In this document: positions 1 to 25,905 of the stretch, piece after piece | Layout of the letters: every line of letters starts with the position of its first letter | Numbering within the stretch: the stretch's first letter is position 1 | Virus record (IMG/VR): IMGVR_UViG_2711768032_000005 | Source of the DNA: a virus | Taxonomy: Duplodnaviria > Heunggongvirae > Uroviricota > Caudoviricetes | Strand: one strand, 5' to 3' | Length of the DNA stretch: 25,905 nt | Notes under the pieces: generated by a model | The model's input: the letters and a program-made list of their open reading frames with translations, nothing else | The model's database searches: none | Told to the model about the DNA's origin: nothing | Translations under genes and position numbers: made by a program

Positions 1-318
1 ATGAAAAAGATAGCTGCTATATCATTAATTAGTATTTTTATTGTGTCTGGTTGTGCTGTGCATAATGATGAGACAAGTATCGGTAAATTTGGTCTTGCAT
101 ATAAAAGTAATATTCAGCGTAAACTCGATAACCAATACTACACCGAAGCCGAAGCTTCTTTAGCCAGGGGCAGAATATCTGGTGCAGAAAATATAGTAAA
201 AAATGATGCAGCCCATTTCTGTGTTACTCAGGGCAAAAAAATGCAGATAGTTGACCTGAAGACAGAAGGTGCAGGATTACATGGCGTCGCTCGTCTGACA
301 TTCAAATGTGGAGAGTGA
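1..318 (+). CDS. putative small lipoprotein in host-side flank, outside the prophage
   Basis: ATG at 1, 105-aa ORF; N-terminal hydrophobic signal with lipobox-like VSGC (Cys at residue 18); AT-rich; lies left of the att core. Upstream context not visible. Confidence 0.5.
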   Translation: MKKIAAISLISIFIVSGCAVHNDETSIGKFGLAYKSNIQRKLDNQYYTEAEASLARGRISGAENIVKNDAAHFCVTQGKKMQIVDLKTEGAGLHGVARLTFKCGE

Positions 319-380
319 GAATATTTTTTGGTAAGCGTCAAACATGCGCGTTCTGGTTGTGCTTAGCCGGAACCTGTGCG

Positions 381-413
381 AGCACGATGCCGTTACGTGA
401 AAGGCATCGTGCT
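381..413. repeat. perfect 11-bp inverted repeat (AGCACGATGCC / GGCATCGTGCT) with 11-nt loop
   Basis: Read directly from sequence, 63 bp after the lipoprotein stop. No U-tract on either strand, so not a classical intrinsic terminator. Confidence 0.5.
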
Positions 414-476
414 ATGAAGGGAGATTCTATCGATGTGGTCAATGGAAGACGGTGACCAGGGATAGGGCTTATGCAT

Positions 477-503
477 AAAAAATAAGCCCGTGTAAGGGAG
501 ATT
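477..503. other. attL: P2-type attachment core, prophage left junction (attL)
   Basis: AAAAAATAAGCCCGTGTAAGGGAGATT matches the 27-bp P2 att core as I recall it; sits 80 bp beyond the int stop where P2 places att. Recalled, not searched. Confidence 0.55.
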
Positions 504-520
504 TAGGGTGTCACCAGTAG

Positions 521-575
521 GGGCTTTCAACGGTACAATGCGGGTTTGAGCGGCATAAATTACCACTGAAAGCCC
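521..575. repeat. 9-bp inverted repeat (GGGCTTTCA ... TGAAAGCCC) with 37-nt spacer between att core and int stop
   Basis: Read directly from sequence; position fits the att arm region. Function is inferred only. Confidence 0.35.
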
Positions 576-582
576 TTAAACG

Positions 583-1596
583 TTACTCTACTGTGGACAC
601 TGTGTGGACACTCTCGGCCTCAGTACCACCTCTTAGCGGATTAAGAGAAATGGCGTCCTGAAGGTACTCTGGCGCAAAATGAGCGTAAACCATAGTTTGC
701 TCAATCCGCGTGTGACCTAGTATCCGTTGTAGCGTGATAATACTTCCTCCATTAATCATGAAATGAGTGGCAAAGCTGTGCCTTAGTGCATGTGTGGCTT
801 GCCCCATTGGCAAATCCGGTTTTATTGCTTTCATTGTTCGTCTGAAGCGAGGGTAATCAGCATCAGGGAATAAAAAACCTCGTTTGTTATCCGCGATCAT
901 TTTGGCAACAGCCTCTGAGATCGGGACGGTGCGTGGTTTGTTTGTTTTCGTTTTAACAAACGTGACGCGGTTATGGATGATATTTTCTGCTTTCAAACGA
1001 GCTGCTTCTCCCCAACGTGCTCCAGTACTCAGGCAAAGAATCGCAATCTTTTTGTTGTCGCCGTCAAGAGCAGCAAGCAGTAAGGCAATTTCTTCCTGTG
1101 TGAGATAGCCTGTGTCTGGTTTTTCCTCCTTAAGCCTTTTTGTCCCTCTGATAGGGTGCTCACCAAAGAATAACTCCGCTTCAATCAGGGCTGTAAACAT
1201 GCCGCTAATACATGTTAAATCACGATTGATACTCGAAGGTTTAATACCCTGACTTCTTCGGGTGGCGCAGTACTGGCTGATAAGCGATTTCGTAATTTGA
1301 AATGCGCATGGGTCATTCGTTATTTTTGTGAAGATTTCAATTTTTCCAAGATTAGATTTCCCATGCTCTTCGTGTTTACCCTTTAAATCCCACCAGATCT
1401 GTGTCAGCTCTGACAGACGTCGCTTGTCTGTTGGTTTTGATAGCCATTCTTTATTGTGGTGGTTGTACAACGTGTATTTCTCGAAAGCGACAGCTTCGCT
1501 TTTCTTATCAAACTTCCTACGGATGCGTTTTCCATTACGTCCAGTAGGGCGGATGTCCACTTCATATCGACCATCATCGAGTTTTTTGATTGCCAT
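583..1596 (-). CDS. int: tyrosine integrase, P2 Int-like
   Basis: 337 aa, same length as P2 Int as recalled; C-terminal catalytic region HALRHSFATH...LGH...VYAHF with terminal Tyr; ATG at 1596; adjacent to att core. Confidence 0.9.
   Translation of the reverse strand: MAIKKLDDGRYEVDIRPTGRNGKRIRRKFDKKSEAVAFEKYTLYNHHNKEWLSKPTDKRRLSELTQIWWDLKGKHEEHGKSNLGKIEIFTKITNDPCAFQITKSLISQYCATRRSQGIKPSSINRDLTCISGMFTALIEAELFFGEHPIRGTKRLKEEKPDTGYLTQEEIALLLAALDGDNKKIAILCLSTGARWGEAARLKAENIIHNRVTFVKTKTNKPRTVPISEAVAKMIADNKRGFLFPDADYPRFRRTMKAIKPDLPMGQATHALRHSFATHFMINGGSIITLQRILGHTRIEQTMVYAHFAPEYLQDAISLNPLRGGTEAESVHTVSTVE
592..610. promoter_or_regulatory. two direct repeats TGTGGACA 11 bp apart, candidate integrase arm-type binding sites
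   Basis: TGTGGACA at 592-599 and 603-610, overlapping the 3' end of int. Matches my recollection of the P2 Int arm-site consensus; not verified. Confidence 0.4.
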
Positions 1597-1711
1597 CAGA
1601 AAACCCTCCGAGTGGTGTGTTTTTTTGCGACTACTAATCGCTTTTTTCGTGGTGGCTGAAATTTAGCCACCAATAGTAGGCACTTGTGATGAATATATTC
1701 ACGATGAATTG

Positions 1712-2011
1712 TTAACCAGTCTTTTGACCGGAGTGGGGCGACGTTGTTTCGTTTTGCCCAAAGTGTGCGAGAGCGGGCGCAATTTGCCCGGACTCAGGAG
1801 CGATCTGATTGGTCATGAACCATAAAGTGTATTTGGTGAATTGTGGGGTCTGCAGGATGTTCATCATGACATCTGTTGGAGGTGTTGAACGACCACTTTC
1901 ATAGTAACTCAGCGTGCCATACGGAACCCCTGTTAAATCAGCAAGTTGTTGTCTGCTCAAATACTCTGATTTTCGCATTAAGACTATCTTCTCGCTTATC
2001 GTGTTTGACAT
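1712..2011 (-). CDS. C: immunity repressor, P2 C-like
   Basis: 99 aa, same length as P2 C as recalled; helix-turn-helix segment SRQQLADLTGVPYGTLSYYESG; transcribed toward int, divergent from cox. Confidence 0.8.
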   Translation of the reverse strand: MSNTISEKIVLMRKSEYLSRQQLADLTGVPYGTLSYYESGRSTPPTDVMMNILQTPQFTKYTLWFMTNQIAPESGQIAPALAHFGQNETTSPHSGQKTG

Positions 2012-2014
2012 GGT

Positions 2015-2044
2015 GTTTAGATCTCAATAGTATTTAGTTTAGAT
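2015..2044. promoter_or_regulatory. candidate operator: direct repeats GTTTAGAT spaced 22 bp, in the C/cox divergent promoter region
   Basis: GTTTAGAT at 2015-2022 and 2037-2044, with a third related copy TGTTTAGT at 2051-2058. Direct-repeat operators flanking the early promoter fit what I recall of P2 C binding. Confidence 0.4.
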
Positions 2045-2125
2045 GTAGATTGTTTAGTGCTTGGATGTGGGCACTAAAAGGCATTATAAGACATTAAACG
2101 CAATTCATGAGGGCTAGAGGACGAC

Positions 2126-2401
2126 ATGAGCAAGCAAGTAACACTCATGACTGATGCGATTCCTTATCAGGAGTTCGCAAAACTAATAGGAAAATCGACA
2201 GGAGCGGTTCGTCGGATGATCGATAAAGGAAAGCTGCCTGTAATTGATATGACCGATCCACAATCAGCTTCAGGTCGTGCAGGTGAATATTGGGTATACC
2301 TTCCGGCATGGAATAACGGACTAAAACTGGCTTATGAAAGCCGCCCTAAAGAGATTCGTGACGGCTGGTTGATGTGGTTAGGTCTCGGTGAACCACGTTA
2401 A
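2126..2401 (+). CDS. cox: Cox-like excisionase / early repressor of Pc
   Basis: 91 aa, same length as P2 Cox as recalled; first gene of rightward early operon; GAGG RBS 6 nt upstream of ATG. Confidence 0.75.
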   Translation: MSKQVTLMTDAIPYQEFAKLIGKSTGAVRRMIDKGKLPVIDMTDPQSASGRAGEYWVYLPAWNNGLKLAYESRPKEIRDGWLMWLGLGEPR

Positions 2402-2411
2402 GGAGAACCGT

Positions 2412-2582
2412 ATGAATGAGCCTCGTTGTATTGCTCAGTTACTGCGTAACAAAAGCCCCAGGGCGATTGACTTCACCATCACCCACGGTAAGGGGCGTAA
2501 GGGAATCATTATCCGCACCAAAAAACAGAGTCCGTTAAAAAAGGCTCTGACCTTTCTGAAAAGCCGGAGGGTATGGAAATGA
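2412..2582 (+). CDS. small early protein, hypothetical (P2 orf78 position)
   Basis: ATG at 2412 preceded by AGGAG at 2401-2405; 56 aa, basic; stop overlaps the B start (ATGA). The ORF track's longer form begins at an in-frame upstream codon. Confidence 0.5.
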   Translation: MNEPRCIAQLLRNKSPRAIDFTITHGKGRKGIIIRTKKQSPLKKALTFLKSRRVWK

Positions 2583-3079
2583 CAGTGATGACGCTCAATC
2601 TCGTTGAAAAACAGCCAGCAGCTATGCGCCGGATAATTGGCAAGCATCTTGCCGTCCCTCGCTGGCAGGATACATGTGATTATTATAATCAGATGATGGA
2701 GCGCGAACGGCTAACGGTTTGCTTTCATGCACAGTTAAAACAGCGTCACGCAACGATGCGTTTTGAAGAAATGAACGACGTCGAACGTGAACGACTGGTT
2801 TGTGCAATTGATGAATTGCGTGGCGCATTCTCAAAACGCCGTCAGGTTGGTGCAAGTGAGTATGCATATATTAGTTTTTTAACAGTCAGTCAGCGTCGCA
2901 CTTTATTTATGCACGCACGACTGACTGAAAAAGAATTCAACCAGCCATACTGGCGAATTAATGAAGAATCATGTTACTGGCGTGATGCTTTGTTCCGTGC
3001 ATTACGTGAATTATTCAGCCTGTTTGAGTATGCACCGACAATTCTGACGTCGGTAAAACCAGAGCAATATCTGCATTAA
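2579..3079 (+). CDS. B: replication protein B-like
   Basis: 166 aa from ATG 2579, same length as P2 B as recalled; GGAGG 8 nt upstream; ATGA overlap with the preceding ORF. Alternative start ATG 2573. Confidence 0.65.
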   Translation: MTVMTLNLVEKQPAAMRRIIGKHLAVPRWQDTCDYYNQMMERERLTVCFHAQLKQRHATMRFEEMNDVERERLVCAIDELRGAFSKRRQVGASEYAYISFLTVSQRRTLFMHARLTEKEFNQPYWRINEESCYWRDALFRALRELFSLFEYAPTILTSVKPEQYLH

Positions 3080-3142
3080 ATAATTAACCAGAGTTTTTAA
3101 CGCACTTAATCGTGCGGGGCTTCTTTTTGCCTGGAGAAAGTC

Positions 3143-3367
3143 ATGCATACAGTTTCTGAAAATCAGTGCGGTATATACGCATTACTGCTGCAACAGGCCA
3201 GAACCGAAGCACAGGCCGACGCTGCGACGCGCTTTTCTTCTCATCTTGACGCCATGATTCGCCACATCACAAAGGCGGAGTTATCCCGCGTGGAGATAGT
3301 CGAGCTGCTAAGTCAGGAGTCGGAAAAATTTCACAATATCGGATTGTCTCGCGGGAAGGTGCTTTGA
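3143..3367 (+). CDS. hypothetical early protein
   Basis: 74-aa ORF with GGAGAAAG RBS; P2 early-region synteny. Confidence 0.5.
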
Positions 3368-3669
3368 TGTCCTGTTCTCATTCAGTTGTATTACTGAATA
3401 ACGCCTTAAAAATCGCCGTTATGAAAAATGGTGATTTGTCTCTTATTCAACTTTGTCTTGATAAAGAAAAACGCGACATAACTGAATCTGTTATCGCGAT
3501 TTATCAGAATGAATTAAACCTCCTGTCTGATGTGGTCAATTTACTTGTTAAACGCGCTGTATTCCACAAGCAAATTTCATCCGTGGATGAGCTGACAAAA
3601 TTAACGACAGAAATCGCCAGCTATTGCGCTGATGAATTCAAGAAACTGAACGATAAAAGGAGCTGGTAA
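3367..3669 (+). CDS. hypothetical early protein
   Basis: 100 aa from ATG 3367 (track start 3364 is TTG); TGATG overlap with the upstream ORF. Confidence 0.5.
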   Translation: MSCSHSVVLLNNALKIAVMKNGDLSLIQLCLDKEKRDITESVIAIYQNELNLLSDVVNLLVKRAVFHKQISSVDELTKLTTEIASYCADEFKKLNDKRSW

Positions 3670-3893
3670 TGCCGGACAACGTAGATTTTATTCAGGAACA
3701 ACAGGCTGAATTACTGGAGCGCCAGATTAACGCGGCAAGGGTAAAACATTGCGGTGTTTCTTCGCTGGTTTGCGAAGAGTGTGATGCGCCAATACCTGCT
3801 GCCCGTCGTGCGGCTTATCCGTCAGCCACGCGTTGTGTTTCCTGTCAGTCAGTCTTTGAAGCAAAAAACAAACATTACCGGAGAACGGCATGA
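3669..3893 (+). CDS. TraR/DksA-like C4 zinc-finger protein
   Basis: 74 aa; CEEC-(x17)-CVSC motif typical of the phage TraR/DksA zinc-finger family; AAGGAG RBS. Confidence 0.6.
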   Translation: MPDNVDFIQEQQAELLERQINAARVKHCGVSSLVCEECDAPIPAARRAAYPSATRCVSCQSVFEAKNKHYRRTA

Positions 3894-4165
3894 GTATTCG
3901 TATTGAAATTGGCGAACGTTATGTCGTTACCAGTGACAGCTTTCAGTTTATTCTCCACGAGAAAAAGAGGGCTGAAAGCGGTAAAAACGCCGGTCAGGAA
4001 TGGCTGGCGGTAGTTGGTTATTACCCGAAATTAAGCCAGCTCGTTTCCGGCATGATGCATCACGATATTCTGACCGGAAGCGCAAAGTCTTTTGCTGATT
4101 TAAACGCGCAGGTTGAGCAACTCAGCAAGCGTTGTTCAGAGGCTTTTGGCTCACATGGCCGTTAA
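3890..4165 (+). CDS. hypothetical early protein
   Basis: 91-aa ORF, GGAGAA RBS, ATGA overlap with the upstream ORF. Confidence 0.5.
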   Translation: MSIRIEIGERYVVTSDSFQFILHEKKRAESGKNAGQEWLAVVGYYPKLSQLVSGMMHHDILTGSAKSFADLNAQVEQLSKRCSEAFGSHGR

Positions 4166-6428
4166 AGCCTCCGGGCATTTTGTCCCTCCGTCAGCATTTG
4201 CCGCAGGCACCGGTAAGACGTTTACCGGTGCTTATGCATGGAACGCGCCACGCGAGGCCGTCGGGCGCGAAAGACCCCTTACACGTGACGAGATGCGTCA
4301 GGTGCAAGGTGTTTTATCCACGATTAACCGCCTGCCTTACTTTTTGCGCTCGCTGTTTACTTCACGCTATGACTACATCCGGCGCAATAAAAGCCCGGTG
4401 CACGGGTTTTATTTCCTCACATCCACTTTTCAGCGTCGTTTATGGCCGCGCATTGAGCGCGTGAATCAGCGCCATGAAATGAACACCGACGCGTCGTTGC
4501 TGTTTCTGGCAGAGCGCGACCAGTATGCGCGCCTGCCGGGGATGAATGACAAGGAGCTGAAAAAGTTTGCCGCCCGTATCTCATCACAGCTTTTCATGAT
4601 GTATGAGGAACTCTGCGATGCCTGGGTGGATGCGCATGGCGAGAAAGAATCGCTGTTTACGGATGAGGCGCAGGCTCACCTCTATGGTCATGTTGCTGGC
4701 GCTGCACGTGCTTTCAATATTTCCCCTCTCTACTGGAAAAAATACCGTAAAGGACAGATGACCACGAGGCAGGCATATTCTGCCATTGCCCGCCTGTTTA
4801 ACGATGAGTGGTGGACTCATCAGCTTAAAGGCCAGCGTATGCGCTGGCATGAGGCGTTACTGATTGCTGTCGGGGAGGTGAATAAAGACCGTTCTCCTTA
4901 TGCCAGTAAACATGCCATTCGTGATGTGCGTGCGCGCCGCCAGGCAAATCTGGAGTTTCTTAAATCGTGTGACCTTGAGAACAGGGAAACCGGCGAGCGC
5001 ATCGACCTTATCAGTAAGGTGATGGGCAGTATTTCTAATCCTGAAATTCGCCGGATGGAGCTGATGAACACCATTGCCGGTATTGAGCGTTACGCCGCCG
5101 CAGAGGGTGATGTGGGGATGTTTATCACGCTAACCGCGCCGTCAAAGTATCACCCGACACGTCAGGTCGGAAAAGGCGAAAGTAAAACCGTGCAGCTTAA
5201 TCACGGCTGGAACGATGAGGCATTTAATCCAAAGGATGCGCAGCGTTATCTCTGCCGTATCTGGAGCCTGATGCGCACGGCATTCAAGGATAATGATTTA
5301 CAGGTCTACGGTTTGCGTGTCGTCGAGCCACACCACGACGGAACGCCGCACTGGCATATGATGCTTTTTTGTAATCCACGCCAGCGTAACCAGATTATCG
5401 AAATCATGCGTCGCTACGCGCTCAAAGAGGATGGCGACGAAAGAGGAGCCGCGCGAAACCGTTTTCAGGCAAAACACCTTAACCGGGGCGGTGCTGCGGG
5501 ATATATCGCGAAATACATTTCAAAAAACATCGACGGCTATGCACTGGATGGTCAGCTCGATAACGATACCGGCAGACCGCTGAAAGACACTGCGGCGGCT
5601 GTTACCGCATGGGCGTCAACGTGGCGCATCCCGCAATTTAAAACGGTTGGACTGCCGACAATGGGGGCTTACCGTGAACTACGCAAATTGCCTCGCGGCG
5701 TCAGTATTGCTGATGAGTTTGACGAACGCGTCGAGGCTGCTCGCGCCGCCGCAGACAGTGGCGATTTTGCGCTGTATATCAGCACGCAGGGTGGGGCAAA
5801 TGTTCCGCGCGATTGTCAGACTGTCAGGGTTGCCCGTAGTCCGTCGGATGACGTTAACGAGTACGAGGAAGAAGTCGAGAGAGTGGTCGGCATTTACGCG
5901 CCGCATCTCGGCGCGCGTCATATTCATATCACCAGAACGACGGACTGGCGCATTGTGCCGAAAGTTCCGGTCGTTGAGCCTTTGACTTTAAAAAGCGGCA
6001 TCGCCGCGCCTCGGAGTCCTGTCAATAACTGTGGAAAGCTCACCGGTGGTGATACTTCGTTACCGGCTCCCACACCTTCTGAGCACGCCGCAGCCGTGCT
6101 AAATCTGGTTGATGACGGTGTTATCGAATGGAATGACCCGGAGGTCGTGAGGACGCTCAGGGGGGCATTAAAACACGGTCTGAGAAGACCAAACCGTCAG
6201 CAAAGAAACGGAAGCCCGTTAAAACCACATGAAATAGCACCGTCGGCCAGACTGACTCGGTCGGAACGATTGCAAATTACCCGTATCCGCGTTGACCTCG
6301 CTCAGAACGGTATCAGGCCGCAACGATGGGAGCTTGAGGCGCTGGCGCGTGGCGCGACCGTAAATTATGACGGGAAAAAATTCACGTATCCGATTGCTGA
6401 TGAGTGGCCGGAGTTTTCCGCAAACTAA
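4155..6428 (+). CDS. A: replication initiation protein A-like (rolling-circle nicking endonuclease)
   Basis: 757 aa from ATG 4155 (track ORF starts at TTG 4113; P2 A is about 761 aa as recalled). HUH-like HWHMMLF motif and paired tyrosines in GYIAKYISKNIDGY. Confidence 0.8.
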   Translation: MAVKASGHFVPPSAFAAGTGKTFTGAYAWNAPREAVGRERPLTRDEMRQVQGVLSTINRLPYFLRSLFTSRYDYIRRNKSPVHGFYFLTSTFQRRLWPRIERVNQRHEMNTDASLLFLAERDQYARLPGMNDKELKKFAARISSQLFMMYEELCDAWVDAHGEKESLFTDEAQAHLYGHVAGAARAFNISPLYWKKYRKGQMTTRQAYSAIARLFNDEWWTHQLKGQRMRWHEALLIAVGEVNKDRSPYASKHAIRDVRARRQANLEFLKSCDLENRETGERIDLISKVMGSISNPEIRRMELMNTIAGIERYAAAEGDVGMFITLTAPSKYHPTRQVGKGESKTVQLNHGWNDEAFNPKDAQRYLCRIWSLMRTAFKDNDLQVYGLRVVEPHHDGTPHWHMMLFCNPRQRNQIIEIMRRYALKEDGDERGAARNRFQAKHLNRGGAAGYIAKYISKNIDGYALDGQLDNDTGRPLKDTAAAVTAWASTWRIPQFKTVGLPTMGAYRELRKLPRGVSIADEFDERVEAARAAADSGDFALYISTQGGANVPRDCQTVRVARSPSDDVNEYEEEVERVVGIYAPHLGARHIHITRTTDWRIVPKVPVVEPLTLKSGIAAPRSPVNNCGKLTGGDTSLPAPTPSEHAAAVLNLVDDGVIEWNDPEVVRTLRGALKHGLRRPNRQQRNGSPLKPHEIAPSARLTRSERLQITRIRVDLAQNGIRPQRWELEALARGATVNYDGKKFTYPIADEWPEFSAN

Positions 6429-6600
6429 TAATGATGTTTGACAAAGAGTAATAAAGGGATGTTGACAAGGCTAAAATTTTTACCTGTCAGTATAGTTAGA
6501 GCAGTATAGTTCTGAGGAGTTCGAATATAACTAATGGGGCACTCTTTAATATGTGATTAACACGGTTATATTAAAATTAAATGCTCATAGGAATAAAATG

Positions 6601-6624
6601 AGGGCAAGAGGTTATTCTTGCCCT
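6601..6624. terminator. bidirectional intrinsic terminator between convergent gene A and the SIR2-like gene
   Basis: Perfect 9-bp stem AGGGCAAGA / TCTTGCCCT with 6-nt loop; U-rich tracts on both strands (TGATTTATT on plus, CATTTTATTC on minus); directly downstream of the SIR2-like stop at 6632. Confidence 0.6.
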
Positions 6625-6631
6625 TGATTTA

Positions 6632-9226
6632 TTAGGCGGCGATGTTGATGTTATTTTTATATTTTAAGAGGGCGCTTTCTGGAACTGCTGGCCAGGCTGA
6701 GTATCTATAATAGTTCATATAATCTTTCTCTATCAGTCTCTTTAACTGTTTGTTAGCCTGAACTTCATCGTCAAGTAAAAAGAATGCACACATGGATGTA
6801 GCCCCTTTTGAATTATTATGTGCTAAAACTGAATTTATCTCATTCTTTTTAATGTCTTGTCTTTGTTTTTTCTTGGCAACTTCCCTATTGATTATTAAAA
6901 CATCTTTCTCTCTGTAATCTTTGATTTTTTCAAGATTTTCATTAGTTATTTTAATTGTTTCTTTATAGTTTCCTGCAAGAAGGTTAGTATAAGATTTTCC
7001 TAAGATATAATCACTAAACCCGTAACCTTTCTCATAAGCTTCATCAAGAAGAATTATCGCTTTTTCATAATCGCCGTTTAAAGATGCAATATCAGATTTT
7101 AATTTCAAAATGGTTATTTCTGATTTATTTCTTGGCAGGCTGTCAATAAACTCCTCTGCCAATTTGATGTTGTTTTTATCAATTAGCAATATGTCTATAA
7201 TACTGTCTGTATGATTATTCTTCCACGGACAATTCATGGCTTCTTTGGCTAATTCAATGCCAGCTTTGATGTCTCTGTTGCAGCCTATCTCATATCGAGC
7301 TTTAAATATAATGAAAGGAGCAATTCTTGCAATGTCGCCCTCTTCTTCATATTTATCAATAAAGTCTTTCATCAAGCCGGGAGTGTTTTCGTCAAAGTCT
7401 GTTTCAAATAAAGATAGATGCAGTTGTGTTAAATATTTTAATATATTTCTCTTTTTATTTTTTGATGATGTTTTGTAAACGTTGGATAATTTATCTATGC
7501 ACAATAATGCCTCTTCTTTTTTTTGCAATGCGCAGGTGAAATCAGTATATAACGACAAATATGTATCGTGAGTAGGGTTAACATCTTTTATTTTATCAAG
7601 TAGTTCTTGTATTGATTTGTTACAATCTTTCTTATCATAGCTTGATTGATGTTTTGTCTTTATCGCGTCATATTTTATTCTCCATGCAATATTATCCAGA
7701 TTACTGCTTTGGAGTAAACTTTTATCAATTAAATCATGTATTTCATCAAAGGTTATTAATTCCTCATCATGATTTTCTAGATGTAGAATAGCAATTCTGC
7801 TTAAATGATTCTTAAGATTTATGCTATATGGGAATTTTTCTAGCAATCCCTTTAGGTAATGTATTTTTTCATTTAGATCTGTGAATATGTTTGTCCTTGA
7901 TAGGGCGTAATTTATATTAAATTCATCAAGAGCTATGAGTTTATCACTAATTTCTAATGCTGACTTTGTGTCTTTTTGTTCTTCTTTTATTTCAATTAGC
8001 CTACGTAGATATTTAGATTTTATATTGTCACTATCAGCGTTATTGATTAAATCATTCAGTTTTGACTCTGCGTTTGAATAATTTTTATTTCTAATGAGGT
8101 TGTCAATGTATAACAAATTCTTAAAATCTTCTTCGGGAATTTTTTGTTCGTCTAAATCACTTTGGGATAGCTCGTTTATTAATGATGATATGTCATGTGT
8201 TAGAGTGTGTTTTTTTAATTTTGAGAGGTCAGATTTGATAATGTTATTTTTAGATAAGCTGTACTCATCTGTTATAAAGTTTTGAATCATCATCTCTCTT
8301 TTTGTGGATTTTTGATTCCCTCCAAAAGAGAGTGTGCAGCCTAATTCAAGGGCTAGTTCTGCCATTAATTCATCAAAGCCTTCTATTTCTACCCAATAAA
8401 CTTTCTCTTGACCTAGAAGCCTAATTAGTTCTGGTGGGATGGCGTCATTTTGTCTTACGCACCAATATACCCCATTCCGTAGGTAATCGTCCTGTTTTAA
8501 TAAATGTTTTAAAACATCCATGATAGAGCTGTCATTGCCAGCATAACCAACAAAAATAACCCCGTATTCTTTAGTGAATTCAGTTAGTTTTTCACGAGTG
8601 TTACCTTCTAATGACTCGGTTTCTTTTAAAGAGCTTTTTATGCTATCAAATAGATAATCACCATGTAATTTTATTATTTTTGGTCTTGAAGAAGTAATTG
8701 AGACGCCTTTAATTGATGAGTCATGTGCGCATAATAATGGTCTGTCAGAAGAAAATTGATAAAATGCTTCATTTATTAAATCGTCAAAATTTGTTGTGAA
8801 GACAGTATCAAAAAACTTTGATTCAAATAGTTCAACGAGATAAGCATATCCAATTGAAGGTAATTTTTTGTCTACTTGAAGCTCAACAAATCTTCTGCGT
8901 TGAGATGGGAGATCAAATTTCTTTTCAAAAAGAGAGGAGTATTCATTGTTTGGGTCGTACCAGACTGGATGGTTTTTGGATAGCCATTTTTTAGCTTCTT
9001 CGGCATCGATATATTCTTTATTGGATAGTCTTGTGTATATCTCTTCTCTCCATGTTGCAACTAACTCTTGACCAGTTTTTATTCCTGATGTAACGGATGC
9101 ACCAGCACCAAGAAAGAGTGAATAGTTAGGTGATGTACCTGATTTGATTTTTATATAATCTGCTAAATCTTTAACTGTTCTTTTTTTGGCAACCAGTTGT
9201 TCCTTGGTAGTATCACGATCAGACAT
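6632..9226 (-). CDS. SIR2-like (sirtuin-type NADase) domain protein with long helical C-terminal region; candidate anti-phage defence effector
   Basis: 864 aa; ATG at 9226 with strong GGAGGG RBS. N-terminal 300 aa carry SIR2-type motifs FLGAGAS (37-44), TTNFD (Asn146, codon 8789-8791), KLHGD (His188, codon 8663-8665), GYAGND; Asn-His spacing of 42 is similar to ThsA and DSR2. AT-rich, unlike flanking phage genes. Confidence 0.8.
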   Translation of the reverse strand: MSDRDTTKEQLVAKKRTVKDLADYIKIKSGTSPNYSLFLGAGASVTSGIKTGQELVATWREEIYTRLSNKEYIDAEEAKKWLSKNHPVWYDPNNEYSSLFEKKFDLPSQRRRFVELQVDKKLPSIGYAYLVELFESKFFDTVFTTNFDDLINEAFYQFSSDRPLLCAHDSSIKGVSITSSRPKIIKLHGDYLFDSIKSSLKETESLEGNTREKLTEFTKEYGVIFVGYAGNDSSIMDVLKHLLKQDDYLRNGVYWCVRQNDAIPPELIRLLGQEKVYWVEIEGFDELMAELALELGCTLSFGGNQKSTKREMMIQNFITDEYSLSKNNIIKSDLSKLKKHTLTHDISSLINELSQSDLDEQKIPEEDFKNLLYIDNLIRNKNYSNAESKLNDLINNADSDNIKSKYLRRLIEIKEEQKDTKSALEISDKLIALDEFNINYALSRTNIFTDLNEKIHYLKGLLEKFPYSINLKNHLSRIAILHLENHDEELITFDEIHDLIDKSLLQSSNLDNIAWRIKYDAIKTKHQSSYDKKDCNKSIQELLDKIKDVNPTHDTYLSLYTDFTCALQKKEEALLCIDKLSNVYKTSSKNKKRNILKYLTQLHLSLFETDFDENTPGLMKDFIDKYEEEGDIARIAPFIIFKARYEIGCNRDIKAGIELAKEAMNCPWKNNHTDSIIDILLIDKNNIKLAEEFIDSLPRNKSEITILKLKSDIASLNGDYEKAIILLDEAYEKGYGFSDYILGKSYTNLLAGNYKETIKITNENLEKIKDYREKDVLIINREVAKKKQRQDIKKNEINSVLAHNNSKGATSMCAFFLLDDEVQANKQLKRLIEKDYMNYYRYSAWPAVPESALLKYKNNINIAA

Positions 9227-9531
9227 TTTCCCTCCATAAATTATGCTGTGTGAAGTAAGAATAATCCTAGGTATGGCTATTTTTACATGAAATTCAATGG
9301 GTTTTCGTTTTTCTTATTTGCATTTTGTGACTGAGATCAAGCTATGAGGGAGAAATACTTTTTTATTGTTCGCTAGAGGCTAATTAGCTTGTACTAATAG
9401 TTTATGATGTACCATAGCGTTGAATGATTTTGCATGCATTTGTCAGATGCTTACTAATGTTGTTATGTCAGAGCTGGTGCGCTTTAGGTTATTTCATGCA
9501 ACTGCATTAAAACCGACCCATGAAGTGGGCG

Positions 9532-9550
9532 GGCGAGGCGGGGAAAGCAC
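9532..9550. other. cos: cos site, P2-type 19-nt cohesive end sequence
   Basis: GGCGAGGCGGGGAAAGCAC matches the P2 cohesive-end sequence as I recall it; lies between the cargo island and portal gene Q, where P2 cos is expected. Recalled, not searched. Confidence 0.6.
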
Positions 9551-9690
9551 TGCGCGCTGGCGGTGGTGCTGATTTTATTTTCCAGCGTCTCAGCGCGTCG
9601 TGACGGCGCTTAGTCTGCCCGTTGGGGGTTGGTGTGTCTGCGGGGTGTTTTGTGCGGTGGTGAGCGAGTGAGGGCGTGATGACGGGGTAT

Positions 9691-9712
9691 AAAAAAGCCG
9701 CCCGCAGGCGGC
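9691..9712 (-). terminator. intrinsic terminator downstream of Q (minus strand)
   Basis: GC stem GCCGCC / GGCGGC with 4-nt loop, followed on the minus strand by a T6 run; begins 5 nt after the Q stop. Confidence 0.5.
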
Positions 9713-9717
9713 GATGT

Positions 9718-10752
9718 TCAGCCGTTGTCAGTGTCCAGTGAGTAGTTTTTAAAGCGGATGACCTCCTGACCGAGCCAGCCGTTTATCTCGCGGATCCTGT
9801 CCTGTAGCGGGATAAGCTCATTGCGGACAAAGACCTTTGCCACTTTCTCAATATCACCCAGCGACCCGACGTTCTCCGGCTTGCCGCCCATCAACTGAAA
9901 GGGGATGCGGTGCGCGTCCAGCAGGTCAGCGGCGCTGGCTTTTTTGATATTAAAAAAATCGTCCTTCGTTGCCACTTCACTGAGCGGGATAATTTTGATG
10001 CCGTCGGCTTTCCCCTGTGGGGCATAGAGAAACAGATTTTTAAAGTTGTTGCGGCCTTTCGACTTCACCATGTTTTCGCGGAGCATTTCGATATCGTTGC
10101 GATCCTGCACGGCATCAGTGACGTACATGATGTATCCGGCATGAGCGCCGTTTTCGTAATACTTGCGGCGGAACAGTGTGGCTGATTCATTCAGCCAGGC
10201 AGAATTAAGGGCGCTGAGATATTCCGGCAGGCCGTACAGCTCCTGATTGATATCCGGCTCCAGCAGGTGAAACACGGAGCCGGGCGTGAAGGCTGTCGGC
10301 TCGTTGAAGGACGGCACCCACCAGTAAACATCCTCCTCCACGCCACGGCGGGTATATTTTGCCGGTGAGGTTTCCAGTCTGATGACCTTACCGGTGGTGC
10401 TGTAACGCTTTTCCAGAAACGCATTACCGAACACCAGAAAATCCAGCACAAAGCGGCTGAAATCCTGTTGCGAAAGCCACGGATGCGGGATAAATGTCGA
10501 GGCCAGAATATTGCGTTTAACGTAAATCGGTGAGCTGTGATGCACGGCAGCACGCAGGCTTTTCGCCAGACCGGTAAAGCTGACCGGCGGCTCATACCAT
10601 CTGCCGTTACTGATGCACTCGACGTAATCCAGAATGTCACGGCGGTCGAGTACCGGCACCGGCTCACCAAAGGTGAAGGCCTCCATTTTCGGGGCGCTGG
10701 CGGTCATTTTTTTTGCCTCAGGTTGCGGTGTTTTCCCTTTTTTCTTGCTCAT
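9718..10752 (-). CDS. Q: portal protein Q-like
   Basis: 344 aa, same length as P2 Q as recalled; start overlaps the P stop (ATGA); opposite orientation to the O-N-M-L block as in P2. Confidence 0.9.
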   Translation of the reverse strand: MSKKKGKTPQPEAKKMTASAPKMEAFTFGEPVPVLDRRDILDYVECISNGRWYEPPVSFTGLAKSLRAAVHHSSPIYVKRNILASTFIPHPWLSQQDFSRFVLDFLVFGNAFLEKRYSTTGKVIRLETSPAKYTRRGVEEDVYWWVPSFNEPTAFTPGSVFHLLEPDINQELYGLPEYLSALNSAWLNESATLFRRKYYENGAHAGYIMYVTDAVQDRNDIEMLRENMVKSKGRNNFKNLFLYAPQGKADGIKIIPLSEVATKDDFFNIKKASAADLLDAHRIPFQLMGGKPENVGSLGDIEKVAKVFVRNELIPLQDRIREINGWLGQEVIRFKNYSLDTDNG

Positions 10753-12524
10753 CAGTAAAACTCCAGAATGGTGGATGTCAGCGGAGTGCTGATACCGGCG
10801 GTGAGTGGCTCATTTAACAGGGCGTGCATGGTTGCCCAGGCGAGGTCGGCGTGGCTGGCTTCCTCGCTGCGGCTGGCCTCATAGGTGGCGCTGCGTCCGC
10901 TGCTGGTCATGGTCTTGCGGATAGCCATAAACGAGCTGGTGATGTCGGTGGCGCTGACGTCATATTCCAGACAGCCACGGCGGATAACGTCTTTTGCCTT
11001 GAGCACCATTGCGGTTTTCATTTCCGGCGTGTAGCGGATATCGCGCGCGGCGGGATAGAACGAGCGCACGAGCTGGAACACGCCGACACCGAGGCCGGTG
11101 GCATCAATACCGATGTATTCGACGTTGTATTTTTCGGTGAGTTTGCGGATGGATTCCGCCTGAGTGGCAAAGTCCATGCCTTTCCACTGGTGACGCTCAA
11201 GTATTCTGAATTTGCCACCGGCCACCACCGGCGGTGCCAGCACCACGCATCCGGCGCTGTCGCCACGGTGTGACGGGTCGTAACCAATCCATACCGGGCG
11301 GGAGCCGAACGGATTCGCGGCAAACGGCGCATAGTCTTCCCATTCTTCCAGCGTGTCGACCATGCAGCGTTGCAGCTCCTCGAACGGGAACACCGACGCC
11401 TTGTCGTCAACAAATTCACACATGAACAGGTTTTTAAAATCGTCGGCGCTGTTTTCACGTTTGAGCTGCTCAATGTCGAACAGCGTGCAGCCACCTTTCA
11501 GGGCGTCCTCAATGGTGACAATCTGCCGCCACTGGCCGTCCGCACAGAGAAGCCCACCGGCAAGGGCGTTATGACTGACGTCGATTTCCACGCGTTCGGC
11601 GGCGCTGGCGCGTCCCCGGTTGAACAGTTCACCTGACCAGAACGGGTAGGCGTCGTGCGCCAGCGTGGACGGGGTGGAGAAATAGGTCGAACGCAGGTGA
11701 CTCTGTGAGGCCATACCTGATGCCACCTTACGCAGTACCTGAAAATTCGGGATCCAGAAAATCTCGTCGACGTACAGGTCGCCGTTATGGCTCTGTGCGG
11801 TGTTGGAGTTGGTGCCGAGAAAAATTAGTTTTGCGCCGTTATTGCCCAGGACAATCGGGTCACCGGTCAGGTCAACGTCAACCAGACGGGCAAAGGCGAT
11901 GATGTATTCGCGGAACACATACGCCTGCGTTTTACTGGCCGACAGAAAAATCTGGTTATGACCGGTTTTCAGGGCGCGCAGCAGCGCCTCGCGGGAAAAA
12001 TAAAACGTCGCGCCAATCTGGCGGGATTTCAGGATATCGCGGATGCGGTGCTCAAGCCCGGCGCGATACCAGTGCAACTGATATTCGAAAGACTGCTCAA
12101 AGAAAATCTGCTCCAGCTTTTCGATGGCCTCGTCACTGAAAAAATTCTTTTTCGGTTTGCGACGCCCGCCTTTGTTGCGGTTAGCGACGTTCGGATTAAG
12201 GTCTGCCTCGTTGCCGGTCTGACTGTAGCGGTTTACCCGTGCCAGTCGTTCAATCTGGCGTCCCAGCAGGTCAATTTCCTTGAAGTCACCGCCGGTTTTC
12301 TGCGGTTTGATGATGAGCTGGGTCAGTCGCGCTTCCAGACTCATTTCGACACGGCTGATGGGGGCAACGCTGTCCCAGCCGTCGCGCTGTTTCCAGCTCT
12401 GCACCGTCGGGCGTTTCATCTGCAACATGGCGGCAATCTGCGGCACGGAAAACCCCTGCCAGTACAGCAGCGCCGCCTGACGACGCGGGTCGTGTAAAAG
12501 AGTGGTGTCTGTGGTGATGGTCAT
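10752..12524 (-). CDS. P: terminase large (ATPase) subunit P-like
   Basis: 590 aa from ATG 12524 (GAGG RBS 6 nt upstream), same length as P2 P as recalled; the track ORF extends 10 codons further upstream. Confidence 0.85.
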   Translation of the reverse strand: MTITTDTTLLHDPRRQAALLYWQGFSVPQIAAMLQMKRPTVQSWKQRDGWDSVAPISRVEMSLEARLTQLIIKPQKTGGDFKEIDLLGRQIERLARVNRYSQTGNEADLNPNVANRNKGGRRKPKKNFFSDEAIEKLEQIFFEQSFEYQLHWYRAGLEHRIRDILKSRQIGATFYFSREALLRALKTGHNQIFLSASKTQAYVFREYIIAFARLVDVDLTGDPIVLGNNGAKLIFLGTNSNTAQSHNGDLYVDEIFWIPNFQVLRKVASGMASQSHLRSTYFSTPSTLAHDAYPFWSGELFNRGRASAAERVEIDVSHNALAGGLLCADGQWRQIVTIEDALKGGCTLFDIEQLKRENSADDFKNLFMCEFVDDKASVFPFEELQRCMVDTLEEWEDYAPFAANPFGSRPVWIGYDPSHRGDSAGCVVLAPPVVAGGKFRILERHQWKGMDFATQAESIRKLTEKYNVEYIGIDATGLGVGVFQLVRSFYPAARDIRYTPEMKTAMVLKAKDVIRRGCLEYDVSATDITSSFMAIRKTMTSSGRSATYEASRSEEASHADLAWATMHALLNEPLTAGISTPLTSTILEFY

Positions 12525-12697
12525 GAATACCTCGCCGTGATGAATACACGGCAAGGCTACTGAGTCGCGCCCCGCGATTCGCTAAGGTGCTGTTGTGTCA
12601 GTGATAAGCCATCCGGGACTGATGGCGGAGGATGCGCATCGTCGGGAAACTGATGCCGACATGTGACTCCTCTAATCACTATTCAGGACTCCTGACA

Positions 12698-13552
12698 ATG
12701 GCAAAAAAAGTCTCAAAATTCTTTCGTATCGGCGTTGAGGGTGACACCTGTGACGGGCGTGTCATCAGTGCGCAGGATATTCAGGAAATGGCCGAAACCT
12801 TTGACCCGCGTGTCTATGGTTGCCGCATTAACCTGGAACATCTGCGCGGCATCCTGCCTGACGGTATTTTTAAGCGTTATGGCGATGTGGTCGAACTGAA
12901 GGCCGAAAAGATTGACGATGATTCGGCGCTGAAAGGCAAATGGGCGCTGTTTGCGAAAATCACCCCGACCGATGACCTTATCGCGATGAACAAGGCCGCG
13001 CAGAAGGTCTATACCTCAATGGAAATTCAGCCGAACTTTGCCAATACCGGCAAATGTTATCTGGTGGGTCTGGCCGTCACCGATGACCCGGCAAGCCTCG
13101 GCACGGAATACCTGGAATTCTGCCGCACGGCAAAACACAACCCTCTGAACCGCTTCAAATTAAGCCCTGAAAACCTGATTTCAGTGGCAACGCCTGTTGA
13201 GCTGGAATTTGAAGACCTGCCTGAAACCGTGTTCACAGCCCTGACCGAAAAGGTGAAATCCATTTTTGGCCGCAAACAGGCCAGCGATGACGCCCGTCTG
13301 AATGACGTGCATGAAGCGGTGACCGCTGTCGCTGAGCATGTGCAGGAAAAACTGAGCGCCACTGAGCAGCGCCTTGCTGAGATGGAAACCGCCTTTTCCG
13401 CACTTAAGCAGGATGTGACTGACAGGGCGGATGAAACCAGTCAGGCATTCACCCGCCTGAAAAACAGTCTCGACCACACCGAAAGTCTGACCCAGCAGCG
13501 CCGCAGTAAAGCCACCGGCGGTGGCGGTGACGCCCTGATGACGAACTGCTAA
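12698..13552 (+). CDS. O: capsid scaffolding protein O-like
   Basis: 284 aa from ATG 12698, same length as P2 O as recalled; the track ORF begins 22 codons upstream; coiled-coil rich C-terminus. Confidence 0.85.
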   Translation: MAKKVSKFFRIGVEGDTCDGRVISAQDIQEMAETFDPRVYGCRINLEHLRGILPDGIFKRYGDVVELKAEKIDDDSALKGKWALFAKITPTDDLIAMNKAAQKVYTSMEIQPNFANTGKCYLVGLAVTDDPASLGTEYLEFCRTAKHNPLNRFKLSPENLISVATPVELEFEDLPETVFTALTEKVKSIFGRKQASDDARLNDVHEAVTAVAEHVQEKLSATEQRLAEMETAFSALKQDVTDRADETSQAFTRLKNSLDHTESLTQQRRSKATGGGGDALMTNC

Positions 13553-13610
13553 CCGGCGTCAGTCAGTCCGGGAAAACCTTCACGATTAACCCTTAATTTC
13601 AGGAAAAACT

Positions 13611-14684
13611 ATGCGCCAGGAAACCCGCTTTAAATTTAATGCCTACCTGTCCCGTGTTGCCGAACTGAACGGCATCGACGCCGGTGATGTGTCGAAAAAA
13701 TTCACCGTTGAACCGTCGGTCACCCAGACCCTGATGAACACCATGCAGGAGTCCTCTGATTTTCTGACCCGCATCAACATTGTGCCGGTCAGCGAAATGA
13801 AAGGGGAAAAAATTGGTATCGGTGTCACCGGCTCCATCGCCAGCACCACCGACACCGCCGGTGGCACCGAGCGTCAGCCGAAGGACTTCTCGAAGCTGGC
13901 GTCTAACAAGTACGAATGCGACCAGATTAACTTCGATTTTTATATCCGCTACAAAACGCTTGACCTGTGGGCGCGTTATCAGGATTTCCAGCTCCGTATC
14001 CGTAACGCCATTATCAAACGCCAGTCCCTTGATTTCATCATGGCCGGTTTTAACGGAGTGAGGCGTGCCGAAACCTCTGACCGTAGCAGCAATCCGATGT
14101 TGCAGGATGTGGCGGTTGGCTGGCTGCAGAAATACCGCAATGAAGCCCCGGCGCGCGTGATGAGCAAGGTCACTGACGAGGAAGGTCGCACCACCTCTGA
14201 GGTTATCCGCGTGGGTAAGGGCGGTGATTATGCCAGCCTTGATGCACTGGTGATGGATGCGACCAACAACCTGATTGAGCCGTGGTATCAGGAAGACCCT
14301 GACCTTGTGGTGATTGTGGGGCGTCAGCTACTGGCGGACAAGTATTTCCCCATCGTCAACAAAGAGCAGGACAACAGCGAAATGCTGGCCGCTGACGTCA
14401 TCATCAGCCAGAAACGCATCGGTAACCTGCCAGCGGTACGCGTCCCGTACTTCCCGGCGGATGCGATGCTCATCACAAAGCTGGAAAACCTGTCCATCTA
14501 CTACATGGATGACAGCCATCGCCGCGTGATTGTGGAAAACCCGAAACTCGACCGCGTGGAGAACTACGAGTCAATGAACATTGATTACGTGGTGGAAGAC
14601 TACGCCGCCGGTTGTCTGGTGGAAAAAATTAAGGTCGGTGATTTCTCCACACCGGCTAAAGCGACCGCAGAGCCGGGAGCGTAA
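13611..14684 (+). CDS. N: major capsid protein N-like
   Basis: 357 aa, same length as P2 N as recalled; AGGAAA RBS; synteny O-N-M. Confidence 0.9.
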   Translation: MRQETRFKFNAYLSRVAELNGIDAGDVSKKFTVEPSVTQTLMNTMQESSDFLTRINIVPVSEMKGEKIGIGVTGSIASTTDTAGGTERQPKDFSKLASNKYECDQINFDFYIRYKTLDLWARYQDFQLRIRNAIIKRQSLDFIMAGFNGVRRAETSDRSSNPMLQDVAVGWLQKYRNEAPARVMSKVTDEEGRTTSEVIRVGKGGDYASLDALVMDATNNLIEPWYQEDPDLVVIVGRQLLADKYFPIVNKEQDNSEMLAADVIISQKRIGNLPAVRVPYFPADAMLITKLENLSIYYMDDSHRRVIVENPKLDRVENYESMNIDYVVEDYAAGCLVEKIKVGDFSTPAKATAEPGA

Positions 14685-14687
14685 CCG

Positions 14688-15431
14688 ATGACGAGTCCCG
14701 CACAGCGCCACATGATGCGGGTCTCGGCAGCGATGACCGCGCAGCGGGAAGCCGCCCCGCTGCGACATGCAACTGTTTATGAGCAGATGCTGGTCAAGCT
14801 GGCCGCAGACCAGCGCACACTGAAAGCGATTTATTCAAAAGAGCTGAAGGCCGCGAAAAAACGCGAACTGCTGCCGTTCTGGTTGCCGTGGGTGAACGGC
14901 GTGCTGGAGCAGGGCAAAGGCGCACAGGATGACATTCTGATGACGGTCATGCTGTGGCGTCTGGATACCGGCGATATTGCCGGTGCGCTGGAGATTGCCC
15001 GTTATGCCCTGAAGTACGGTCTGACCATGCCGGGTAAACACCGCCGTACCCCGCCGTACATGTTCACCGAGGAGGTGGCACTCGCGGCCATGCGCGCTCA
15101 CGCTGCCGGTGAGTCTGTGGATACCCGCCTGCTGACGGACACCCTTGAACTGACTGCCACGGCTGACATGCCTGATGAAGTGCGTGCAAAGCTGCACAAG
15201 ATCACCGGTCTGTTTCTGCGTGACGCTGGTGATGCCGCAGGGGCGCTGGCGCATCTGCAACGTGCGACACAGCTCGACTGTCAGGCAGGCGTCAAAAAAG
15301 AGATTGAACGACTGGAGCGGGAGCTGAAACCGAAGCCGGAGCCGCAGCCAAAAGCGGCCACCCGTACCCCGCGTAAGACCCGGAGCGTGACACCGGCAAA
15401 ACGTGGACGCCCGAAAAAGAAAGCCAGTTAA
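14688..15431 (+). CDS. M: terminase small (endonuclease) subunit M-like
   Basis: 247 aa, same length as P2 M as recalled; basic Lys/Arg-rich C-terminal tail; synteny. Confidence 0.8.
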   Translation: MTSPAQRHMMRVSAAMTAQREAAPLRHATVYEQMLVKLAADQRTLKAIYSKELKAAKKRELLPFWLPWVNGVLEQGKGAQDDILMTVMLWRLDTGDIAGALEIARYALKYGLTMPGKHRRTPPYMFTEEVALAAMRAHAAGESVDTRLLTDTLELTATADMPDEVRAKLHKITGLFLRDAGDAAGALAHLQRATQLDCQAGVKKEIERLERELKPKPEPQPKAATRTPRKTRSVTPAKRGRPKKKAS

Positions 15432-15530
15432 CAACCGAATGCGCCCCGCGCCAGGGCGGCACGCCGGTCAGTGAGAGTGAATCACCTGACACTGTACCGG
15501 CGTCCACCGCCCGACTTTTCAGAGGTAGTC

Positions 15531-16040
15531 ATGATGACGCTGATTATTCCGCGAAAGGAGGCTCCTGTATCCGGTGAGGGTACGGTGGTCATCCCGCAAC
15601 CGGCAGGCGACGAGCCGGTGATTAAAAACACGTTCTTTTTTCCCGATATCGACCCGAAGCGCGTCCGGGAACGTATGCGCCTTGAGCAGACCGTCGCCCC
15701 CGCCCGTCTGCGTGAGGCCATCAAGTCAGGCATGGCTGAAACGAATGCGGAGCTGTACGAGTACCGCGAACAGAAAATTGCCGCCGGTTTTACGCGTCTG
15801 GCGGACGTTCCGGCGGACGACATCGACGGTGAAAGTATCAAAGTTTTTTACTACGAGCGCGCCGTGTGTGCGATGGCGACCGCGTCGCTTTATGAGCGTT
15901 ATCGCGGCGTGGATGCCAGTGCGAAAGGTGACAAGAAGGCTGACAGCATTGACAGCACCATTGATGAACTGTGGCGGGATATGCGCTGGGCGGTGGCGCG
16001 TATCCAGGACAAGCCGCGCTGCATCGTGAGTCAAATCTGA
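15531..16040 (+). CDS. L: head completion protein L-like
   Basis: 169 aa from ATG 15531 (GAGG RBS 5 nt upstream), same length as P2 L as recalled; the track ORF starts 20 codons upstream. Confidence 0.8.
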   Translation: MMTLIIPRKEAPVSGEGTVVIPQPAGDEPVIKNTFFFPDIDPKRVRERMRLEQTVAPARLREAIKSGMAETNAELYEYREQKIAAGFTRLADVPADDIDGESIKVFYYERAVCAMATASLYERYRGVDASAKGDKKADSIDSTIDELWRDMRWAVARIQDKPRCIVSQI

Positions 16041-16243
16041 TGAAGACCTTTGCGCTACAGGGCGACACGCTCGACGCCATTTGTGTCCGGTATTACGGGC
16101 GCACTGAGGGCGTGGTTGAGACCGTGCTCGCCGCAAATCCGGGACTGGCTGAACTGGGCGCGGTGCTGCCGCACGGCACCGCCGTCGAACTGCCCGACGT
16201 TCAGACCGCGCCCGTGGCTGAAACTGTCAATCTGTGGGAGTAA
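16040..16243 (+). CDS. X: tail protein X-like
   Basis: 67 aa from ATG 16040, overlapping the L stop (TGATG); same length as P2 X as recalled. Confidence 0.7.
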   Translation: MKTFALQGDTLDAICVRYYGRTEGVVETVLAANPGLAELGAVLPHGTAVELPDVQTAPVAETVNLWE

Positions 16244-16246
16244 CGC

Positions 16247-16528
16247 ATGACAGCAGAAGAAAAAAGCGTCCTGTCGCTTTTCATGATTGGGGTGCTGATT
16301 GTTGTCGGCAAGGTGCTTGCCGGTGGTGAACCCATCACCCCGCGTCTGTTTATCGGGCGCATGTTGCTCGGTGGTTTTGTCTCGATGGTTGCCGGTGTTG
16401 TTCTGGTGCAGTTTCCTGACCTGTCACTGCCAGCGGTGTGCGGCATCGGCTCCATGCTGGGTATCGCCGGTTATCAGGTGATTGAGATTGCCATTCAGCG
16501 CCGCTTTAAGGGCAGGGGGAAACAGTAA
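16247..16528 (+). CDS. Y: holin Y-like
   Basis: 93 aa; hydrophobic transmembrane segments (LSLFMIGVLIVVGKVLAGG, LLGGFVSMVAGVVLV); first gene of the lysis cassette. Confidence 0.8.
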   Translation: MTAEEKSVLSLFMIGVLIVVGKVLAGGEPITPRLFIGRMLLGGFVSMVAGVVLVQFPDLSLPAVCGIGSMLGIAGYQVIEIAIQRRFKGRGKQ

Positions 16529-17025
16529 TGCCGGTAATTAACACGCATCAGAATATCGCCGCCTTTCTCGACATGCTGGCCGTGTCCGAAGGGACGGCGA
16601 ATCATCCACTGACGAAAAACCGGGGCTATGACGTGATAGTCACCGGACTGGACGGAAAGCCGGAAATTTTCACCGACTACAGTGACCACCCGTTCGCGCA
16701 TGGCCGACCGGCGAAGGTGTTTAACCGTCGCGGTGAAAAATCCACGGCCTCCGGTCGTTATCAGCAGCTTTACCTGTTCTGGCCGCATTACCGCAAACAG
16801 CTTGCCCTGCCGGATTTCAGTCCGTTGTCACAGGACAGACTTGCCATTCAGTTGATCCGCGAACGCGGTGCACTGGATGACATCCGGGCGGGACGCATTG
16901 AGCGCGCCATTTCACGCTGTCGCAATATCTGGGCGTCCCTGCCGGGTGCCGGTTACGGTCAGCGTGAGCATTCACTGGAAAAACTGGTCACCGTCTGGCG
17001 TACCGCTGGCGGCGTACCGGCTTAA
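16528..17025 (+). CDS. K: endolysin K-like
   Basis: 165 aa, same length as P2 K as recalled; located between holin and lysA/B/C. Confidence 0.85.
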   Translation: MPVINTHQNIAAFLDMLAVSEGTANHPLTKNRGYDVIVTGLDGKPEIFTDYSDHPFAHGRPAKVFNRRGEKSTASGRYQQLYLFWPHYRKQLALPDFSPLSQDRLAIQLIRERGALDDIRAGRIERAISRCRNIWASLPGAGYGQREHSLEKLVTVWRTAGGVPA

Positions 17026-17039
17026 ACGGAGTAAACACC

Positions 17040-17465
17040 ATGAAGAAATTATCCCTTTCACTGATGCTGAACGTGTCGCTGGCGCTGATGCTGGCACTGT
17101 CCCTGATTTACCCGCAGAGCGTGGCCGTCAGTTTTGTCGCTGCATGGGCGATTCTGGCGACGGTTATCTGTGTGGTTGCCGGTGGTGTCGGCGTGTATGC
17201 CACGGAGTATGTGCTGGAACGCTACGGGCGGGAGCTGCCGCCGGAATCGCTGGCCGTGAAGATTGTCACGTTGCTGTTTTTGCAGCCGGTGCCGTGGCGC
17301 AGACGGGCGGCGGCTCTGGTGGTGATGGTGGCGACGTTTATCTCGCTGGTCGCTGCCGGGTGGATTTTTACCGCGCTGATTTATCTCGTGGTATCGGTGT
17401 TCTTCCGGCTGATACGTACGGCCTGCCGTCAGCGTTTTGAGGGGCGGGAACTATGTCAAAGCTGA
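17040..17465 (+). CDS. lysA: lysis accessory membrane protein LysA-like
   Basis: 141 aa, multiple hydrophobic helices; P2 lysis cassette synteny. Confidence 0.7.
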   Translation: MKKLSLSLMLNVSLALMLALSLIYPQSVAVSFVAAWAILATVICVVAGGVGVYATEYVLERYGRELPPESLAVKIVTLLFLQPVPWRRRAAALVVMVATFISLVAAGWIFTALIYLVVSVFFRLIRTACRQRFEGRELCQS

Positions 17466-17878
17466 TGATTGTGCTGGTCGTGTTGTTATCGCTGGCGGTG
17501 ACCGGTCTGTTTCTGGTGAAACACAAAAATGCCAGCCTGCGCGCCTCGCTGGACAGGGCGAATAACGTCGCCAGTGAACAGCAGACGACCATCACCATGC
17601 TGAAAAATCAGCTTCATGTTGCCATCACCAGGGCAGACAAAAACGAGCTGGCGCAGGTGGCACTGCGTCAGGAACTGGAGAACGCCGCGAAGCGTGAAGC
17701 ACAGCGCGAGAAAACCATCACGAGGTTACTTAATGAAAACGAAGATTTTCGCCGCTGGTATGGTGCTGACCTGCCTGATGCTGTGCGCCGGTTGCACCAG
17801 CGCCCCGCCTGCACCGACGCCAGTGATTGTCGCCAACGCCTGCCCGAAAGTGAGCCTTTGCCCGATGCCGGGCAGTGA
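17453..17878 (+). CDS. lysB: Rz-like inner-membrane spanin LysB-like
   Basis: 141 aa with N-terminal transmembrane segment (LMIVLVVLLSLAVTGLFLV); synteny. Confidence 0.7.
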   Translation: MSKLMIVLVVLLSLAVTGLFLVKHKNASLRASLDRANNVASEQQTTITMLKNQLHVAITRADKNELAQVALRQELENAAKREAQREKTITRLLNENEDFRRWYGADLPDAVRRLHQRPACTDASDCRQRLPESEPLPDAGQ

Positions 17879-18023
17879 CCCGGAGACGAACGGCGATTTA
17901 AGTGCCGATATCCGGCAGCTTGAGAACGCGCTGGCACGTTGTGCCAGCCAGGTAAAAATGATTAAACACTGTCAGGACGAAAACGATGCTCAAACCCGAC
18001 AGCCTGCGCAGGGCGCTGACTGA
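17733..18023 (+). CDS. lysC: Rz1-like outer-membrane lipoprotein spanin LysC-like, nested in +1 frame across the lysB 3' end
   Basis: ATG 17733 with GAGG 7 nt upstream; 96 aa; signal peptide with lipobox LCAGC; Pro-rich mature region. Confidence 0.6.
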   Translation: MKTKIFAAGMVLTCLMLCAGCTSAPPAPTPVIVANACPKVSLCPMPGSDPETNGDLSADIRQLENALARCASQVKMIKHCQDENDAQTRQPAQGAD

Positions 18024-18453
18024 TGCCGTCACGGTGCTGAAAACCAGTCCAGAGATGCTGCGGATATTCGTGGATAACGGGAGTATTGCCTCCACGCTGG
18101 CGACGTCGCTGTCGTTCGAAAAGCGTTACACGCTCAATGTGATTGTGACCGACTTTACCGGTGATTTTGACCTGCTCATCGTGCCGGTGCTGGCGTGGCT
18201 GCGGGAAAATCAGCCCGACATCATGACCACCGACGAAGGTCAGAAAAAAGGTTTCACGTTTTATGCAGACATCAACAATGACAGCAGCTTTGATATCAGC
18301 ATCAGCCTGATGCTGACCGAGCGAACGCTGGTCAGTGAGGTTGACGGTGCGCTGCATGTGAAGAATATCCCGGAACCTCCGCCGCCGGAGCCAGTCAATC
18401 GCCCGATGGAGCTTTATATCAATGGTGAACTGGTGAGCAAGTGGGATGAATGA
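17986..18453 (+). CDS. R: tail completion protein R-like
   Basis: 155 aa, same length as P2 R as recalled; synteny. Confidence 0.75.
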   Translation: MLKPDSLRRALTDAVTVLKTSPEMLRIFVDNGSIASTLATSLSFEKRYTLNVIVTDFTGDFDLLIVPVLAWLRENQPDIMTTDEGQKKGFTFYADINNDSSFDISISLMLTERTLVSEVDGALHVKNIPEPPPPEPVNRPMELYINGELVSKWDE

Positions 18454-18898
18454 GTTTAAGCGTTTTGAAGACCGGCTGACCGGACTGATTGAATCGCTGT
18501 CACCGTCTGGGCGTCGGCGACTGAGTGCAGAACTGGCGAAGCGTCTGCGGCAGAGTCAGCAGCGTCGGGTGATGGCACAGAAAGCCCCGGACGGCACACC
18601 CTACGCACCACGCCAGCAGCAGAGCGCCAGAAAAAAGACCGGTCGCGTTAAGCGAAAAATGTTTGCGAAACTTATCACCAGTCGTTTTTTGCATATCCGC
18701 GCCAGCCCTGAACAGGCATCAATGGAGTTTTACGGCGGGAAGTCACCGAAAATCGCCAGTGTGCATCAGTTCGGTCTGTCGGAAGAAACCCGGAAAGACG
18801 GTAAGAAAATTGATTATCCGGCGCGTCCTCTGCTCGGCTTTACCGGTGAGGATGTGCAGATGATTGAAGAGATTATCCTGGCTCACCTCGACCGTTAG
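18446..18898 (+). CDS. S: tail completion protein S-like
   Basis: 150 aa, same length as P2 S as recalled; synteny. Confidence 0.75.
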   Translation: MNEFKRFEDRLTGLIESLSPSGRRRLSAELAKRLRQSQQRRVMAQKAPDGTPYAPRQQQSARKKTGRVKRKMFAKLITSRFLHIRASPEQASMEFYGGKSPKIASVHQFGLSEETRKDGKKIDYPARPLLGFTGEDVQMIEEIILAHLDR

Positions 18899-18899
18899 T

Positions 18900-18917
18900 T
18901 GTGCCATTCCCGACACA
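18900..18917. promoter_or_regulatory. TGT-N12-ACA dyad, candidate Ogr-type late-activator site upstream of V
   Basis: TGTGCCATTCCCGACACA read in the 66-bp S-V intergenic region. P2 late promoters are described as having a TGT-N12-ACA element; spacing to the V start is not verified. Confidence 0.35.
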
Positions 18918-18964
18918 TCATCGTTACATTGCCGCCGGTATGACCCGGAGGCATCCTTCCCGTT

Positions 18965-19600
18965 ATGAACACTCTCGCAAATATCCAGGAACTCGCGCGC
19001 GCACTGCGCAACATGATTCGTACCGGCCTTGTCGTCGAAACCAACCTTAAAGCCGGTCGCTGCCGTGTGCTGACCGGCGGCATGTGCACCGACTGGCTTC
19101 AGTGGCTGACCTGTCGTGCCGGGCGTTCGCGCACATGGTGGGCACCTTCCGTGGGGGAGCAGGTGCTGATTCTGGCCGTGGGCGGTGAACTTGACACGGC
19201 GTTTGTTCTGCCGGGGATTTATTCCGGCGATAACCCTGCGCCGTCTGCGTCGGCGGATGCACTGCATATCCGTTTTCCTGACGGGGCGGTGATTGAGTAT
19301 GAACCCGAAACCAGTGCACTCACGGTAAGCGGAATTAAAACGGCCAGCGTAACGGCTTCTGATTCTGTTACCGCCACGGTGCCGGTGGTCATGGTGAAAG
19401 CATCAACCCGCGTCACCCTGGACACACCGGAGGTGGTCTGCACCAACAGGCTGATTACCGGCACGCTGGAAGTGCAGAAGGGCGGGACGATGCGCGGCAA
19501 CATTGAACACACCGGCGGTGAACTCTCATCAAACGGTAAGGTACTGCATACCCATAAACACCCCGGCGACAGCGGCGGCACAACCGGGAGTCCTCTATGA
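18965..19600 (+). CDS. V: baseplate spike protein V-like
   Basis: 211 aa, same length as P2 V as recalled; synteny. Confidence 0.85.
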   Translation: MNTLANIQELARALRNMIRTGLVVETNLKAGRCRVLTGGMCTDWLQWLTCRAGRSRTWWAPSVGEQVLILAVGGELDTAFVLPGIYSGDNPAPSASADALHIRFPDGAVIEYEPETSALTVSGIKTASVTASDSVTATVPVVMVKASTRVTLDTPEVVCTNRLITGTLEVQKGGTMRGNIEHTGGELSSNGKVLHTHKHPGDSGGTTGSPL

Positions 19601-19944
19601 CAGCGCGTTATCTCGGAATGAATCGCCGTGATGGCCTGACTGTCACTGACCTTGAGCATATCAGCCAGAGTATCGGCGATATCCTGCGCACACCGGTCGG
19701 CTCACGGGTGATGCGTCGTGATTACGGCTCGTTGCTGGCGTCAATGATTGACCAGCCGCAGACCCCGGCGCTTGAGTTGCAGATTAAGGTCGCCTGTTAC
19801 ATGGCGGTGCTGAAATGGGAACCCCGCGTCACCCTGTCATCCGTCACTACGGCGCGCAGTTTTGACGGGCGAATGACGGTCACGTTAACCGGTCAGCACA
19901 ACGACACCGGTCAGCCACTTTCGTTAACCATCCATGTGAGTTGA
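19597..19944 (+). CDS. W: baseplate protein W-like
   Basis: 115 aa, same length as P2 W as recalled; ATGA overlap with V. Confidence 0.85.
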   Translation: MTARYLGMNRRDGLTVTDLEHISQSIGDILRTPVGSRVMRRDYGSLLASMIDQPQTPALELQIKVACYMAVLKWEPRVTLSSVTTARSFDGRMTVTLTGQHNDTGQPLSLTIHVS

Positions 19945-19948
19945 AACC

Positions 19949-20857
19949 ATGCCGATTATCGACCTGAACCAGCTACCCGCACCGGATGTGGTCGAGGAGC
20001 TGGACTTTGAAACCATTCTTGCCGAACGCAAGGCGACACTGATTTCCCTTTACCCGGAAGACCAGCAGGAGGCGGTCGCCCGTACCCTGACGCTGGAATC
20101 CGAGCCTCTCGTCAAACTGCTGGAGGAAAACGCTTATCGTGAGCTTATCTGGCGTCAGCGTGTGAATGAGGCCGCACGGGCGGTGATGTTGGCCTGTGCA
20201 GCCGGTAATGACCTTGATGTGATTGGTGCCAATTACAACACCACGCGCCTGACTATCACCCCGGCAGATGATTCGACCATTCCGCCGACACCGGCAGTGA
20301 TGGAATCTGACACCGATTATCGTCTGCGTATTCAGCAGGCGTTTGAGGGCTTAAGCGTCGCCGGGTCGGTGGGTGCTTATCAGTATCATGGTCGCAGTGC
20401 CGACGGGCGTGTCGCGGATATTTCTGTAACCAGTCCGTCTCCGGCCTGCGTCACCATCTCTGTGCTGTCACGTGAAAATAACGGTGTTGCATCCGAAGAC
20501 CTGCTGGCCGTGGTGCGTAACGCCCTTAATGGCGAGGACGTCAGGCCGGTGGCCGACCGCGTGACCGTGCAGTCTGCCGCCATCGTTGAATACCAGATAA
20601 ACGCCACGCTTTACCTTTACCCTGGTCCCGAAAGCGAACCCATACGCGCTGCCGCCGTGAAAAAACTGGAAGCGTACATCACGGCACAGCACCGGCTGGG
20701 GCGCGACATCCGTCTGTCTGCCATTTATGCCGCTTTGCATGTGGAAGGCGTGCAGCGTGTCGAGCTGGCCGCACCACTGGCCGACATCGTGCTCAACAGT
20801 ACGCAGGCGTCTTTCTGCACCGAATGCCGCGTCGTGACCGGAGGCTCGGATGAGTGA
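19949..20857 (+). CDS. J: baseplate protein J-like
   Basis: 302 aa, same length as P2 J as recalled; synteny. Confidence 0.85.
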   Translation: MPIIDLNQLPAPDVVEELDFETILAERKATLISLYPEDQQEAVARTLTLESEPLVKLLEENAYRELIWRQRVNEAARAVMLACAAGNDLDVIGANYNTTRLTITPADDSTIPPTPAVMESDTDYRLRIQQAFEGLSVAGSVGAYQYHGRSADGRVADISVTSPSPACVTISVLSRENNGVASEDLLAVVRNALNGEDVRPVADRVTVQSAAIVEYQINATLYLYPGPESEPIRAAAVKKLEAYITAQHRLGRDIRLSAIYAALHVEGVQRVELAAPLADIVLNSTQASFCTECRVVTGGSDE

Positions 20858-21380
20858 TTCGCGACTGCTGCCGACCGGCTCATCACCGCTTGAAGTTGCC
20901 GCCGCAAAAGCCTGTGCGGAAATTGAAAAAACGCCGGTCAGTATTCGTGAGCTGTGGAACCCGGATACCTGTCCGGCAAATCTGCTGCCGTGGCTGGCGT
21001 GGGCGTTTTCGGTCGACAGGTGGGATGAAAAGTGGCCGGAAGCGACAAAACGCGCCGTTATCCGCGATGCCTATTTCATCCACTGTCATAAAGGCACTAT
21101 CGGCGCAATCCGGCGTGTGGTGGAGCCGCTCGGCTATCTCATCAACGTGACGGAGTGGTGGGAAAACAGTGACCCGCCCGGCACCTTCCGGCTCGATATT
21201 GGTGTACTGGAAAGTGGCATCACAGAGGCAATGTATCAGGAAATGGAACGGCTGATTGCTGATGCCAAACCTGCAAGCCGCCACCTTATTGGCCTGAACA
21301 TTACCCGGGACATTCCCGGCTACCTGTTCGCCGGTGGTGTGGCTTACGACGGCGATGTAATTACGGTTTACCCCGGATAA
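20850..21380 (+). CDS. I: baseplate / tail protein I-like
   Basis: 176 aa, same length as P2 I as recalled; overlaps J by 8 nt. Confidence 0.8.
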   Translation: MSDSRLLPTGSSPLEVAAAKACAEIEKTPVSIRELWNPDTCPANLLPWLAWAFSVDRWDEKWPEATKRAVIRDAYFIHCHKGTIGAIRRVVEPLGYLINVTEWWENSDPPGTFRLDIGVLESGITEAMYQEMERLIADAKPASRHLIGLNITRDIPGYLFAGGVAYDGDVITVYPG

Positions 21381-21390
21381 GTGAGGAATA

Positions 21391-23601
21391 ATGAGCACAA
21401 AATTCAGAACCGTTATCACCACTGCCGGTGCAGCAAAGCTGGCAGCGGCAACCGCACCGGGAGGGCGGAAGGTCAACATTACCACGATGGCCGTCGGGGA
21501 TGGCGGTGGTAAATTGCCTGTCCCGGATGCCGGACAGACCGGGCTTATCCATGAAGTCTGGCGACATGCGCTGAACAAAATCAGCCAGGACAAACGAAAC
21601 AGTAATTATATTATCGCAGAGCTGGTTATTCCGCCGGAGGTGGGCGGTTTCTGGATGCGTGAGCTTGGCCTGTACGATGATGCGGGAACGTTAATTGCTG
21701 TGGCGAACATGGCTGAAAGTTATAAGCCTGCCCTTGCCGAAGGCTCAGGGCGTTCGCAGACCTGCCGCATGGTCATCATCGTCAGCAGTGTGGCCTCAGT
21801 GGCGCTGACCATTGACACCACAACGGTGATGGCAACGCAGGATTACGTTGATGACAAAATTGCAGAGCACGAACAGTCACGACGTCACCCGGACGCCTCG
21901 CTGACCGCAAAAGGTTTTACTCAGCTAAGCAGCGCGACCAACAGCACGTCTGAAACACTGGCCGCAACGCCGAAAGCGGTAAAGGCCGCATATGACCTTG
22001 CTAACGGGAAATATACTGCACAGGATGCCACTACAGCGCGAAAAGGCCTTGTTCAGCTCAGTAGTGCGACTAACAGCACGTCTGAAACGCTCGCCGCAAC
22101 GCCGAAAGCGGTAAAGGCCGCATATGACCTTGCTAACGGGAAATACACTGCACAGGACGCCACCACAGCGCGAAAAGGTCTTGTCCAGCTCAGTAGCGCC
22201 ACCAACAGCGATTCTGAAACGCTTGCGGCAACGCCAAAGGCGGTAAAGGCCGCGTATGACCTTGCTAACGGGAAATACACTGCACAGGATGCCACCACGG
22301 CGCGAAAAGGGCTTGTCCAGCTCAGTAGCGCCACCAACAGTGATTCTGAAACGCTGGCCGCAACACCAAAAGCGGTGAGGTCTGCCTATGACAATGCTGA
22401 AAAACGTCTTCAGAAAGATCAGAACGGTGCGGATATTCCGGGAAAGGATACCTTCACGAAAAATATCGGTGCCTGTCGTGCTTATAGCGGCGCTTTGAGC
22501 ACTGAAGCCGGAAACTGGACAACCGCTCAGTTTATTGACTGGCTAGAGTCTCAGGGAGCCTTTAATCATCCTTACTGGATGTGCAAGTGTTCCTGGTCAT
22601 ATGGTAATAACAAAATTATTACCGATACTGACTGTGGGACTATTCATCTTGCAGGTTGCGTGATTGAGGTTATGGGCGTTAAAGCAGCAATGACCATTCG
22701 TGTGACCACTCCGAGTACATCAAGCGGTGGTGGTACCACCAGTGCGCAATTCACGTATATCAATCACGGAGCTGATTATGCGCCGGGCTGGCGACGCGAC
22801 TACAATACGAAAAATAAGCAACCGGCTTTTGCATTAGGGAAAACAGGAAATACGGTTGCAAATAATAAAGCGGTAGGATGGAACTGGGACAGTGGTGCTT
22901 ATTGTGCACAGGATGGCGGAGCATCAAAAATGGTGTTGCATTTTTACACGGGTGAGGGAAGTTGTCCGGCAATGCAGTTTCTTGTGGATTATAAAAACAG
23001 GGGGATTTTTTACAGGTCGGCACGTGATGGGTATGGATTTGAGGCTGACTGGTCAGAGTTTTATACCACATCACGAAAGCCAACACCTGCGGATATTCTT
23101 GCTCTGGCATTATCAGGCGGAAGCATGTCAGGCAGCATAAAATTTATCAATGATGCCTTCCTGATTTGGGAAAGAAACACTGACTGGGCGAAAATTGGAT
23201 TTAAAAATGATTCAGATGCTGATTCTGACTCATACATGTGGTTTGAAACTGGTGATAATGGCAATGAATATTTTAAATGGCGCATCAGGTCTGGCAGCAC
23301 AACAAAAGATCTGATGACGCTTAAGTCTGATGCACTACGGGTTACCGGGCAGGTGATACCATCAAATTTCAGCAATTTTGACTCCCGCTATGTCCGGGAT
23401 ATCCGACTTGGTGGTGCCGCCACATACAAACCTGCGAACAATGGCATGACATGGACACATCAGGCACCGTCCGGGTGTGTATATACCGGCATTATTGTTC
23501 AGGATACCGGCTCAAACTCTGCCGATAACATTGGTGGCGTATATTACAGACCGGTTCAGAAATACATTAACGGGACATGGTACAACGTGGCGCAGGTATA
23601 A
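21391..23601 (+). CDS. H: tail fibre protein H-like, with internal tandem repeats and a divergent middle segment
   Basis: 736 aa; N-terminus MSTKFRTVITTAGAAKLAAA and C-terminal tip QKYINGTWYNVAQV resemble P2 H as recalled (P2 H is shorter, about 669 aa). Confidence 0.85.
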   Translation: MSTKFRTVITTAGAAKLAAATAPGGRKVNITTMAVGDGGGKLPVPDAGQTGLIHEVWRHALNKISQDKRNSNYIIAELVIPPEVGGFWMRELGLYDDAGTLIAVANMAESYKPALAEGSGRSQTCRMVIIVSSVASVALTIDTTTVMATQDYVDDKIAEHEQSRRHPDASLTAKGFTQLSSATNSTSETLAATPKAVKAAYDLANGKYTAQDATTARKGLVQLSSATNSTSETLAATPKAVKAAYDLANGKYTAQDATTARKGLVQLSSATNSDSETLAATPKAVKAAYDLANGKYTAQDATTARKGLVQLSSATNSDSETLAATPKAVRSAYDNAEKRLQKDQNGADIPGKDTFTKNIGACRAYSGALSTEAGNWTTAQFIDWLESQGAFNHPYWMCKCSWSYGNNKIITDTDCGTIHLAGCVIEVMGVKAAMTIRVTTPSTSSGGGTTSAQFTYINHGADYAPGWRRDYNTKNKQPAFALGKTGNTVANNKAVGWNWDSGAYCAQDGGASKMVLHFYTGEGSCPAMQFLVDYKNRGIFYRSARDGYGFEADWSEFYTTSRKPTPADILALALSGGSMSGSIKFINDAFLIWERNTDWAKIGFKNDSDADSDSYMWFETGDNGNEYFKWRIRSGSTTKDLMTLKSDALRVTGQVIPSNFSNFDSRYVRDIRLGGAATYKPANNGMTWTHQAPSGCVYTGIIVQDTGSNSADNIGGVYYRPVQKYINGTWYNVAQV
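21910..22396 (+). repeat. four tandem 132-bp (44-aa) in-frame repeats inside the tail fibre gene
   Basis: Units start at 21910, 22042, 22174, 22306. Protein unit KGLVQLSSATNS(T/D)SETLAATPKAVKAAYDLANGKYTAQDATTAR; by eye copies 2 and 3 differ at about 13 of 132 nt, mostly synonymous; the fourth copy diverges in its last third. Confidence 0.85.
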
Positions 23602-23604
23602 TTT

Positions 23605-23646
23605 ATGCAGCATTTGCGTATTACCGTGAAGGAGATCGGTGAGTAA
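23605..23646 (+). pseudogene. 13-codon ORF (MQHLRITVKEIGE) at the position of tail-fibre assembly gene G; possible 5' remnant interrupted by the IS
   Basis: ATG 4 nt after the H stop; first four residues MQHL match my uncertain recollection of the P2 G N-terminus; stop at 23644-23646; IS genes follow. Confidence 0.3.
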
Positions 23647-23699
23647 CATCGATGGAGATCGGTTCGTGTCACTTTCACAGAACCGTTTTTAAATTACCT

Positions 23700-24352
23700 T
23701 CACTGATCTCCTTCGGTCAACGGAGATTGTATTTTCCGCATTGATTCTCCTTTAAGTTCGATCTTGATACTGCCATGAACCAGTCGATCTAGGATGGCAT
23801 CCGCATGTGTGGAGTCTCCGATCATTTTGTACCAGTTTTCCACCGGCAACTGGCTCACTACGATGATTGAGCCTCGTTGGTACATCAGATCCACTATTTC
23901 CAGCAGGTCGCTACATGCCCCTGATAGCACTGTTCCATCAGCGCTTTAAGGCGATAATAGTAGACCTTGTATCCCTGTCGGCAGGCATTATGACCAAGTG
24001 CACATGCCAGGAACGTTTTACCGCTGCCGGTGGCCCCGGTCAGTAAAATATTTTGTTTCAGGGTTAACCAGTTTCCCTGACTGAGTGAACGGATGAGGGC
24101 CCTGTCCAGCCCTCTATTGTTACGATAATCCAGCTTTGATAACTCAGCATTAAGTCTGAACCGTGCATGTTTGATCAGACGCTCTGCCTTCCTGTTTTCA
24201 CGGCAGGTTAGTTCTTCTGCTGTCAGTAATGACAGGCGTTCTTCGAAGCCCAGCTCCTGGTATGTGCCCGGTTGAGCAAGTTGCTTTTTAAGCGCATCAC
24301 GGAAGCCGGTGAGTTTAAGTGCGGTCAGTTGTTCGTAAAGATGATTCATCAT
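23700..24352 (-). pseudogene. istB: istB (IS21 helper ATPase), disrupted
   Basis: Two fragments in different frames (23894..24352 with Walker A; 23700..23930 with C-terminal RGSIIVVSQLP...ILDRLVHGS...KGESMR). Frames overlap around 23930-23945 and the segment expected to hold Walker B (hhhhDE) appears missing. Confidence 0.65.
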
Positions 24353-24363
24353 TGGATCCCGTA

Positions 24364-25905
24364 TCAGTGGTAATACTCACTGCCGCGTACGTTTTCGTGT
24401 TCCATCGTGGATAACAGATCTGGTTTTGGATCCTGAACAGGTTGTTTATCCAGACCTTTTTCCAGGATCGATTTAATACCTGACAGACGCCATACCTTTG
24501 TTTTCAGAGCTCTTGCACATGCTGCATTAAGTCTGGCTTTACTGTATTTTTTATGAAGGTTCAGGAGTCCAAGGCAGAAGCGATAGCTTTGTTCCGGATG
24601 TGGACGAGAGTTCAGTATATGAAGCACATAACTATGAGTTTCACTGCCTATGTGCCCCGCCCATTCCAGAAGACGCTCTGGCGTCCAGGTGGCATGCTGT
24701 CGATGAGCTTCAGGCATGTGCTCGTTGCGGGTACTGTAGCCATAAGTACGCTTGCGCGGGTGCACAGCAACCTCCTGCCCCTGATTGAAGAGTCTTACCA
24801 GTTCTCCGGAGATCCATGCTTCCAGTTGCTGGCCTAACAGCGAACATGGAACCGAGTAGTAATGTTTGTCGATTTCCACGTGGTAATCGGCATGAACTCT
24901 GACTTTCTTCACCAGGGTGTAACTGTAACTGGCTTCAGGAAGAGGCTTCAGTGCGGGTTTATCAAGCTGGATGAAGAGTTCTGCACGTGAATAACCCAAC
25001 TTCTGCATTATTTTGTTATTCAGTCTTTCCAGCAACTCCCGAATGCGCTGATTAAGCGATGCAAGGCTGTAGAAGATCTCATGCCTGATTCGGGCCATGA
25101 TCCAGCGTTCAACAACCTGAACGCCAACTTCAGCTTTGGCTTTATCTTTCGGTTTACGTGGCCGCGCAGGCAAAACTGCGACATTATAATGCTCAAGCAT
25201 CTGCTGGTAGGTAGGGTTAACGTCAGGATCATACTTACATGCCCTGGATGTGGCGCTTTTCAGATTGTCCGGAACAACAAGTTCAGGAACGCCACCCAAC
25301 CACTGGAAGCAGCGAACATGACTCATCACCCAGTCTTCAAGCTGCTGAGACCAGGTGGCCTCTGCCCATGTGTAACTTGATGCCCCGAGAACAGCTACGA
25401 TGACCTGAGCAGTTCTTATTTCTCCGGTCTCAGGGTCGGTAACGCCAACGGTAGGTCCACAGTAATCAACGAAAAGTTTTTCGCCAGCTTTATGTACCTG
25501 ACGCATTGATGGTGAAGTGGTTTTGAGCCATTCACGGTACATCCGGCAGTAATGGTTATAGCTGTAAAAACCGCCTGGATTACGCTCACAGTATTCTTCC
25601 CAGAGTAGCTGCAGCGTCACGCATTTATTACGCAGTTCCCGGTGTACTGTAGCCCAGTCAGGCAGAGAGTGCTTCTTCATCTTAACCTGGGTCTGAAGGA
25701 ACGCATGTTTTAGTTTTGTATCATCCCATCCTGTAGGTAAGGGCCACTGCTTTATGCCAAGTTGAGCCGCCCGATTAGCATATCTGGATACAACGGAAGG
25801 GGAGATTGCAAGACTACGACCAATTTGTCGATGGCTGAGTCCAACACCGTATTTAAGCCTAAGAATTTCTTTAAGTTTTCTCATAGAAATTGGAACTGTT
25901 GGCAT
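24364..25905 (-). CDS. istA: IS21-family transposase IstA
   Basis: 513-aa ORF; N-terminal HTH (LSHRQIGRSLAISPSVVSRY); directly upstream of istB. ATG lies at the last three bases of the window, so the true start could be further upstream. Confidence 0.8.
   Translation of the reverse strand: MPTVPISMRKLKEILRLKYGVGLSHRQIGRSLAISPSVVSRYANRAAQLGIKQWPLPTGWDDTKLKHAFLQTQVKMKKHSLPDWATVHRELRNKCVTLQLLWEEYCERNPGGFYSYNHYCRMYREWLKTTSPSMRQVHKAGEKLFVDYCGPTVGVTDPETGEIRTAQVIVAVLGASSYTWAEATWSQQLEDWVMSHVRCFQWLGGVPELVVPDNLKSATSRACKYDPDVNPTYQQMLEHYNVAVLPARPRKPKDKAKAEVGVQVVERWIMARIRHEIFYSLASLNQRIRELLERLNNKIMQKLGYSRAELFIQLDKPALKPLPEASYSYTLVKKVRVHADYHVEIDKHYYSVPCSLLGQQLEAWISGELVRLFNQGQEVAVHPRKRTYGYSTRNEHMPEAHRQHATWTPERLLEWAGHIGSETHSYVLHILNSRPHPEQSYRFCLGLLNLHKKYSKARLNAACARALKTKVWRLSGIKSILEKGLDKQPVQDPKPDLLSTMEHENVRGSEYYH

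Follow-up and report, generated by a model that had tools for sequence, protein, structure and literature searches.

A single-copy hairpin without a U-tract between yegR and the P2 attachment core in E. coli

A perfect 11-bp palindromic hairpin stands between a lipoprotein gene and the attachment site of a P2-type prophage, and this position raises the question of whether the hairpin serves the host gene, serves the phage or serves nothing at all. The window, meaning the whole stretch of 25,905 nucleotides that we analysed, is an E. coli O157:H7-type chromosome carrying a P2-type prophage, and positions 300–620 are identical to E. coli O157:H7 strain TR01. The preliminary description had placed the hairpin at 381–413 with an 11-nt loop, and both coordinates and sequence proved exact. 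The features needed below are as follows.

1–318 (stop codon 316–318), + strand: yegR, a 105-aa lipoprotein-type ORF, annotated yegR in E. coli genomes; Pfam PF27694 YegR
346–379, + strand: neighbouring weaker stem-loop with G-U pairs, from the fold of 319–465; pairing not conserved
381–391, strand-neutral: hairpin left arm, AGCACGATGCC, complementary to the right arm
392–402, strand-neutral: hairpin loop, GTTACGTGAAA, 11 nt, the most polymorphic part
403–413, strand-neutral: hairpin right arm, GGCATCGTGCT, perfect 11-nt complement of the left arm
430–476, no strand assigned: relic of a P2-type attP P arm, from alignment to P2 attP
477–503, no strand assigned: P2 att core, 27 bp, AAAAAATAAGCCCGTGTAAGGGAGATT; on the - strand, the 3' half of the cyaR terminator
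583–1596, - strand: P2-type integrase gene of the resident prophage, a 337-aa ORF; Pfam Int_N and Phage_integrase

Position and structure of the hairpin

The hairpin starts 62 nt past the stop codon of yegR, a poorly expressed, H-NS-bound gene without an assigned function, and it ends 63 nt short of the P2 core. Window 476–520 is a 100 % match to P2 attP 24355–24399, where the core is annotated at 24356–24382. In a prophage-free E. coli (locus L003) the sRNA gene cyaR, which lies on the - strand (Rfam RF00112, 100.7 bits), has these 27 bp as its 3' end; cyaR is a known insertion site of P2-type prophages (PMC3032704, Table 2). The gene order and the core position therefore place the hairpin in the convergent yegR/cyaR spacer, outside the present prophage, whose int gene is transcribed toward attL and the hairpin. 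In K-12, the ogrK-yegZ remnant stands between the hairpin and cyaR. As currently understood, the hairpin is not needed for P2 integration.

Several other assignments for this interval were tried and set aside. The covariance match to CyaR in the empty-site strain stops at the equivalent of window position ~480, leaving the hairpin ~65 nt beyond the 3' end, and the hairpin was rejected as part of the sRNA on that ground. The small ORFs that cross it (49 aa on the + strand, 57 aa on the - strand) have no Pfam match, and a possible 10-codon ORF at 434–466 was rejected as coding because polymorphisms there alter amino acids. On the prophage side of the core, two direct repeats of TGTGGACAC at ~592–613, inside the int 3' end, are the counterparts of the P' arm Int sites in the P2 annotation; an imperfect 18-nt inverted repeat (518–535/561–578) falls where the P2 annotation places Cox binding. 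Ten bases of the att core, AAGGGAGATT (494–503), recur just past the hairpin at 417–426, where K-12 has AAGGAGGATT; the recurrence may be accidental, or may go back to an earlier core or terminator.

As RNA, the hairpin is predicted to fold with about -20.8 kcal/mol on the + strand (39-nt segment) and -19.3 kcal/mol on the - strand, and its 53-nt contexts reach fold z scores of -4.8 and -5.3 against dinucleotide shuffles. Two extra A-T pairs (393–401 and 394–400) are possible past one G/A mismatch, giving a 5-nt loop. The stem is followed by ATGAAGGG on the + strand and by CGCACAGG on the - strand, with a U-tract on neither, and a consensus terminator scan of window 1–700 returned no site; the earlier remark that the hairpin lacks a U-tract and is not an obvious intrinsic terminator thus holds for both strands. 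The weaker stem-loop at 346–379 carries polymorphisms at 357, 366, 377, 378 and 379, and these include uncompensated changes (pairs judged by reading).

This is the sole perfect inverted repeat of at least 11 bp with a 3–20 nt loop in the 25.9-kb window. Dinucleotide-shuffled windows contain 0.12 such repeats on average, with at least one in 11 % of the shuffles, so that the hairpin alone is only slightly out of the ordinary. It stands out from chance through its position within a 160-bp intergenic region together with its presence at one shared locus in 5415 of 5426 complete E. coli genomes.

Copy number and variation in E. coli

The search for other copies in host genomes, which had been proposed earlier as a check, was carried out with a 43-nt query around the hairpin. 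It found a single locus per genome in those 5415 genomes and no other copies, and the locus is occupied whether the prophage is present or absent; where the perfect allele occurs, BLAST lists what looks like a second place, which is the palindrome aligned with its own opposite strand. In the MG1655 annotation there is no feature between yegZ and yegR, no repeat_region and no regulator site at the hairpin, the RefSeq annotation under the match in complete E. coli genomes is likewise empty, and no function is recorded at this position in either. Rfam gave no match to the hairpin at the gathering threshold or at a lenient E of up to 10. Elsewhere in the window, 11-mers resembling the arms do not exceed chance expectation.

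Phage collections point to the same locus. A scan of IMG/VR for the exact arms returned 94 contigs, 92 of which contain the same yegR flank inside P2-type prophage predictions, while the remaining two are unrelated high-GC chance matches. Across INPHARED (BLAST) and IMG/VR, no phage has the hairpin except as included host flank (vB_EcoM-720R8, 'phage TP'). A phage 186 match to 323–371 (E = 0.6) was not colinear and was treated as chance. Among the few genomes without the hairpin is E. coli E308 (L014 2571–2656), in which a deletion fuses the spacer at ~window 369 to a truncated P2-type baseplate J gene.

REPs usually occur in intergenic 3' regions, and the hairpin shares with the REP/BIME elements of E. 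coli the form of an intergenic palindrome of ~33 nt in such a region. Those elements, however, have many copies per genome, whereas the hairpin occupies one place and has no REP annotation; to our knowledge, it also bears no visible likeness to the REP consensus. The earlier proposal of a REP-like element is therefore refuted by the single place per genome, the empty annotation and the lack of an Rfam match, and the probability that the hairpin is any dispersed repeat or mobile-element end is practically negligible.

Variation was assessed across 35 haplotypes, found in 162 usable E. coli loci that came from genomes, metagenomes and IMG/VR; loci L009–L012 of the GTDB scan, being indel-rich error-prone assemblies, were dropped from the counts. 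In the loop, positions 393 and 396 vary commonly, and GATAAGTGAAA (the K-12 type) and AATAAGTGAAA are common alleles. The stem changes are C390T, G403A, C412T and the singleton G411A; none is compensated, no compensatory double change occurs in the sampled loci, and one haplotype has two adjacent weakened pairs. Apart from one singleton, all sampled haplotypes retain a stem of at least 9–10 bp (-14 kcal/mol or lower on the + strand). On the - strand, C390T and C412T, which are the two most frequent stem changes, produce A-C mismatches and lower the stability to -12 to -15 kcal/mol. We considered inferring a + strand RNA from the G-U wobble of C390T (strain JJ2434) and dropped the argument, as G403A and G411A favour the other strand.

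For the selection test we used 76 metagenome loci picked via the YegR protein, a choice unbiased with respect to the hairpin; the IMG/VR loci were left out because they had been chosen for intact arms. Of the 22 stem positions 4 segregate, as do 33 of the 123 other positions of the spacer (Fisher p = 0.6). With the stem as polymorphic as its flanks and no compensation, selection on pairing is undetectable.

A divergent Escherichia allele (L005, YegR 90 % identical) matches the window through position 380, and homology breaks exactly at 380/381; its spacer contains no comparable hairpin and differs in sequence until shortly before the core. Scanning metagenomes with YegR yielded loci at the E. 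coli level only, and the YegR relatives in Klebsiella sp. and Cedecea have another downstream gene and a context without cyaR.

The divergent alleles also display some features of their own. When L005 3299–3895 is compared with L003 1500–1860, the att core marks an abrupt, mosaic-like border: the two are ~99 % identical to its right (the cyaR and yegQ side), and the sequences to its left (spacer and yegR) have diverged strongly or cannot be aligned. In phylogroup B2-type and divergent alleles, an insert of 170–190 bp comes right behind the yegR stop codon (L005 3319–3500, L189 2819–2990, L002 ~1274–1450); compared with L190 2822–3154, it resembles the degraded beginning of a second small lipoprotein gene. 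That second gene is intact beside yegR in Cedecea and Klebsiella-like genomes, and the insert is completely lost in most E. coli, this window included.

A phage attachment-arm relic beside the hairpin

The hairpin had been described as lying in the host flank between the lipoprotein gene and att. This stands insofar as the segment from yegR to the core is outside the present prophage, but 430–476 is decayed phage attachment-arm DNA. Specifically, TCGATGTGGTCAATG at 430–444 is identical in 15 of 15 positions to an annotated P-arm site of P2 Int, and it is followed by GTGACCAG. Relative to P2, the relic has lost ~16 bp of the IHF-site region; its alignment to the P2 P arm nevertheless reaches z = 6.4 over shuffles, with a local score of 38 against 16.6 ± 2.3 for shuffled sequence. 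The divergent L005 allele has a fuller P arm, IHF region included (z = 7.4). By taking the DNA adjoining the hairpin as plain host sequence, the preliminary description had missed this relic.

The relic is present in nearly all E. coli, empty-site strains and K-12 included, for example at L003 1631–1677 and L001 ~3131–3177, and in L005 at ~3640–3715. Since the chromosomal flank has P-arm homology, even the 'empty' cyaR sites look like an ancient attR-type scar. On the simplest reading, a P2-type prophage would have left the bacterial arm behind as an attR-type scar, with P arm, core and cyaR in this order, that was fixed before E. coli diversified; the reverse direction, in which a phage captured host DNA, seems less likely. 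K-12 offers a comparable case, as its cryptic P2 remnant PR-X (ogrK and yegZ, the latter D') is likewise the scar that a P2-type prophage left at cyaR. In contrast to PR-X, the relic described here consists of a decayed P arm only, is older, and lies outside the annotated cryptic prophage in K-12 itself.

The TR01 prophage has the same P arm, but joined to a different core-left sequence. In the TR01 attR (L196 6104–6190, past the right end of the window), the 3' end of cyaR is chimeric and reads ...GCCUGUGUAAUGUCAGUUAUUGGUGACAUUUUUU in place of the native terminator, with the Rfam score falling from 100.7 to 55.4 bits in this lysogen. Since this core-left sequence is unlike the 27-bp core at attL, the junctions share only a few bases beside the crossover.

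P2 itself has a hairpin in a similar position, the terminator of ogr and the F operon (NC_001895 24265–24288), which, as here, stands just outside TCGATGTGGTCAATG. The distance to the att core is 68 bp for the P2 terminator and 63 bp for the hairpin; the former lies 5 nt, and the latter ends 16 nt, to the left of the shared TCGATGTGG motif. Unlike the P2 terminator, which has flanking A and T runs and looks bidirectional, the hairpin has neither U nor A tracts and stands in chromosomal DNA outside the present prophage. When 340–429 was aligned with the ogr-terminator region, anchored on the arm motif, z was 0.9–1.6 and p was 0.08–0.22. With a similar position and a non-significant alignment, a phage-terminator origin is plausible by position and unproven.

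A further reading joins these two elements: the hairpin and the relic Int arm site would together make the bacterial arm mimic a phage P arm, the hairpin being the surviving counterpart of a two-way ogr/int terminator. We consider this quite improbable. If it were true, C-int transcripts that run out of attL in a lysogen would still encounter a 3' structure of phage type, with a sib-like position effect on int, and the relic arm site might add to the preference of P2 Int for the cyaR locus.

Possible roles of the hairpin

If the hairpin has any activity, the most likely one, which we put forward tentatively, is that of an exonuclease-blocking, U-tract-less RNA 3' stem-loop for the yegR mRNA. 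The stem-loop anatomy after the stop codon, the lack of a canonical terminator and the yegRZ operon together favour this role, as do the retention of the hairpin at one locus in nearly all complete E. coli genomes and the survival of most of the stem in every sampled haplotype but a singleton. For K-12, an operon yegRZ is listed that unites yegR with the downstream yegZ (PMC3946193), which implies + strand transcription across the hairpin. Nearly all Rho-dependent transcripts of E. coli end right after stable stem-loops without U-tracts, to which PNPase and RNase II trim them back; most of these 3' stem-loops are not REPs, and a mild C-over-G (rut-like) bias is found downstream of them (Dar and Sorek 2018, PMC6061677). 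By the same route, transcription of yegR beyond its stop codon would allow a stem-loop of about -20 kcal/mol to fold in the 3' UTR, 62 nt downstream. Lacking a U-tract, this stem-loop would not itself terminate RNA polymerase; it would block PNPase and RNase II, the 3'-to-5' exonucleases trimming back a transcript that had ended farther downstream, and the outcome would be a discrete, stabilised 3' end of the yegR mRNA at ~413–416. We infer that yegR transcripts reach the hairpin and end there.

With the stem-loops reported in PMC6061677, the hairpin shares the stability, the closeness to a stop codon, the lack of a U-tract or A-tract and the single copy. It differs from them in its 11-nt loop, which looks long, and in its downstream + strand, which is G-rich rather than mildly C-rich: the 80 nt that follow contain 11 C and 25 G, the opposite of a rut-like bias, and such a bias is found only on the - strand (24 C and 13 G in 80 nt). 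Neither yegR nor yegZ nor b2085 has an entry in the Term-seq and 3'-end supplements searched. Counting against a yegR 3' stem-loop are this G-rich + strand, the undetectable selection, the missing hairpin in L005, and the different downstream gene of the Klebsiella and Cedecea relatives.

Nearly as likely as the yegR 3' stem-loop, and to be held just as tentatively, is that the hairpin is a functionless leftover, a neutral remnant at the edge of the ancient P2-type prophage scar that has been kept by common descent. It could be the decayed counterpart of an ogr or late-operon terminator, or a quasi-palindrome perfected by a replication template switch. The clearly decayed P-arm DNA next to it and the placement of both the P2 terminator and the hairpin to the left of the shared motif speak for this explanation, as do a stem polymorphism no lower than that of the flanks, the lack of compensation, the missing hairpin in L005, the sharp end of L005 homology at the edge of the left arm and the empty functional record of this position. 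Against it stand the non-significant colinear alignment with the P2 ogr-terminator region and the occurrence of the hairpin in phage collections solely as host flank; a perfect 11-bp stem beside DNA so strongly diverged from P2 is also somewhat unexpected under pure decay, and any transcript that crosses the hairpin would fold anyway. On the opposite strand, the hairpin might act as a 3' stem-loop followed by a Rho-loading region, limiting antisense transcription into yegR. The - strand hairpin is equally stable, its C-rich downstream sequence fits the reported architecture better than that of the + strand, and int reads toward it; in attP, the int transcript would meet the ogr terminator instead. 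The transcripts could come from cyaR run-out in non-lysogens, the CyaR terminator having shown 41 % readthrough in a plasmid assay (PMC9765468), or from the C-int operon of the prophage across attL in lysogens. However, the commonest stem variants weaken the hairpin on this strand, and in K-12 a prophage remnant parts the hairpin from cyaR. We give this role a low probability.

Two further explanations carry less weight still. The preliminary description had also suggested a protein-binding palindrome, which could be an operator bound by a dimeric regulator or an accessory site for recombination close to attB, and the perfect dyad symmetry and the nearness of the relic Int arm-type site (430–444) and the att core are in keeping with this. 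Operators do not typically have 11-bp half-sites around a variable 11-bp spacer, though, and the variable loop and 11-bp arms are more in line with a nucleic-acid hairpin than with the usual operator of a transcription factor. Moreover, the P2 Int, IHF and Cox sites are located elsewhere (P2 feature table), the arms are unlike any of them by reading, and MG1655 annotates no regulator site here; we consider protein binding very unlikely. A weak intrinsic (Rho-independent) terminator of yegR would agree with the stable GC-rich stem past the stop codon, but intrinsic terminators are expected to have a loop of 3–8 nt, and the loop here is 11 nt, or 5 nt only if the internal mismatch is accepted. 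With the consensus scan empty and the U-tract missing on both strands, the hairpin is not a canonical intrinsic terminator, and even a weak one is scarcely probable.

The hairpin is an ordinary single-copy instance of a common kind of element, and in itself it has little weight, since at most it would fix the 3' end of the yegR mRNA. Its context may be of modest interest to phage biologists, with the decayed P arm as a mildly interesting by-product. The decayed P arm at the 'empty' cyaR site would be the record of at least one fixed ancient integration, on top of which K-12 bears another scar, its second, and this strain a third prophage that is intact. With this relic in the flank, the bacterial arm of attL is not naive host DNA, and the relic could bear on the site preference of P2 and on read-out transcription from int.

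Follow-up and report, generated by a model that had tools for sequence, protein, structure and literature searches.

The locus under study raises the question of which function can be given to a small cysteine-rich protein encoded between the replication genes of a P2-like prophage, and how much of that function is already known. By the window we mean the whole stretch of DNA that was analysed, 25,905 nucleotides in length. A preliminary description placed a 74-residue TraR/DksA-type zinc-finger protein with a CxxC-x17-CxxC motif at 3669-3893 in the early operon. The protein was described as conserved in P2-like phages, as potentially able to bind RNA polymerase (RNAP) and modulate host transcription, and as being of low novelty. 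A profile search and an overexpression phenotype were suggested as ways of checking this.

The gene and its cysteine motif

The open reading frame listing gives a frame at 3669-3893 on the plus strand with an ATG start and 74 codons followed by a stop. The ATG at 3669 is the first start codon past the in-frame stop ahead of the gene, which is named orf82 here. The translated product of 74 amino acids is MPDNVDFIQEQQAELLERQINAARVKHCGVSSLVCEECDAPIPAARRAAYPSATRCVSCQSVFEAKNKHYRRTA. Cysteines were located by script at positions 28, 35, 38, 56 and 59, and residues 35-59 fit the regular expression 'C..C.{17}C..C' (C35xxC38-x17-C56xxC59). Coordinates, length and motif had therefore all been given correctly in the preliminary description. 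The residues P41-I42-P43 and R46-R47 are also contained within codons 35-59.

Both ends of the gene are coupled to its neighbours. The ATG of orf82 shares bases with the TAA stop codon of the upstream gene orf81 (TAATG), and the TGA stop codon shares bases with the ATG of the downstream gene orf83 (ATGA). Strings of the form CxxC-x(10-25)-CxxC were found only three times in the six-frame translation of the entire window, the one in orf82 included. The features of the early region are collected in Table 1.

Table 1. Position, strand and basis of the features assigned in the early region of the window, in order of coordinates.
Feature	Position	Strand	Basis
int	583-1596	-	early region table
C	1712-2011	-	early region table
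Early promoter Pe, TTGACA-17-TAGTAT	2005..2033	+	consensus scan; 1990-2135 identical to P2
cox, first gene of the early operon	2126..2401	+	ORF; position as in P2; RefSeq 'regulatory phage cox family protein' in near-identical locus
orf78	between cox and B, ends undefined	+	early region table
Gene B	2579..3079	+	P2 synteny; start from RefSeq annotation of near-identical locus
Weak terminator-like hairpin and T-run between B and orf80	3101..3126	+	98% identical to P2 over 81 nt
orf80 ortholog, DUF2732	3143..3367	+	ORF, profile match, P2 synteny
orf81 ortholog, DUF5405	3367..3669	+	ORF, profile match, P2 synteny
Shine-Dalgarno AAGGAG, 6 nt 5' of the orf82 ATG	3657..3662	+	read from sequence
orf82 ortholog, TraR-family C4 zinc-finger, 74 aa	3669..3893	+	ORF, profiles, P2 alignment
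DxxDx(A) motif, codons 3-8 (D-N-V-D-F-I)	3675..3692	+	alignment with F TraR
Predicted zinc-binding motif CxxC-x17-CxxC, codons 35-59	3771..3845	+	pattern script, TraR alignment, homolog alignment
orf83 ortholog, DUF5405	3890..4165	+	ORF, profile match, P2 synteny
Gene A, replication initiator/nickase, last early-operon gene here	4155..6428	+	ORF; RefSeq 'replication endonuclease'

Two further reading frames overlap orf82, one antisense (3727-3891, minus strand, 54 aa) and one in another frame of the same strand (3754-3906, plus strand, 50 aa). Both were rejected as being without support. Two homologs in the database, P0025 and P0096, begin like Orf82 and then switch mid-way into the +1 frame 3754-3906 (...NITGERHEYSY). 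These look like frameshifted gene calls caused by sequencing errors rather than an alternative product. Additionally, the whole window was searched with Rfam at gathering thresholds and with ARAGORN, which gave zero matches.

Family assignment

The suggested profile search returned a match to the DksA/TraR C4 zinc-finger family. Pfam zf-dskA_traR (PF01258) is matched with 44.6 bits, where the cut-off is 24.9. NCBIfam TIGR02419, which is defined as 'phage/conjugal plasmid C-4 type zinc finger protein, TraR family', reaches 78.5 bits (cut-off 59.7), with residues 3-64 aligned to positions 1-64 of the 64 in the profile. The PHROGs profile phrog_54 'DksA-like zinc-finger protein' is matched over the full length. 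Because the corresponding E-values are 1.4e-11 (Pfam), 4.2e-22 (NCBIfam) and 9.8e-33 (PHROGs), the motif of orf82 is regarded as being above chance.

Among the TraR, YbiI and DksA models of NCBIfam, the TraR subfamily model TIGR02419 is the only one passed by the window protein. An ortholog of F-plasmid TraR was rejected (equivalog NF010268, 44.7 bits against a cut-off of 108, identity 39%), and so was YbiI (equivalog NF008243, 46.1 bits against a cut-off of 96). DksA proper was rejected on three models, with 19.7 bits against 115.5 (TIGR02420), 14.6 against 289 (NF008045) and 27.4 against 105 (NF033459), and is also countered by the length of 74 amino acids and the single N-terminal helix of the window protein.

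In a sequence search of the PDB, the top matches were the TraR chains 5w1s_M and 6n57_M of E. coli RNAP complexes, with E-values of about 1e-9 to 6e-10, followed by YbiI and then by DksA. The closest solved relatives are thus TraR chains in complex with RNAP. By profile, the window protein is assigned as a member of the TraR subfamily of DksA/TraR C4 zinc-finger proteins, in agreement with the zinc-finger type that had been named beforehand.

Relation to phage P2 and position in the early operon

P2 Orf82 (AAD03304.1; AF063097 27548-27772) also consists of 74 amino acids, 72 of which are identical in the window protein. At the DNA level 221 of the 225 bases are identical, two of the four differences being synonymous and two coding. 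The coding differences concern residues 30 and 32, which are V30 and S32 in the window protein and A30 and A32 in P2 Orf82. These two positions are found in the loop ahead of the first CxxC, outside the residues reported to be functional.

The gene order of the early region in the window is that of P2. The two orf82 genes have the same neighbours (orf80, orf81, orf83 and A), the same overlaps of start and stop codons and an identical Pe region. On this alignment and synteny the window gene is the ortholog of P2 orf82. The window is a P2 prophage whose neighbour in E. coli is yegR. As had been proposed, orf82 belongs to the early operon. It is carried on the plus strand, 3' of cox and B and 5' of A. 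Gene B serves lagging-strand synthesis in the replication of P2.

Positions 1990-2135 of the window are 100% identical to P2 over 146 nt; the record AF063097 annotates Pe, O1, O2 and Pc within this stretch. The Pe/Pc region with O1 and O2 is identical to that of P2, and the prophage therefore has P2 immunity. The cargo genes of the prophage differ from those of P2 despite this P2-identical switch region.

The hairpin at 3101-3126 is the counterpart of a putative rho-independent terminator annotated in P2. For gene A, the ATG at 4155 was chosen as start codon by analogy with A of P2, giving an overlap of 11 nt with orf83. At the left end, positions 1-318 on the plus strand are the host gene yegR of 105 aa, as annotated by RefSeq at a near-identical locus of E. 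coli 20A24. This puts the integration site of the prophage next to yegR/yegS, and attL is expected between 318 and 583.

Predicted structure and functional residues

A structural model of the window protein was made with AlphaFold2. The input alignment consisted of 12 homologs; P0025 and P0096, as well as the aberrant-looking P0012 and P0014, had been kept out of it. The model has helices at residues 3-25 and 57-73 around the Cys4 region and a mean pLDDT of 75. For TraR, three elements have been described, N (2-27), G (28-57) and C (58-73) (PMC6970531). The predicted layout of window Orf82 matches these three elements, and a coiled-coil hairpin of the DksA type is absent from it.

When the model was compared with the PDB using Foldseek, the best matches were 6n57_M, 5w1s_M, YbiI and DksA. 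Superposition of the model on RNAP-bound TraR gave a TM of about 0.5 and a large rmsd, and the orientation of the helices was not reproduced. With a model of moderate confidence, the predicted fold class is supported by Foldseek but the bound conformation is not.

In the alignment with TraR, residues D3, D6, P41-I42-P43 and R46-R47 of the window protein correspond to D3, D6, P43-I44-P45 and R48-R49. The four cysteines of the motif, P41, I42, P43, R46 and R47 are invariant across the 12 homologs, with identities down to 42%, and D3 and D6 are at least 90% conserved among the homologs. D3 and D6 are required in TraR and in lambda Orf73, and R48 and R49 of TraR contact the rim helices and beta'Si3 (PMC9239242). 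E46 and K50 of TraR, at the beta'Si3 interface, are both aligned with Ala in the window protein.

The window protein and P2 Orf82 share the sequence D3-N-V-D6-F-I8, in which both aspartates are kept and Ile takes the place of Ala at position 8 of the DxxDxA motif. A8 is conserved, yet dispensable for membership of the TraR family, because P2 Orf82 is still active in the absence of A8 (PMC9239242).

Published experiments on P2 Orf82

Gopalkrishnan et al. (mBio 2022, PMC9239242) selected five TraR homologs for study, P2 Orf82 among them. Induced P2 Orf82 complemented a dksA-null strain on minimal medium, and the purified protein inhibited rrnB P1 without ppGpp with an IC50 of 250 nM. It competed with labelled DksA for E. 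coli RNAP at 0.65-1 uM, which is TraR-like, and activated thrABC and argI by about 2-4 fold (PMC9239242). The potency on rrnB P1 is about 5-fold weaker than that of TraR (about 50 nM). According to the same authors, the absence of A8 may contribute to this five-fold lower activity. Furthermore, passages of PMC9239242 describe the proteins of the TraR family as acting without DNA binding, and refer to Liu et al. 1993 for an arrest of growth upon overexpression of P2 Orf82.

The overexpression phenotype suggested as a check is thus present in the literature on P2 Orf82. The proposed binding of RNAP and modulation of host transcription are borne out by experiments on a protein identical at 72 of 74 residues, and by analogy would hold for the window protein. 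Gene, family and biochemical activity are all known, having been described for a protein with two residue differences. The finding is correct but ordinary, because P2 Orf82 has already been shown by experiment to bind RNAP and to lower the activity of rRNA promoters, and the low novelty expected beforehand was a sound judgement.

Comparison with related proteins

F-plasmid TraR (PDB 5W1S, 6N57/6N58) resembles window Orf82 in length (73 and 74 aa), in the three-element layout and in the CxxC-x17-CxxC motif. Further features common to both are D3 and D6, an Arg-Arg pair, a turn with P-I-P and, close to the C terminus, K-H-Y, and the biochemical activities of F TraR are those reported for P2 Orf82. 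Unlike window Orf82, F TraR has A8 (Ile here) and two extra residues ending the N-terminal helix. It comes from a conjugative transfer operon, whereas window Orf82 comes from a phage early operon.

Lambda Orf73 is, like P2 Orf82, a phage homolog of TraR for which passages of PMC9239242 report binding of RNAP and inhibition of rrnB P1. The same passages describe early expression of lambda Orf73, inhibition of rpsT P2 as well, slower host growth and a raised yield of phage. In contrast to P2 Orf82, lambda Orf73 has the full DxxDxA motif, the potency of TraR and little activation of thrABC and argI, compared with about 2-4 fold for P2 Orf82 (PMC9239242). Its gene is placed in the lambda exo-xis region in the relevant part of PMC8614690, whereas P2 orf82 is found in the replication operon. 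A phage phenotype in vivo is established for lambda Orf73 and not for P2 Orf82.

E. coli DksA shares with P2 Orf82 the C4 finger of PF01258, the secondary-channel site of RNAP and similar effects on promoters, and a dksA null is complemented by the phage proteins. DksA differs from window Orf82 in having 151 aa, a two-helix coiled coil and a need for ppGpp for full activity, whereas window Orf82 has 74 aa and one N-terminal helix. E. coli YbiI (PDB 2KGO) is a chromosomal C4 finger protein of the TraR-like type and was third best in both the sequence and the fold searches. With 88 aa it is longer than window Orf82 (74 aa).

Orf61 of phage VP882 (TraR_VP882) is another phage homolog of TraR, with 34% identity to window Orf82 over 70 aa. 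The gene belongs to a repressor-controlled early operon and has an ATGA overlap with the gene upstream, and the product binds RNAP. Unlike P2 Orf82, TraR_VP882 has a partner, QisA, and is countered by QtiQ; the P2 gene is not flanked by a QisA homolog. QisA co-purifies with TraR_VP882 and greatly strengthens its growth arrest (bioRxiv 10.64898/2026.07.27.740977).

Proposed mechanism

The explanation that we favour, taken as a whole and with a probability of roughly 0.9, is that the orf82 product would be a secondary-channel regulator of the P2 Orf82 type, expressed from the early operon and throttling host ribosome synthesis. By analogy with P2 Orf82, we hold with high confidence that the window protein would bind in the secondary channel of host RNAP and shift initiation away from ribosomal promoters without ppGpp. 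Independence of ppGpp would be expected by homology.

Upon prophage induction or infection, the repressor-controlled promoter Pe would transcribe cox, B, orf80, orf81, orf82, orf83 and A. Orf82 would fold into a long N-terminal helix, a small globular Zn(Cys4) domain and a C-terminal helix. As for F-plasmid TraR, the N-terminal helix would be inserted into the secondary channel of RNAP, bringing Asp3 and Asp6 close to the active-site region. The C-terminal helix would rest on the beta lobe-Si1, and the globular domain, with R46 and R47, against the beta' rim helices and beta'Si3. We infer these detailed contacts from the structures of TraR.

Binding of Orf82 would alter the conformation of RNAP. 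Promoters with short-lived open complexes, as those for rRNA and ribosomal proteins, would then be inhibited, and some promoters for amino-acid biosynthesis would be activated, both of them without DNA binding by Orf82 and without ppGpp. The likely effect would be to throttle the growth of the host and its ribosome synthesis at an early stage of the lytic cycle, and thereby to free RNAP and resources for phage replication and late transcription. A gain in phage yield or a takeover of the host by means of P2 Orf82 is what we infer from the in vitro data and from lambda Orf73. No evidence contradicting the assignment of Orf82 to the TraR family was found in this analysis.

Alternative explanations

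Orf82 could instead be mainly a replication helper that removes or destabilises transcription complexes colliding with the rolling-circle replication of P2, a task that host DksA performs at chromosomal forks. This would explain the position of orf82 between the replication genes B and A. TraR homologs are found in replication regions and in regions of the lysis-lysogeny decision (PMC9239242), and DksA promotes DNA replication (VP882 preprint, bioRxiv 10.64898/2026.07.27.740977). The secondary-channel mechanism would be the same as in the explanation favoured above, and the two differ only in which consequence matters. In the sources consulted, Orf82 is the only product of orf80-83 for which a biochemical activity is reported. 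The P2 record AF063097 annotates gpB and gpA, but not orf80-83, as essential replication proteins, and we consider a main role in replication to be unlikely.

It has also been considered whether Orf82 acts in a complex with Orf81, Orf83 or both, the coupled DUF5405 neighbours, which would tune or boost the effect on RNAP. The overlaps of start and stop codons at both ends of orf82 would fit such a partnership, but overlaps of this kind are frequent in phage operons and are weak evidence for a physical contact. Both neighbours belong to one family, passing the DUF5405 profile with 114.9 and 50.8 bits, though BLASTP gives no pairwise alignment between Orf81 and Orf83.

A precedent is given by VP882, where QisA is the product of the gene upstream of the traR homolog, with an ATGA overlap. 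Compared with Orf81 and Orf83, however, QisA has BLASTP E-values of 13 and 6.7, which means no detectable similarity. Purified P2 Orf82 is furthermore active alone in vitro (PMC9239242), and a role of Orf81 or Orf83 in tuning Orf82 is quite improbable. By analogy, P2-type Orf82 might more narrowly be the RNAP-binding subunit of a small Orf81/Orf83 complex, analogous to QisA-TraR and evolutionarily unrelated to it, which we hold to be very doubtful. If a partnership were true, it would give both DUF5405 proteins of P2 a function and would hint that partner proteins are a general feature of phage TraR proteins.

The late genes of P2 use a zinc-finger activator, Ogr. That Orf82, being small, of the Cys4 zinc-finger type and encoded by a P2 genome, is likewise a DNA-binding activator of phage promoters of the Ogr or P4 Delta type, and not a binder of the RNAP channel, can be set aside as extremely improbable: some TraR homologs could regulate phage promoters (PMC9239242), but Ogr_Delta (PF04606) is absent among the Pfam matches to the window protein at E <= 1 while PF01258 passes its cut-off, the cysteine spacing and the flanking residues fit TraR, and P2 Orf82 competes with DksA for its site on RNAP and belongs to a family that, in passages of PMC9239242, acts without binding to DNA.

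Occurrence and database labels

The conservation among P2-like phages that had been stated at the outset is found in the records. In total 75 phage records carry orf82 with a nucleotide identity of 95-99%; a further 91 phage homologs are more distant, with less than 60% protein identity. A near-full-length copy is present in 1598 of the 5426 complete E. coli genomes, several of them being 100% identical; at an identity of at least 95%, the gene is found in about 30% of the complete genomes.

Public labels of the gene in phage records are inconsistent and include 'YbiI', 'dksA: RNA polymerase-binding transcription factor', 'TraR', 'zinc finger protein' and 'hypothetical protein'. The YbiI and DksA labels are unsupported, because the equivalog models score below their cut-offs, and the label 'YbiI' on the P2 gene is a carry-over of naming and not a sign of orthology. 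The proper annotation would be a TraR-family RNA-polymerase-binding regulator, ortholog of P2 Orf82, and not 'YbiI', 'DksA' or 'hypothetical protein'. The neighbouring gene orf81 is called 'replication initiation protein' in some phage records.

Cargo gene and insertion element

Compared with orf82, two features elsewhere in the window are less ordinary: a cargo gene with a SIR2 domain and an insertion of the IS21 family. In P2 gene A is followed by orf91-tin-old, whereas the slot is filled in the window by an 864-aa reading frame (6632-9226, minus strand) with an N-terminal SIR2 domain (PF13289, 56.7 bits), adjoined by a hairpin at 6599-6626. The G+C content is about 30-33% over 7001-9000, compared with about 55% in the P2 late-gene region.

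Only the SIR2 part of the product has matches among PADLOC models, with pAgo-associated SIR2 as the best (E 1e-58), and among 'Sir2 superfamily protein' chains of the PDB; the C-terminal part of about 500 aa gave no matches in the domain, PADLOC and PDB comparisons. The full-length frame is present in 19 of the 5426 complete E. coli genomes and in 0 phage records. The slot filled by the gene is the P2 defence hotspot described by Rousset et al. 2022, in which a figure legend on the systems of this hotspot has SIR2 among its domain labels. As predicted from its domain, the gene is probably a single-gene NAD+-depleting defence cargo.

The IS21-family element, which is a further difference from P2, covers 23700-25905 on the minus strand, directly after the tail-fibre gene H (21391-23601). 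It has an IstA-like transposase frame (24364-25905, minus strand) with rve and Mu-transpos_C_2 domains, the ATG of which takes up the window's final three bases, and the end of the window is probably a contig or assembly break. An IstB-like frame (23894-24352, minus strand) matches only positions 2-135 of the 238 in the profile and may be frameshifted or truncated. In P2 the site of the element is that of the tail-fibre assembly gene G, and the prophage may therefore be defective. Since the prophage may be disrupted by the insertion, orf82 may rarely be active in a productive lytic cycle in its host strain.

Follow-up and report, generated by a model that had tools for sequence, protein, structure and literature searches.

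The DNA analyzed here (referred to as the window) is a stretch of 25,905 nucleotides from a virus record of the class Caudoviricetes (IMGVR_UViG_2711768032_000005) and contains a P2-like prophage, which is integrated beside yegR. Positions 6412–9502 of the window are the cargo slot of this prophage, i.e., the cos-adjacent slot between gpA and gpQ that has been published as the P2 defense hotspot (Rousset 2022, PMC9122126; Vassallo 2022, PMC9519451). A single gene was found in this slot, the product of which combines an N-terminal SIR2 domain with a C-terminal TPR superhelix (Table 1). Downstream of gene H, the window's copy of the prophage includes an IS element (ISEc12), so that the phage context may be defective.

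Table 1. Coordinates of the cassette, its gene and the flanking P2 features in the window.
Feature	Position	Strand	Details and basis
P2 replication gene A	4155..6428	+	757 aa; coordinates carried over from the RefSeq annotation of a locus with 99.3% identity
Variable AT-rich cassette	6412..9502	none	3091 bp; blastn against the joined P2 ends and composition
GC-rich hairpin flanked by T-runs	6599..6626	none	terminator scan
SIR2-TPR gene (single cargo)	6632..9226	-	864 aa; ORF, Pfam SIR2_2 (E 3.6e-15)
TPR superhelix, aa 366-864, presumed sensor	6635..8131	-	most variable part of the protein
SIR2 (NAD-binding) domain, aa 1-300	8327..9226	-	
RBS GGAGGG	9230..9235	-	read from the sequence; 3 nt before the ATG
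25-nt block ACAAATGCATGCAAAATCATTCAAC	9419..9443	-	allele alignment
29-nt cos-flanking stretch and 19-nt cohesive-end sequence	9503..9550	none	P2 homology; cosL/cosR annotation of NC_001895
cos 19-mer GGCGAGGCGGGGAAAGCAC	9532..9550		
tQ terminator of Q	9697..9712		
Portal gene Q	9718..10752	-	344 aa, equal to the P2 length

The cassette between gene A and cos

In windows of 400 nt, the GC content was 0.51–0.57 over gene A, 0.28–0.36 from about 6400 to 9400 and at least 0.53 beyond 9400. Overall, the cassette exhibits a GC content of 0.322 compared to 0.528 in the remainder of the window. The AT-rich island described in a first-pass annotation of this DNA is thus real; where A ends, the GC content drops from about 0.54 to 0.32 on the way to cos. 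Its limits had, however, been set at 6429 and 9531, which is off by 17 and 29 nt: in a blastn search against the joined ends of reference P2, the homology (97%) stops at 6411 and restarts at 9503, 29 nt from cos, and the final six codons of gene A (6412–6428) fall into the exchanged segment. The P2 counterpart of the cassette covers positions 30291–33545 of that phage (orf91-tin-old; GC content 0.35). The replacement of tin and old, which had been proposed, thus applies, but the displaced P2 segment also includes orf91. The backbone genes had further been said to match the P2 lengths exactly; this is true for Q, but not for A, which comprises 761 aa in P2. The flank of cos is common to 186, L-413C and other P2-like phages. 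As only 29 nt lie between the cassette and cos, the island would occupy the right end of the packaged DNA, like old in P2, in line with its earlier placement at one end of the packaged genome.

The SIR2-TPR gene is oriented like old and tin and is the sole long ORF of the island. Its own RBS, which had also been noticed before, is kept across the allele classes as GGAGGG, GGGGGG or GGGAGA. No other ORFs of at least 30 aa were found within the two intergenic stretches of the island, while a 50-aa ORF (9420–9572) starts in the upstream stretch and crosses cos. A partner gene was not found in the island, and the window contains neither Rfam families nor tRNAs. In agreement with the bidirectional terminator claimed initially, the hairpin behind the gene scored terminator-like on each strand. 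On the minus strand it would serve the SIR2 gene, on the plus strand it would stop read-through from A, and its stem is retained in all five allele classes. A block of 25 nt in the upstream stretch is near-invariant across the allele classes, with one substitution in the class of 76% identity. It includes the palindrome TGCATGCA, occurs neither in P2 nor with other types of cargo and constitutes a candidate promoter or operator element. Neither a consensus scan nor a scan with relaxed threshold (9227–9502, minus strand) yielded a convincing sigma-70 promoter 5′ of the gene, the expression of which in the lysogen is putative. The best promoter candidate of these scans overlaps the start codon.

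On either side, the backbone stays about 97% identical to P2 as far as the cassette junction, the position from A to cos/Q is that of the hotspot, and the content between the constant flanks varies among close backbones. In E. coli S40, for example, the Q region is 99.9% identical to that of the window, yet the slot carries a PP2C phosphatase and two Ser/Thr kinases. Among 5426 complete E. coli genomes, in which 2993 Q-like places were found, 19 contained the SIR2-TPR gene in the same slot. The alleles present in the E. coli slot are of 99%, 95%, 93%, 85% and 76% nucleotide identity. Backbone-like composition in relatives with the same gene had been named as contrary evidence; the two relatives checked in this respect exhibited GC contents of 0.31–0.32 and are equally AT-rich. 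These observations support the view of the first-pass annotation that a cassette was exchanged at a fixed site, a reading which is already published. The tin/old hotspot of P2, also called the ‘TO region’, is said to have been described by Odegrip in 2006. At the level of the locus no difference to the gpA-gpQ hotspot was observed, as slot and flanks are identical and the cargo is AT-rich, leftward and cos-adjacent. The locus itself, a textbook P2 defense hotspot, consequently offers nothing new, all the more since the arrangement has already been catalogued as “SIR2_2” (Rousset 2022, Table S5, PMC9122126; alleles WP_061357923, WP_124831363 and WP_128553443).

Domains and relatives of the SIR2-TPR protein

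The protein, for which the first-pass annotation had given no identity, consists of the N-terminal SIR2 domain, a two-helix linker and a TPR superhelix of about 500 residues (AF2 model, mean pLDDT 83). The residues G40, G42, S44, N146, D148 and H188 are invariant among 48 homologues with 38–78% identity. [quoted passage not shown] S44, N146, D148 and H188 also match the catalytic set S51, N133, D135 and H171 of DSR2, although by motif order, the direct alignment being the one to GsSir2. A Walker A motif is absent, and searches of Pfam and PADLOC gave no NTPase match.

The best matches in both PADLOC and the PDB were pAgo-associated SIR2-APAZ proteins, with an E-value of 1e-58 for the Aga_SIR2 models of PADLOC, of 1e-22 for PDB 8jkz (single sequence) and of 9e-29 in a profile search against the SIR2-APAZ protein of SPARSA. 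By sequence, the closest SIR2 domain is hence that of the SPARSA system from Geobacter sulfurreducens (PDB 8jkz, 8in8, 8y80). However, the alignments to SIR2-APAZ and fused SIR2-pAgo proteins end by about residue 390 (at most 394), and the rest of the cargo protein is TPR and contains no APAZ. An adjacent short pAgo and nucleic-acid guide machinery are likewise missing; neither the island nor any of nine inspected homologue contexts contained a pAgo gene. Membership in SPARSA was rejected as the SIR2 clade fits, but APAZ and a neighboring pAgo are missing. The PADLOC candidate PDC-S65 was matched as well (E 3.6e-26), whereas the models of the validated single-gene SIR2 defense proteins DSR1, DSR2, Avs5 and ThsA gave no PADLOC match.

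In its layout, the cargo protein resembles DSR2 from Bacillus subtilis, in which one chain likewise combines an N-terminal SIR2 NADase, bearing the catalytic S/N/D/H set, with a long C-terminal alpha-solenoid sensor. The solenoid of DSR2 binds a phage structural protein, which leads to NAD+ hydrolysis in a tetramer (PMC11850899). The phage protein that activates DSR2 is a tail-tube protein. Nevertheless, the solenoid of the cargo protein is a canonical TPR and that of DSR2 HEAT-like, the cargo SIR2 belongs to the pAgo-associated clade, and the cargo protein is about 140 residues shorter. Foldseek did find full-length alignments to DSR2, ranked after SPARSA, but these were weak (TM about 0.2, 13% identity). 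The DSR models remained without PADLOC match at E-values up to 1, and a PDB profile search at E-values up to 10 found no DSR2 chain. Assignment to DSR2 was therefore rejected because the layout is similar but sequence homology is missing. Avs5 (SIR2-STAND) was rejected as the cargo protein has neither a Walker A motif nor a STAND NTPase and no PADLOC Avs match, Thoeris and SIR2-HerA as the island contains no HerA or ThsB partner ORF and no SLOG domain was matched.

Orphan SIR2 genes from Vibrio prophages (PQ189330, PQ189367) likewise belong to the pAgo clade and, over aa 19–338, are 47–49% identical to the cargo. Like the cargo, these are single genes carried by prophages; they adjoin integrase or repressor genes. 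Their products are, however, shorter (612–624 aa), and the match stops at about aa 338, so that the C-terminus differs.

Selection and spread of the gene

The frame of 2595 nt is intact in all six E. coli copies that were compared, and most dN/dS values lie between 0.05 and 0.27; the gene is under purifying selection in these copies. Their TPR part is more divergent than the rest, and one allele is a mosaic of a near-identical SIR2 part and a diverged TPR part.

The gene is mobile as a stand-alone unit. It is present in a P4-like satellite in Yersinia and as a solitary insert in Cedecea, Shewanella and Aeromonas, and one full-length homologue is located on a Pantoea plasmid. In Atlantibacter, the gene is accompanied by integrases as well as by AbiTii and an OLD-like ATPase; HicAB is a further neighbor among the homologue contexts. 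All full-length homologues checked have GC contents of about 0.30–0.32, irrespective of the GC content of the host. No non-coding flanks common to P2-borne and other copies were found. In Citrobacter koseri, an intact copy lies between truncated A and Q remnants of a decayed prophage, and this retention after loss of the phage argues for a benefit to the host. Among the INPHARED phages the island was present in none, and the protein search there matched the SIR2 part only (four records).

A search with the TPR part (aa 366–864) against 1.84 billion representative proteins yielded 105 matches, nearly all of which are 850–915 aa long with the TPR at the same position. The shorter ones are fragments, having either SIR2 remnants or TPR only. 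The idea of effector swapping on the same sensor was rejected, as no alternative effectors occurred among the 105 matches. The family comprises about 100 representatives (one per cluster of 50% identity) from Enterobacterales, Aeromonas, Vibrio, Shewanella and Pseudoalteromonas.

Proposed function and alternative explanations

Taken together, the SIR2-TPR gene in the slot probably encodes a single-protein abortive-infection NADase, for which a phage protein binding to the TPR part would be the trigger. A defense function, NADase activity over other SIR2 chemistry, a protein trigger, oligomerization and expression of the gene in the prophage are inferred. We propose a mechanism in three steps, which is modeled on the established behavior of DSR2, SPARSA and ThsA. 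In the lysogen, the protein would be made, but inactive. When another phage infects the cell, one of its proteins would bind to the TPR solenoid, and this binding may change how the SIR2 domains are arranged in the oligomer in a way that aligns His188 with Asn146. The aligned enzyme would then hydrolyze NAD+, and the infected cell would cease to support phage growth. No study of the SIR2-TPR family or of PDC-S65 was found in the literature; the SIR2 protein tested by Rousset et al. (pFR88; PMC9122126) is a different one, which is P4-borne and unrelated to the cargo.

SIR2 domains can alternatively be deacylases or ADP-ribosyltransferases. The protein might thus be a defense factor which does not deplete NAD+, but modifies a phage or host protein recruited by the TPR part and thereby blocks infection without killing the cell. 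To our knowledge, however, the characterized bacterial defense SIR2 proteins deplete NAD+. Such depletion has been reported for SPARSA, DSR2 (PMC11850899) and ThsA, and the by far nearest relatives of the cargo in sequence are the NADase SIR2 proteins of short-pAgo systems, which makes ADP-ribosylation or deacylation unlikely. The clade of this domain could also be taken to mean that, as in SPARSA, a guide-loaded Argonaute is needed in trans, given that the top PADLOC and PDB matches are SIR2-APAZ and fused SIR2-pAgo proteins. With the alignments ending by about residue 390, a remainder that is TPR and not APAZ, and no pAgo in any of the contexts mentioned above, this dependence is the least probable of the explanations considered here.

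Not every cargo of the hotspot is directed against phages, as partition systems and a cytolethal distending toxin are carried there too (PMC9122126), and a further role in lysogenic conversion or a selfish one would be conceivable, e.g., as a metabolic or stress regulator or as an addiction-type toxin that stabilizes the prophage. Yet the pairing of a SIR2 domain of a defense clade with a variable repeat sensor fits defense genes, as do the solitary mobile distribution, the neighboring OLD-like ATPase, AbiTii and HicAB and the occurrence in both P2 and P4 hotspots; for an addiction toxin, an antitoxin-like partner ORF is missing from the island. A role outside of defense hence appears slightly less likely still than the non-depleting defense factor. 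Finally, the low GC content of 0.32 and the lack of a recognizable sigma-70 promoter would fit with a silent passenger, i.e., AT-rich DNA that is repressed in the lysogen (e.g., by H-NS) and serves no function at present. This appears quite improbable in view of a frame that is intact in every allele with dN/dS well below 1, of the conserved RBS, terminator and upstream block, of the copy kept by C. koseri and of about 100 representatives that match the C-terminal domain and nearly all share the same architecture.

The defense reading of the cargo can be extended to the whole family, a step that we consider evenly balanced between right and wrong. The SIR2-TPR proteins (about 865 aa) would then form a distinct family of single-protein phage sensors without NTPase, in which a SIR2 NADase of the Argonaute type has been re-wired to respond to a TPR receptor. 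The phage protein recognized would depend on the TPR part, which varies between alleles and by recombination. The gene would circulate via the hotspots of P2 helpers and P4 satellites, and hosts would keep it after decay of the prophage. With an ordinary locus, it is the cargo that is moderately interesting and merits a modest follow-up. If the proposed function is true, it would represent a compact single-gene SIR2 sensor which joins an NADase of the Argonaute clade to a TPR receptor and manages without an NTPase, and its natural allele series (76–99% nucleotide identity, one mosaic) would be well suited for mapping how the trigger is recognized.

Exchange of the cassette between gene A and cos

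The prophage is P2-like, adjoins the host gene yegR and exhibits the gene order int, C, cox, B, A, island, cos, Q, P, O, N and onward, with an identity to P2 (NC_001895) of about 97% over 3001-6411 and 9503-13000. Alignment against this reference, its ends joined through cos, places the island at 6412-9502, which corrects the 6429-9531 of the first-pass annotation. The left junction falls within the final six codons of A, which thus encodes 757 aa vs. 761 aa in P2, and the right junction is found 29 nt before cos. The exact P2 lengths claimed for the backbone genes thus hold for Q (344 aa in both), but not for A; the other points of that annotation stand. The sharp drop in composition after A and the recovery near cos were, in turn, readily seen in 400-nt windows, with a GC content of 0.51-0.57 in gene A, 0.28-0.36 between about 6400 and 9400 and at least 0.53 from 9400 on (exchanged segment 0.322 vs. 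0.528 for the remaining window). The counterpart in P2 is orf91-tin-old (3255 bp), so that the island does replace tin/old, as had been suggested, together with orf91. As this P2 segment itself has a GC content of 0.35, the AT-richness belongs to the slot and not to the SIR2-TPR cargo alone. At the other end of the window the prophage is interrupted between the tail-fibre gene H (21391-23601) and the tail-fibre assembly gene by ISEc12 (IS21-family; 23598-25905), which begins directly after H; the prophage may be defective, or the contig may end at a repeat.

The proposed exchange of cassettes at a fixed hotspot is well supported. The A and Q flanks are conserved in the alignment with P2 and the content between them differs, and E. 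coli S40, with a Q region 99.9% identical to that of the window, carries yet another cargo, a plus-strand three-gene cassette of a PP2C phosphatase and two Ser/Thr kinases (locus L014, 3614-6901). Of 5426 complete genomes of E. coli, 2133 carry the Q/cos region, at 2993 places in total, and 19 carry the island with the SIR2-TPR gene; the five carriers inspected all have the island between A and Q. The allele class with 76% nucleotide identity to the window retains a stub of P2 orf91 after A. In its representative F5505-C1 (locus L002, 5443-6040) A and the SIR2 gene are about 560 nt apart, with the remnant of the orf91 start coming first, and hence the left recombination junction is not identical in all carriers. 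Several complete E. coli RefSeq chromosomes (e.g., NZ_CP055048, NZ_AP027537, NZ_CM139232) begin at P2 gene A, which in NZ_AP027537 is annotated from record position 1, and the island of these rotated records is found at about 2.3-5.4 kb. Perhaps a start-fixing assembly tool took the phage replication gene for the chromosomal start gene.

Both the hotspot and the arrangement of the window ('SIR2_2') are already in the literature. For the gpA-gpQ locus 1650 arrangements were described by Rousset et al. (PMC9122126), and four new systems were found there by Vassallo et al. (PMC9519451). The 'SIR2_2' arrangement (Table S5; PMC9122126) is listed with WP_061357923 and WP_124831363, under which the 95% and 85% alleles are annotated, as well as WP_128553443, a member of the 90%-identity protein cluster whose protein sequence shares 78% identity with that of the window. 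The sole SIR2 tested by Rousset et al. (pFR88) is a different, P4-satellite-borne protein (PMC9122126), and a literature search yielded no paper testing the SIR2-TPR family. What the present analysis adds is the identification of the cargo as a member of this family.

Anatomy of the island and its cargo

The single gene, its own ribosome binding site and the bidirectional terminator recognized earlier could all be found (see table). The intergenic DNA flanking the gene wholly contains no further ORF of at least 30 aa; a 50-aa ORF (9420-9572) reaches from it across cos. No Rfam match or tRNA was detected anywhere in the window, and the 276-nt region upstream of the cargo gene did not exhibit a clear sigma-70 promoter. 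This region does include a 25-nt block, containing the 8-bp palindrome TGCATGCA, which is invariant in four of five allele classes (one substitution in the 76% class), more conserved than the upstream DNA around it and absent from other cargos of the slot. It may be a regulatory element, either operator or promoter.

Features of the window (nt) and of the cargo protein (aa)
Feature	Position	Strand	Remarks
Cargo gene, single long ORF of the island	6632-9226	-	864 aa
Ribosome binding site GGAGGG	3 nt before cargo-gene ATG		Read from sequence
Terminator-like hairpin	6599-6626		Stem of 9-12 bp; scores on both strands
Conserved 25-nt block ACAAATGCATGCAAAATCATTCAAC	9419-9443	-	Alignment of allele classes
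P2 cohesive-end 19-mer	9532-9550		Sequence match to P2
istB, shortened	23894-24352		152 aa; profile positions 2-135 of 238
istA	24364-25905		Window ends exactly at istA start codon
Rossmann-type SIR2	aa 1-300		AlphaFold2 model
Two linker helices	aa 308-355		AlphaFold2 model
Uninterrupted helical solenoid	aa 365-860		AlphaFold2 model; pLDDT mostly >90

The AlphaFold2 model of the cargo protein (mean pLDDT 83) contains a SIR2 fold, to which Pfam assigns SIR2_2 (residues 141-261), and a solenoid; the family profile also matches consensus TPR proteins (E 3e-7). PADLOC matches do not extend beyond the N-terminal part (from residue 27 to, at most, residue 394) and comprise Argonaute-associated SIR2-APAZ models (E 1e-58) and the candidate PDC-S65, with none for DSR1/2, Avs, Thoeris or Rst. 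The closest solved relative is the SIR2-APAZ chain of Geobacter SPARSA (residues 33-291, E 1e-22; family profile E 9e-29), which Foldseek also ranked first, followed by full-length but loose matches to DSR2 (TM about 0.2, 13% identity). Asn146 and His188 align with N142 and H186 of GsSir2, catalytic residues that are brought into alignment only upon SIR2 tetramerisation, according to the SPARSA paper. G40, G42, S44, N146, D148 and H188 are invariant in all 48 homologues compared (38-78% identity), and the conserved S/N/D/H set matches S51, N133, D135 and H171 of DSR2 by motif order (PMC11850899). No Walker A motif is present. In its architecture the protein combines a SIR2 of the defence clade with a TPR receptor and lacks an NTPase, an APAZ domain and a partner gene. 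Membership in DSR2, SPARSA, Avs5, Thoeris and SIR2-HerA was rejected, as there is neither a DSR, Avs or Thoeris match nor an APAZ domain, NTPase or partner gene.

Family spread and proposed function

Full-length members (about 865 aa) occur in Enterobacterales, Aeromonas, Vibrio, Shewanella and Pseudoalteromonas, their genes having a GC content of about 0.30-0.32 and the flanking host DNA 0.43-0.58. The TPR part alone, searched against 1.84 billion representative proteins, yielded 105 matches, almost all of the same architecture and none with an alternative effector. Solitary inserts between housekeeping genes are found in Cedecea, Shewanella and Aeromonas, and a Pantoea plasmid carries a full-length homologue. 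On a Yersinia enterocolitica contig (SRR30873199; 3789-12595 of locus L016) the integrase and the Ogr/Delta gene of a P4-like satellite enclose a 52%-identical homologue, with AlpA, Ash and alpha primase downstream, which indicates that the family uses both P2 and P4 hotspots. Citrobacter koseri GCA_034299255.1 (locus L015, 3865-9067) retains an intact homologue of 864 aa (72% aa identity) between remnants of gpQ (3865-4721) and gpA (7727-9067), neither of which is called as a gene. The homologue adjoins HicAB and yegS, and no other P2 genes are left at this locus; here the cargo has survived the loss of its prophage, at the same yegS-adjacent chromosomal site.

Four alternatives to a single-protein abortive-infection NADase were considered and none is favoured by the data. 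The cargo might be a silenced passenger; against this, each of the six copies examined in E. coli retains the complete frame of 2595 nt, with a dN/dS of 0.05-0.27 (the nearly identical 99.3% copy excepted). Divergence in these copies is faster in the TPR part than in the SIR2 part. The allele of NWU_3 (locus L010) is a mosaic, as its dS relative to the window allele is 0.02 in the SIR2 part and 0.43-0.48 in the linker and TPR parts, with 0.48 for the TPR part, which suggests intragenic recombination reshuffling sensor regions. The cargo might also be a non-defence gene; against this, the Atlantibacter homologue lies next to an OLD-like ATPase or AbiTii, in an islet rich in integrases.

A dependence on an Argonaute in trans is likewise not preferred, the Argonaute-associated SIR2-APAZ matches notwithstanding. 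Single genes that combine this SIR2 clade with other C-termini are present in two Vibrio prophage elements and a Haloferax virus. The Vibrio orphans (PQ189330, PQ189367; 612 and 624 aa, pAgo-clade SIR2 domain 47-49% identical) adjoin an integrase in a P2/186-like prophage and a tectivirus-class (Vinavirales) element, with no annotated Argonaute gene nearby. Finally, the SIR2 domain could act non-suicidally, by ADP-ribosylating or deacylating a target recruited through the TPR part.

The best-supported proposal is that the cargo acts as a single-protein abortive-infection NADase, the working of which would most resemble that of DSR2. The anatomy, catalytic residues, selection and context were observed here, and the chemistry, trigger, oligomerisation and expression we infer from DSR2 (PMC11850899) and SPARSA. 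In this proposal a protein made by the phage would be bound by the TPR solenoid, and this binding would rearrange the SIR2 oligomer and bring His188 into line with Asn146. The enzyme would then hydrolyse NAD+, and phage growth would no longer be supported by the infected cell.

Follow-up and report, generated by a model that had tools for sequence, protein, structure and literature searches.

A SIR2–TPR Protein in the cos-Proximal Hotspot of a P2-Like Prophage, with a Predicted TPR Solenoid as Its Candidate Phage-Sensing Module

Locus and Genomic Context

In the window, i.e., the whole 25,905-nt stretch of viral DNA that was analysed, a complete open reading frame of 864 amino acids plus a stop codon is found at positions 6632–9226 of the minus strand (ORF list). 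This SIR2–TPR gene is the only cargo between the P2 genes gpA and gpQ, and a cos site lies 306 nt upstream of its start codon (Table 1). The query for the cos search was the P2 cohesive-end sequence. The GC content falls from 53% to ~31% past gpA, with 30% in the SIR2–TPR island. The gene is thus cargo of a P2-like prophage in the cos-proximal gpA/gpQ locus, which is a known defence hotspot of P2 but also holds partition systems and toxins (PMC9122126). Like other P2 hotspot cargo, such as old, tin and the systems described by Rousset et al. 2022, it occupies the slot next to cos, has the character of a low-GC moron and forms a single autonomous transcription unit; however, its family does not appear among the systems that the same study reported to have validated.

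Table 1. Coordinates in the window of the hotspot features and of the parts of the SIR2–TPR protein
Feature	Positions	Strand	Basis
gpA, P2 replication endonuclease, left hotspot border	4113–6428	+	ORF; RefSeq name
Terminator-like hairpin, bidirectional, where gpA and the SIR2–TPR gene converge at their 3′ ends	6599–6626	both	Terminator scan
Predicted TPR-like superhelix, residues 365–856 (28 helices, ~14 helix-turn-helix repeats)	6659–8134	-	AlphaFold2
Repeat 10, residues 703–736 (EITILKLKSDIASLNGDYEKAIILLDEAYEKGYG)	7019–7120	-	Pfam, hhalign; translation checked
Repeat 2, residues 400–437 (DNIKSKYLRRLIEIKEEQKDTKSALEISDKLIALDEFN)	7916–8029	-	Profile match to CTPR-rv4; translation checked
Linker, residues 296–364 (two predicted helices and an acidic loop)	8135–8341	-	AlphaFold2, entropy
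SIR2 domain, residues 1–295	8342–9226	-	Pfam, PADLOC, PDB, Foldseek; coordinates checked by translation
H188 of H188–G189	8663–8665	-	Translation
D148	8783–8785	-	Translation
N146	8789–8791	-	Translation
GAGAS Rossmann motif, residues 40–44	9095–9109	-	Translation
P2 cos site, exact 19-nt cohesive-end match (GGCGAGGCGGGGAAAGCAC)	9532–9550	+	0/100 shuffles matched
Terminator-like hairpin after gpQ	9697–9712	-	Terminator scan
gpQ, P2 portal protein, right hotspot border	9718–10752	-	ORF; RefSeq "phage portal protein"

The identical protein is encoded on 76 E. coli contigs, and a RefSeq locus of 98.8% identity carries the gene under the product name "SIR2 family protein", alone between a replication endonuclease and a portal gene. 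Among 5426 complete E. coli genomes, 2115 have matches to the hotspot flanks, but in only 19 genomes does the match extend over 80% or more of the query spanning the gene. A scan of representative genomes returned only three loci. A homologue from Serratia is found at this P2 position as well, Pectobacterium homologues adjoin the integrase of P4-like satellites, with the Ogr/Delta and alpha-primase genes downstream of them, and a Xenorhabdus homologue is located near a P4-type integrase and a primase-like gene. Distant family members are stand-alone genes, one of which adjoins a PhD/PIN toxin–antitoxin pair, and the family is also found beside restriction-modification and toxin–antitoxin genes.

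Searching the literature for SIR2–TPR and related terms yielded no description or experimental report of the family, and PADLOC has no dedicated model for it. The PHROGs family phrog_14359 spans the protein end to end and is labelled as of unknown function. The family is therefore uncharacterised, and it is located in one of the best-validated E. coli defence hotspots. Two tested SIR2 systems from E. coli mobile elements were considered and rejected as different proteins: PD-T7-2 of Vassallo et al. (SIR2 plus ATPase) and the pFR88 SIR2 that Rousset et al. cloned from a P4 hotspot, whose N-terminal sequence is unrelated.

The first-pass annotation of this DNA had assigned positions 6635–8326 to the C-terminal region of the protein, and these positions do translate, on the minus strand, to residues 301–864 (564 aa) of the 864-aa ORF, with the segment quoted there, GDYEKAIILLDEAYEKGYGF, at residues 718–737. 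The description of this region as rich in Lys, Glu, Asn and Leu is roughly right, as the four residues make up 41% of it compared with 32% of the N-terminal 300 aa; however, Ile is more common than Glu (K 12.1, L 11.9, I 10.8, N 9.0, D 8.3 and E 7.8%). This bias fits the GC content of the gene, 30–33%.

SIR2 Domain

The N-terminal domain matches Pfam SIR2_2 (E 3.6e-15) and the PADLOC profile of Argonaute-associated SIR2 (Aga_SIR2, E 1e-58). A search of the PDB by sequence matched residues 33–291 to the SPARSA Sir2 chains 8jkz/8in8 (E 1e-22), and Foldseek matched the domain to 8jl0_A (E 2.6e-8). As judged from these profiles, the domain is of the Argonaute-associated (SPARSA) type. Across 77 diverse members, G40, G42, S44, N146, D148 and H188–G189 are invariant, and in the alignment to the SPARSA Sir2 its TTNFDD and KxHGD motifs are the counterparts of N146, D148 and H188–G189. 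The equivalent Asn and His are needed for DSR2 defence (bioRxiv 10.1101/2021.12.14.472415), N146/H188 being equated with DSR2 N133/H171 by motif position rather than by direct alignment, and the equivalent Asn and Asp are needed for Avs5 (PMC12931631). The catalytic residues are intact, and NADase activity itself would be expected by analogy with DSR2, Avs5 and SPARSA.

A SIR2 domain could also act as a protein ADP-ribosyltransferase or deacylase to which the TPR part recruits substrates, and the gene would then serve lysogenic conversion of host physiology rather than defence. Some sirtuins do ADP-ribosylate proteins (PMC9503650), the P2 hotspot has the non-defence cargo mentioned above, and TPR is a common substrate adaptor, with the adaptors OGT and SPINDLY among the fold matches of the C-terminal model. 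However, the domain here is of the SIR2_2 type and closest to the SPARSA NADase, SIR2 occurs in four different studied defence architectures that all deplete NAD+ (bioRxiv 10.1101/2021.12.14.472415), and the family is found in P4 satellite hotspots as well as beside restriction-modification and toxin–antitoxin genes. A role of this kind outside defence is regarded as improbable.

Linker and TPR Solenoid

The linker that follows the SIR2 domain has pLDDT values of 39–69 in both AlphaFold2 models, i.e., that of the full-length protein and that of the C-terminal region only, and the alignment to the PADLOC Ago-SIR2 profiles extends into or past it, to residues 346–394. The repeat array behind it reaches a pLDDT of ~90 in both models. 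The matches listed in a fold search with the C-terminal model are all helical, the great majority of them being TPR or TPR-like repeat proteins. The C-terminal module is thus predicted to be an all-α, non-enzymatic solenoid of TPR-type repeats. The recurring helix-like segments noticed in the first-pass annotation correspond to 28 predicted helices between residues 365 and 856, and its reading that the region has no enzymatic motif agrees with the lack of any enzyme fold in the models, the fold search or the Pfam matches of relatives. The possibility raised there of a defined enzymatic fold in place of a repeat scaffold was checked with a negative outcome, the predicted structure being all-helical with TPR-type repeats. 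The proposed module of ~560 aa starting near residue 300 holds as to its helical repeats but not as to its extent, since the array covers ~490 aa (residues 365–856) and residues 296–364 form a separate linker.

The TPR signal required a family profile, a single sequence being insufficient against the PDB: the C-terminal region alone returned only noise in a PDB sequence search (calmodulin, E ~0.1), whereas the family profile matched consensus TPR designs with E 2.8e-10. All four repeats of the consensus design CTPR-rv4 are matched by profile positions 112–144, corresponding to repeat 2, which bears the clearest canonical TPR signature in the sequence. Repeat 10 is also a canonical TPR and holds most of GDYEKAIILLDEAYEKGYGF; weak Pfam matches to TPR_14, TPR_12 and ANAPC3 lie at residues 685–760. 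The Pfam TPR matches of the window protein itself fall below the curated cut-offs, with only repeats 2 and 10 recognisable by sequence, while significant TPR families were found among 56 members (TPR_14 in 11/56, TPR_19 in 9/56 and TPR_2 in 5/56). When the four quarters of the array were compared by hhalign, residues ~380–430 (repeats 1–2) resembled ~684–730 (repeats 9–10) at a marginal E of 0.0015, and this was the only internal repeat match. The repeats are too divergent to be counted from sequence, so the number of ~14 rests on the predicted structure.

The fold matches include ligand-sensing proteins, e.g., the Rap protein of phage phi105 with its peptide, MalT domain III, NprR and PlcR, and the best of them also include assembly scaffolds, namely APC/C subunits (APC3, Cdc16), IFT-A, TTC7B and Prp6. 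Against the viral predicted structures in BFVD, Foldseek returned nothing beyond weak, generic matches to TPR and Sel1 proteins of giant viruses. A receptor of the RRNPP/AimR kind would use the array for sensing a short peptide encoded by a phage or another element rather than a folded protein. RRNPP receptors have 5–9 repeats, compared with ~14 here; moreover, the similarity in TPR fold is generic, as APC3, TTC7B and Prp6 score equally, and no small peptide gene is conserved beside the SIR2–TPR gene. Such a peptide receptor is considered very improbable.

Evolution of the Two Parts

The C-terminal module is found in ~225 clusters at 50% identity, and the family is spread over Enterobacterales, a Bacteroides lineage and metagenomic lineages. 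Among the matches listed, nearly all proteins are 840–930 aa long with the tail match starting near residue 300. Nine shorter matches were scanned, of which five start inside a truncated SIR2 and four are without another N-terminal domain; none of the nine places an alternative N-terminal effector on this tail. The tail is always fused to this SIR2, i.e., the fusion is obligate.

The two parts evolve at different rates. Within Enterobacterales, the mean column entropy is 0.45 bit in the SIR2 domain, 0.97 bit in the linker, which is well conserved, and 1.38 in the TPR part; family-wide, it is 1.40 in SIR2 versus 2.97 in TPR. The dN of the TPR part is 2.5–3.5 times that of SIR2, with ω of 0.12–0.15 and 0.05–0.09, respectively. 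Between genera, tails are 22–40% identical compared with 50–80% for SIR2, and in the Bacteroides homologue the identity drops from 49% for SIR2 to 22% for the tail. The tail is under purifying selection yet changes faster in amino acids than SIR2. Its ω is far below 1 and no domain-wide positive selection was found in the TPR part, so only a faster amino-acid rate is claimed here, not diversifying selection. A chance AT-rich ORF is ruled out by the conservation in ~225 clusters together with this purifying selection.

This pattern bears on two alternatives to direct sensing by the TPR array. In the first, the TPR part is mainly a scaffold for oligomerisation and autoinhibition that builds the resting assembly, and the trigger is perceived elsewhere, e.g., by the SIR2 domain or the linker in response to a small molecule, a nucleic acid or a change in the nucleotide or NAD pool. 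The scaffold proteins among the best fold matches and the missing domain-wide positive selection both speak for it, and so do the MID-CTD chains of DSR2, which intertwine to build the tetramer (PMC11850899). Moreover, the gene length of ~864 aa is nearly fixed across Enterobacterales, with few indels, suggesting a tight architectural constraint. However, the tail evolves fast and is replaced by other tails on the same SIR2 clade, as expected of a specificity module, and neither the protein nor the locus offers another candidate sensor domain; a scaffold with sensing elsewhere is therefore rated unlikely. In the second alternative, the TPR part binds a host or prophage protein and fires when an invader modifies, sequesters or degrades this partner, so that sensing would be indirect. 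The divergence of tails between genera exceeds what a conserved host partner predicts, and the family moves between Enterobacterales, the Bacteroides lineage and metagenomic lineages, both of which argue against such guarding; we give it a somewhat lower chance than the scaffold.

Comparison with Known Systems

Among the closest known systems is DSR2 of Bacillus subtilis, which is likewise one polypeptide with an N-terminal SIR2 bearing the catalytic Asn and His and a long non-enzymatic α-solenoid. In DSR2, the phage tail tube protein is caught between the C-terminal α-solenoid repeats, and SIR2 becomes active (PMC11850899). Foldseek aligns DSR2 and the SIR2–TPR protein end to end (E ~4e-6). 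However, phmmer against the PDB returned no DSR2 chain and the PADLOC matches contained no DSR family, both at E<=1, and the C-terminal model matches TPR proteins, its top 60 fold matches containing no DSR2. DSR2 has a MID and a HEAT-like C-terminal domain, in contrast to the TPR tail and Argonaute-type SIR2 found here. With no detectable sequence kinship, the analogy to DSR2, which was the implicit precedent of the first-pass annotation, holds at the level of architecture only.

Avs5 likewise combines an N-terminal Sir2 NADase effector with C-terminal repeats of TPR type. Sensing in Avs5 is proposed to reside in its C-terminal TPR, Sel1 or PPR repeats, and the phage protein JADA activates its Sir2 NADase (PMC12931631). 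However, a STAND NTPase (nSTAND3), of a class that works via nucleotide-dependent oligomerisation, forms the centre of Avs5, whereas the SIR2–TPR protein has only ~70 residues with two predicted helices between SIR2 and the repeats. No NTPase domain was detected in it by Pfam, NCBIfam, PADLOC or fold, nor in 56 relatives. The canonical HG motif is kept in the SIR2–TPR protein, which is a further difference from Avs5.

Among solved structures and profiles, the SIR2 domain is closest to the SIR2-APAZ protein of SPARSA (8jkz, 8in8, 8y80), a SIR2-based NAD+-depleting defence system, whose structures are the top Foldseek matches. The C-terminal half of the SPARSA protein is APAZ, pairs with a separate short Argonaute and senses nucleic acid, in contrast to the TPR tail here, and the SIR2–TPR locus contains no pAgo gene. 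The ThsA protein of Thoeris consists of SIR2 and a SLOG signal-binding domain and has the TIR partner ThsB; the SIR2–TPR protein gave no SLOG or TIR match, and there is no partner gene at its locus.

Members of the same SIR2 clade with helical or TPR tails, carried by temperate viruses near the integrase, are the SIR2–TPR protein of Haloferax virus Halfgib1 (QRG24194.1; 34% identity over ~280 aa, canonical-TPR tail) and a 612-aa SIR2 protein of a Vibrio prophage, recorded as Vibrio phage 10N.286.45.B12_PE001 (49% identity over ~280 aa). However, their tails are only ~270 and ~320 aa long and have no detectable sequence similarity to this one. Halfgib1 is a pleolipovirus.

Proposed Function and Mechanism

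The reading we favour, and regard as reasonably probable, is that the module is the C-terminal part of a self-contained, single-gene SIR2–TPR anti-phage protein in which the TPR array acts as a ligand-binding switch. In an uninfected lysogen, the TPR solenoid would keep SIR2 inactive. Since the relative SIR2/TPR orientation is not reliable in the full-length model (pTM 0.59, SIR2 pLDDT 40–80), this autoinhibition is a conjecture. When a competing phage infects, a protein or peptide segment that it produces would bind the TPR superhelix and cause a conformational change, probably with oligomerisation of the SIR2 domains, which would switch on NAD+ hydrolysis; the resulting NAD+ depletion would arrest the cell and abort the infection. 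The NADase activity, the defence role, the direct binding of a phage ligand by TPR and the activation by oligomerisation are all drawn by analogy from DSR2, Avs5 and SPARSA.

The phage-sensor reading of the first-pass annotation, in which the non-SIR2 part would bind a phage protein and release NADase activity, is, on this analogy, consistent with all the evidence gathered. The points consistent with it are the occurrence in P2 and P4 defence hotspots, the intact SIR2 residues, the pairing of a conserved effector with a variable tail, and the use of the same SIR2 clade with other tails or pAgo. Against it, a sensor engaged in an arms race might show the domain-wide positive selection that was not found here. 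In addition, TPR arrays also act as oligomerisation or assembly scaffolds, and the fold alone does not say sensor. As it stands, the structural guess of the first-pass annotation is confirmed and its domain boundaries are sharpened, with the defence role assigned by analogy.

A bolder version, which we put forward tentatively and with somewhat less than even confidence, is that of a STAND-less single-chain pattern-recognition receptor. Here, a SIR2 NADase of Argonaute type would have switched from sensing guided by nucleic acid, via APAZ and pAgo, to direct sensing of protein by a 14-repeat TPR superhelix, without any NTPase to drive oligomerisation. The gene would be traded between the helper phage P2 and its satellite P4 and may arbitrate their competition with each other and with unrelated phages.

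If TPR is the sensor, the protein would represent a compact, NTPase-free coupling of protein recognition to NAD+ depletion, and the family would be intermediate between DSR2 with its HEAT-like solenoid and Avs5 with its combination of STAND and TPR. The SIR2 module of short Argonautes would then be drivable by a completely different type of sensor. The trigger, once found, would extend the short list of phage proteins that activate bacterial immune receptors.

Natural Alleles and Frameshifted Homologues

The whole system is one 2.6-kb gene, and the tails of natural alleles are 38–99% identical, which makes it easily tested and specificity swaps feasible. Compared with the E. coli allele, that of Klebsiella P0054 is 43% identical over its full length, and that of Pectobacterium is 38% identical in the tail. 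Apparent two-gene versions were found in Bacteroides (a 379-aa SIR2 and a 440-aa TPR-like ORF) and in Providencia (380 and 488 aa); in each case, the split was traced to a single frameshift in an A-run of a fused gene, an A8 tract in the Bacteroides allele, so these pairs give no sign of a tail working in trans. Several homologues are frameshifted, which fits a costly gene and equally fits decay.

Fold and evolution of the C-terminal module

Residues 301–864 of the intact 864-aa ORF are translated from positions 6635–8326 (−), a region that the first-pass annotation had called Lys/Glu/Asn/Leu-rich, and the coordinates and residue counts bear out this description (K 12.1%, L 11.9%, I 10.8%, N 9.0%, D 8.3% and E 7.8% of the C-terminal 564 aa). 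The residue bias of the tail is in keeping with the GC content of the gene, i.e., 30–33% vs. 53–58% in the flanks.

Using a 34-sequence family alignment as input, AlphaFold2 predicted 28 helices across residues 365–856 (pLDDT about 90), preceded by a linker (296–364, pLDDT 39–69). A model of the C-terminal part alone concurs (mean pLDDT 86.4, pTM 0.78), and a Foldseek search with the full model showed that the tail resembles APC/C subunits, Ski3, Ctr9, OGT and SPINDLY. The window protein sequence gave TPR matches only below threshold, at residues 685–760; the family profile matched consensus TPR designs (E 2.8e-10, residues about 407–440), and in a panel of 56 diverse relatives TPR Pfam families reached significance in 11, 9 and 5 members. 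SIR2_2 was present in all 56, in which no Pfam domain other than TPR and SIR2_2 was found except Coatomer_E in one member. Repeats 2 (400–437) and 10 (703–736) are canonical, and the peptide quoted in the first-pass annotation, GDYEKAIILLDEAYEKGYGF (residues 718–737), corresponds to helix B of repeat 10, with its 'GDY..AI..L..A' signature; the remaining repeats are too divergent to recognize one another in profile comparison. The C-terminal module is thereby modelled as a TPR-type solenoid, with roughly 490 aa arranged in about 14 repeats. An enzymatic fold, the finding that had been named as speaking against a sensing role, is absent from the models, Foldseek matches and profiles, which show the TPR-type solenoid instead. 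Of the proposed ~560-aa helical module, the helical, non-enzymatic repeats hold, but they span only about 490 aa and follow a distinct linker.

Within Enterobacterales, SIR2 (33–293), the linker and the TPR array had a mean column entropy of 0.45, 0.97 and 1.38 bit, respectively; the family-wide values were 1.40, 2.85 and 2.97. Nei–Gojobori estimates against four E. coli alleles, with omega taken where dS was unsaturated, gave an omega of 0.05–0.09 for SIR2 vs. 0.12–0.15 for TPR and a TPR dN 2.5–3.5 times that of SIR2, and the omega values showed no domain-wide positive selection in the TPR tail. The low omega together with the raised dN indicates, at the sequence level, a tail that is functional and constrained, yet faster-changing than the effector. 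In TPR proteins generally, A helices line the inner groove; among close relatives, the assigned A helices are less variable than the assigned B helices (1.17 vs. 1.56 bit), which is a weak hint.

Within Enterobacterales the protein has a near-fixed length (864 aa in most clusters, 861–886 overall in alignment A1), even with tail identity down to 38% across genera, and the few indels are located in the loop following helix 589–608. The TPR repeat number seems to be under tight constraint. The linker motifs QKSTKRE, DISSLINELS and KIPEEDF are nearly invariant within Enterobacterales, and the conservation of this low-confidence segment is lost family-wide; the linker may form a SIR2–TPR interface specific to this lineage.

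SIR2 effector and modularity

Pfam SIR2_2 matches residues 141–261. The best PADLOC matches were Argonaute-associated SIR2 profiles (E 1e-58, residues 33–293), others of that group aligning up to residues 346–394; PADLOC covers the SIR2 part only. The only solved structures detectable by sequence are SPARSA Sir2 subunits (8jkz, 8in8; residues 33–291, E 1e-22), to which Foldseek also points, with TTNFDD and KLHGDY aligned to TTNFDD and KIHGDF of SPARSA Sir2. G40, G42, S44, N146, D148 and H188 are invariant across 77 diverse family members; DSR2 defence depends on the equivalent Asn and His (bioRxiv 10.1101/2021.12.14.472415), and Avs5 on the equivalent Asn and Asp (PMC12931631). These residues make the effector look catalytically competent, with NAD+ hydrolysis as the expected activity; a rival reading gives the protein a non-defence enzymatic role.

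A word-indexed search with the tail returned 53 clusters, every source-named one from Enterobacterales, and those of full length are about 861–886 aa with SIR2. An exhaustive profile search gave 225 representatives at 50% identity; among the matches listed, nearly all are 840–930 aa with the tail match starting near residue 300. Of nine shorter matches scanned, five start within a truncated SIR2 and the other four have no N-terminal domain of another kind. Thus, in the matches examined, the tail is found on no effector other than this SIR2. The SIR2 clade, by contrast with its tail, recurs in a 612-aa Vibrio prophage architecture that shares 49% identity in SIR2 and none in the tail, with a short canonical TPR tail in Haloferax virus Halfgib1 (34% identity), and in SPARSA, joined to APAZ and pAgo, both of which are missing from the window protein and its locus. 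Sensor–effector immune proteins are usually built in this way, with a conserved effector and non-enzymatic partners that can be exchanged.

Proposed mechanism

By analogy, the protein is best read as a single-gene abortive-infection system with a TPR sensor. The TPR superhelix would keep SIR2 off until engaged by a ligand specific to infection, a phage protein being the likeliest candidate, upon which a changed conformation or oligomeric state would turn on NAD+ hydrolysis. Precedents are DSR2, in which capture of the tail tube protein by the alpha-solenoid activates SIR2 (PMC11850899); Avs5, where sensing is proposed to lie in the C-terminal TPR-type repeats and the phage protein JADA activates Sir2 (PMC12931631); and SPARSA, whose target-bound form was solved as a tetramer, according to structure entry titles. 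In its proposed way of working the window protein comes closest to DSR2 and Avs5, but it belongs to neither: no sequence or HMM link to DSR2, whose repeats are HEAT-like rather than TPR, was detected, and the STAND NTPase of Avs5 is lacking. Phage sensing by the tail is plausible and partly supported, although the analogy is one of architecture. The same array could instead act as a pure scaffold or autoinhibitor, sense infection indirectly through a host partner in the manner of a guard, or bind a peptide as in RRNPP-like sensing.

The SIR2 effector with a repeat sensor is a known layout, of which the window protein would be a variant. PHROGs places the full-length family in phrog_14359, 'unknown function', no published description of the SIR2-TPR family was found in literature searches, and the SIR2 systems from E. 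coli mobile elements that have been tested involve other proteins.

Genomic setting

Features of the P2-like prophage and the SIR2-TPR locus
Feature	Position	Strand	Remark
Replication endonuclease gpA	4113–6428	+	borders SIR2-TPR ORF
SIR2-TPR gene	6632–9226	−	intact 864-aa ORF
Linker, residues 296–364	8135–8341		
P2 cos, 19-nt cohesive-end sequence	9532–9550		exact match, between gpQ and SIR2-TPR gene
Portal gene gpQ	9718–10752	−	borders SIR2-TPR ORF
Truncated IstB	23894–24352	−	152 aa matching positions 2–135 of 238-position profile
IstA-like transposase	24364–25905	−	rve and Mu-transposase C domain

In this P2-like prophage, the SIR2-TPR ORF is the sole gene between gpA and gpQ, as in a RefSeq E. 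coli locus that is 98.8% identical and annotated in the same way (endonuclease/ORF/portal). The P2 cos match and the start codon are 306 nt apart, with cos on the upstream side. A scan found a terminator-like hairpin after gpQ and a bidirectional one between the convergent ends of gpA and the SIR2-TPR gene, suggesting that the latter is probably a separate transcription unit. The cos-proximal gpA/gpQ locus is a P2 defence hotspot according to Rousset et al., and P2 itself carries old and tin there (PMC9122126). Of the 5426 complete E. coli genomes, 2115 match the hotspot flanks but only 19 match 80% or more of the query spanning the gene, and the exact protein sequence is present on 76 contigs.

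In Serratia, a P2-like prophage carries a homologue (49% tail identity) in the same slot between the portal gene and gpA. Pectobacterium homologues adjoin a P4-like satellite integrase, upstream of Ogr/Delta and alpha-primase genes; a Xenorhabdus homologue has a P4-type integrase and a primase-like gene nearby; the Bacteroides lineage adjoins EcoRII restriction–modification genes, Vsr and an integrase; and the distant members from metagenomes have no conserved partner and occur as lone genes, one of them adjoining a PhD/PIN pair. The gene thus moves alone, frequently in defence-rich mobile settings.

Interrupted homologues and prophage state

A very widespread Bacteroides homologue (L014:7100–7260; also loci L013, L015 and L016) is broken exactly at the A8 tract GAAGAAGAAAAAAAACTTTAA. 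Its 379-aa SIR2 ORF (P0292) is identical in sequence on >950 contigs, and the downstream 440-aa TPR-like ORF, in a different frame, is open back to the tract; this could reflect a fixed pseudogene, phase variation or slippage-dependent expression. In Providencia rettgeri, a homologue (L017:6090–6145; 82% identical) has a 1-nt frameshift within an A-run at residue 362, which divides it into ORFs of 380 and 488 aa; its neighbours are a type I restriction–modification S subunit, DUF4268 and an integrase. This split and the truncated clusters P0047–P0050 suggest that a costly gene is often inactivated. The Pectobacterium carotovorum DSM 30168 homologue (L005:7120–9711), adjoined by a broken P4-type integrase, has two frame changes and is 57% identical to the window protein over residues 28–607 and 33% over the last roughly 250 aa; it may have mosaic distal TPR repeats or be a decaying copy. 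The window gene carries three A7–A8 runs (gene positions 40, 1011 and 1703; codons 14, 337 and 568) of the same tract type as the Bacteroides and Providencia frameshift sites, and is intact.

An IS21-family element (23894–25905, −) lies directly downstream of the P2 tail-fibre gene (21391–23601) and coincides with a GC drop at 22.5–24.5 kb; the prophage may be defective.

Follow-up and report, generated by a model that had tools for sequence, protein, structure and literature searches.

A P2-type lysC gene overlapping lysB and R at the end of the lysis cassette of an Escherichia coli prophage

The stretch of DNA analyzed here, referred to below as the window, is 25,905 nucleotides long. Its 5' end lies within yegR, an E. 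coli gene, and a P2-type integrase comes next; this identifies the element as a chromosomal prophage. The lysC gene is the last one of a holin–endolysin–lysA–lysB cassette, and the tail-completion genes R and S are located downstream. The genes of this region are as follows:

16247..16528, plus strand: gene Y, holin, the first gene of the lysis cassette (Pfam Phage_holin_3_2, 143.6 bits; PHROG holin; P2 gpY at the same position)
16528..17025, plus strand: gene K, endolysin (PHROG endolysin families; P2 gpK at the same position)
17040..17465, plus strand: lysA, membrane protein affecting lysis timing in P2 (P2 LysA at the same position; NCBIfam DNZ54_00345, 120.3 bits)
17453..17878, plus strand: lysB, i-spanin (Rz equivalent), 141 aa (TIGR03495; 96% identity to P2 LysB)
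17733..18023, plus strand: lysC, very probably the o-spanin gene (Rz1 equivalent), encoding a predicted lipoprotein precursor of 96 aa (family models, conserved frame, purifying selection)
17986..18453, plus strand: gene R, tail completion, 155 aa, not a lysis gene (Pfam P2_Phage_GpR, 153 bits; P2 gpR at the same position)

Several complete E. coli chromosomes carry the 701-bp lysBC stretch unchanged (100% identity), and less similar copies occur in 1609 of the 5426 complete E. coli genomes (approximately 30%). In the identical E. coli DNA, PGAP names both spanin genes, LysB and LysC (the latter as "Rz1-like lysis system protein LysC"), and it names the K product a glycoside hydrolase of family 24. 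The N-terminal transmembrane helix of LysB is visible as a hydropathy peak at residues 4–22. An Rfam scan of the window gave no match, and a tRNA scan of it found none. The closest phage record, ON470611, contains an apparent 279-bp duplication of lysBC; the duplication includes 10 N and was rejected as a scaffolding artefact.

The lysC gene starts with an ATG at 17733 and ends with a TGA stop codon at 18021–18023, which gives 96 codons. The signals of the gene, its overlaps with the neighboring genes and the elements within it are located as follows:

17722..17726, plus strand: Shine–Dalgarno sequence GAGGT of lysC, inside lysB (read from the sequence)
17733..17878, plus strand: dual-frame stretch of 146 nt, lysB in frame 0 and lysC in frame +1 (coordinates; both frames constrained)
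17733..17792, plus strand: predicted LysC signal peptide, codons 1–20, MKTKIFAAGMVLTCLMLCAG (Lys-rich n-region, uncharged hydrophobic core)
17793..17795, plus strand: codon of Cys21, the predicted lipid-modified first residue of mature LysC (invariant in 12/12 lineages)
17879..17985, plus strand: segment of 107 nt coding for LysC only (coordinates; pN/pS of 0.23 in the lysC frame)
17930..17948, plus strand: perfect 8-bp hairpin GCTGGCAC-GTT-GTGCCAGC in the LysC-only segment (fold; 'putative transcription attenuator' in the P2 record)
17974..17977, plus strand: Shine–Dalgarno sequence AGGA of R, inside lysC (read from the sequence; 8 nt 5' of the R start codon)
17986..18023, plus strand: dual-frame stretch of 38 nt, the 3' end of lysC and the 5' end of R (coordinates)

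The spacing between GAGG(T) and the ATG of lysC is 6–7 nt, and similar sequences (GAGG, AGGA or AAGG) precede the lysC start in most of the 12 compared loci, namely the window, P2 and ten divergent relatives. The first-pass annotation of this DNA had described a 96-aa ORF with its own ribosome binding site, beginning within lysB in the +1 frame, running 145 nt past the lysB stop and overlapping the start of R. All of this agrees with the measured coordinates: lysC is in the +1 frame relative to lysB (17453–17878), its 3' part continues for 145 nt after the lysB stop, and it shares 38 nt with R. One further statement, that three genes share one stretch of DNA, does not stand. As the end of lysB (17878) and the start of R (17986) leave 107 nt between them, the overlaps are pairwise only, and no base belongs to all three genes.

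Spanin genes are arranged in three ways, called embedded (as in lambda), overlapped (as in P2) and separated (as in T4). An embedded o-spanin gene is contained completely in the i-spanin gene, whereas an overlapped one continues past the i-spanin stop (Kongari 2018, PMC6139136). In the window, lysC starts 146 nt before the lysB stop and ends 145 nt after it, which is the overlapped arrangement, and the same was found in 12/12 loci. The gene is not embedded, since 145 nt of it follow the lysB stop, and the last 38 nt of these are in R. The arrangement had been called "embedded" in the first-pass annotation, even though its own figure of 145 nt indicated the overlapped class, the prototype of which is P2. 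The accompanying remark that the arrangement is a known one was correct, as the class of P2 LysB/LysC is described in the spanin literature, where this pair, which has been tested in experiments, serves as the prototype of two-component spanins of the overlapped type (Kongari 2018, PMC6139136). The SpaninDB class for P2 is 'ovl', and an NCBI note reads "not fully embedded". A passage of Lynch 2010 (PMC3091744), citing Markov 2004, likewise places the start of P2 lysC in lysB in the +1 frame and its stop, out of frame, in R.

The predicted LysC protein matches the NCBIfam equivalog model NF038368 P2_Rz1 ("Rz1-like lysis system protein LysC") with 130.8 bits against a cutoff of 27 over the whole model (1–85/85), and the Pfam family PF23793 LysC with 62.5 bits, also against a cutoff of 27 and over the whole model (1–69/69). 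LysB matches the NCBIfam equivalog TIGR03495 phage_LysB with 172.8 bits (cutoff 92.75). The PHROG families matched by LysB and LysC are labelled generically 'Rz-like spanin'. LysC is identical to P2 LysC at 92 of 96 positions (96%), and LysB to P2 LysB at 135 of 141 (96%). Over the lysis region, DNA identity is 97.2% to P2 (AF063097) and reaches 99% with other Peduovirus records; the alignment with P2 contains no indels, and the frameshift that the first-pass annotation had named as a possible refutation is absent relative to P2. On these model scores, LysC belongs to the LysC/P2_Rz1 o-spanin family. The family models and the identity of 96% thus agree with the first identification of the ORF as an Rz1-type lipoprotein spanin equivalent to P2 lysC, and the comparison with P2 lysC that had been suggested as a check showed the same position and the same lengths as well. 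A sequence search of the PDB with LysC returned nothing meaningful (the best E-value was 0.11, for an unrelated protease inhibitor), and the family has no solved structure.

The N-terminus of LysC reads MKTKIFAAGMVLTCLMLCAG|CTSAPPAPTPVIV: the n-region MKTK is followed by a hydrophobic core without charge and then by Cys21. Thr and Ser occupy positions +2 and +3 after this cysteine. According to the established +2 rule, the absence of Asp at +2 predicts sorting to the outer membrane. Eight Pro residues are found among the first 30 residues of mature LysC (9/76 overall), in agreement with the Pro-rich body mentioned in the first-pass annotation. The lipobox LCAGC proposed there was correctly placed; however, it is non-canonical, with Cys at −3, and the PROSITE rule fails on it. 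The lipobox consensus is [LVI][ASTVI][GAS]C, and other o-spanins deviate from it too. Neither strict PROSITE-type (PS51257) nor G+LPP-type lipobox patterns matched LysC, which is due to the Cys at −3 (C-A-G|C). SpaninDB notes 'No hit by Prosite' for P2 LysC and mentions that LipoP would cleave it at either of two sites, behind residue 17 or behind residue 20; the Shine–Dalgarno sequence, the signal of 20 aa and the mature N-terminus that SpaninDB gives for P2 are all the same as here. Since P2 LysC behaves in the same way and Cys21 is invariant, the PROSITE failure does not oppose the assignment as a lipoprotein. Of the 12 lineages, those of the P2/SW9/EtG group are the only ones with Cys18. 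Relatives have a canonical LSGC, LAGC or LCAC box at the equivalent position. The alignment, with Cys21 invariant and Cys18 restricted to one group, therefore resolves the ambiguity of the lipid-modified cysteine. It is unlikely that the C-A-G|C box with its second Cys at −3 gives two alternatively processed lipoprotein forms of LysC.

In the mature part of LysC, Cys37, Cys43 and Cys70 are invariant in 12/12 lineages, and Cys80 is present in 11/12. LysB has two periplasmic cysteines, Cys120 and Cys126. The SpaninDB counts for P2 are the same, four for LysC and two for LysB. These residues are consistent with the reported need for disulfide-linked spanin subunits.

The length of the ORF was rejected as proof of lysC because long alternative-frame ORFs are common in the window. 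The six-frame count is 49 ORFs of at least 96 aa, and at least nine alternative-frame ORFs of at least 140 aa overlap real genes; these numbers count for the rival reading of lysC as a chance open frame, of the kind that is frequent in GC-rich coding DNA, with a coincidental lipobox-like motif. The lipoprotein signal is more specific. Of the 789 candidate starts in the window, 3 were positive for a relaxed signal-plus-lipobox rule, which required K/R close to the initiation codon, a hydrophobic stretch free of charges, a tetrapeptide resembling a lipobox whose Cys falls at positions 15–30, and no Asp at +2; the mean was 0.18 per dinucleotide shuffle. The other two positives were yegR of the host and, probably by chance, an ORF of 52 aa in antisense orientation to the portal gene; that one positive besides lysC is an alternative-frame start, 10634 (+), speaks for coincidence. 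However, the conservation of the frame argues strongly against chance. A tblastn search detected the lysC frame in 277 phage records, with identities between 100% and approximately 35%; among the hosts are Escherichia, Yersinia, Salmonella, Klebsiella, Erwinia, Burkholderia, Pseudomonas, Halomonas and Aeromonas. Over 89–104 codons in the 12 lineages, whose identity also falls to about 35%, there are 0 stops in the lysC frame versus 4–8 and 2–5 in the other two; the frame is +1 relative to lysB in 12/12 lineages, and its 3' end lies within R in 12/12, with an overlap of 4–62 nt. Compared with Salmonella phage SW9 or Erwinia phage EtG, the LysC-only segment gave a pN/pS of 0.22–0.23 in the lysC frame versus 1.3–1.9 in the other two. 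In the lysB/lysC overlap, pN/pS was 0.42 and 0.52 in the two real frames and approximately 4 in the unused third frame. In addition, the curated family models far exceed their cutoffs, and P2 LysB/LysC have been tested experimentally as a spanin pair. Conservation and selection effectively refute the chance reading, which retains next to no probability; lysC is a real gene under purifying selection. The gene model leaves slightly more room for doubt. In the identical E. coli DNA, PGAP places the start at the equivalent of 17760 (Met10) and annotates an 87-aa LysC, and the LipoP cleavage of P2 LysC reported after residue 17 as well as 20 would make Cys18 the lipid-modified residue. Met10, however, occurs only in this allele (P2 has Thr, and other relatives have Ile or Leu), and the shorter protein would lose the basic K/R n-region, which is present in 11/12 relatives and missing in phiCTX. 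The GAGG sequence is positioned for 17733, and an in-frame stop lies 1–2 codons 5' of the aligned start in 7/12 loci and within 5 codons in 8/12. Taken together, the allele-specific Met10, the loss of the n-region, the placement of the Shine–Dalgarno sequence and the upstream stops make 17733 the better start. As for the lipid residue, Cys21 is invariant, Cys18 is confined to the P2/SW9/EtG group, and Leu at −1 of Cys18 would make a poor signal peptidase II site. A start at Met10 or lipidation at Cys18 is thus very unlikely, and 17733–18023 is the best-supported gene model. A longer open frame from 17616 (135 aa) was rejected, as it is not conserved.

Two other explanations concern the role of the locus. 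The run of lysC into R might be explained by a functional RNA hairpin at 17930–17948 that modulates the transcription or translation of R and S. This hairpin is annotated in the P2 record, and its perfect 8-bp stem is the same in the window and in P2 despite an altered loop; moreover, the most stable 40-nt window of this part of lysC is within the top 8% of the locus in 10/12 loci. Against such a role, a terminator scan did not detect the hairpin, there is no T-run 3' of it, the z-score of its region against shuffled sequences is −0.56, and more distant lineages carry different stems at this place. When synonymous codons were randomized with the protein fixed, 0/12 loci were more stable than the randomizations (z from −1.45 to +1.21, all p ≥ 0.076). 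The suggestive percentile signal thus disappeared under the synonymous-codon control, and the hairpin was rejected as a conserved RNA element; it is probably a by-product of coding for a conserved Ala/Trp/Cys-rich peptide motif. We consider a functional hairpin unlikely, and quite unlikely the more specific idea that ribosomes translating lysC would melt the hairpin and cross the Shine–Dalgarno sequence and the start of R, with the conserved lysC/R overlap (4–62 nt in 12/12 lineages) thereby coupling or tuning the expression of the tail-completion genes to spanin synthesis. The second explanation follows the older annotation of P2, in which LysC would be a regulator of lysis timing and not a structural subunit disrupting the outer membrane. 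The P2 GenBank record gives 'non-essential; regulation of lysis', and many phage records copy 'lysis regulatory protein'. Markov et al. reportedly found in 2004 that lysC alleles change how P2 infection proceeds on an rpoC mutant host, which may be counted for the same reading. However, in shaken laboratory cultures a spanin defect shows up as a non-essential effect on timing, and the old label can therefore be reconciled with a spanin. Furthermore, a type II inner-membrane protein and an outer-membrane lipoprotein at the end of the cassette is the architecture of all two-component spanins, and curated annotation now uses the names Rz-like and Rz1-like lysis system protein. A purely regulatory LysC therefore appears highly improbable. 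We note that, in the P2 GenBank record, both LysB and LysC still carry labels of a non-essential function in lysis timing or regulation.

Almost certainly, 17733–18023 is the lysC gene of an E. coli P2-type (Peduovirus) prophage and encodes the o-spanin, the subunit for the outer membrane, of a two-component spanin in which LysB is the i-spanin of the inner membrane. The mechanism suggested for this o-spanin is based on the LysC family and on work with lambda Rz/Rz1, while LysC itself has no detectable similarity to Rz1. The LysC precursor would cross the inner membrane by Sec via the signal peptide of 20 residues; Cys21 would then be modified with diacylglycerol, become N-terminal by signal peptidase II cleavage and be N-acylated, and Thr-Ser at +2/+3 would allow Lol to insert LysC into the outer membrane, on the side of its inner leaflet. 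The Pro-rich N-terminal part of the 76-residue mature LysC may form an extended tether, and the C-terminal part, with Cys37, Cys43, Cys70 and Cys80, is expected to bind the periplasmic C-terminal end of LysB, which would be anchored in the inner membrane through its N-terminal helix. The LysB–LysC complex would span the periplasm, threading the peptidoglycan meshwork. After the removal of the wall by the holin Y and the endolysin K, the freed complexes could join, fuse or disrupt the two membranes and thus release the phage. Export, lipidation, binding to LysB and membrane disruption are all inferred steps for LysC; a membrane-fusion model for two-component spanins is set out in Kongari 2018 (PMC6139136). 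The out-of-frame overlap of lysB and lysC can be understood as genome compaction that may also keep the interacting subunits genetically linked, and the separate Shine–Dalgarno sequence of lysC would permit independent initiation of translation within lysB.

The lysC locus is already known and routinely annotated. P2 lysC has been known for about two decades and is covered by curated family models, so the locus matters little as a discovery. It is useful as an annotation check, as overlapped o-spanin genes are often missed, truncated or mis-started: in ten divergent phage records, lysC is truncated in 4/10, omitted in 2/10 and called LolB in 1/10. The PGAP start at an allele-specific internal Met in identical DNA is an example of a mis-start. 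The remaining value of the analysis lies in the confirmed gene model, above all in the start at 17733.

The closest known system is P2 itself (AF063097, lysC at 8202–8492), in which the gene order Y-K-lysA-lysB-lysC-R-S, the lengths of LysB, LysC and R (141, 96 and 155 aa), the overlaps of 146 nt and 38 nt, the Shine–Dalgarno sequence and the hairpin stem are identical to those described here. The P2 LysC differs by four amino acid changes (R2K, T10M, P34A and Q51E) and LysB by six. In contrast to P2, the element in the window is a chromosomal prophage beside yegR, lacks P2 orf30 and carries other accessory genes. The same +1 overlapped architecture, with the 3' end of lysC in R, is found in phiCTX (orf12/orf12.5), the Burkholderia phages KS14 and KL3 (gp26/gp25), Fels-2 and SEN8. 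The LysC proteins of these Peduoviridae phages are 35–45% identical to the one described here and share the invariant lipid-modified Cys and the pattern C-x5-C ... NG[DE]L ... C. In these phages, LysC mostly has a canonical L-[SA]-G-C or L-C-A-C lipobox, many of the genes start with GTG, and between 4 and 62 nt are shared with R.

The likeness to lambda would be one of function: LysC probably acts like Rz1 but sits in a different sequence family. No similarity of LysC to lambda Rz1 was found, and a Pfam scan (E up to 0.01) gave only PF23793 LysC. Lambda Rz1 lies wholly inside Rz, whereas lysC passes the lysB stop by 145 nt and enters the next gene. Mature Rz1 is 40 aa long with 25% Pro, compared with 76 aa and 12% Pro in mature LysC. 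The mature N-terminus of Rz1 is Cys-Thr-Ser, as in LysC; Rz1 has one periplasmic Cys, unlike LysC, which has four. The spanins of T4 and T1 are not sequence-related to LysB/LysC and are organized differently, T4 having non-overlapping genes (PseT.3/PseT.2, the separated class) and T1 a single polypeptide (gp11, unimolecular). The final step of lysis is nevertheless the same in these systems, namely the disruption of the outer membrane by a lipoprotein-anchored structure that spans the periplasm.

lysC, the gene for the o-spanin precursor, is often mis-annotated in databases, as the compared PGAP-annotated DNA and phage records demonstrate (coordinates are those of each locus):

18361-18624, E. 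coli DNA annotated by PGAP (L013): lysC start placed at an allele-specific internal Met, giving 87 aa
about 1018-1191, four phage records (L003, L004, L006, L007): lysC shortened to 44-57 aa, with loss of the signal peptide
two phage records (L005, L012): lysC omitted
784-1173, Halomonas phage 4908 (L010): lysC over-extended and named LolB
624-1058, the same Halomonas phage: lysB left unannotated

In ON470611.1, the closest phage record, the 3' end of lysB and the 5' part of lysC are present twice, as an apparent duplication of 279 bp (1972-2312 vs 2251-2591). The 10 N at the junction and the slight differences between the copies mark it as a scaffolding artefact rather than a genuine separated spanin arrangement. 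The label of lysA is also affected. This gene (window 17040-17465, + strand) encodes a membrane protein with four helices, which in P2 influences the timing of lysis; the PHROG family phrog_162 and several RefSeq phage records call it 'endolysin', which looks like a propagated misnomer.

The following features of the window lie near its two ends and around the interval between genes A and Q:

1-318, + strand: yegR, an E. coli host gene (105 aa), beginning exactly at the window start
583-1596, - strand: P2-type tyrosine integrase, the next feature after yegR
4113-6428: replication gene A
6632-9226, - strand: SIR2_2-domain protein, 864 aa, between A and Q
9718-10752: portal gene Q
21391-23601, + strand: tail-fibre gene H, 736 aa, with its stop at 23601
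23700-25905, - strand: IS21-family element, directly after H
24364-25905, - strand: istA of this element
23894-24352 and 23700-23930, - strand: istB of this element, apparently split in two by a frameshift

Since yegR stands at the window start and is followed by the P2-type integrase, the window is a P2-type prophage inserted in the host chromosome next to yegR. The yegR product has a lipoprotein-like signal of the classical type (...IVSG|C). Another match to the relaxed lipoprotein-signal rule is a 52-aa ORF at 10634-10792 (+ strand), which lies antisense to portal gene Q; this is taken to be due to chance. Near the other end of the window, the H protein contains four tandem near-identical Phage_fiber_2 repeats of ~45 aa each (...AQDATTARKGLVQLSSATNS[TD]SETLAATPKAVKAAYDLANGKYT...). 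As no tail-fibre assembly gene G is visible between H and the window end, the prophage may be defective.

For the 864-aa SIR2_2-domain protein, PADLOC gives matches to SIR2 modules from pAgo-associated defence systems (1e-58). In an E. coli prophage whose lysBC is 100% identical, the equivalent position is occupied by reverse-transcriptase and FRG-domain genes. The A-Q interval therefore appears to be a hotspot for anti-phage defence genes with variable content. The gap between S and V appears to be a second site of variable insertion: in the window it comprises only 66 nt (18899-18964) and lacks the accessory gene orf30, which P2 carries on the opposite strand, and in E. coli strain 7/2 this spot is occupied by a different gene, encoding a 347-aa hypothetical protein.

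Follow-up and report, generated by a model that had tools for sequence, protein, structure and literature searches.

The 25,905-nt window (the whole stretch of DNA analysed, IMG/VR record IMGVR_UViG_2711768032_000005) contains a tail fibre gene with a 132-bp tandem repeat, and this locus raises the question of what the repeated unit is, how its copies arise and change in number, and what the array does for the fibre. The reading that we favour, with a probability of roughly 0.85, is that PF03406 units are arrayed in a P2-like gene H, that they are old paralogues gained and lost by unequal recombination, and that each would serve as a module of the fibre shaft, with a splice point for distal domains at the array's end.

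Tandem Repeats Finder returned a single strong array (21922-22376; period 132, 3.4 copies, 90% matches, 0 indels, score 707), and all other tandem arrays in the window scored 42 or less. A repeat search recovered 226-nt copies at 21909, 22041 and 22173 (spacing 132/132), the later two being 88% and 83% identical to the first. Within 21910-22386, identity reached 0.887 at lag 132 and 0.831 at lag 264 against a background of 0.259 ± 0.037 (maximum 0.341), and lag identity never exceeded 0.375 in 200 codon-shuffled versions of the gene. All four unit starts lie in frame 0 of the open reading frame and correspond to residues 174, 218, 262 and 306, a step of exactly 44 residues, and no frame shift was found within the array. 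Lag analysis and Tandem Repeats Finder thus agree with the original prediction, which had named these starts and described an exact, in-frame 132-bp periodicity encoding a 44-aa unit.

Table 1. Features of the tail fibre gene in the window.
Feature	Position	Strand	Basis or remark
Gene H, P2-type tail fibre protein, 736 aa	21391-23601 (stop codon included)	+	Open reading frame, translation, Pfam PF12571 and four PF03406 units
N-terminal tail-collar / baseplate-attachment domain, aa 1-151	21391-21843	+	PF12571
Short linker between collar domain and array, aa 152-173, predicted helical	21844-21909	+	Translation, AlphaFold2 model
Repeat unit 1 (KGFTQLSS...DATTAR), complete, 44 codons	21910-22041	+	
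Repeat unit 2, complete, 44 codons	22042-22173	+	90% DNA identity to unit 1, with a 53-nt exact in-register run in common
Repeat unit 3, complete, 44 codons	22174-22305	+	Absent from the otherwise identical E. coli RX24 gene
Repeat unit 4, truncated; about the first 27-29 codons conserved (KGLVQLSSATNSDSETLAATPKAVRSAYD), then a Mu-S-type linker (NAEKRLQKDQNGADIP)	22306-22392	+	
Distal (receptor-binding) part, aa 334-736, mosaic of Mu S'-like and Mu S-like segments	22390-23598	+	PDB sequence matches

The Pfam profile PF03406, 'Phage tail fibre repeat', matched the gene product with 262.1 bits (cut-off 22; E = 1.1e-79) in four stretches, the best of which covers profile positions 1-41 of 42. The unit, which had been likened to a phage tail-fibre motif, is therefore a member of this family, and the profile matches identify the array as four PF03406 units of 44 aa or 132 bp, three complete and one truncated, in a P2-type gene H fibre. 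The claim of four tandem copies accordingly stands at the level of Pfam units, which are scored as four despite the truncation, and fails for the fourth copy as a full repeat: unit 4 is 86% identical to unit 3 over its first 81 nt and 67% identical over the full 132 nt, and its conserved part ends at about 22386-22392, with unrelated sequence thereafter. Because it keeps only some 27-29 codons, the DNA holds approximately 3.4-3.6 copies.

The host gene was identified from its attachment domain and its neighbours. PF12571 gave a full-length match (E = 2.7e-58; profile positions 1-150 of 150), and directly upstream lie open reading frames of 636, 348, 909 and 531 nt, completing a V-W-J-I-H order that is also that of P2 and of the E. 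coli D6 prophage (baseplate V, GPW/gp25, a baseplate assembly protein in the P2 J position, tail protein I and tail fibre), the latter being 99.7% identical to the window over 8.2 kb. The product has the same sequence (100% identity) as WP_053276451.1, which is annotated in D6 as 'tail fiber protein', and the gene matches P2, Wphi, fiAA91-ss and many Peduovirus H genes at 94-98%. Given the collar domain and the gene order shared with D6, we assign the gene as a homologue of P2 gene H in a P2-like (Peduovirus) E. coli prophage, in line with its earlier designation as tail fibre gene H. Only the first 9-12 nt (ATG at 23605) of the cognate tail-fibre assembly gene G were found 3' of H, where an ISEc12 (IS21-family) element breaks gene G at 23613-23616; this loss is a defect of the present prophage copy and leaves the classification of H unaffected. 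Among complete E. coli genomes, none was found to carry the junction of H with this element.

The array occupies exactly the interval that separates the conserved attachment domain at the N-terminus from the exchangeable distal part, which is here of Mu S/S' type. Residues 177-416 of the S/S' chimera 8ju3 match aa 334-571 (E about 1e-118), and residues 183-267 and 425-503 of Mu S (5yvq) match aa 572-656 and 652-735, respectively. P2 gpH likewise carries PF03406 units behind a PF12571 collar at a 44-residue period and shares 94% DNA identity over the common part, whereas it has two units, its own distal domain and 669 aa, as opposed to four units, a Mu S/S'-like distal part and 736 aa in the window. 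Mu S (gp49) contains one PF03406-type unit at residues 117-159, to which window unit 4 aligns, followed by the '...RLAKDRNGADIP' linker of the window, and the distal part of window H is highly similar to Mu S' and S; Mu differs in having a single unit and another N-terminal attachment domain, and it changes its distal parts by inversion of the G segment. Beside H in the window there is an IS element instead, and neither an invertase nor a second, inverted distal segment was found there. A PF03406 unit is also present in the constant part (Sc) of P1/P7 S at 64-65% identity, in D108 S as in Mu S, and in lambda Stf and the Stx-phage tail fibres at 57-79% protein identity, although the last two are siphovirus side fibres with other attachment domains and other unit numbers. 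Its occurrence in the lambda Stf and Stx-phage fibres is consistent with the classic picture of fibre-gene mosaicism, reportedly drawn by Haggard-Ljungquist et al. in 1992 (J Bacteriol) and by Sandmeier in 1994 (Mol Microbiol).

The distal classes part company at two places: divergence begins directly behind codon 27 of the last unit in the P2 type ('MDETNKK...') and otherwise behind '...NGADIP'. In L-413C, gpH is at least 91% identical to P2 H only over the first 207 aa (PMC7460101), which puts this break within unit 1. From the sequence breakpoints we infer that the start of the last unit, with its conserved first ~27 codons, and the adjoining '...NGADIP' linker form a homologous splice junction at which distal modules would be swapped among P2-, Mu-, P1- and lambda-type fibre genes.

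Each unit probably constitutes one structural module, predicted as strand-strand-helix, of a trimeric fibre shaft, and the number of units would set the length of the proximal shaft and hence the reach of the receptor-binding tip. An AlphaFold2 monomer model of aa 1-400, built on a 24-sequence alignment, had a mean pLDDT of 51, with good confidence in the N-terminal collar domain only, values below 50 throughout the array and a low-confidence linker helix at 150-164; as fold matches from a low-confidence model are meaningless, only the secondary-structure pattern was taken from it. PDB sequence searches with the array and with the unit profile matched only Mu S chains (5yvq, 8ju3 and 9ki1), and the Mu cryo-EM study newly modelled only the gp49 N-terminus and fitted the existing C-terminal crystal structure (PMC11915804). 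In the T4 gp34/gp12 repeats, a beta-strand begins at a conserved Gly, and a helix that is N-capped by an [ST]-P pair contributes to a three-helix bundle lying on the fibre axis in the crystal structure (PMC5537660). The window unit shares this motif logic (KG-LVQLS ... AATP-KAVKAAYD, predicted strand-strand-helix). Assignment of the unit to the T4 alpha-beta repeat itself is not supported by sequence, no relation being detectable, which leaves a motif-level fold lead: PF03406 had no match to T4 gp34 at E≤10, the unit HMM found nothing in it, and hhalign against its repeats (552-598, 744-776, 780-812 and 823-868) gave 2% probability over 9 columns.

The age of the units was also considered. The statement that the copies differ mostly at synonymous positions is true for units 1-3, whose differing codons were synonymous/non-synonymous in ratios of 10/2 (unit 1 versus 2), 12/3 (1 versus 3) and 12/1 (2 versus 3), corresponding to Nei-Gojobori estimates of 0.38-0.58 for dS, 0.026-0.058 for dN and 0.05-0.10 for dN/dS. 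Units differ at 13-19 of 132 positions; across units 1-3, protein identity is 93-98% and DNA identity 86-90%, and the longest exact in-register runs between units measure 23-53 nt. In the 55 other four-unit arrays, the positional counterpart was the nearest one for window units 1-4 in 55/55, 46/55, 55/55 and 55/55 cases. Since each unit has such a counterpart, the units are old paralogues rather than an artefact, their protein kept nearly constant under purifying selection while synonymous sites drifted. Together with a DNA divergence of 10-15% and an identical gene in three complete genomes, these counterparts uphold the earlier view that the repeats are neither a recent duplication nor an assembly artefact.

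The median synonymous divergence of units 1-3 from their positional counterparts was 0.23, compared to 0.07-0.12 for the flanking J, I and H N-terminal sequences, so that the array exceeded its flanks two to three times in 43 of 44 relatives; the array was first compared with the H N-terminus on loci chosen by N-terminal identity, which is biased, and repetition with genes I and J as controls gave the same direction, with some bias possibly remaining through the linkage of both control genes to the region used for selection. Such an excess would be expected from more frequent sequence exchange in the array than in its flanks, which would occur if the array were mainly a recombination adaptor for the exchange of distal modules and copy number a neutral by-product. 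We regard this account, which is compatible with a shaft role and places the emphasis elsewhere, as possible but rather unlikely. Its strengths are that the PF03406 unit is common to P2-like, lambda, Stx, P1/P7 and Mu/D108 fibre genes, that homology breakpoints cluster at last-unit codon ~27 and just past NGADIP, and that gene H has matches in 2606 of 5426 complete E. coli genomes, at a median of 2 places in each. An adaptor alone, however, would not need the near-invariant protein of each unit (dN of about 0.007 between orthologues and the low dN/dS between units), nor the strict 44-residue register kept in every genus examined. The near-invariant protein and the kept register instead point to a structural constraint on each unit.

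The gap between protein and DNA identity, the high dS and the shortness of the exact runs would also fit selection for synonymous divergence itself, which would lower DNA identity and guard the array from deletion. This explanation appears improbable: identical runs of 29-53 nt persist, deletions and duplications demonstrably still occur, and age combined with purifying selection on the protein suffices without any extra selection.

The units change in number by whole copies. A comparison of copy number among related prophages, which the original prediction had proposed, yielded 2 to 6 units, always whole and in register. Among 76 close genes, a non-random set taken from the 80 IMG/VR loci that matched best at the N-terminus, 7 had 2 units, 56 had 4 and 13 had 5, and the array began at residue 174 in 76/76. 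Units were counted with an HMM built from the array units, and as terminal units in the seed flatter the last-unit scores, only counts and positions were used. The top 120 protein homologues had 3-6 units, other genera had 1-4, and 5 of 30 full-length matches in complete genomes were exactly 132 bp shorter. Many database homologues are labelled 'partial'. Two units go with the P2-type tip and 4-5 with Mu-S-like tips, and 3, 4 and 5 units were seen inside single tip classes. Because copy number is largely confounded with distal-module class, it may hitch-hike with the distal module instead of being tuned.

The junctions that accompany these changes were examined in individual genes. The E. coli RX24 gene is 100% identical to the window in its N-terminal part and 99.9% identical in its distal part, and has exactly one unit fewer: units 1 and 2 are unchanged and are followed by one hybrid that has the base of unit 3 at position 6 and continues as unit 4, indicating a crossover within the 29-nt exact run common to units 3 and 4. 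RM7190 and phage fiAA91-ss carry a 1-3-4 array. Moreover, five-unit arrays contain neighbouring units identical at 131/132 positions, units 3-4 in one (L048) and units 2-3 in another (L064), and these different places argue for independent recent duplications. The suggestion that the repeats are a substrate for recombination is thus directly visible in the RX24 junction, and the compared sequences demonstrate that whole units are gained and lost by unequal homologous recombination between neighbouring units, which accounts for close relatives with 2 to 6 units in register.

That nearly identical prophages, such as the window's and RX24, differ in copy number might bring to mind a contingency locus for phase or antigen variation, with copy number switching at high frequency within a population. 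We consider this very improbable, as all changes are in frame and turn nothing on or off, 132-bp units diverged by 10-15% are unlike short identical contingency units, and four units form a stable modal state across dozens of diverged arrays. Least credible of all is an assembly artefact in which units were collapsed or expanded: long tandem repeats are notoriously prone to misassembly and the 'partial' labels might hint at it, but the differing positions make the units individually recognisable, three complete E. coli genomes from separate assemblies (D6, S40 and ARL09/232) contain the identical 2211-bp gene and 22 more a gene of the same length, four units are the count in 56 of 76 close genes, and only 4 of 120 homologues end in or beside the array, which also makes the earlier worry about short-read collapse a weak one. 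The original prediction would have taken a different copy number in long-read data as a sign of assembly error; this criterion is unsafe, because related strains can differ in copy number through natural polymorphism.

A more speculative extension, which we regard as doubtful, would treat the array as an evolvable 'length ruler', in which unit number is matched to the tip for receptor depth and the excess synonymous divergence of the array reflects ongoing gene conversion between units, together with exchange with other fibre genes of prophages, while the protein is almost absolutely constrained.

The repeat is an ordinary feature, already known as a curated Pfam family, and the exact protein is in RefSeq as a tail fibre protein, so that its value as a discovery is small; the practical interest lies in RX24, the polymorphism and the fusion points. 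The RX24 deletion junction is a textbook case of unequal recombination within a structural gene. P2-type H genes are naturally polymorphic in unit number (2-6), and differences between assemblies should not be called errors unchecked. Engineers of P2/P4 particles with chimeric fibres could make fusions at points that nature offers, either the ~27 conserved codons that open the last unit or the NGADIP linker, and could treat the number of units as a variable of the design. If the array does act as a length ruler, it would keep the tip as far from the baseplate as the depth of a particular receptor requires.

Tandem Repeats Finder detected one strong array in the window (21922-22376, period 132, 3.4 copies, 90% matches, no indels, score 707), with all remaining arrays scoring 42 or less, and a second, independent repeat search recovered three copies of 226 nt, with starts at 21909, 22041 and 22173 and a spacing of exactly 132 nt. 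Self-identity across 21910-22386 reached 0.887 at a lag of 132 and 0.831 at a lag of 264, against a background of 0.259 ± 0.037 at other lags, and the best lag identity never exceeded 0.375 in 200 codon-shuffled versions of the tail fibre gene H. The repeat is real, and the four unit starts of the original prediction all lie in frame with the H open reading frame. Units 1-3 are complete at 44 codons each; conservation in unit 4 is limited to the first ~27-29 codons (81-87 nt), after which a different sequence follows. The description as four repeats therefore holds at the level of the protein motif, and the DNA amounts to 3.4-3.6 copies, unit 4 being incomplete. A 94-aa antisense ORF with a TTG start lies wholly within the repeats; we interpret it as arising from the repetition rather than as a gene.

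Features of gene H and other parts of the window
Feature	Position in window	Strand	Position in product	Basis or remark
Gene H	21391-23601	+	736 aa	P2-type tail fibre gene, three parts
PF12571 (phage tail-collar fibre protein, N-terminal)		+	aa 1-151	full-length Pfam match
PF03406 (Phage tail fibre repeat) x4	unit starts 21910, 22042, 22174, 22306	+	repeat array	Pfam, 262 bits; gathering cut-off 22
Whole distal part	22390-23598	+		
Distal part, Mu S'-like		+	aa 334-571	8ju3 (S/S' chimera) residues 177-416, S' part, E ~1e-118
Distal part, Mu S-like		+	aa 572-656 and 652-735	5yvq residues 183-267 and 425-503
Antisense ORF	22053-22337	-	94 aa	TTG start
SIR2-domain gene	6632-9226	-	863 aa	PF13289
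Portal-sized ORF	9718-10752			P2 Q position, by size and position alone
Gene G start codon (ATG)	23605			
End of homology to D6 prophage	23616			followed by ISEc12 to window end, 25905
istA of ISEc12	24364-25905	-		
istB of ISEc12, two ORFs	23894-24352 and 23700-23930	-		97-nt internal deletion

The predicted likeness to phage tail-fibre repeat motifs was borne out by the four PF03406 matches, and the assignment to gene H by PF12571, by 99.7% identity to the prophage of E. coli D6 over the 8.2 kb up to the H stop codon and by the gene order, which in the D6 annotation runs from lysis genes through tail genes and baseplate V, W, J and I to the tail fibre, as in P2. Over shared parts, the DNA of H is 94-98% identical to its counterparts in P2 and further Peduovirus phages, and its match to an annotated 'tail fiber protein' is 100% in three E. 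coli strains (D6, S40 and ARL09/232). The array is a direct member of PF03406, carried by a direct P2 gpH homologue; the feature is already known, and RefSeq already contains this exact protein. P2 itself has two units, whereas H of the window has four and a tip resembling Mu S/S', the alternative G(+) and G(-) tail-fibre forms. The distal part itself is a mosaic of Mu S'-like and Mu S-like segments, and neither an invertase gene nor an inverted alternative segment was seen downstream of H.

Pairwise, units 1-3 differ at 13-19 of 132 DNA positions and at 1-3 of 44 residues, and Nei-Gojobori estimates (dS 0.38-0.58, dN 0.026-0.058, dN/dS 0.05-0.10) substantiated the claim of a conserved protein encoded by synonymously diverged DNA. 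The comparison set combined H genes of 23 further bacterial species with those of the best 80 IMG/VR matches to the N-terminal domain. Unit 1 was nearest to unit 1 of the window in all 55 other four-unit arrays, as units 3 and 4 were to their own counterparts; unit 2 matched its own counterpart best in 46 arrays and window unit 3 in nine. Given these positional counterparts, the units are long-standing paralogues with positional identity, which rules out recent duplication as well as misassembly, two origins that the original prediction already discounted. Purifying selection acts on the units. Their protein is nearly constant even in the distant genera Buttiauxella, Scandinavium and Citrobacter, and 62 distinct complete units fall into only seven clusters at 86% identity. 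Between positional counterparts of units 1-3, dN was ~0.007 and median dS 0.23, versus 0.116 for J, 0.083 for I and 0.074 for the H N-terminus. In 43 of 44 close relatives, array dS (units 1-3, 21910-22305) was higher than flank dS (19949-21909) by a factor of two to three, a contrast that may in part be sampling bias, since loci were picked by N-terminal similarity. The raised dS is in line with frequent exchange; conversion between units or exchange with other fibre genes may be the cause. Two P2-type H genes of enterobacterial kind, with N-terminal domains 74-78% identical to that of the window, came from loci (L012 and L017) in records labelled Vagococcus sp. WN89Y, which is a Firmicute, and Chryseobacterium sp. 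18061, a member of the Bacteroidota; these assemblies are probably contaminated or mislabelled.

Copy number, proposed earlier for comparison among related prophages, varied. Among 76 genes (that of the window counted in) whose N-terminal 170 aa match the window at 97% identity or more, two units were present in seven, all of P2 type, four in 56 and five in 13; the top 120 protein-database homologues had three (28), four (64), five (24) or six (4), and other genera one to four. Every array started at residue 173-174 and kept the 44-residue register. The same full-length gene occurs in 30 complete E. coli genomes, as the 2211-bp form in 25 and as a form exactly 132 bp shorter in five. In E. coli RX24, H matches the window at 100% in its N-terminal part and 99.9% in its distal part, and its array comprises window units 1 and 2 unchanged, followed by a single unit that carries the base of unit 3 at position 6 and matches unit 4 from there onward. 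The crossover therefore falls within positions 7-35, exactly the 29-nt stretch over which units 3 and 4 are identical. Such a junction is what unequal homologous recombination between adjacent units, or slippage between them during replication, leaves behind, and it upholds the suggestion that the repeats are a recombination substrate. RM7190 and phage fiAA91-ss carry a 1-3-4 array, and adjacent pairs identical at 131 of 132 positions occur in five-unit arrays at different places (units 3-4 in locus L048, units 2-3 in L064); all of these events are independent of that in RX24. Whole-unit copy-number changes are thus demonstrated, together with their recombination junction. A strain that is related but deviates in unit number thus shows natural variation, and taking a different copy number as proof of assembly error is unsafe except within the very same strain. 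Variation in unit number is what such repeats lead one to expect; our literature search found no paper tabulating it across P2-like prophages.

The remainder of the window is consistent with a P2-like prophage, with an integrase, replication protein A (PF05840), capsid genes and ORFs matching the P2 portal and terminase genes by size and position alone; no RNA families were found anywhere in the window with Rfam. A gene for a protein with a SIR2-like domain sits between replication gene A and the ORF of portal size. The N-terminal ~350 aa of its product match the PADLOC models Aga_SIR2-PNTD and PDC-S65, and the C-terminal ~500 aa gave no family match; the site of the gene is a P2-like position for variable anti-phage cargo. 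Gene G, encoding the fibre assembly chaperone, is interrupted 9-12 nt past its start codon, where homology to the intact D6 prophage gives way to the IS21-family element ISEc12. This ISEc12 copy, whose istB was judged against an intact ISEc12 in E. coli N427, looks defective for its helper ATPase. With no functional G, the prophage copy is probably unable to assemble functional fibres. The H-IS junction was absent from the complete E. coli genomes in our collection.

Each unit would form one module of a trimeric shaft. An AlphaFold2 monomer model repeated strand-strand-helix in every unit at pLDDT below 50, and no solved structure known to us shows the unit resolved. In a survey of 2021, PF03406 is listed among repeat families without known structure (PMC8078820), and of Mu gp49 only the N-terminus was built in a cryo-EM study (PMC11915804). 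In the alpha-beta fibrous repeat of T4 gp34 and gp12, a Gly opens the strand, with an [ST]-P pair capping the axial helix (PMC5537660). The PF03406-type unit has this motif logic in common, which we regard as a lead only; Pfam, HMM search and hhalign gave no support for homology. If the units stack along the axis, their number would set the length of the proximal shaft, as first proposed.

Clustering resolved the sequence past codon 27 of the last unit into many distal classes. The P2-type class, with two units, departs immediately ('MDETNKK...'); several Mu-S-like classes, with four or five units, have 'YDNAEKRLQKDQNGADIP' in common and diverge past it, and three distal classes mix four- and five-unit members. 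Strong homology of Yersinia phage L-413C to P2 H stops at residue 207 (PMC7460101), which lies inside unit 1. Mu S has one unit only (aa 117-159), then the same type of linker, and the PF03406-type unit is also present in lambda stf, Stx-phage fibres, P1/P7 Sc and Mu/D108 S. In the classical view, reportedly from Haggard-Ljungquist et al. in 1992 and Sandmeier in 1994, motifs common to fibre genes are crossover points for the horizontal exchange of receptor-binding parts. The position of the array at the junctions of distal classes agrees with this view.

What the first reader, a model, noticed from the sequence alone, without database searches (positions are those of the whole stretch)
22400..23150. 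Lower-GC, Cys-containing middle segment in tail fibre H, suggesting receptor-binding module exchange
Seen in sequence: after the repeats the gene becomes more AT-rich and encodes a segment with several cysteines (for example YWMCKCSWSYGNN) and Gly/Ser/Thr-rich stretches, while the N-terminal anchor and the extreme C-terminal tip look P2-like as recalled. Inference: a mosaic fibre with a swapped host-range determinant.
Basis: partly seen in the sequence, partly recalled or inferred. Interest (0 to 1): 0.4.

Follow-up and report, generated by a model that had tools for sequence, protein, structure and literature searches.

The report
Mu/P1-type module in P2 tail fibre
The cysteine-containing stretch of this P2-like prophage's tail-fibre gene is a known, widely shared fibre module (the Mu S'/P1 S' type) that replaces the matching part of the classic P2 fibre, an ordinary case of phages swapping fibre parts.

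Summary
GC falls from 0.56 to 0.46 at window nt ~22387, and 7 of the 9 cysteines of H lie in aa 337-587. However, the low GC runs to the end of H and into gene G, canonical P2 H shows the same step, and Gly/Ser/Thr are not enriched.

Homology settles what the segment is. H aa 340-571 (22408-23103) has no counterpart in P2 H. It is the body of the alternative fibre S' of Mu G(-) and P1 C(-): PDB 8JU3, about 75% aa identity, 73-78% nt. An alignment-based AlphaFold model matches 8JU3.

The whole distal 400 aa is a mosaic:
- S'-type sub-domain 1
- S'-type sub-domain 2
- an 85-aa P2/Mu S(+)-type domain
- a tip unlike P2's
- an 18-aa P2-like end that continues into gene G

These pieces shuffle independently among P2-like phages. 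There is no gix/cix site.

The same distal part is in phage fiAA91-ss and many E. coli and Shigella prophages, so it is already known. A host-range role is inferred, not shown; the tip plus chaperone may matter as much or more. In this copy the chaperone gene G is cut by ISEc12.

The parts
21391..23601 (+). Tail-fibre gene H, 736 aa, intact reading frame
   Evidence: ORF list. Pfam PF12571 + 4x PF03406 + PF12604 + PF21446. 99.5% identical to the H of a Peduovirus isolate (OU784750); 93% to fiAA91-ss H, the whole difference being one 44-aa repeat. The exact protein is indexed in 185 blocks of the public assembly collection.
21391..21843 (+). N-terminal baseplate anchor (aa 1-151), P2-type
   Evidence: PF12571, E 2.7e-58. 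nt 21391-22116 is 95.6% identical to P2 H.
21922..22376 (+). Tandem 132-nt (44-aa) Phage_fiber_2 repeats: 4 units here, 2 in P2, 3 in fiAA91-ss
   Evidence: TRF period 132, 3.4 copies, 90% matches. PF03406 x4. Proteins with an identical distal part have lengths 604/648/692/736.
22390..22473 (+). Upstream junction (aa 334-361): a single hybrid 'DNAEKRLQKDQNGADIP-GKDTFTKNIGA' motif; the GC change point is at 22387
   Evidence: Mu S' has two copies of this motif, one on each side of gix. The window has one copy, whose first half is like the end of Mu Sc and whose second half is like the start of Mu Sv'. Change point.
22408..22815 (+). S'-type body, sub-domain 1 (aa 340-475): alpha/beta, holds C362, C398, C400, C415, C423; ends in the conserved TIRVTTP...PGWRRDYNT motif
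   Evidence: 8ju3 residues 183-330, E 4.7e-80. Many 50%-identity representatives match only query 1-~146. AF2 pLDDT 80-92 over aa ~370-470. Invariant columns.
22819..23103 (+). S'-type body, sub-domain 2 (aa 477-571): beta-rich, holds C505, C525
   Evidence: 8ju3 residues 322-414, E 7e-43. Representatives match query ~138-230 alone. AF2 pLDDT 81-89 over aa ~490-569. Weak PF12604 hit at aa 485-577.
23104..23358 (+). 85-aa P2 H / Mu S(+) / P1 S(+)-type domain (aa 572-656); absent from Mu S' and from the vB_EcoM-12474 and 9W fibres
   Evidence: 5yvq residues 183-267. 69% aa to P2 H 391-471. nt 23174-23337 is 82% to P2 and 79% to P1 Sv(+) and Mu Sv(+). 4% aligned identity in 12474II and 9W.
23359..23544 (+). 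Variable distal tip (aa 657-718)
   Evidence: 37% to P2, 29% to 12474II, 84% to 9W, 97% to STO_Bone2 H. Best PDB sequence match is the phiTE short tail fibre 9cuy_c 482-552 (about 57% by my count of the printed alignment).
23545..23614 (+). Conserved downstream linker: last 18 codons of H, the stop codon, and the first 10 nt of the chaperone gene G (ATGCAGCATT at 23605-23614)
   Evidence: nt 23547-23615 is 84% to P2 and 80% to the P1 S/U junction. aa 719-736 are 89-100% identical in every P2-like H compared. Alignment with fiAA91-ss and P2. Intact H-G junction in L012.
23615..25905 (-). ISEc12 (IS21 family) inserted in G; its end TGCGTATTACC starts at 23615. istB is truncated by a 97-nt internal deletion (junction 23913/23914). 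istA is 24364-25905. The window stops before the far IS end.
   Evidence: Annotated ISEc12 copies and junction comparison. L018 is identical to the window and its contig ends exactly at the far IS end.

Best explanation
SHOWN:
- Window 22408-23103 (H aa 340-571) is a two-sub-domain S'-type fibre body. It is homologous to the variable part of the alternative tail fibre S' of Mu (G(-) orientation, gp52, PDB 8JU3) and of P1 (C(-)).
- In this P2-like prophage it occupies the place of P2 H residues ~241-390, to which it is unrelated.
- It is one piece of a low-GC distal cassette (aa ~337-736 plus the chaperone gene G). The cassette is built from independently exchangeable modules: S' sub-domain 1, S' sub-domain 2, an 85-aa domain of the P2 H / Mu S(+) type, a variable tip, and a conserved 18-codon end that runs into the 5' end of G.
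- Conserved stretches sit at the module borders: the repeat/NGADIP motif upstream, PGWRRDYNT between the sub-domains, and YINGTWYNVAQV plus the G start downstream.
- The gene is fixed. There is no gix/cix site and no inverted repeat flanking the distal part, and no invertase gene was noticed (the ORFs were not systematically scanned for one).

INFERRED:
- The modules were exchanged by homologous recombination at these conserved borders, drawing on the fibre-module pool shared by P2-, P1- and Mu-like phages.
- The assembled trimer binds an LPS-core-type receptor, and the S' body contributes to a Mu G(-)-like specificity (E. coli C, Shigella sonnei, Citrobacter). fiAA91-ss carries the identical distal 400 aa, and the title of its description paper links it to S. 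sonnei.
- The tip and the N-domain of its co-inherited chaperone G probably share in, or dominate, recognition.
- In this particular prophage the fibre is probably not assembled, because G is split after its 10th nucleotide by ISEc12.
For: - No P2 H counterpart for aa 241-570, while aa 1-240 are 96%, aa 571-651 are 69%, and the last 18 aa are 16/18 identical to P2.
- PDB sequence hit 8ju3 over aa 334-571, domain E 3.8e-118.
- blastn: 22411-23081 is 77.9% to P1 Sv' and 73% to Mu Sv'.
- AF2 model from a 32-sequence alignment: pLDDT 77.6. Foldseek top hit 8ju3, E 8.8e-31, TMq 0.63, 75% identity; next the R2 pyocin fibre 6cl6, E 1.9e-3.
- Module independence: per-module identities to 12474II, YpM_46, 9W, STO_Bone2 and P2 range from 4% to 100%.
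- 617 representative clusters match the body, many matching only aa 340-485 or only aa 477-569.
- 553 of 5426 complete E. coli genomes share some piece, but only 30 share the whole 1.2 kb.
- No gix/cix site and no flanking inverted repeat. Hybrid NGADIP junction.
- The chaperone goes with the tip. The N-part of fiAA91-ss G is 96-98% identical only to G of phages that share the tip; its C-part is 76-80% to P2 G, Mu U and P1 U but 36-39% to U'.
- The G that follows the identical H in L012 is 168/175 identical to fiAA91-ss G.
- Mu G(-) host list: PMC4406740.
- The G::ISEc12 junction.
Against: - No binding or host-range data exist for this protein.
- In the fibre of phage P88, host range mapped to a 31-aa region near the C-terminus; swapping the upstream 120-aa variable region had no effect (PMC5285337).
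- The tip here is only 37% identical to the Mu S' tip, and the chaperone is U/G-type rather than U'-type. A Mu G(-)-like specificity cannot simply be transferred.
- SfMu S' is over 95% identical to Mu S' yet has a different host range and uses O-antigen (PMC4406740). Specificity in this family therefore changes with few substitutions.
- The papers describing 8JU3 and fiAA91-ss are not held in the library and could not be read.
Confidence: 0.75

Rival explanations
1. The swap is real, but the Cys-containing S' body is mainly a structural body or spacer of the distal fibre. Host range would be set by the tip (aa 657-736) together with the virion-bound chaperone G.
For: - Swapping P88 HR2, a 31-aa region near the C-terminus, changed host range; swapping the upstream HR1 did not (PMC5285337).
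- The Mu TFA N-domain binds the distal moiety of the fibre and stays on the virion (PMC9608196).
- The tip and the G N-part are co-inherited, independently of the body.
- The body has strongly conserved core motifs, which fits a scaffold role.
Against: - The body makes up most of the Mu Sv' part, which genetics defines as host-range-determining.
- Sub-domain 2 and the surface loops vary strongly among relatives.
- The model's second-best structural match is a receptor-binding R2 pyocin fibre fragment.
Confidence: 0.35
2. The distal part is a recently captured, frozen copy of an invertible Mu/P1 G/C segment fixed in the (-) orientation.
For: - The S' body is fused, in one reading frame, to domains that lie on the opposite strand of the invertible segment in Mu and P1.
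- The single hybrid NGADIP motif looks like a deletion of the gix-bearing 34 aa.
Against: - Only 73-78% nt identity to the Mu and P1 Sv' parts, so the event is not recent.
- No gix/cix remnant at up to 7 mismatches in 26 or up to 5 in 20, and no flanking inverted repeat.
- vB_EcoM-12474II, vB_YpM_46 and STO_Bone2 H run colinearly through this junction (98-99% identity over aa 152-336, 89-93% over aa 337-470), and fiAA91-ss H is identical there.
Confidence: 0.1
3. There was no exchange: the segment is a fast-diverged but colinear part of P2 H, and the low GC reflects amino-acid usage.
For: GC2 changes little (0.524 to 0.487), and the G/S/T content is unchanged.
Against: - BLASTP finds no alignment between aa 241-570 and P2 H, while the flanks are 69-96% identical.
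- The segment is about 75% identical to Mu S'.
- The GC drop is largest at third codon positions.
Confidence: 0.01

Closest known systems
Tail fibre gpH of Enterobacteria phage fiAA91-ss (KF322032 / NC_022750; Allue-Guardia et al. 2013, J Virol 87:13665; paper not held, citation seen)
   Same: Identical over aa 337-736, and the same N-terminal anchor. Gene order I-H-G.
   Different: One 44-aa repeat fewer (692 against 736 aa). Its chaperone gene G is intact, whereas here G is cut by ISEc12.
Mu tail fibre S' (gp52, G(-) orientation), PDB 8JU3 (Mori et al. 2024, Virology 593:110017; paper not held)
   Same: The body, aa 340-571, matches Mu S' ~183-414: about 75% aa and 73% nt identity, and the model matches the crystal structure. 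C362, C398, C415 and C525 are shared.
   Different: - Mu S' is assembled by Gin inversion at gix. Here the gene is fixed and gix-less.
- Mu goes from the body straight to its own tip. Here an extra 85-aa S(+)-type domain and a different tip follow (37% identity).
- Mu uses chaperone U'. The cognate chaperone here is U/G-type.
- The N-terminal anchor is P2-type, not Mu Sc.
P1 tail fibre S', C(-) orientation (Sv' of the C segment, NC_005856)
   Same: 77.9% nt identity over window 22411-23081; this is the closest match among the classical phages.
   Different: - P1 Sv' carries about 215 extra residues before the body.
- It lies in a Cin-invertible segment and is followed by U'.
- Its tip is only 37% identical.
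Canonical P2 gpH (NC_001895, 669 aa)
   Same: aa 1-240 are 96% identical, aa 571-651 are 69%, the last 18 aa are 16/18. Same operon position. Same GC step.
   Different: - P2 residues 241-390 are unrelated to the S' body.
- P2 residues 472-591 have no counterpart here.
- The tip is 37% identical.
- P2 has 2 repeats, this H has 4.
H of Escherichia phage vB_EcoM-12474II-V (MK907236-9)
   Same: Colinear over aa 1-569 (92% identity), including the same repeat-to-S'-body junction.
   Different: It goes from the body straight to a different tip, as Mu S' does. It lacks the 572-656 module, and sub-domain 2 is only 70% identical.

Membership tests
P2-type tail fibre gpH (Peduovirus) | N-terminal tail-collar/baseplate anchor domain (PF12571) with high identity to P2 H | tested here: met
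   PF12571 E 2.7e-58. 96% identity to P2 H aa 1-240.
P2-type tail fibre gpH (Peduovirus) | Position in the late operon V-W-J-I-H-G | tested here: met
   ORFs 18965-21380 are V, W, J and I by length and order, then H. Same layout in P2 and fiAA91-ss and in L012-L019.
P2-type tail fibre gpH (Peduovirus) | Followed by an intact Caudo_TAP/gpG chaperone gene | tested here: not met
   Only the first 10 nt of G remain before ISEc12. The gene is intact (175 aa) after the identical H in seven other genomes. This is a lesion of this copy, not a feature of the type.
Mu S' / P1 S' variable part (Sv') | Sequence and fold homology to the Sv' body | tested here: met
   8ju3 E about 1e-118. 73-78% nt identity. 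Foldseek E 8.8e-31, TMq 0.63.
Mu S' / P1 S' variable part (Sv') | Lies in an invertible segment bounded by gix/cix sites next to a Gin/Cin invertase | tested here: not met
   No gix (up to 7/26 mismatches) or cix (up to 5/20) anywhere in the window. Only one weak inverted repeat, 78% complementary. The ORFs were not scanned for an invertase gene; none was noticed.
Mu S' / P1 S' variable part (Sv') | Sv'-type tip and U'-type chaperone downstream | tested here: not met
   The tip is 37% identical to the Mu and P1 S' tips. The C-part of the cognate G is 36-39% to U' and 76-80% to U and P2 G.
T4 gp37-type distal fibre (PF12604 gp37_C) | Match to the gp37 C-terminal domain profile | tested here: inconclusive
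   PF12604 scores 32.2 bits (cut-off 22.5) over aa 485-577, covering profile positions 2-78 of 95. No T4 gp37 structure appears among the PDB sequence or fold hits.
R-type pyocin fibre (PA0620) | Fold similarity to the C-terminal receptor-binding fragment (6CL6) | tested here: inconclusive
   Foldseek E 1.9e-3, probability 1.00, but TMq 0.36 and 10% identity.

The most novel reading that the evidence does not exclude
The fixed fibre places in series an S'-type ((-) orientation) body and S(+)/P2-type distal domains that Mu and P1 can only display alternately. The body might act as a second, lateral receptor-binding site, giving one fibre two specificities. The co-occurring cysteine pairs (C398/C415 and C400/C423) might be disulfides that stabilise this exposed knob after lysis.
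Probability: 0.1. Interest if true: 0.45.

Novelty: already known. Interest (0 to 1): 0.15.

Why it matters
It matters little as a discovery. The same distal fibre is in a published phage (fiAA91-ss, 2013) and in many E. coli and Shigella prophages. Horizontal exchange of fibre parts among P2, P1 and Mu was the subject of a 1992 paper (title seen). A close homologue of the segment has a crystal structure (8JU3).

It is useful for annotation. H of this prophage should be read as a P2 anchor, 4 repeats, a Mu/P1 S'-type body, a P2/S(+)-type domain and a non-P2 tip. Predicting host range from 'P2-like' alone would mislead. The prophage is probably adsorption-defective because G is interrupted.

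The module map and the natural variants that share one module but not another give a ready-made set for asking which part of such fibres binds the receptor.

Tried and rejected
1. Single-sequence AlphaFold2 of aa 326-736 gave pLDDT 35.7 and was unusable. I repeated it with a 32-sequence alignment for aa 340-571 only, which gave pLDDT 77.6.
2. The first homologue search returned only near-identical proteins. A profile of diverse representatives was needed to get usable diversity.
3. I considered composition as proof of a swap and rejected it. P2's own distal H and G, the P1 C segment and the Mu G segment are all low-GC.
4. Gly/Ser/Thr enrichment is not present.
5. A search for a relic gix/cix site or a flanking inverted repeat found none. 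The motif FTKNIGA at 22451-22476 is only a paralogue of the gix-encoding FIQNLGL.
6. PDB sequence searches of each sub-segment added nothing for the body beyond 8ju3.
7. I looked for a complete E. coli genome with the same H/G::ISEc12 junction and found none among 5426. The identical junction exists in assembly GCA_001269145.1, whose contig ends at the far IS end, so the rest of G could not be seen.
8. Papers not held in the library: Mori 2024 (8JU3), Haggard-Ljungquist 1992, Allue-Guardia 2013, North and Davidson 2021.
9. Cysteine pairing could only be tested by co-occurrence in sequences. Neither model nor PDB coordinates are accessible here.
Full report
**Context**

The window is a P2-like (Peduovirus) prophage in prophage order. 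It runs: integrase (583-1596, minus strand), replication gene A (4113-6428), a low-GC cargo gene, Q and P, the O-N-M-L genes, lysis genes, R, S, V, W, J, I, and then H at 21391-23601. H is 736 aa long. Downstream, only ten nucleotides of the fibre-chaperone gene G remain before an IS21-family element.

**Checking the observation**

A sliding profile shows GC near 0.55-0.56 through the anchor and repeats, falling to 0.43-0.49 from about 22400.
- The best single change point inside H is nt 22387: 0.558 on the left, 0.459 on the right, z 4.6.
- GC3 falls from 0.565 (aa 1-336) to 0.432 (aa 337-736), p 3e-4.
- The neighbouring late genes V-W-J-I have GC3 0.637, p 1e-11.
- Seven of the nine cysteines of H lie in aa 337-587 (Fisher p 0.009). 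The quoted peptide is aa 395-407.

So the core observation holds. Three details do not.
- The low GC is not a middle dip. It continues through aa 572-656 (0.42) and the tip (0.49) to the stop codon.
- Gly+Ser+Thr is 0.28 in the segment and 0.26-0.28 elsewhere. Only the loop TTPSTSSGGGTTS is rich in these residues.
- Canonical P2 H has the same compositional step (0.562 for aa 1-240, 0.475 for aa 241-669, G 0.438). The P1 C segment (0.466) and the Mu G segment (0.452) sit at the same level. Low GC therefore marks the shared pool of distal fibre modules, not this particular swap.

**What the segment is**

BLASTP against P2 H gives 96% identity for aa 1-240, nothing for aa 241-570, 69% for aa 571-651 (P2 391-471), and 48% for aa 651-736. 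Within that last stretch the final 18 residues are 16/18 identical. P2 residues 472-591 have no counterpart.

A search of PDB sequences places aa 334-571 on Mu 'Tail fiber protein S, S prime' (8ju3), with a domain E-value of 3.8e-118. It places aa 572-656 on Mu S (5yvq, residues 183-267). It places aa 666-733 on the short tail fibre of Pectobacterium phage phiTE (9cuy_c).

At nucleotide level:
- 22411-23081 is 77.9% identical to the Sv' part of the P1 C segment and 73% to Mu Sv'.
- 23174-23337 is 82% to P2 H and 79% to the (+)-orientation Sv parts of P1 and Mu.
- 23547-23615 is 84% to P2.

The fibre thus joins, in one reading frame, a (-)-type body with (+)-type distal pieces. In Mu and P1 these lie on opposite strands of the invertible segment.

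**Structure**

A single-sequence AlphaFold run failed (pLDDT 36). With a 32-sequence alignment of diverse homologues, aa 340-571 gave pLDDT 77.6. The model has two ordered blocks: aa ~370-470 (alpha/beta) and aa ~490-569 (beta). They are separated by low-confidence regions at the Gly/Ser/Thr loop and at aa ~471-489.

Foldseek against the PDB returns 8ju3 first (E 8.8e-31, TMq 0.63, 75% identity). The C-terminal fragment of the R2 pyocin fibre, 6cl6, comes second (E 1.9e-3, TMq 0.36).

**Modularity**

A search of 1.84 billion representative proteins found 617 clusters matching the body. Many match only aa 340-485 or only aa 477-569, and some carry sub-domain 1 two to four times.

Among P2-like fibres the pieces vary independently:
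- vB_EcoM-12474II is 93% identical in sub-domain 1 and 70% in sub-domain 2. It lacks aa 572-656 and has another tip.
- vB_YpM_46 and the STO_Bone2 prophage share sub-domain 1 (89%) but not sub-domain 2 (22%). STO_Bone2 shares the tip (97%).
- Phage 9W shares the tip (84%) but not sub-domain 1 (37%).
- All of them, P2 included, keep the last 18 residues at 89-100% identity.

In 5426 complete E. coli genomes, 553 share some piece of the distal 1.2 kb and only 30 share the whole of it.

Conserved stretches sit at the borders:
- the repeat/NGADIP motif upstream;
- the invariant TIRVTTP...PGWRRDYNT at the end of sub-domain 1;
- YINGTWYNVAQV, the stop codon and the G start downstream.

These are the likely sites of homologous exchange. 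That step is inference.

**Not an invertible element**

Mu S' carries two copies of a 'NGADIP...F..N.G' motif, one on each side of gix. The window has a single hybrid copy and lacks the 34 residues that include the gix-encoded FIQNLGLQ. No gix or cix sequence occurs anywhere in the window, even at 7 mismatches in 26 or 5 in 20. No inverted repeats flank the distal part.

**Chaperone and tip**

Assemblies that encode exactly this 736-aa H usually have an intact 175-aa Caudo_TAP gene four nucleotides downstream. That G is 168/175 identical to fiAA91-ss G.

The N-terminal half of fiAA91-ss G is 96-98% identical only to G of phages that share the tip (9W, STO_Bone2), and 64-69% to the others. Per PMC9608196, citing North 2019, the N-terminal half is the fibre-binding domain in Mu. 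The C-terminal half is 76-80% identical to P2 G, Mu U and P1 U, but 36-39% to U'. Tip and chaperone therefore travel together, separately from the S' body.

**Function**

What is shown is homology, architecture and distribution. The functional reading is inferred. [quoted passage not shown] This fits a contribution of the S' body to specificity.

Against a simple transfer of specificity:
- The tip and chaperone here are not the S'/U' ones.
- SfMu S' is over 95% identical to Mu S' yet has another host range.
- In the fibre of phage P88, host range mapped to a 31-aa region near the C-terminus and not to the upstream variable region (PMC5285337).

I therefore give substantial weight (0.35) to the rival in which the tip plus G is the main determinant.

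**Cysteines**

Among the 50%-identity representatives, C398 (74%), C415 (84%) and C525 (72%) are conserved. The others are variable.
- C398 and C415 co-occur (p 1e-4).
- C400 and C423 co-occur (p 1e-8).
- The Mu-type C419 and the window-type C423 are mutually exclusive (p 5e-5).

This looks like paired cysteines. It is not corrected for phylogeny and could not be checked on coordinates.

**State of this copy**

The end of ISEc12 (TGCGTATTACC...) begins at 23615, after ATGCAGCATT of G. Comparison with two other copies gives the IS boundary and a 5-bp target duplication. The copy has a 97-nt deletion inside istB.

Assembly GCA_001269145.1 is identical to the window over 10.5 kb, and its contig stops exactly at the far IS end. 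No complete E. coli genome in the collection has this junction. Without G the fibre is unlikely to fold. That is inferred from the known role of fibre-assembly proteins.

**Verdict**

This is a real and correctly sensed mosaic, but an ordinary and already documented one. Composition is not the diagnostic evidence. The host-range role of the Cys segment itself remains untested.

Noticed in passing
window 23605-25905: The tail-fibre chaperone gene G is split after its 10th nucleotide by ISEc12 (IS21 family). The IS copy itself has a 97-nt deletion inside istB (junction at 23913/23914), leaving a 152-aa IstB ORF. The window ends at the istA start codon.
   Followed up: yes
L003 (STO_Bone2), L010 (GTEN_24), L011 (MLI106K3) and window 23615: ISEc12 sits at four different sites in the J-H-G block of P2-like prophages in four genomes: inside J, inside H (twice, at different positions) and inside G. 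This suggests repeated independent hits, either from a target preference or from selection for crippled prophages.
   Followed up: partly
window 6632-9226 (minus strand): An 864-aa ORF with very low GC (0.32; GC3 0.27) and an N-terminal SIR2_2 domain. Its PADLOC hits are to the SIR2 parts of pAgo-associated and PDC-S65 candidate defence proteins. It lies between gene A and portal gene Q, the tin/old cargo position of P2, so it is probably a prophage-borne anti-phage defence gene.
   Followed up: partly
window 21922-22376: The copy number of the 44-aa Phage_fiber_2 repeat is polymorphic among otherwise identical fibres. Protein lengths of 604, 648, 692 and 736 aa correspond to 1 to 4 units. This window has the longest form, so fibre length varies in steps.
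   Followed up: partly
window 22582-22659 (C398, C400, C415, C423): Cysteines co-occur in pairs across homologues (398 with 415; 400 with 423). The Mu-type C419 and the window-type C423 are mutually exclusive. This may reflect disulfides or packed pairs. It is not corrected for phylogeny.
   Followed up: partly
P0126, P0134 (Photorhabdus proteins): Some fibre proteins carry S' sub-domain 1 two or three times in tandem. Many Salmonella and E. coli fibres join sub-domain 1 directly to a PF21446-type domain and skip sub-domain 2.
   Followed up: no
window 18898-18965: There is no cargo gene between S and V, the orf30 position of P2. fiAA91-ss is the same; STO_Bone2 and P2 carry a 786-nt ORF there.
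   Followed up: no

Follow-up and report, generated by a model that had tools for sequence, protein, structure and literature searches.

A copy of ISEc12 within gene G (tail-fibre assembly) of a P2-like prophage

The insertion point at the H/G boundary

A copy of ISEc12, an insertion sequence (IS) of the IS21 family, interrupts the gene for tail-fibre assembly, G, in a P2-like prophage; it is placed between nucleotides 10 and 11 of G, i.e., in codon 4. The element arrived there by a single simple transposition, in which the 5-bp target GCATT was duplicated. Such an insertion is likely to leave the prophage with little or no G, and its particles fibre-less and non-infectious. Positions given below are those of the window, the whole 25,905-nt stretch of DNA analysed, unless a contig or a comparison locus (L001 and so on) is named.

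The tail fibre gene H occupies 21391..23601 of the plus strand and is intact, encoding a 736-aa protein with the Pfam domains Phage_tail_fib and Phage_fiber_2; its stop codon TAA is at 23599-23601. The H protein is 100% identical in strain D6, the closest complete relative, and in at least 24 other contigs. A region of H at 21900-22400 contains near-identical repeats of about 132 nt that encode the Phage_fiber_2 motif (BLAST self-matches of 88.8% identity). In relatives without the insertion, a 175-aa Caudo_TAP gene starts 3 nt after H, and the H/G boundary in uninterrupted relatives (L001, L005) reads TAA TTT ATGCAGCATTTGATAAAT. With G of Peduovirus phages, this empty-site allele shares 96% identity. 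The same 3 nt separate the H stop from the G start in the window, where the first 10 nt of G (ATGCAGCATT; 23605..23614, plus strand) are severed from the remainder of the gene, so that an uninterrupted G with its own start is lacking. The remainder carries PF02413 (L017), and its similarity to G and the position of the gene straight after H agree with its identity as G. The last five of the 10 nt (23610..23614) are the left copy of the target duplication GCATT; the right copy follows the IS end on a second contig, CXWQ01000014.1 (L017 298-302).

The IS starts at 23615 with TGCGTATTACC, as do four independent copies (L001-L004). The 13-codon open reading frame (ORF) at 23605..23646 of the plus strand (ATG CAG CAT TTG CGT ATT ACC GTG AAG GAG ATC GGT GAG TAA) is thus a chimera rather than a gene: it consists of G codons 1-3 and a TTG recreated at the junction, followed by terminal sequence of the IS. 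This composition places the IS within G and excludes an intergenic position. An earlier start, with the IS directly after H and the 13-codon ORF made entirely of IS sequence, had been suggested by megablast matches of other ISEc12 copies from 23602-23606. It was ruled out because the four other copies all open with TGCGTATT; the additional matches are chance similarity of flanks. The layout described in the earlier note, with H ending at 23601, a 13-codon ORF and istB and istA on the minus strand, therefore stands except in three respects: the IS begins at 23615 and not at 23602, istB is broken, and the element runs on past the window end. The arrangement named in the earlier note as a refutation, with an uninterrupted G at another place and an intergenic IS, does not apply, the IS lying inside G at codon 4.

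The other junction was sought beyond 25905, where the earlier note had proposed to look for the rest of G and a target-site duplication. Over its last 14,515 nt, the window matches the end of contig CXWQ01000001.1 (545,398 nt; assembly GCA_001269145.1) with full identity. The far terminus of the IS, ...GAAAATACGCA, lies 193 nt beyond the window and is exactly where this contig breaks off. An Escherichia albertii contig (L023) likewise ends exactly at an ISEc12 terminus, and such contig ends probably reflect the behaviour of assemblers at repeats. The ORF expected at the IS/G junction was predicted for each possible duplication length, and the predictions were looked up as exact sequences among about 15 billion proteins. 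The prediction for a 5-bp duplication, MISFHENTQHLIN..., is a 182-aa protein composed of MISFHENT and G residues 2-175; it exists exactly once in the collection, on CXWQ01000014.1 of the same assembly. By exact lookup, the fusion predicted for a 6-bp duplication (MKIRKHLIN...) is absent from the collection, as are the partial forms QHLIN, LINIT, TQHLIN and INITAG.

The end of CXWQ01000014.1 overlaps that of CXWQ01000001.1 by 297 nt of IS, from which we infer that H, the IS and G are contiguous across the two contigs. At the junction, ...ATACGCA is followed by GCATT and then by TGATAAAT; the sequence after GCATT is TGATAAATATAACGG, and the part from GCATT on corresponds to G from nucleotide 6 onward. 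G is followed on this contig by cargo genes, FI, FII, E, E', T, U, D, ogr and the chromosomal yegQ, with lengths as in relatives. Both the remainder of G and the 5-bp duplication are thus present, and G does resume beyond the IS, as the earlier note had allowed. The interruption of G by an IS21-family element is borne out by the empty-site allele in near-identical prophages and by this complementary IS/G junction on the second contig.

Since the contig breaks off precisely at the end of the IS and each junction is on a contig of its own, mis-assembly might have joined the IS to the end of H, or the 97-nt deletion in istB described below might be a gap-closing error; the deletion occurs on this contig only and its ends share 1 nt of microhomology. 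Both junctions, however, are located exactly at IS termini, and the flanks rebuild an uninterrupted G with a perfect 5-bp duplication, which is not the expected product of mis-assembly. The same junction also occurs in another prophage in an independent assembly (GCA_003302415.1), and the ends of the deletion have no k-mer in common, as a de Bruijn collapse would require. An account of the data by assembly error is therefore very unlikely, and it is hardly credible that the insertion itself is an artefact.

The ISEc12 copy and its istB gene

ISEc12 occupies 23615..25905 on the minus strand, with 2,291 bp in the window and its last 193 bp past the window end. The copy is 2,484 bp long versus 2,581 bp for the canonical element. 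Outside one deletion, it is 100% identical to canonical copies over 2,484 nt, a comparison that relates to the ISfinder reference sequence of ISEc12 indirectly, through copies named ISEc12 by RefSeq. The element, annotated as ISEc12, was found by megablast in 1,977 of 5,426 complete E. coli genomes, and its identification is no chance match.

The ends have the structure of the IS21 family, i.e., TG...CA inverted repeats with multiple internal repeats, and the terminal repeats that the earlier note had proposed to search for are present. The istB-side terminal inverted repeat, TGCGTATT..., extends over 23615..23660, with internal GGAGATC repeats at 23631-23637 and 23654-23660; both ends of the IS read TGCGTATT inward, and GGAGATC / GATCTCC motifs are repeated in each. 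A short target-site duplication, GCATT, is found on both sides. Among other ISEc12 copies the duplication is 5, 6 or 7 bp (5 bp in three of the four copies examined).

The transposase gene istA (24364..25905, minus strand) is intact and encodes 513 aa, its ATG being the final three bases of the window. IstA scores 310.5 bits against NCBIfam NF033546 (IS21 family transposase; cutoff 160), contains the Pfam domains rve and Mu-transpos_C_2 as a DDE transposase with an rve core, and is 100% identical to RefSeq ISEc12 IstA copies. In contrast to this intact gene, istB (23700..24352, minus strand) is a pseudogene with a 97-nt deletion at 23914/23915. Pfam IstB_IS21 is detected on both fragments (E-values of 2.5e-33 and 5.9e-18), and canonical IstB scores 270 bits against NF038214 (cutoff 200). 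The deletion removes codons 146-178 and shifts the frame, resulting in ORFs of about 152 codons (a 151-aa product) and 76 aa. The deleted codons include a stretch, LLLLDD, that we interpret as the Walker B box. In the whole collection, this contig alone has the truncated product of 151 aa.

These features suggest that this ISEc12 copy is a member of the family by descent which has become non-autonomous. If the deletion is real, IstB is lost and renewed movement would be possible only with IstB supplied in trans. Taken by itself, the deletion could have arisen as an assembly or gap-closing error rather than as a mutation, but this is somewhat doubtful.

Predicted effect on G and recurrence of the insertion

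The product of G is required to assemble the gpH tail fibres (PMC9594776). In the interrupted allele, the body of G has lost its own ATG, its weak Shine-Dalgarno sequence and the coupling of its translation to the H stop 3 nt upstream. It also lies behind about 2.5 kb of IS sequence antisense to the late operon V-W-J-I-H-G, the RNA of which would be untranslated. From the loss of start and coupling together with this antisense RNA, little or no G is to be expected, and particles assembled without gpG would be fibre-less and non-infectious. Immunity, lysis genes and the SIR2 cargo would be kept by the prophage. A tail-fibre assembly defect with loss of infectious particles is thus the probable outcome, as judged from gene structure.

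The earlier note had proposed that the prophage would be fibre-assembly defective unless G resumed beyond the IS. Loss of function is likely, but the statement needs qualification in that G resumes past the IS with an in-frame start borne by the IS. This start, a GTG 26 nt inside the IS end, replaces Met1 by MISFHENT and retains all 174 later residues of G. The phenotype might accordingly be mild: G would be made as the fusion of MISFHENT with residues 2-175 by read-through, or its function would be supplied in trans, and the phage would be infectious, perhaps with a lower yield. A gene caller marked the GTG-initiated fusion ORF as a gene, and Shine-Dalgarno pairing with the 3' end of 16S rRNA is similarly weak for the fusion GTG (-3.4 kcal/mol) and for native G (-4.5 kcal/mol). 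For intrinsic terminators, the IS gave weak hairpin matches and no strong candidate. Transcription reading through from the late promoter or a compatible Tfa protein of another prophage are possible sources of function, Tfa-type chaperones being sometimes interchangeable. The identical MISFHENT prefix in a second, distinct prophage (see below) also favours a functional fusion.

Against a functional fusion, no outward sigma-70-like promoter is present in the final 297 nt at the G-facing end of the IS, the coupling of G translation to H is lost, and Rho-dependent polarity is to be expected along 2.5 kb of antisense RNA that is not translated. Loss of G is also favoured by six terminator-like hairpins on the plus strand within the IS, versus 2.3 +/- 1.6 in shuffled controls. 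The allele is also rare, as neither the H/IS nor the IS/G junction occurs in any of the 5,426 complete E. coli genomes. A leaky allele with a mild phenotype is therefore improbable, although it deserves more weight than assembly error, and a loss of G remains the preferred reading.

The insertion point is not confined to one prophage. The MISFHENT prefix is also found on another G allele, in BGUM01000044.1 (L021 1-190; GCA_003302415.1), where the ISEc12 end and GCATT are followed by a G that is only 95.3% identical, with unrelated cargo downstream and tail genes of 97.4% identity. To judge from these divergent flanks, BGUM01000044.1 represents a separate P2-like prophage with ISEc12 at the same nucleotide of G and in the same orientation. 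Exact lookup of the fusion prefix on eight other G alleles found none, and a scan of viral contigs for the IS/G junction was likewise negative; a scan of genome contigs for the IS end gave a single match, which is at a contig end and uninformative. Contigs from other assemblies (L018, L019, L020 and L022) start 0-2 nt from the same point, and some of their proteins are named Shigella sonnei. Their starts are consistent with the same insertion and are no proof of it.

An ISEc12 copy in ythA (strain C11, L003 1496-1517) shares with window positions 23593-23614 a run of 12 identical bases, ATAATTTATGCA, just before the 5-bp duplications. The ythA and G copies have the same IS orientation, and the next-best pair among 40 flanks shares 7 bases. 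In a target-site logo of 40 distinct ISEc12 flanks, the information content is at most 0.23 bits per position, so that a general consensus cannot explain the choice of the G site. The site may be a local hot spot for ISEc12, and the preference is at most minor and local. It has been considered that the first codons of G form a preferred, oriented ISEc12 target, and that the start provided by the IS makes the insertion a leaky or reversible attenuator by which hosts keep a tamed prophage with its defence cargo; this proposal is a long shot.

The prophage, its age and comparison with known systems

The P2-like prophage sits between yegR and yegQ. The order in the window is yegR, int, C, cox, several small genes, A, the SIR2-domain cargo, Q, P, O, N, M, L, X, Y, K, lysA/B/C, R, S, V, W, J, I and H, which is the P2 (Peduovirus-type) gene order (int-C-cox...A / Q to G / FI FII E T U D ogr). 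All 30 phage coding sequences (CDS) of strain D6 align over their full length and without stops, in agreement with the view of the earlier note that the other backbone genes in the window are intact. The TraR-like gene of this prophage is intact, whereas that of D6 has a frameshift. The repressor gene product is a 99-aa HTH protein, which we take to be of the P2 C type; repressors of this type are not known to be SOS-inducible.

The SIR2-domain protein (864 aa; 6632-9226, minus strand) is encoded between A and Q, a position of P2 cargo, and is 91.6% identical to the D6 allele. Only its N-terminal 350 residues or so match PADLOC SIR2 models, which are linked to short pAgo systems (E = 1e-58), and no NCBIfam model matches the 864-aa protein. 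A second cargo slot, outside the window, is located between G and FI (L017 1041-2639), with genes for proteins of 92 aa, 59 aa (DUF3606) and 198 aa; in other relatives this slot holds a 299-aa gene, a 472-aa gene or a serine/threonine kinase gene.

Between this prophage and the empty-site relative L005 (GCA_050992295.1), in which G is intact, there are 4 mismatches over the 12,224 nt that lead up to the insertion point. Because of this low divergence and the identity of the IS to canonical copies, the ISEc12 insertion in G is regarded as recent. Of the proposal in the earlier note that the prophage is recently crippled, the recency is thus upheld; the crippling is likely, with the reservation that the IS-borne GTG restores an in-frame ORF.

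These findings bear mainly on annotation: G is best described as a pseudogene with ISEc12 inside it and istB as a broken gene, and the 13-codon ORF is to be removed. A probable defect in fibre assembly should be recorded for the prophage, although all its other genes are intact. It adds a further example of an IS immobilising a prophage with a defence gene (for the SIR2-domain protein). The element, the gene and the type of event are all known already, and the event is an ordinary one; its wider relevance is small unless recurrence at the exact site reflects a true hot spot.

ISEc12 has in common with the prototype IS21 the transposase gene istA and the AAA+ helper gene istB, TG...CA ends, internal repeats and a short duplication. 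The two differ in the length of IstA, which is 513 aa in ISEc12 and about 390 aa in IS21. For IS21, a promoter mechanism at tandem junctions has been described. In comparison with gpG of P2 and other Caudo_TAP proteins, the distinguishing feature of the present allele is that the start codon has been split off from a gene otherwise of the Peduovirus type and position. Two other P2-like prophages also contain this IS, that of strain EC05 (L001) in H and that of strain SCEC020022 (L004) in the replication gene A. Both disrupted genes are RefSeq pseudogenes; the targets differ from G, and the 2,581-bp IS is intact in both. The duplication of the EC05 copy is 6 bp (GTTAAG) versus the 5-bp GCATT in G.

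A close parallel is ISEc12 in tssM of E. coli ST131 clade C, which has a 5-bp duplication and is accepted as a gene knock-out (Microb Genom 2023, PMC10711316). As in G, the same element with a 5-bp duplication has caused a simple split of a structural gene of a contractile machine and was found via assembly junctions (PMC10711316). The break in tssM, however, is close to the middle of the gene, and a large clade is fixed for that allele (PMC10711316), whereas G is cut at codon 4 and the allele occurs in one assembly. Unlike the tssM case, that of G also involves an in-frame start from the IS end and a damaged istB.
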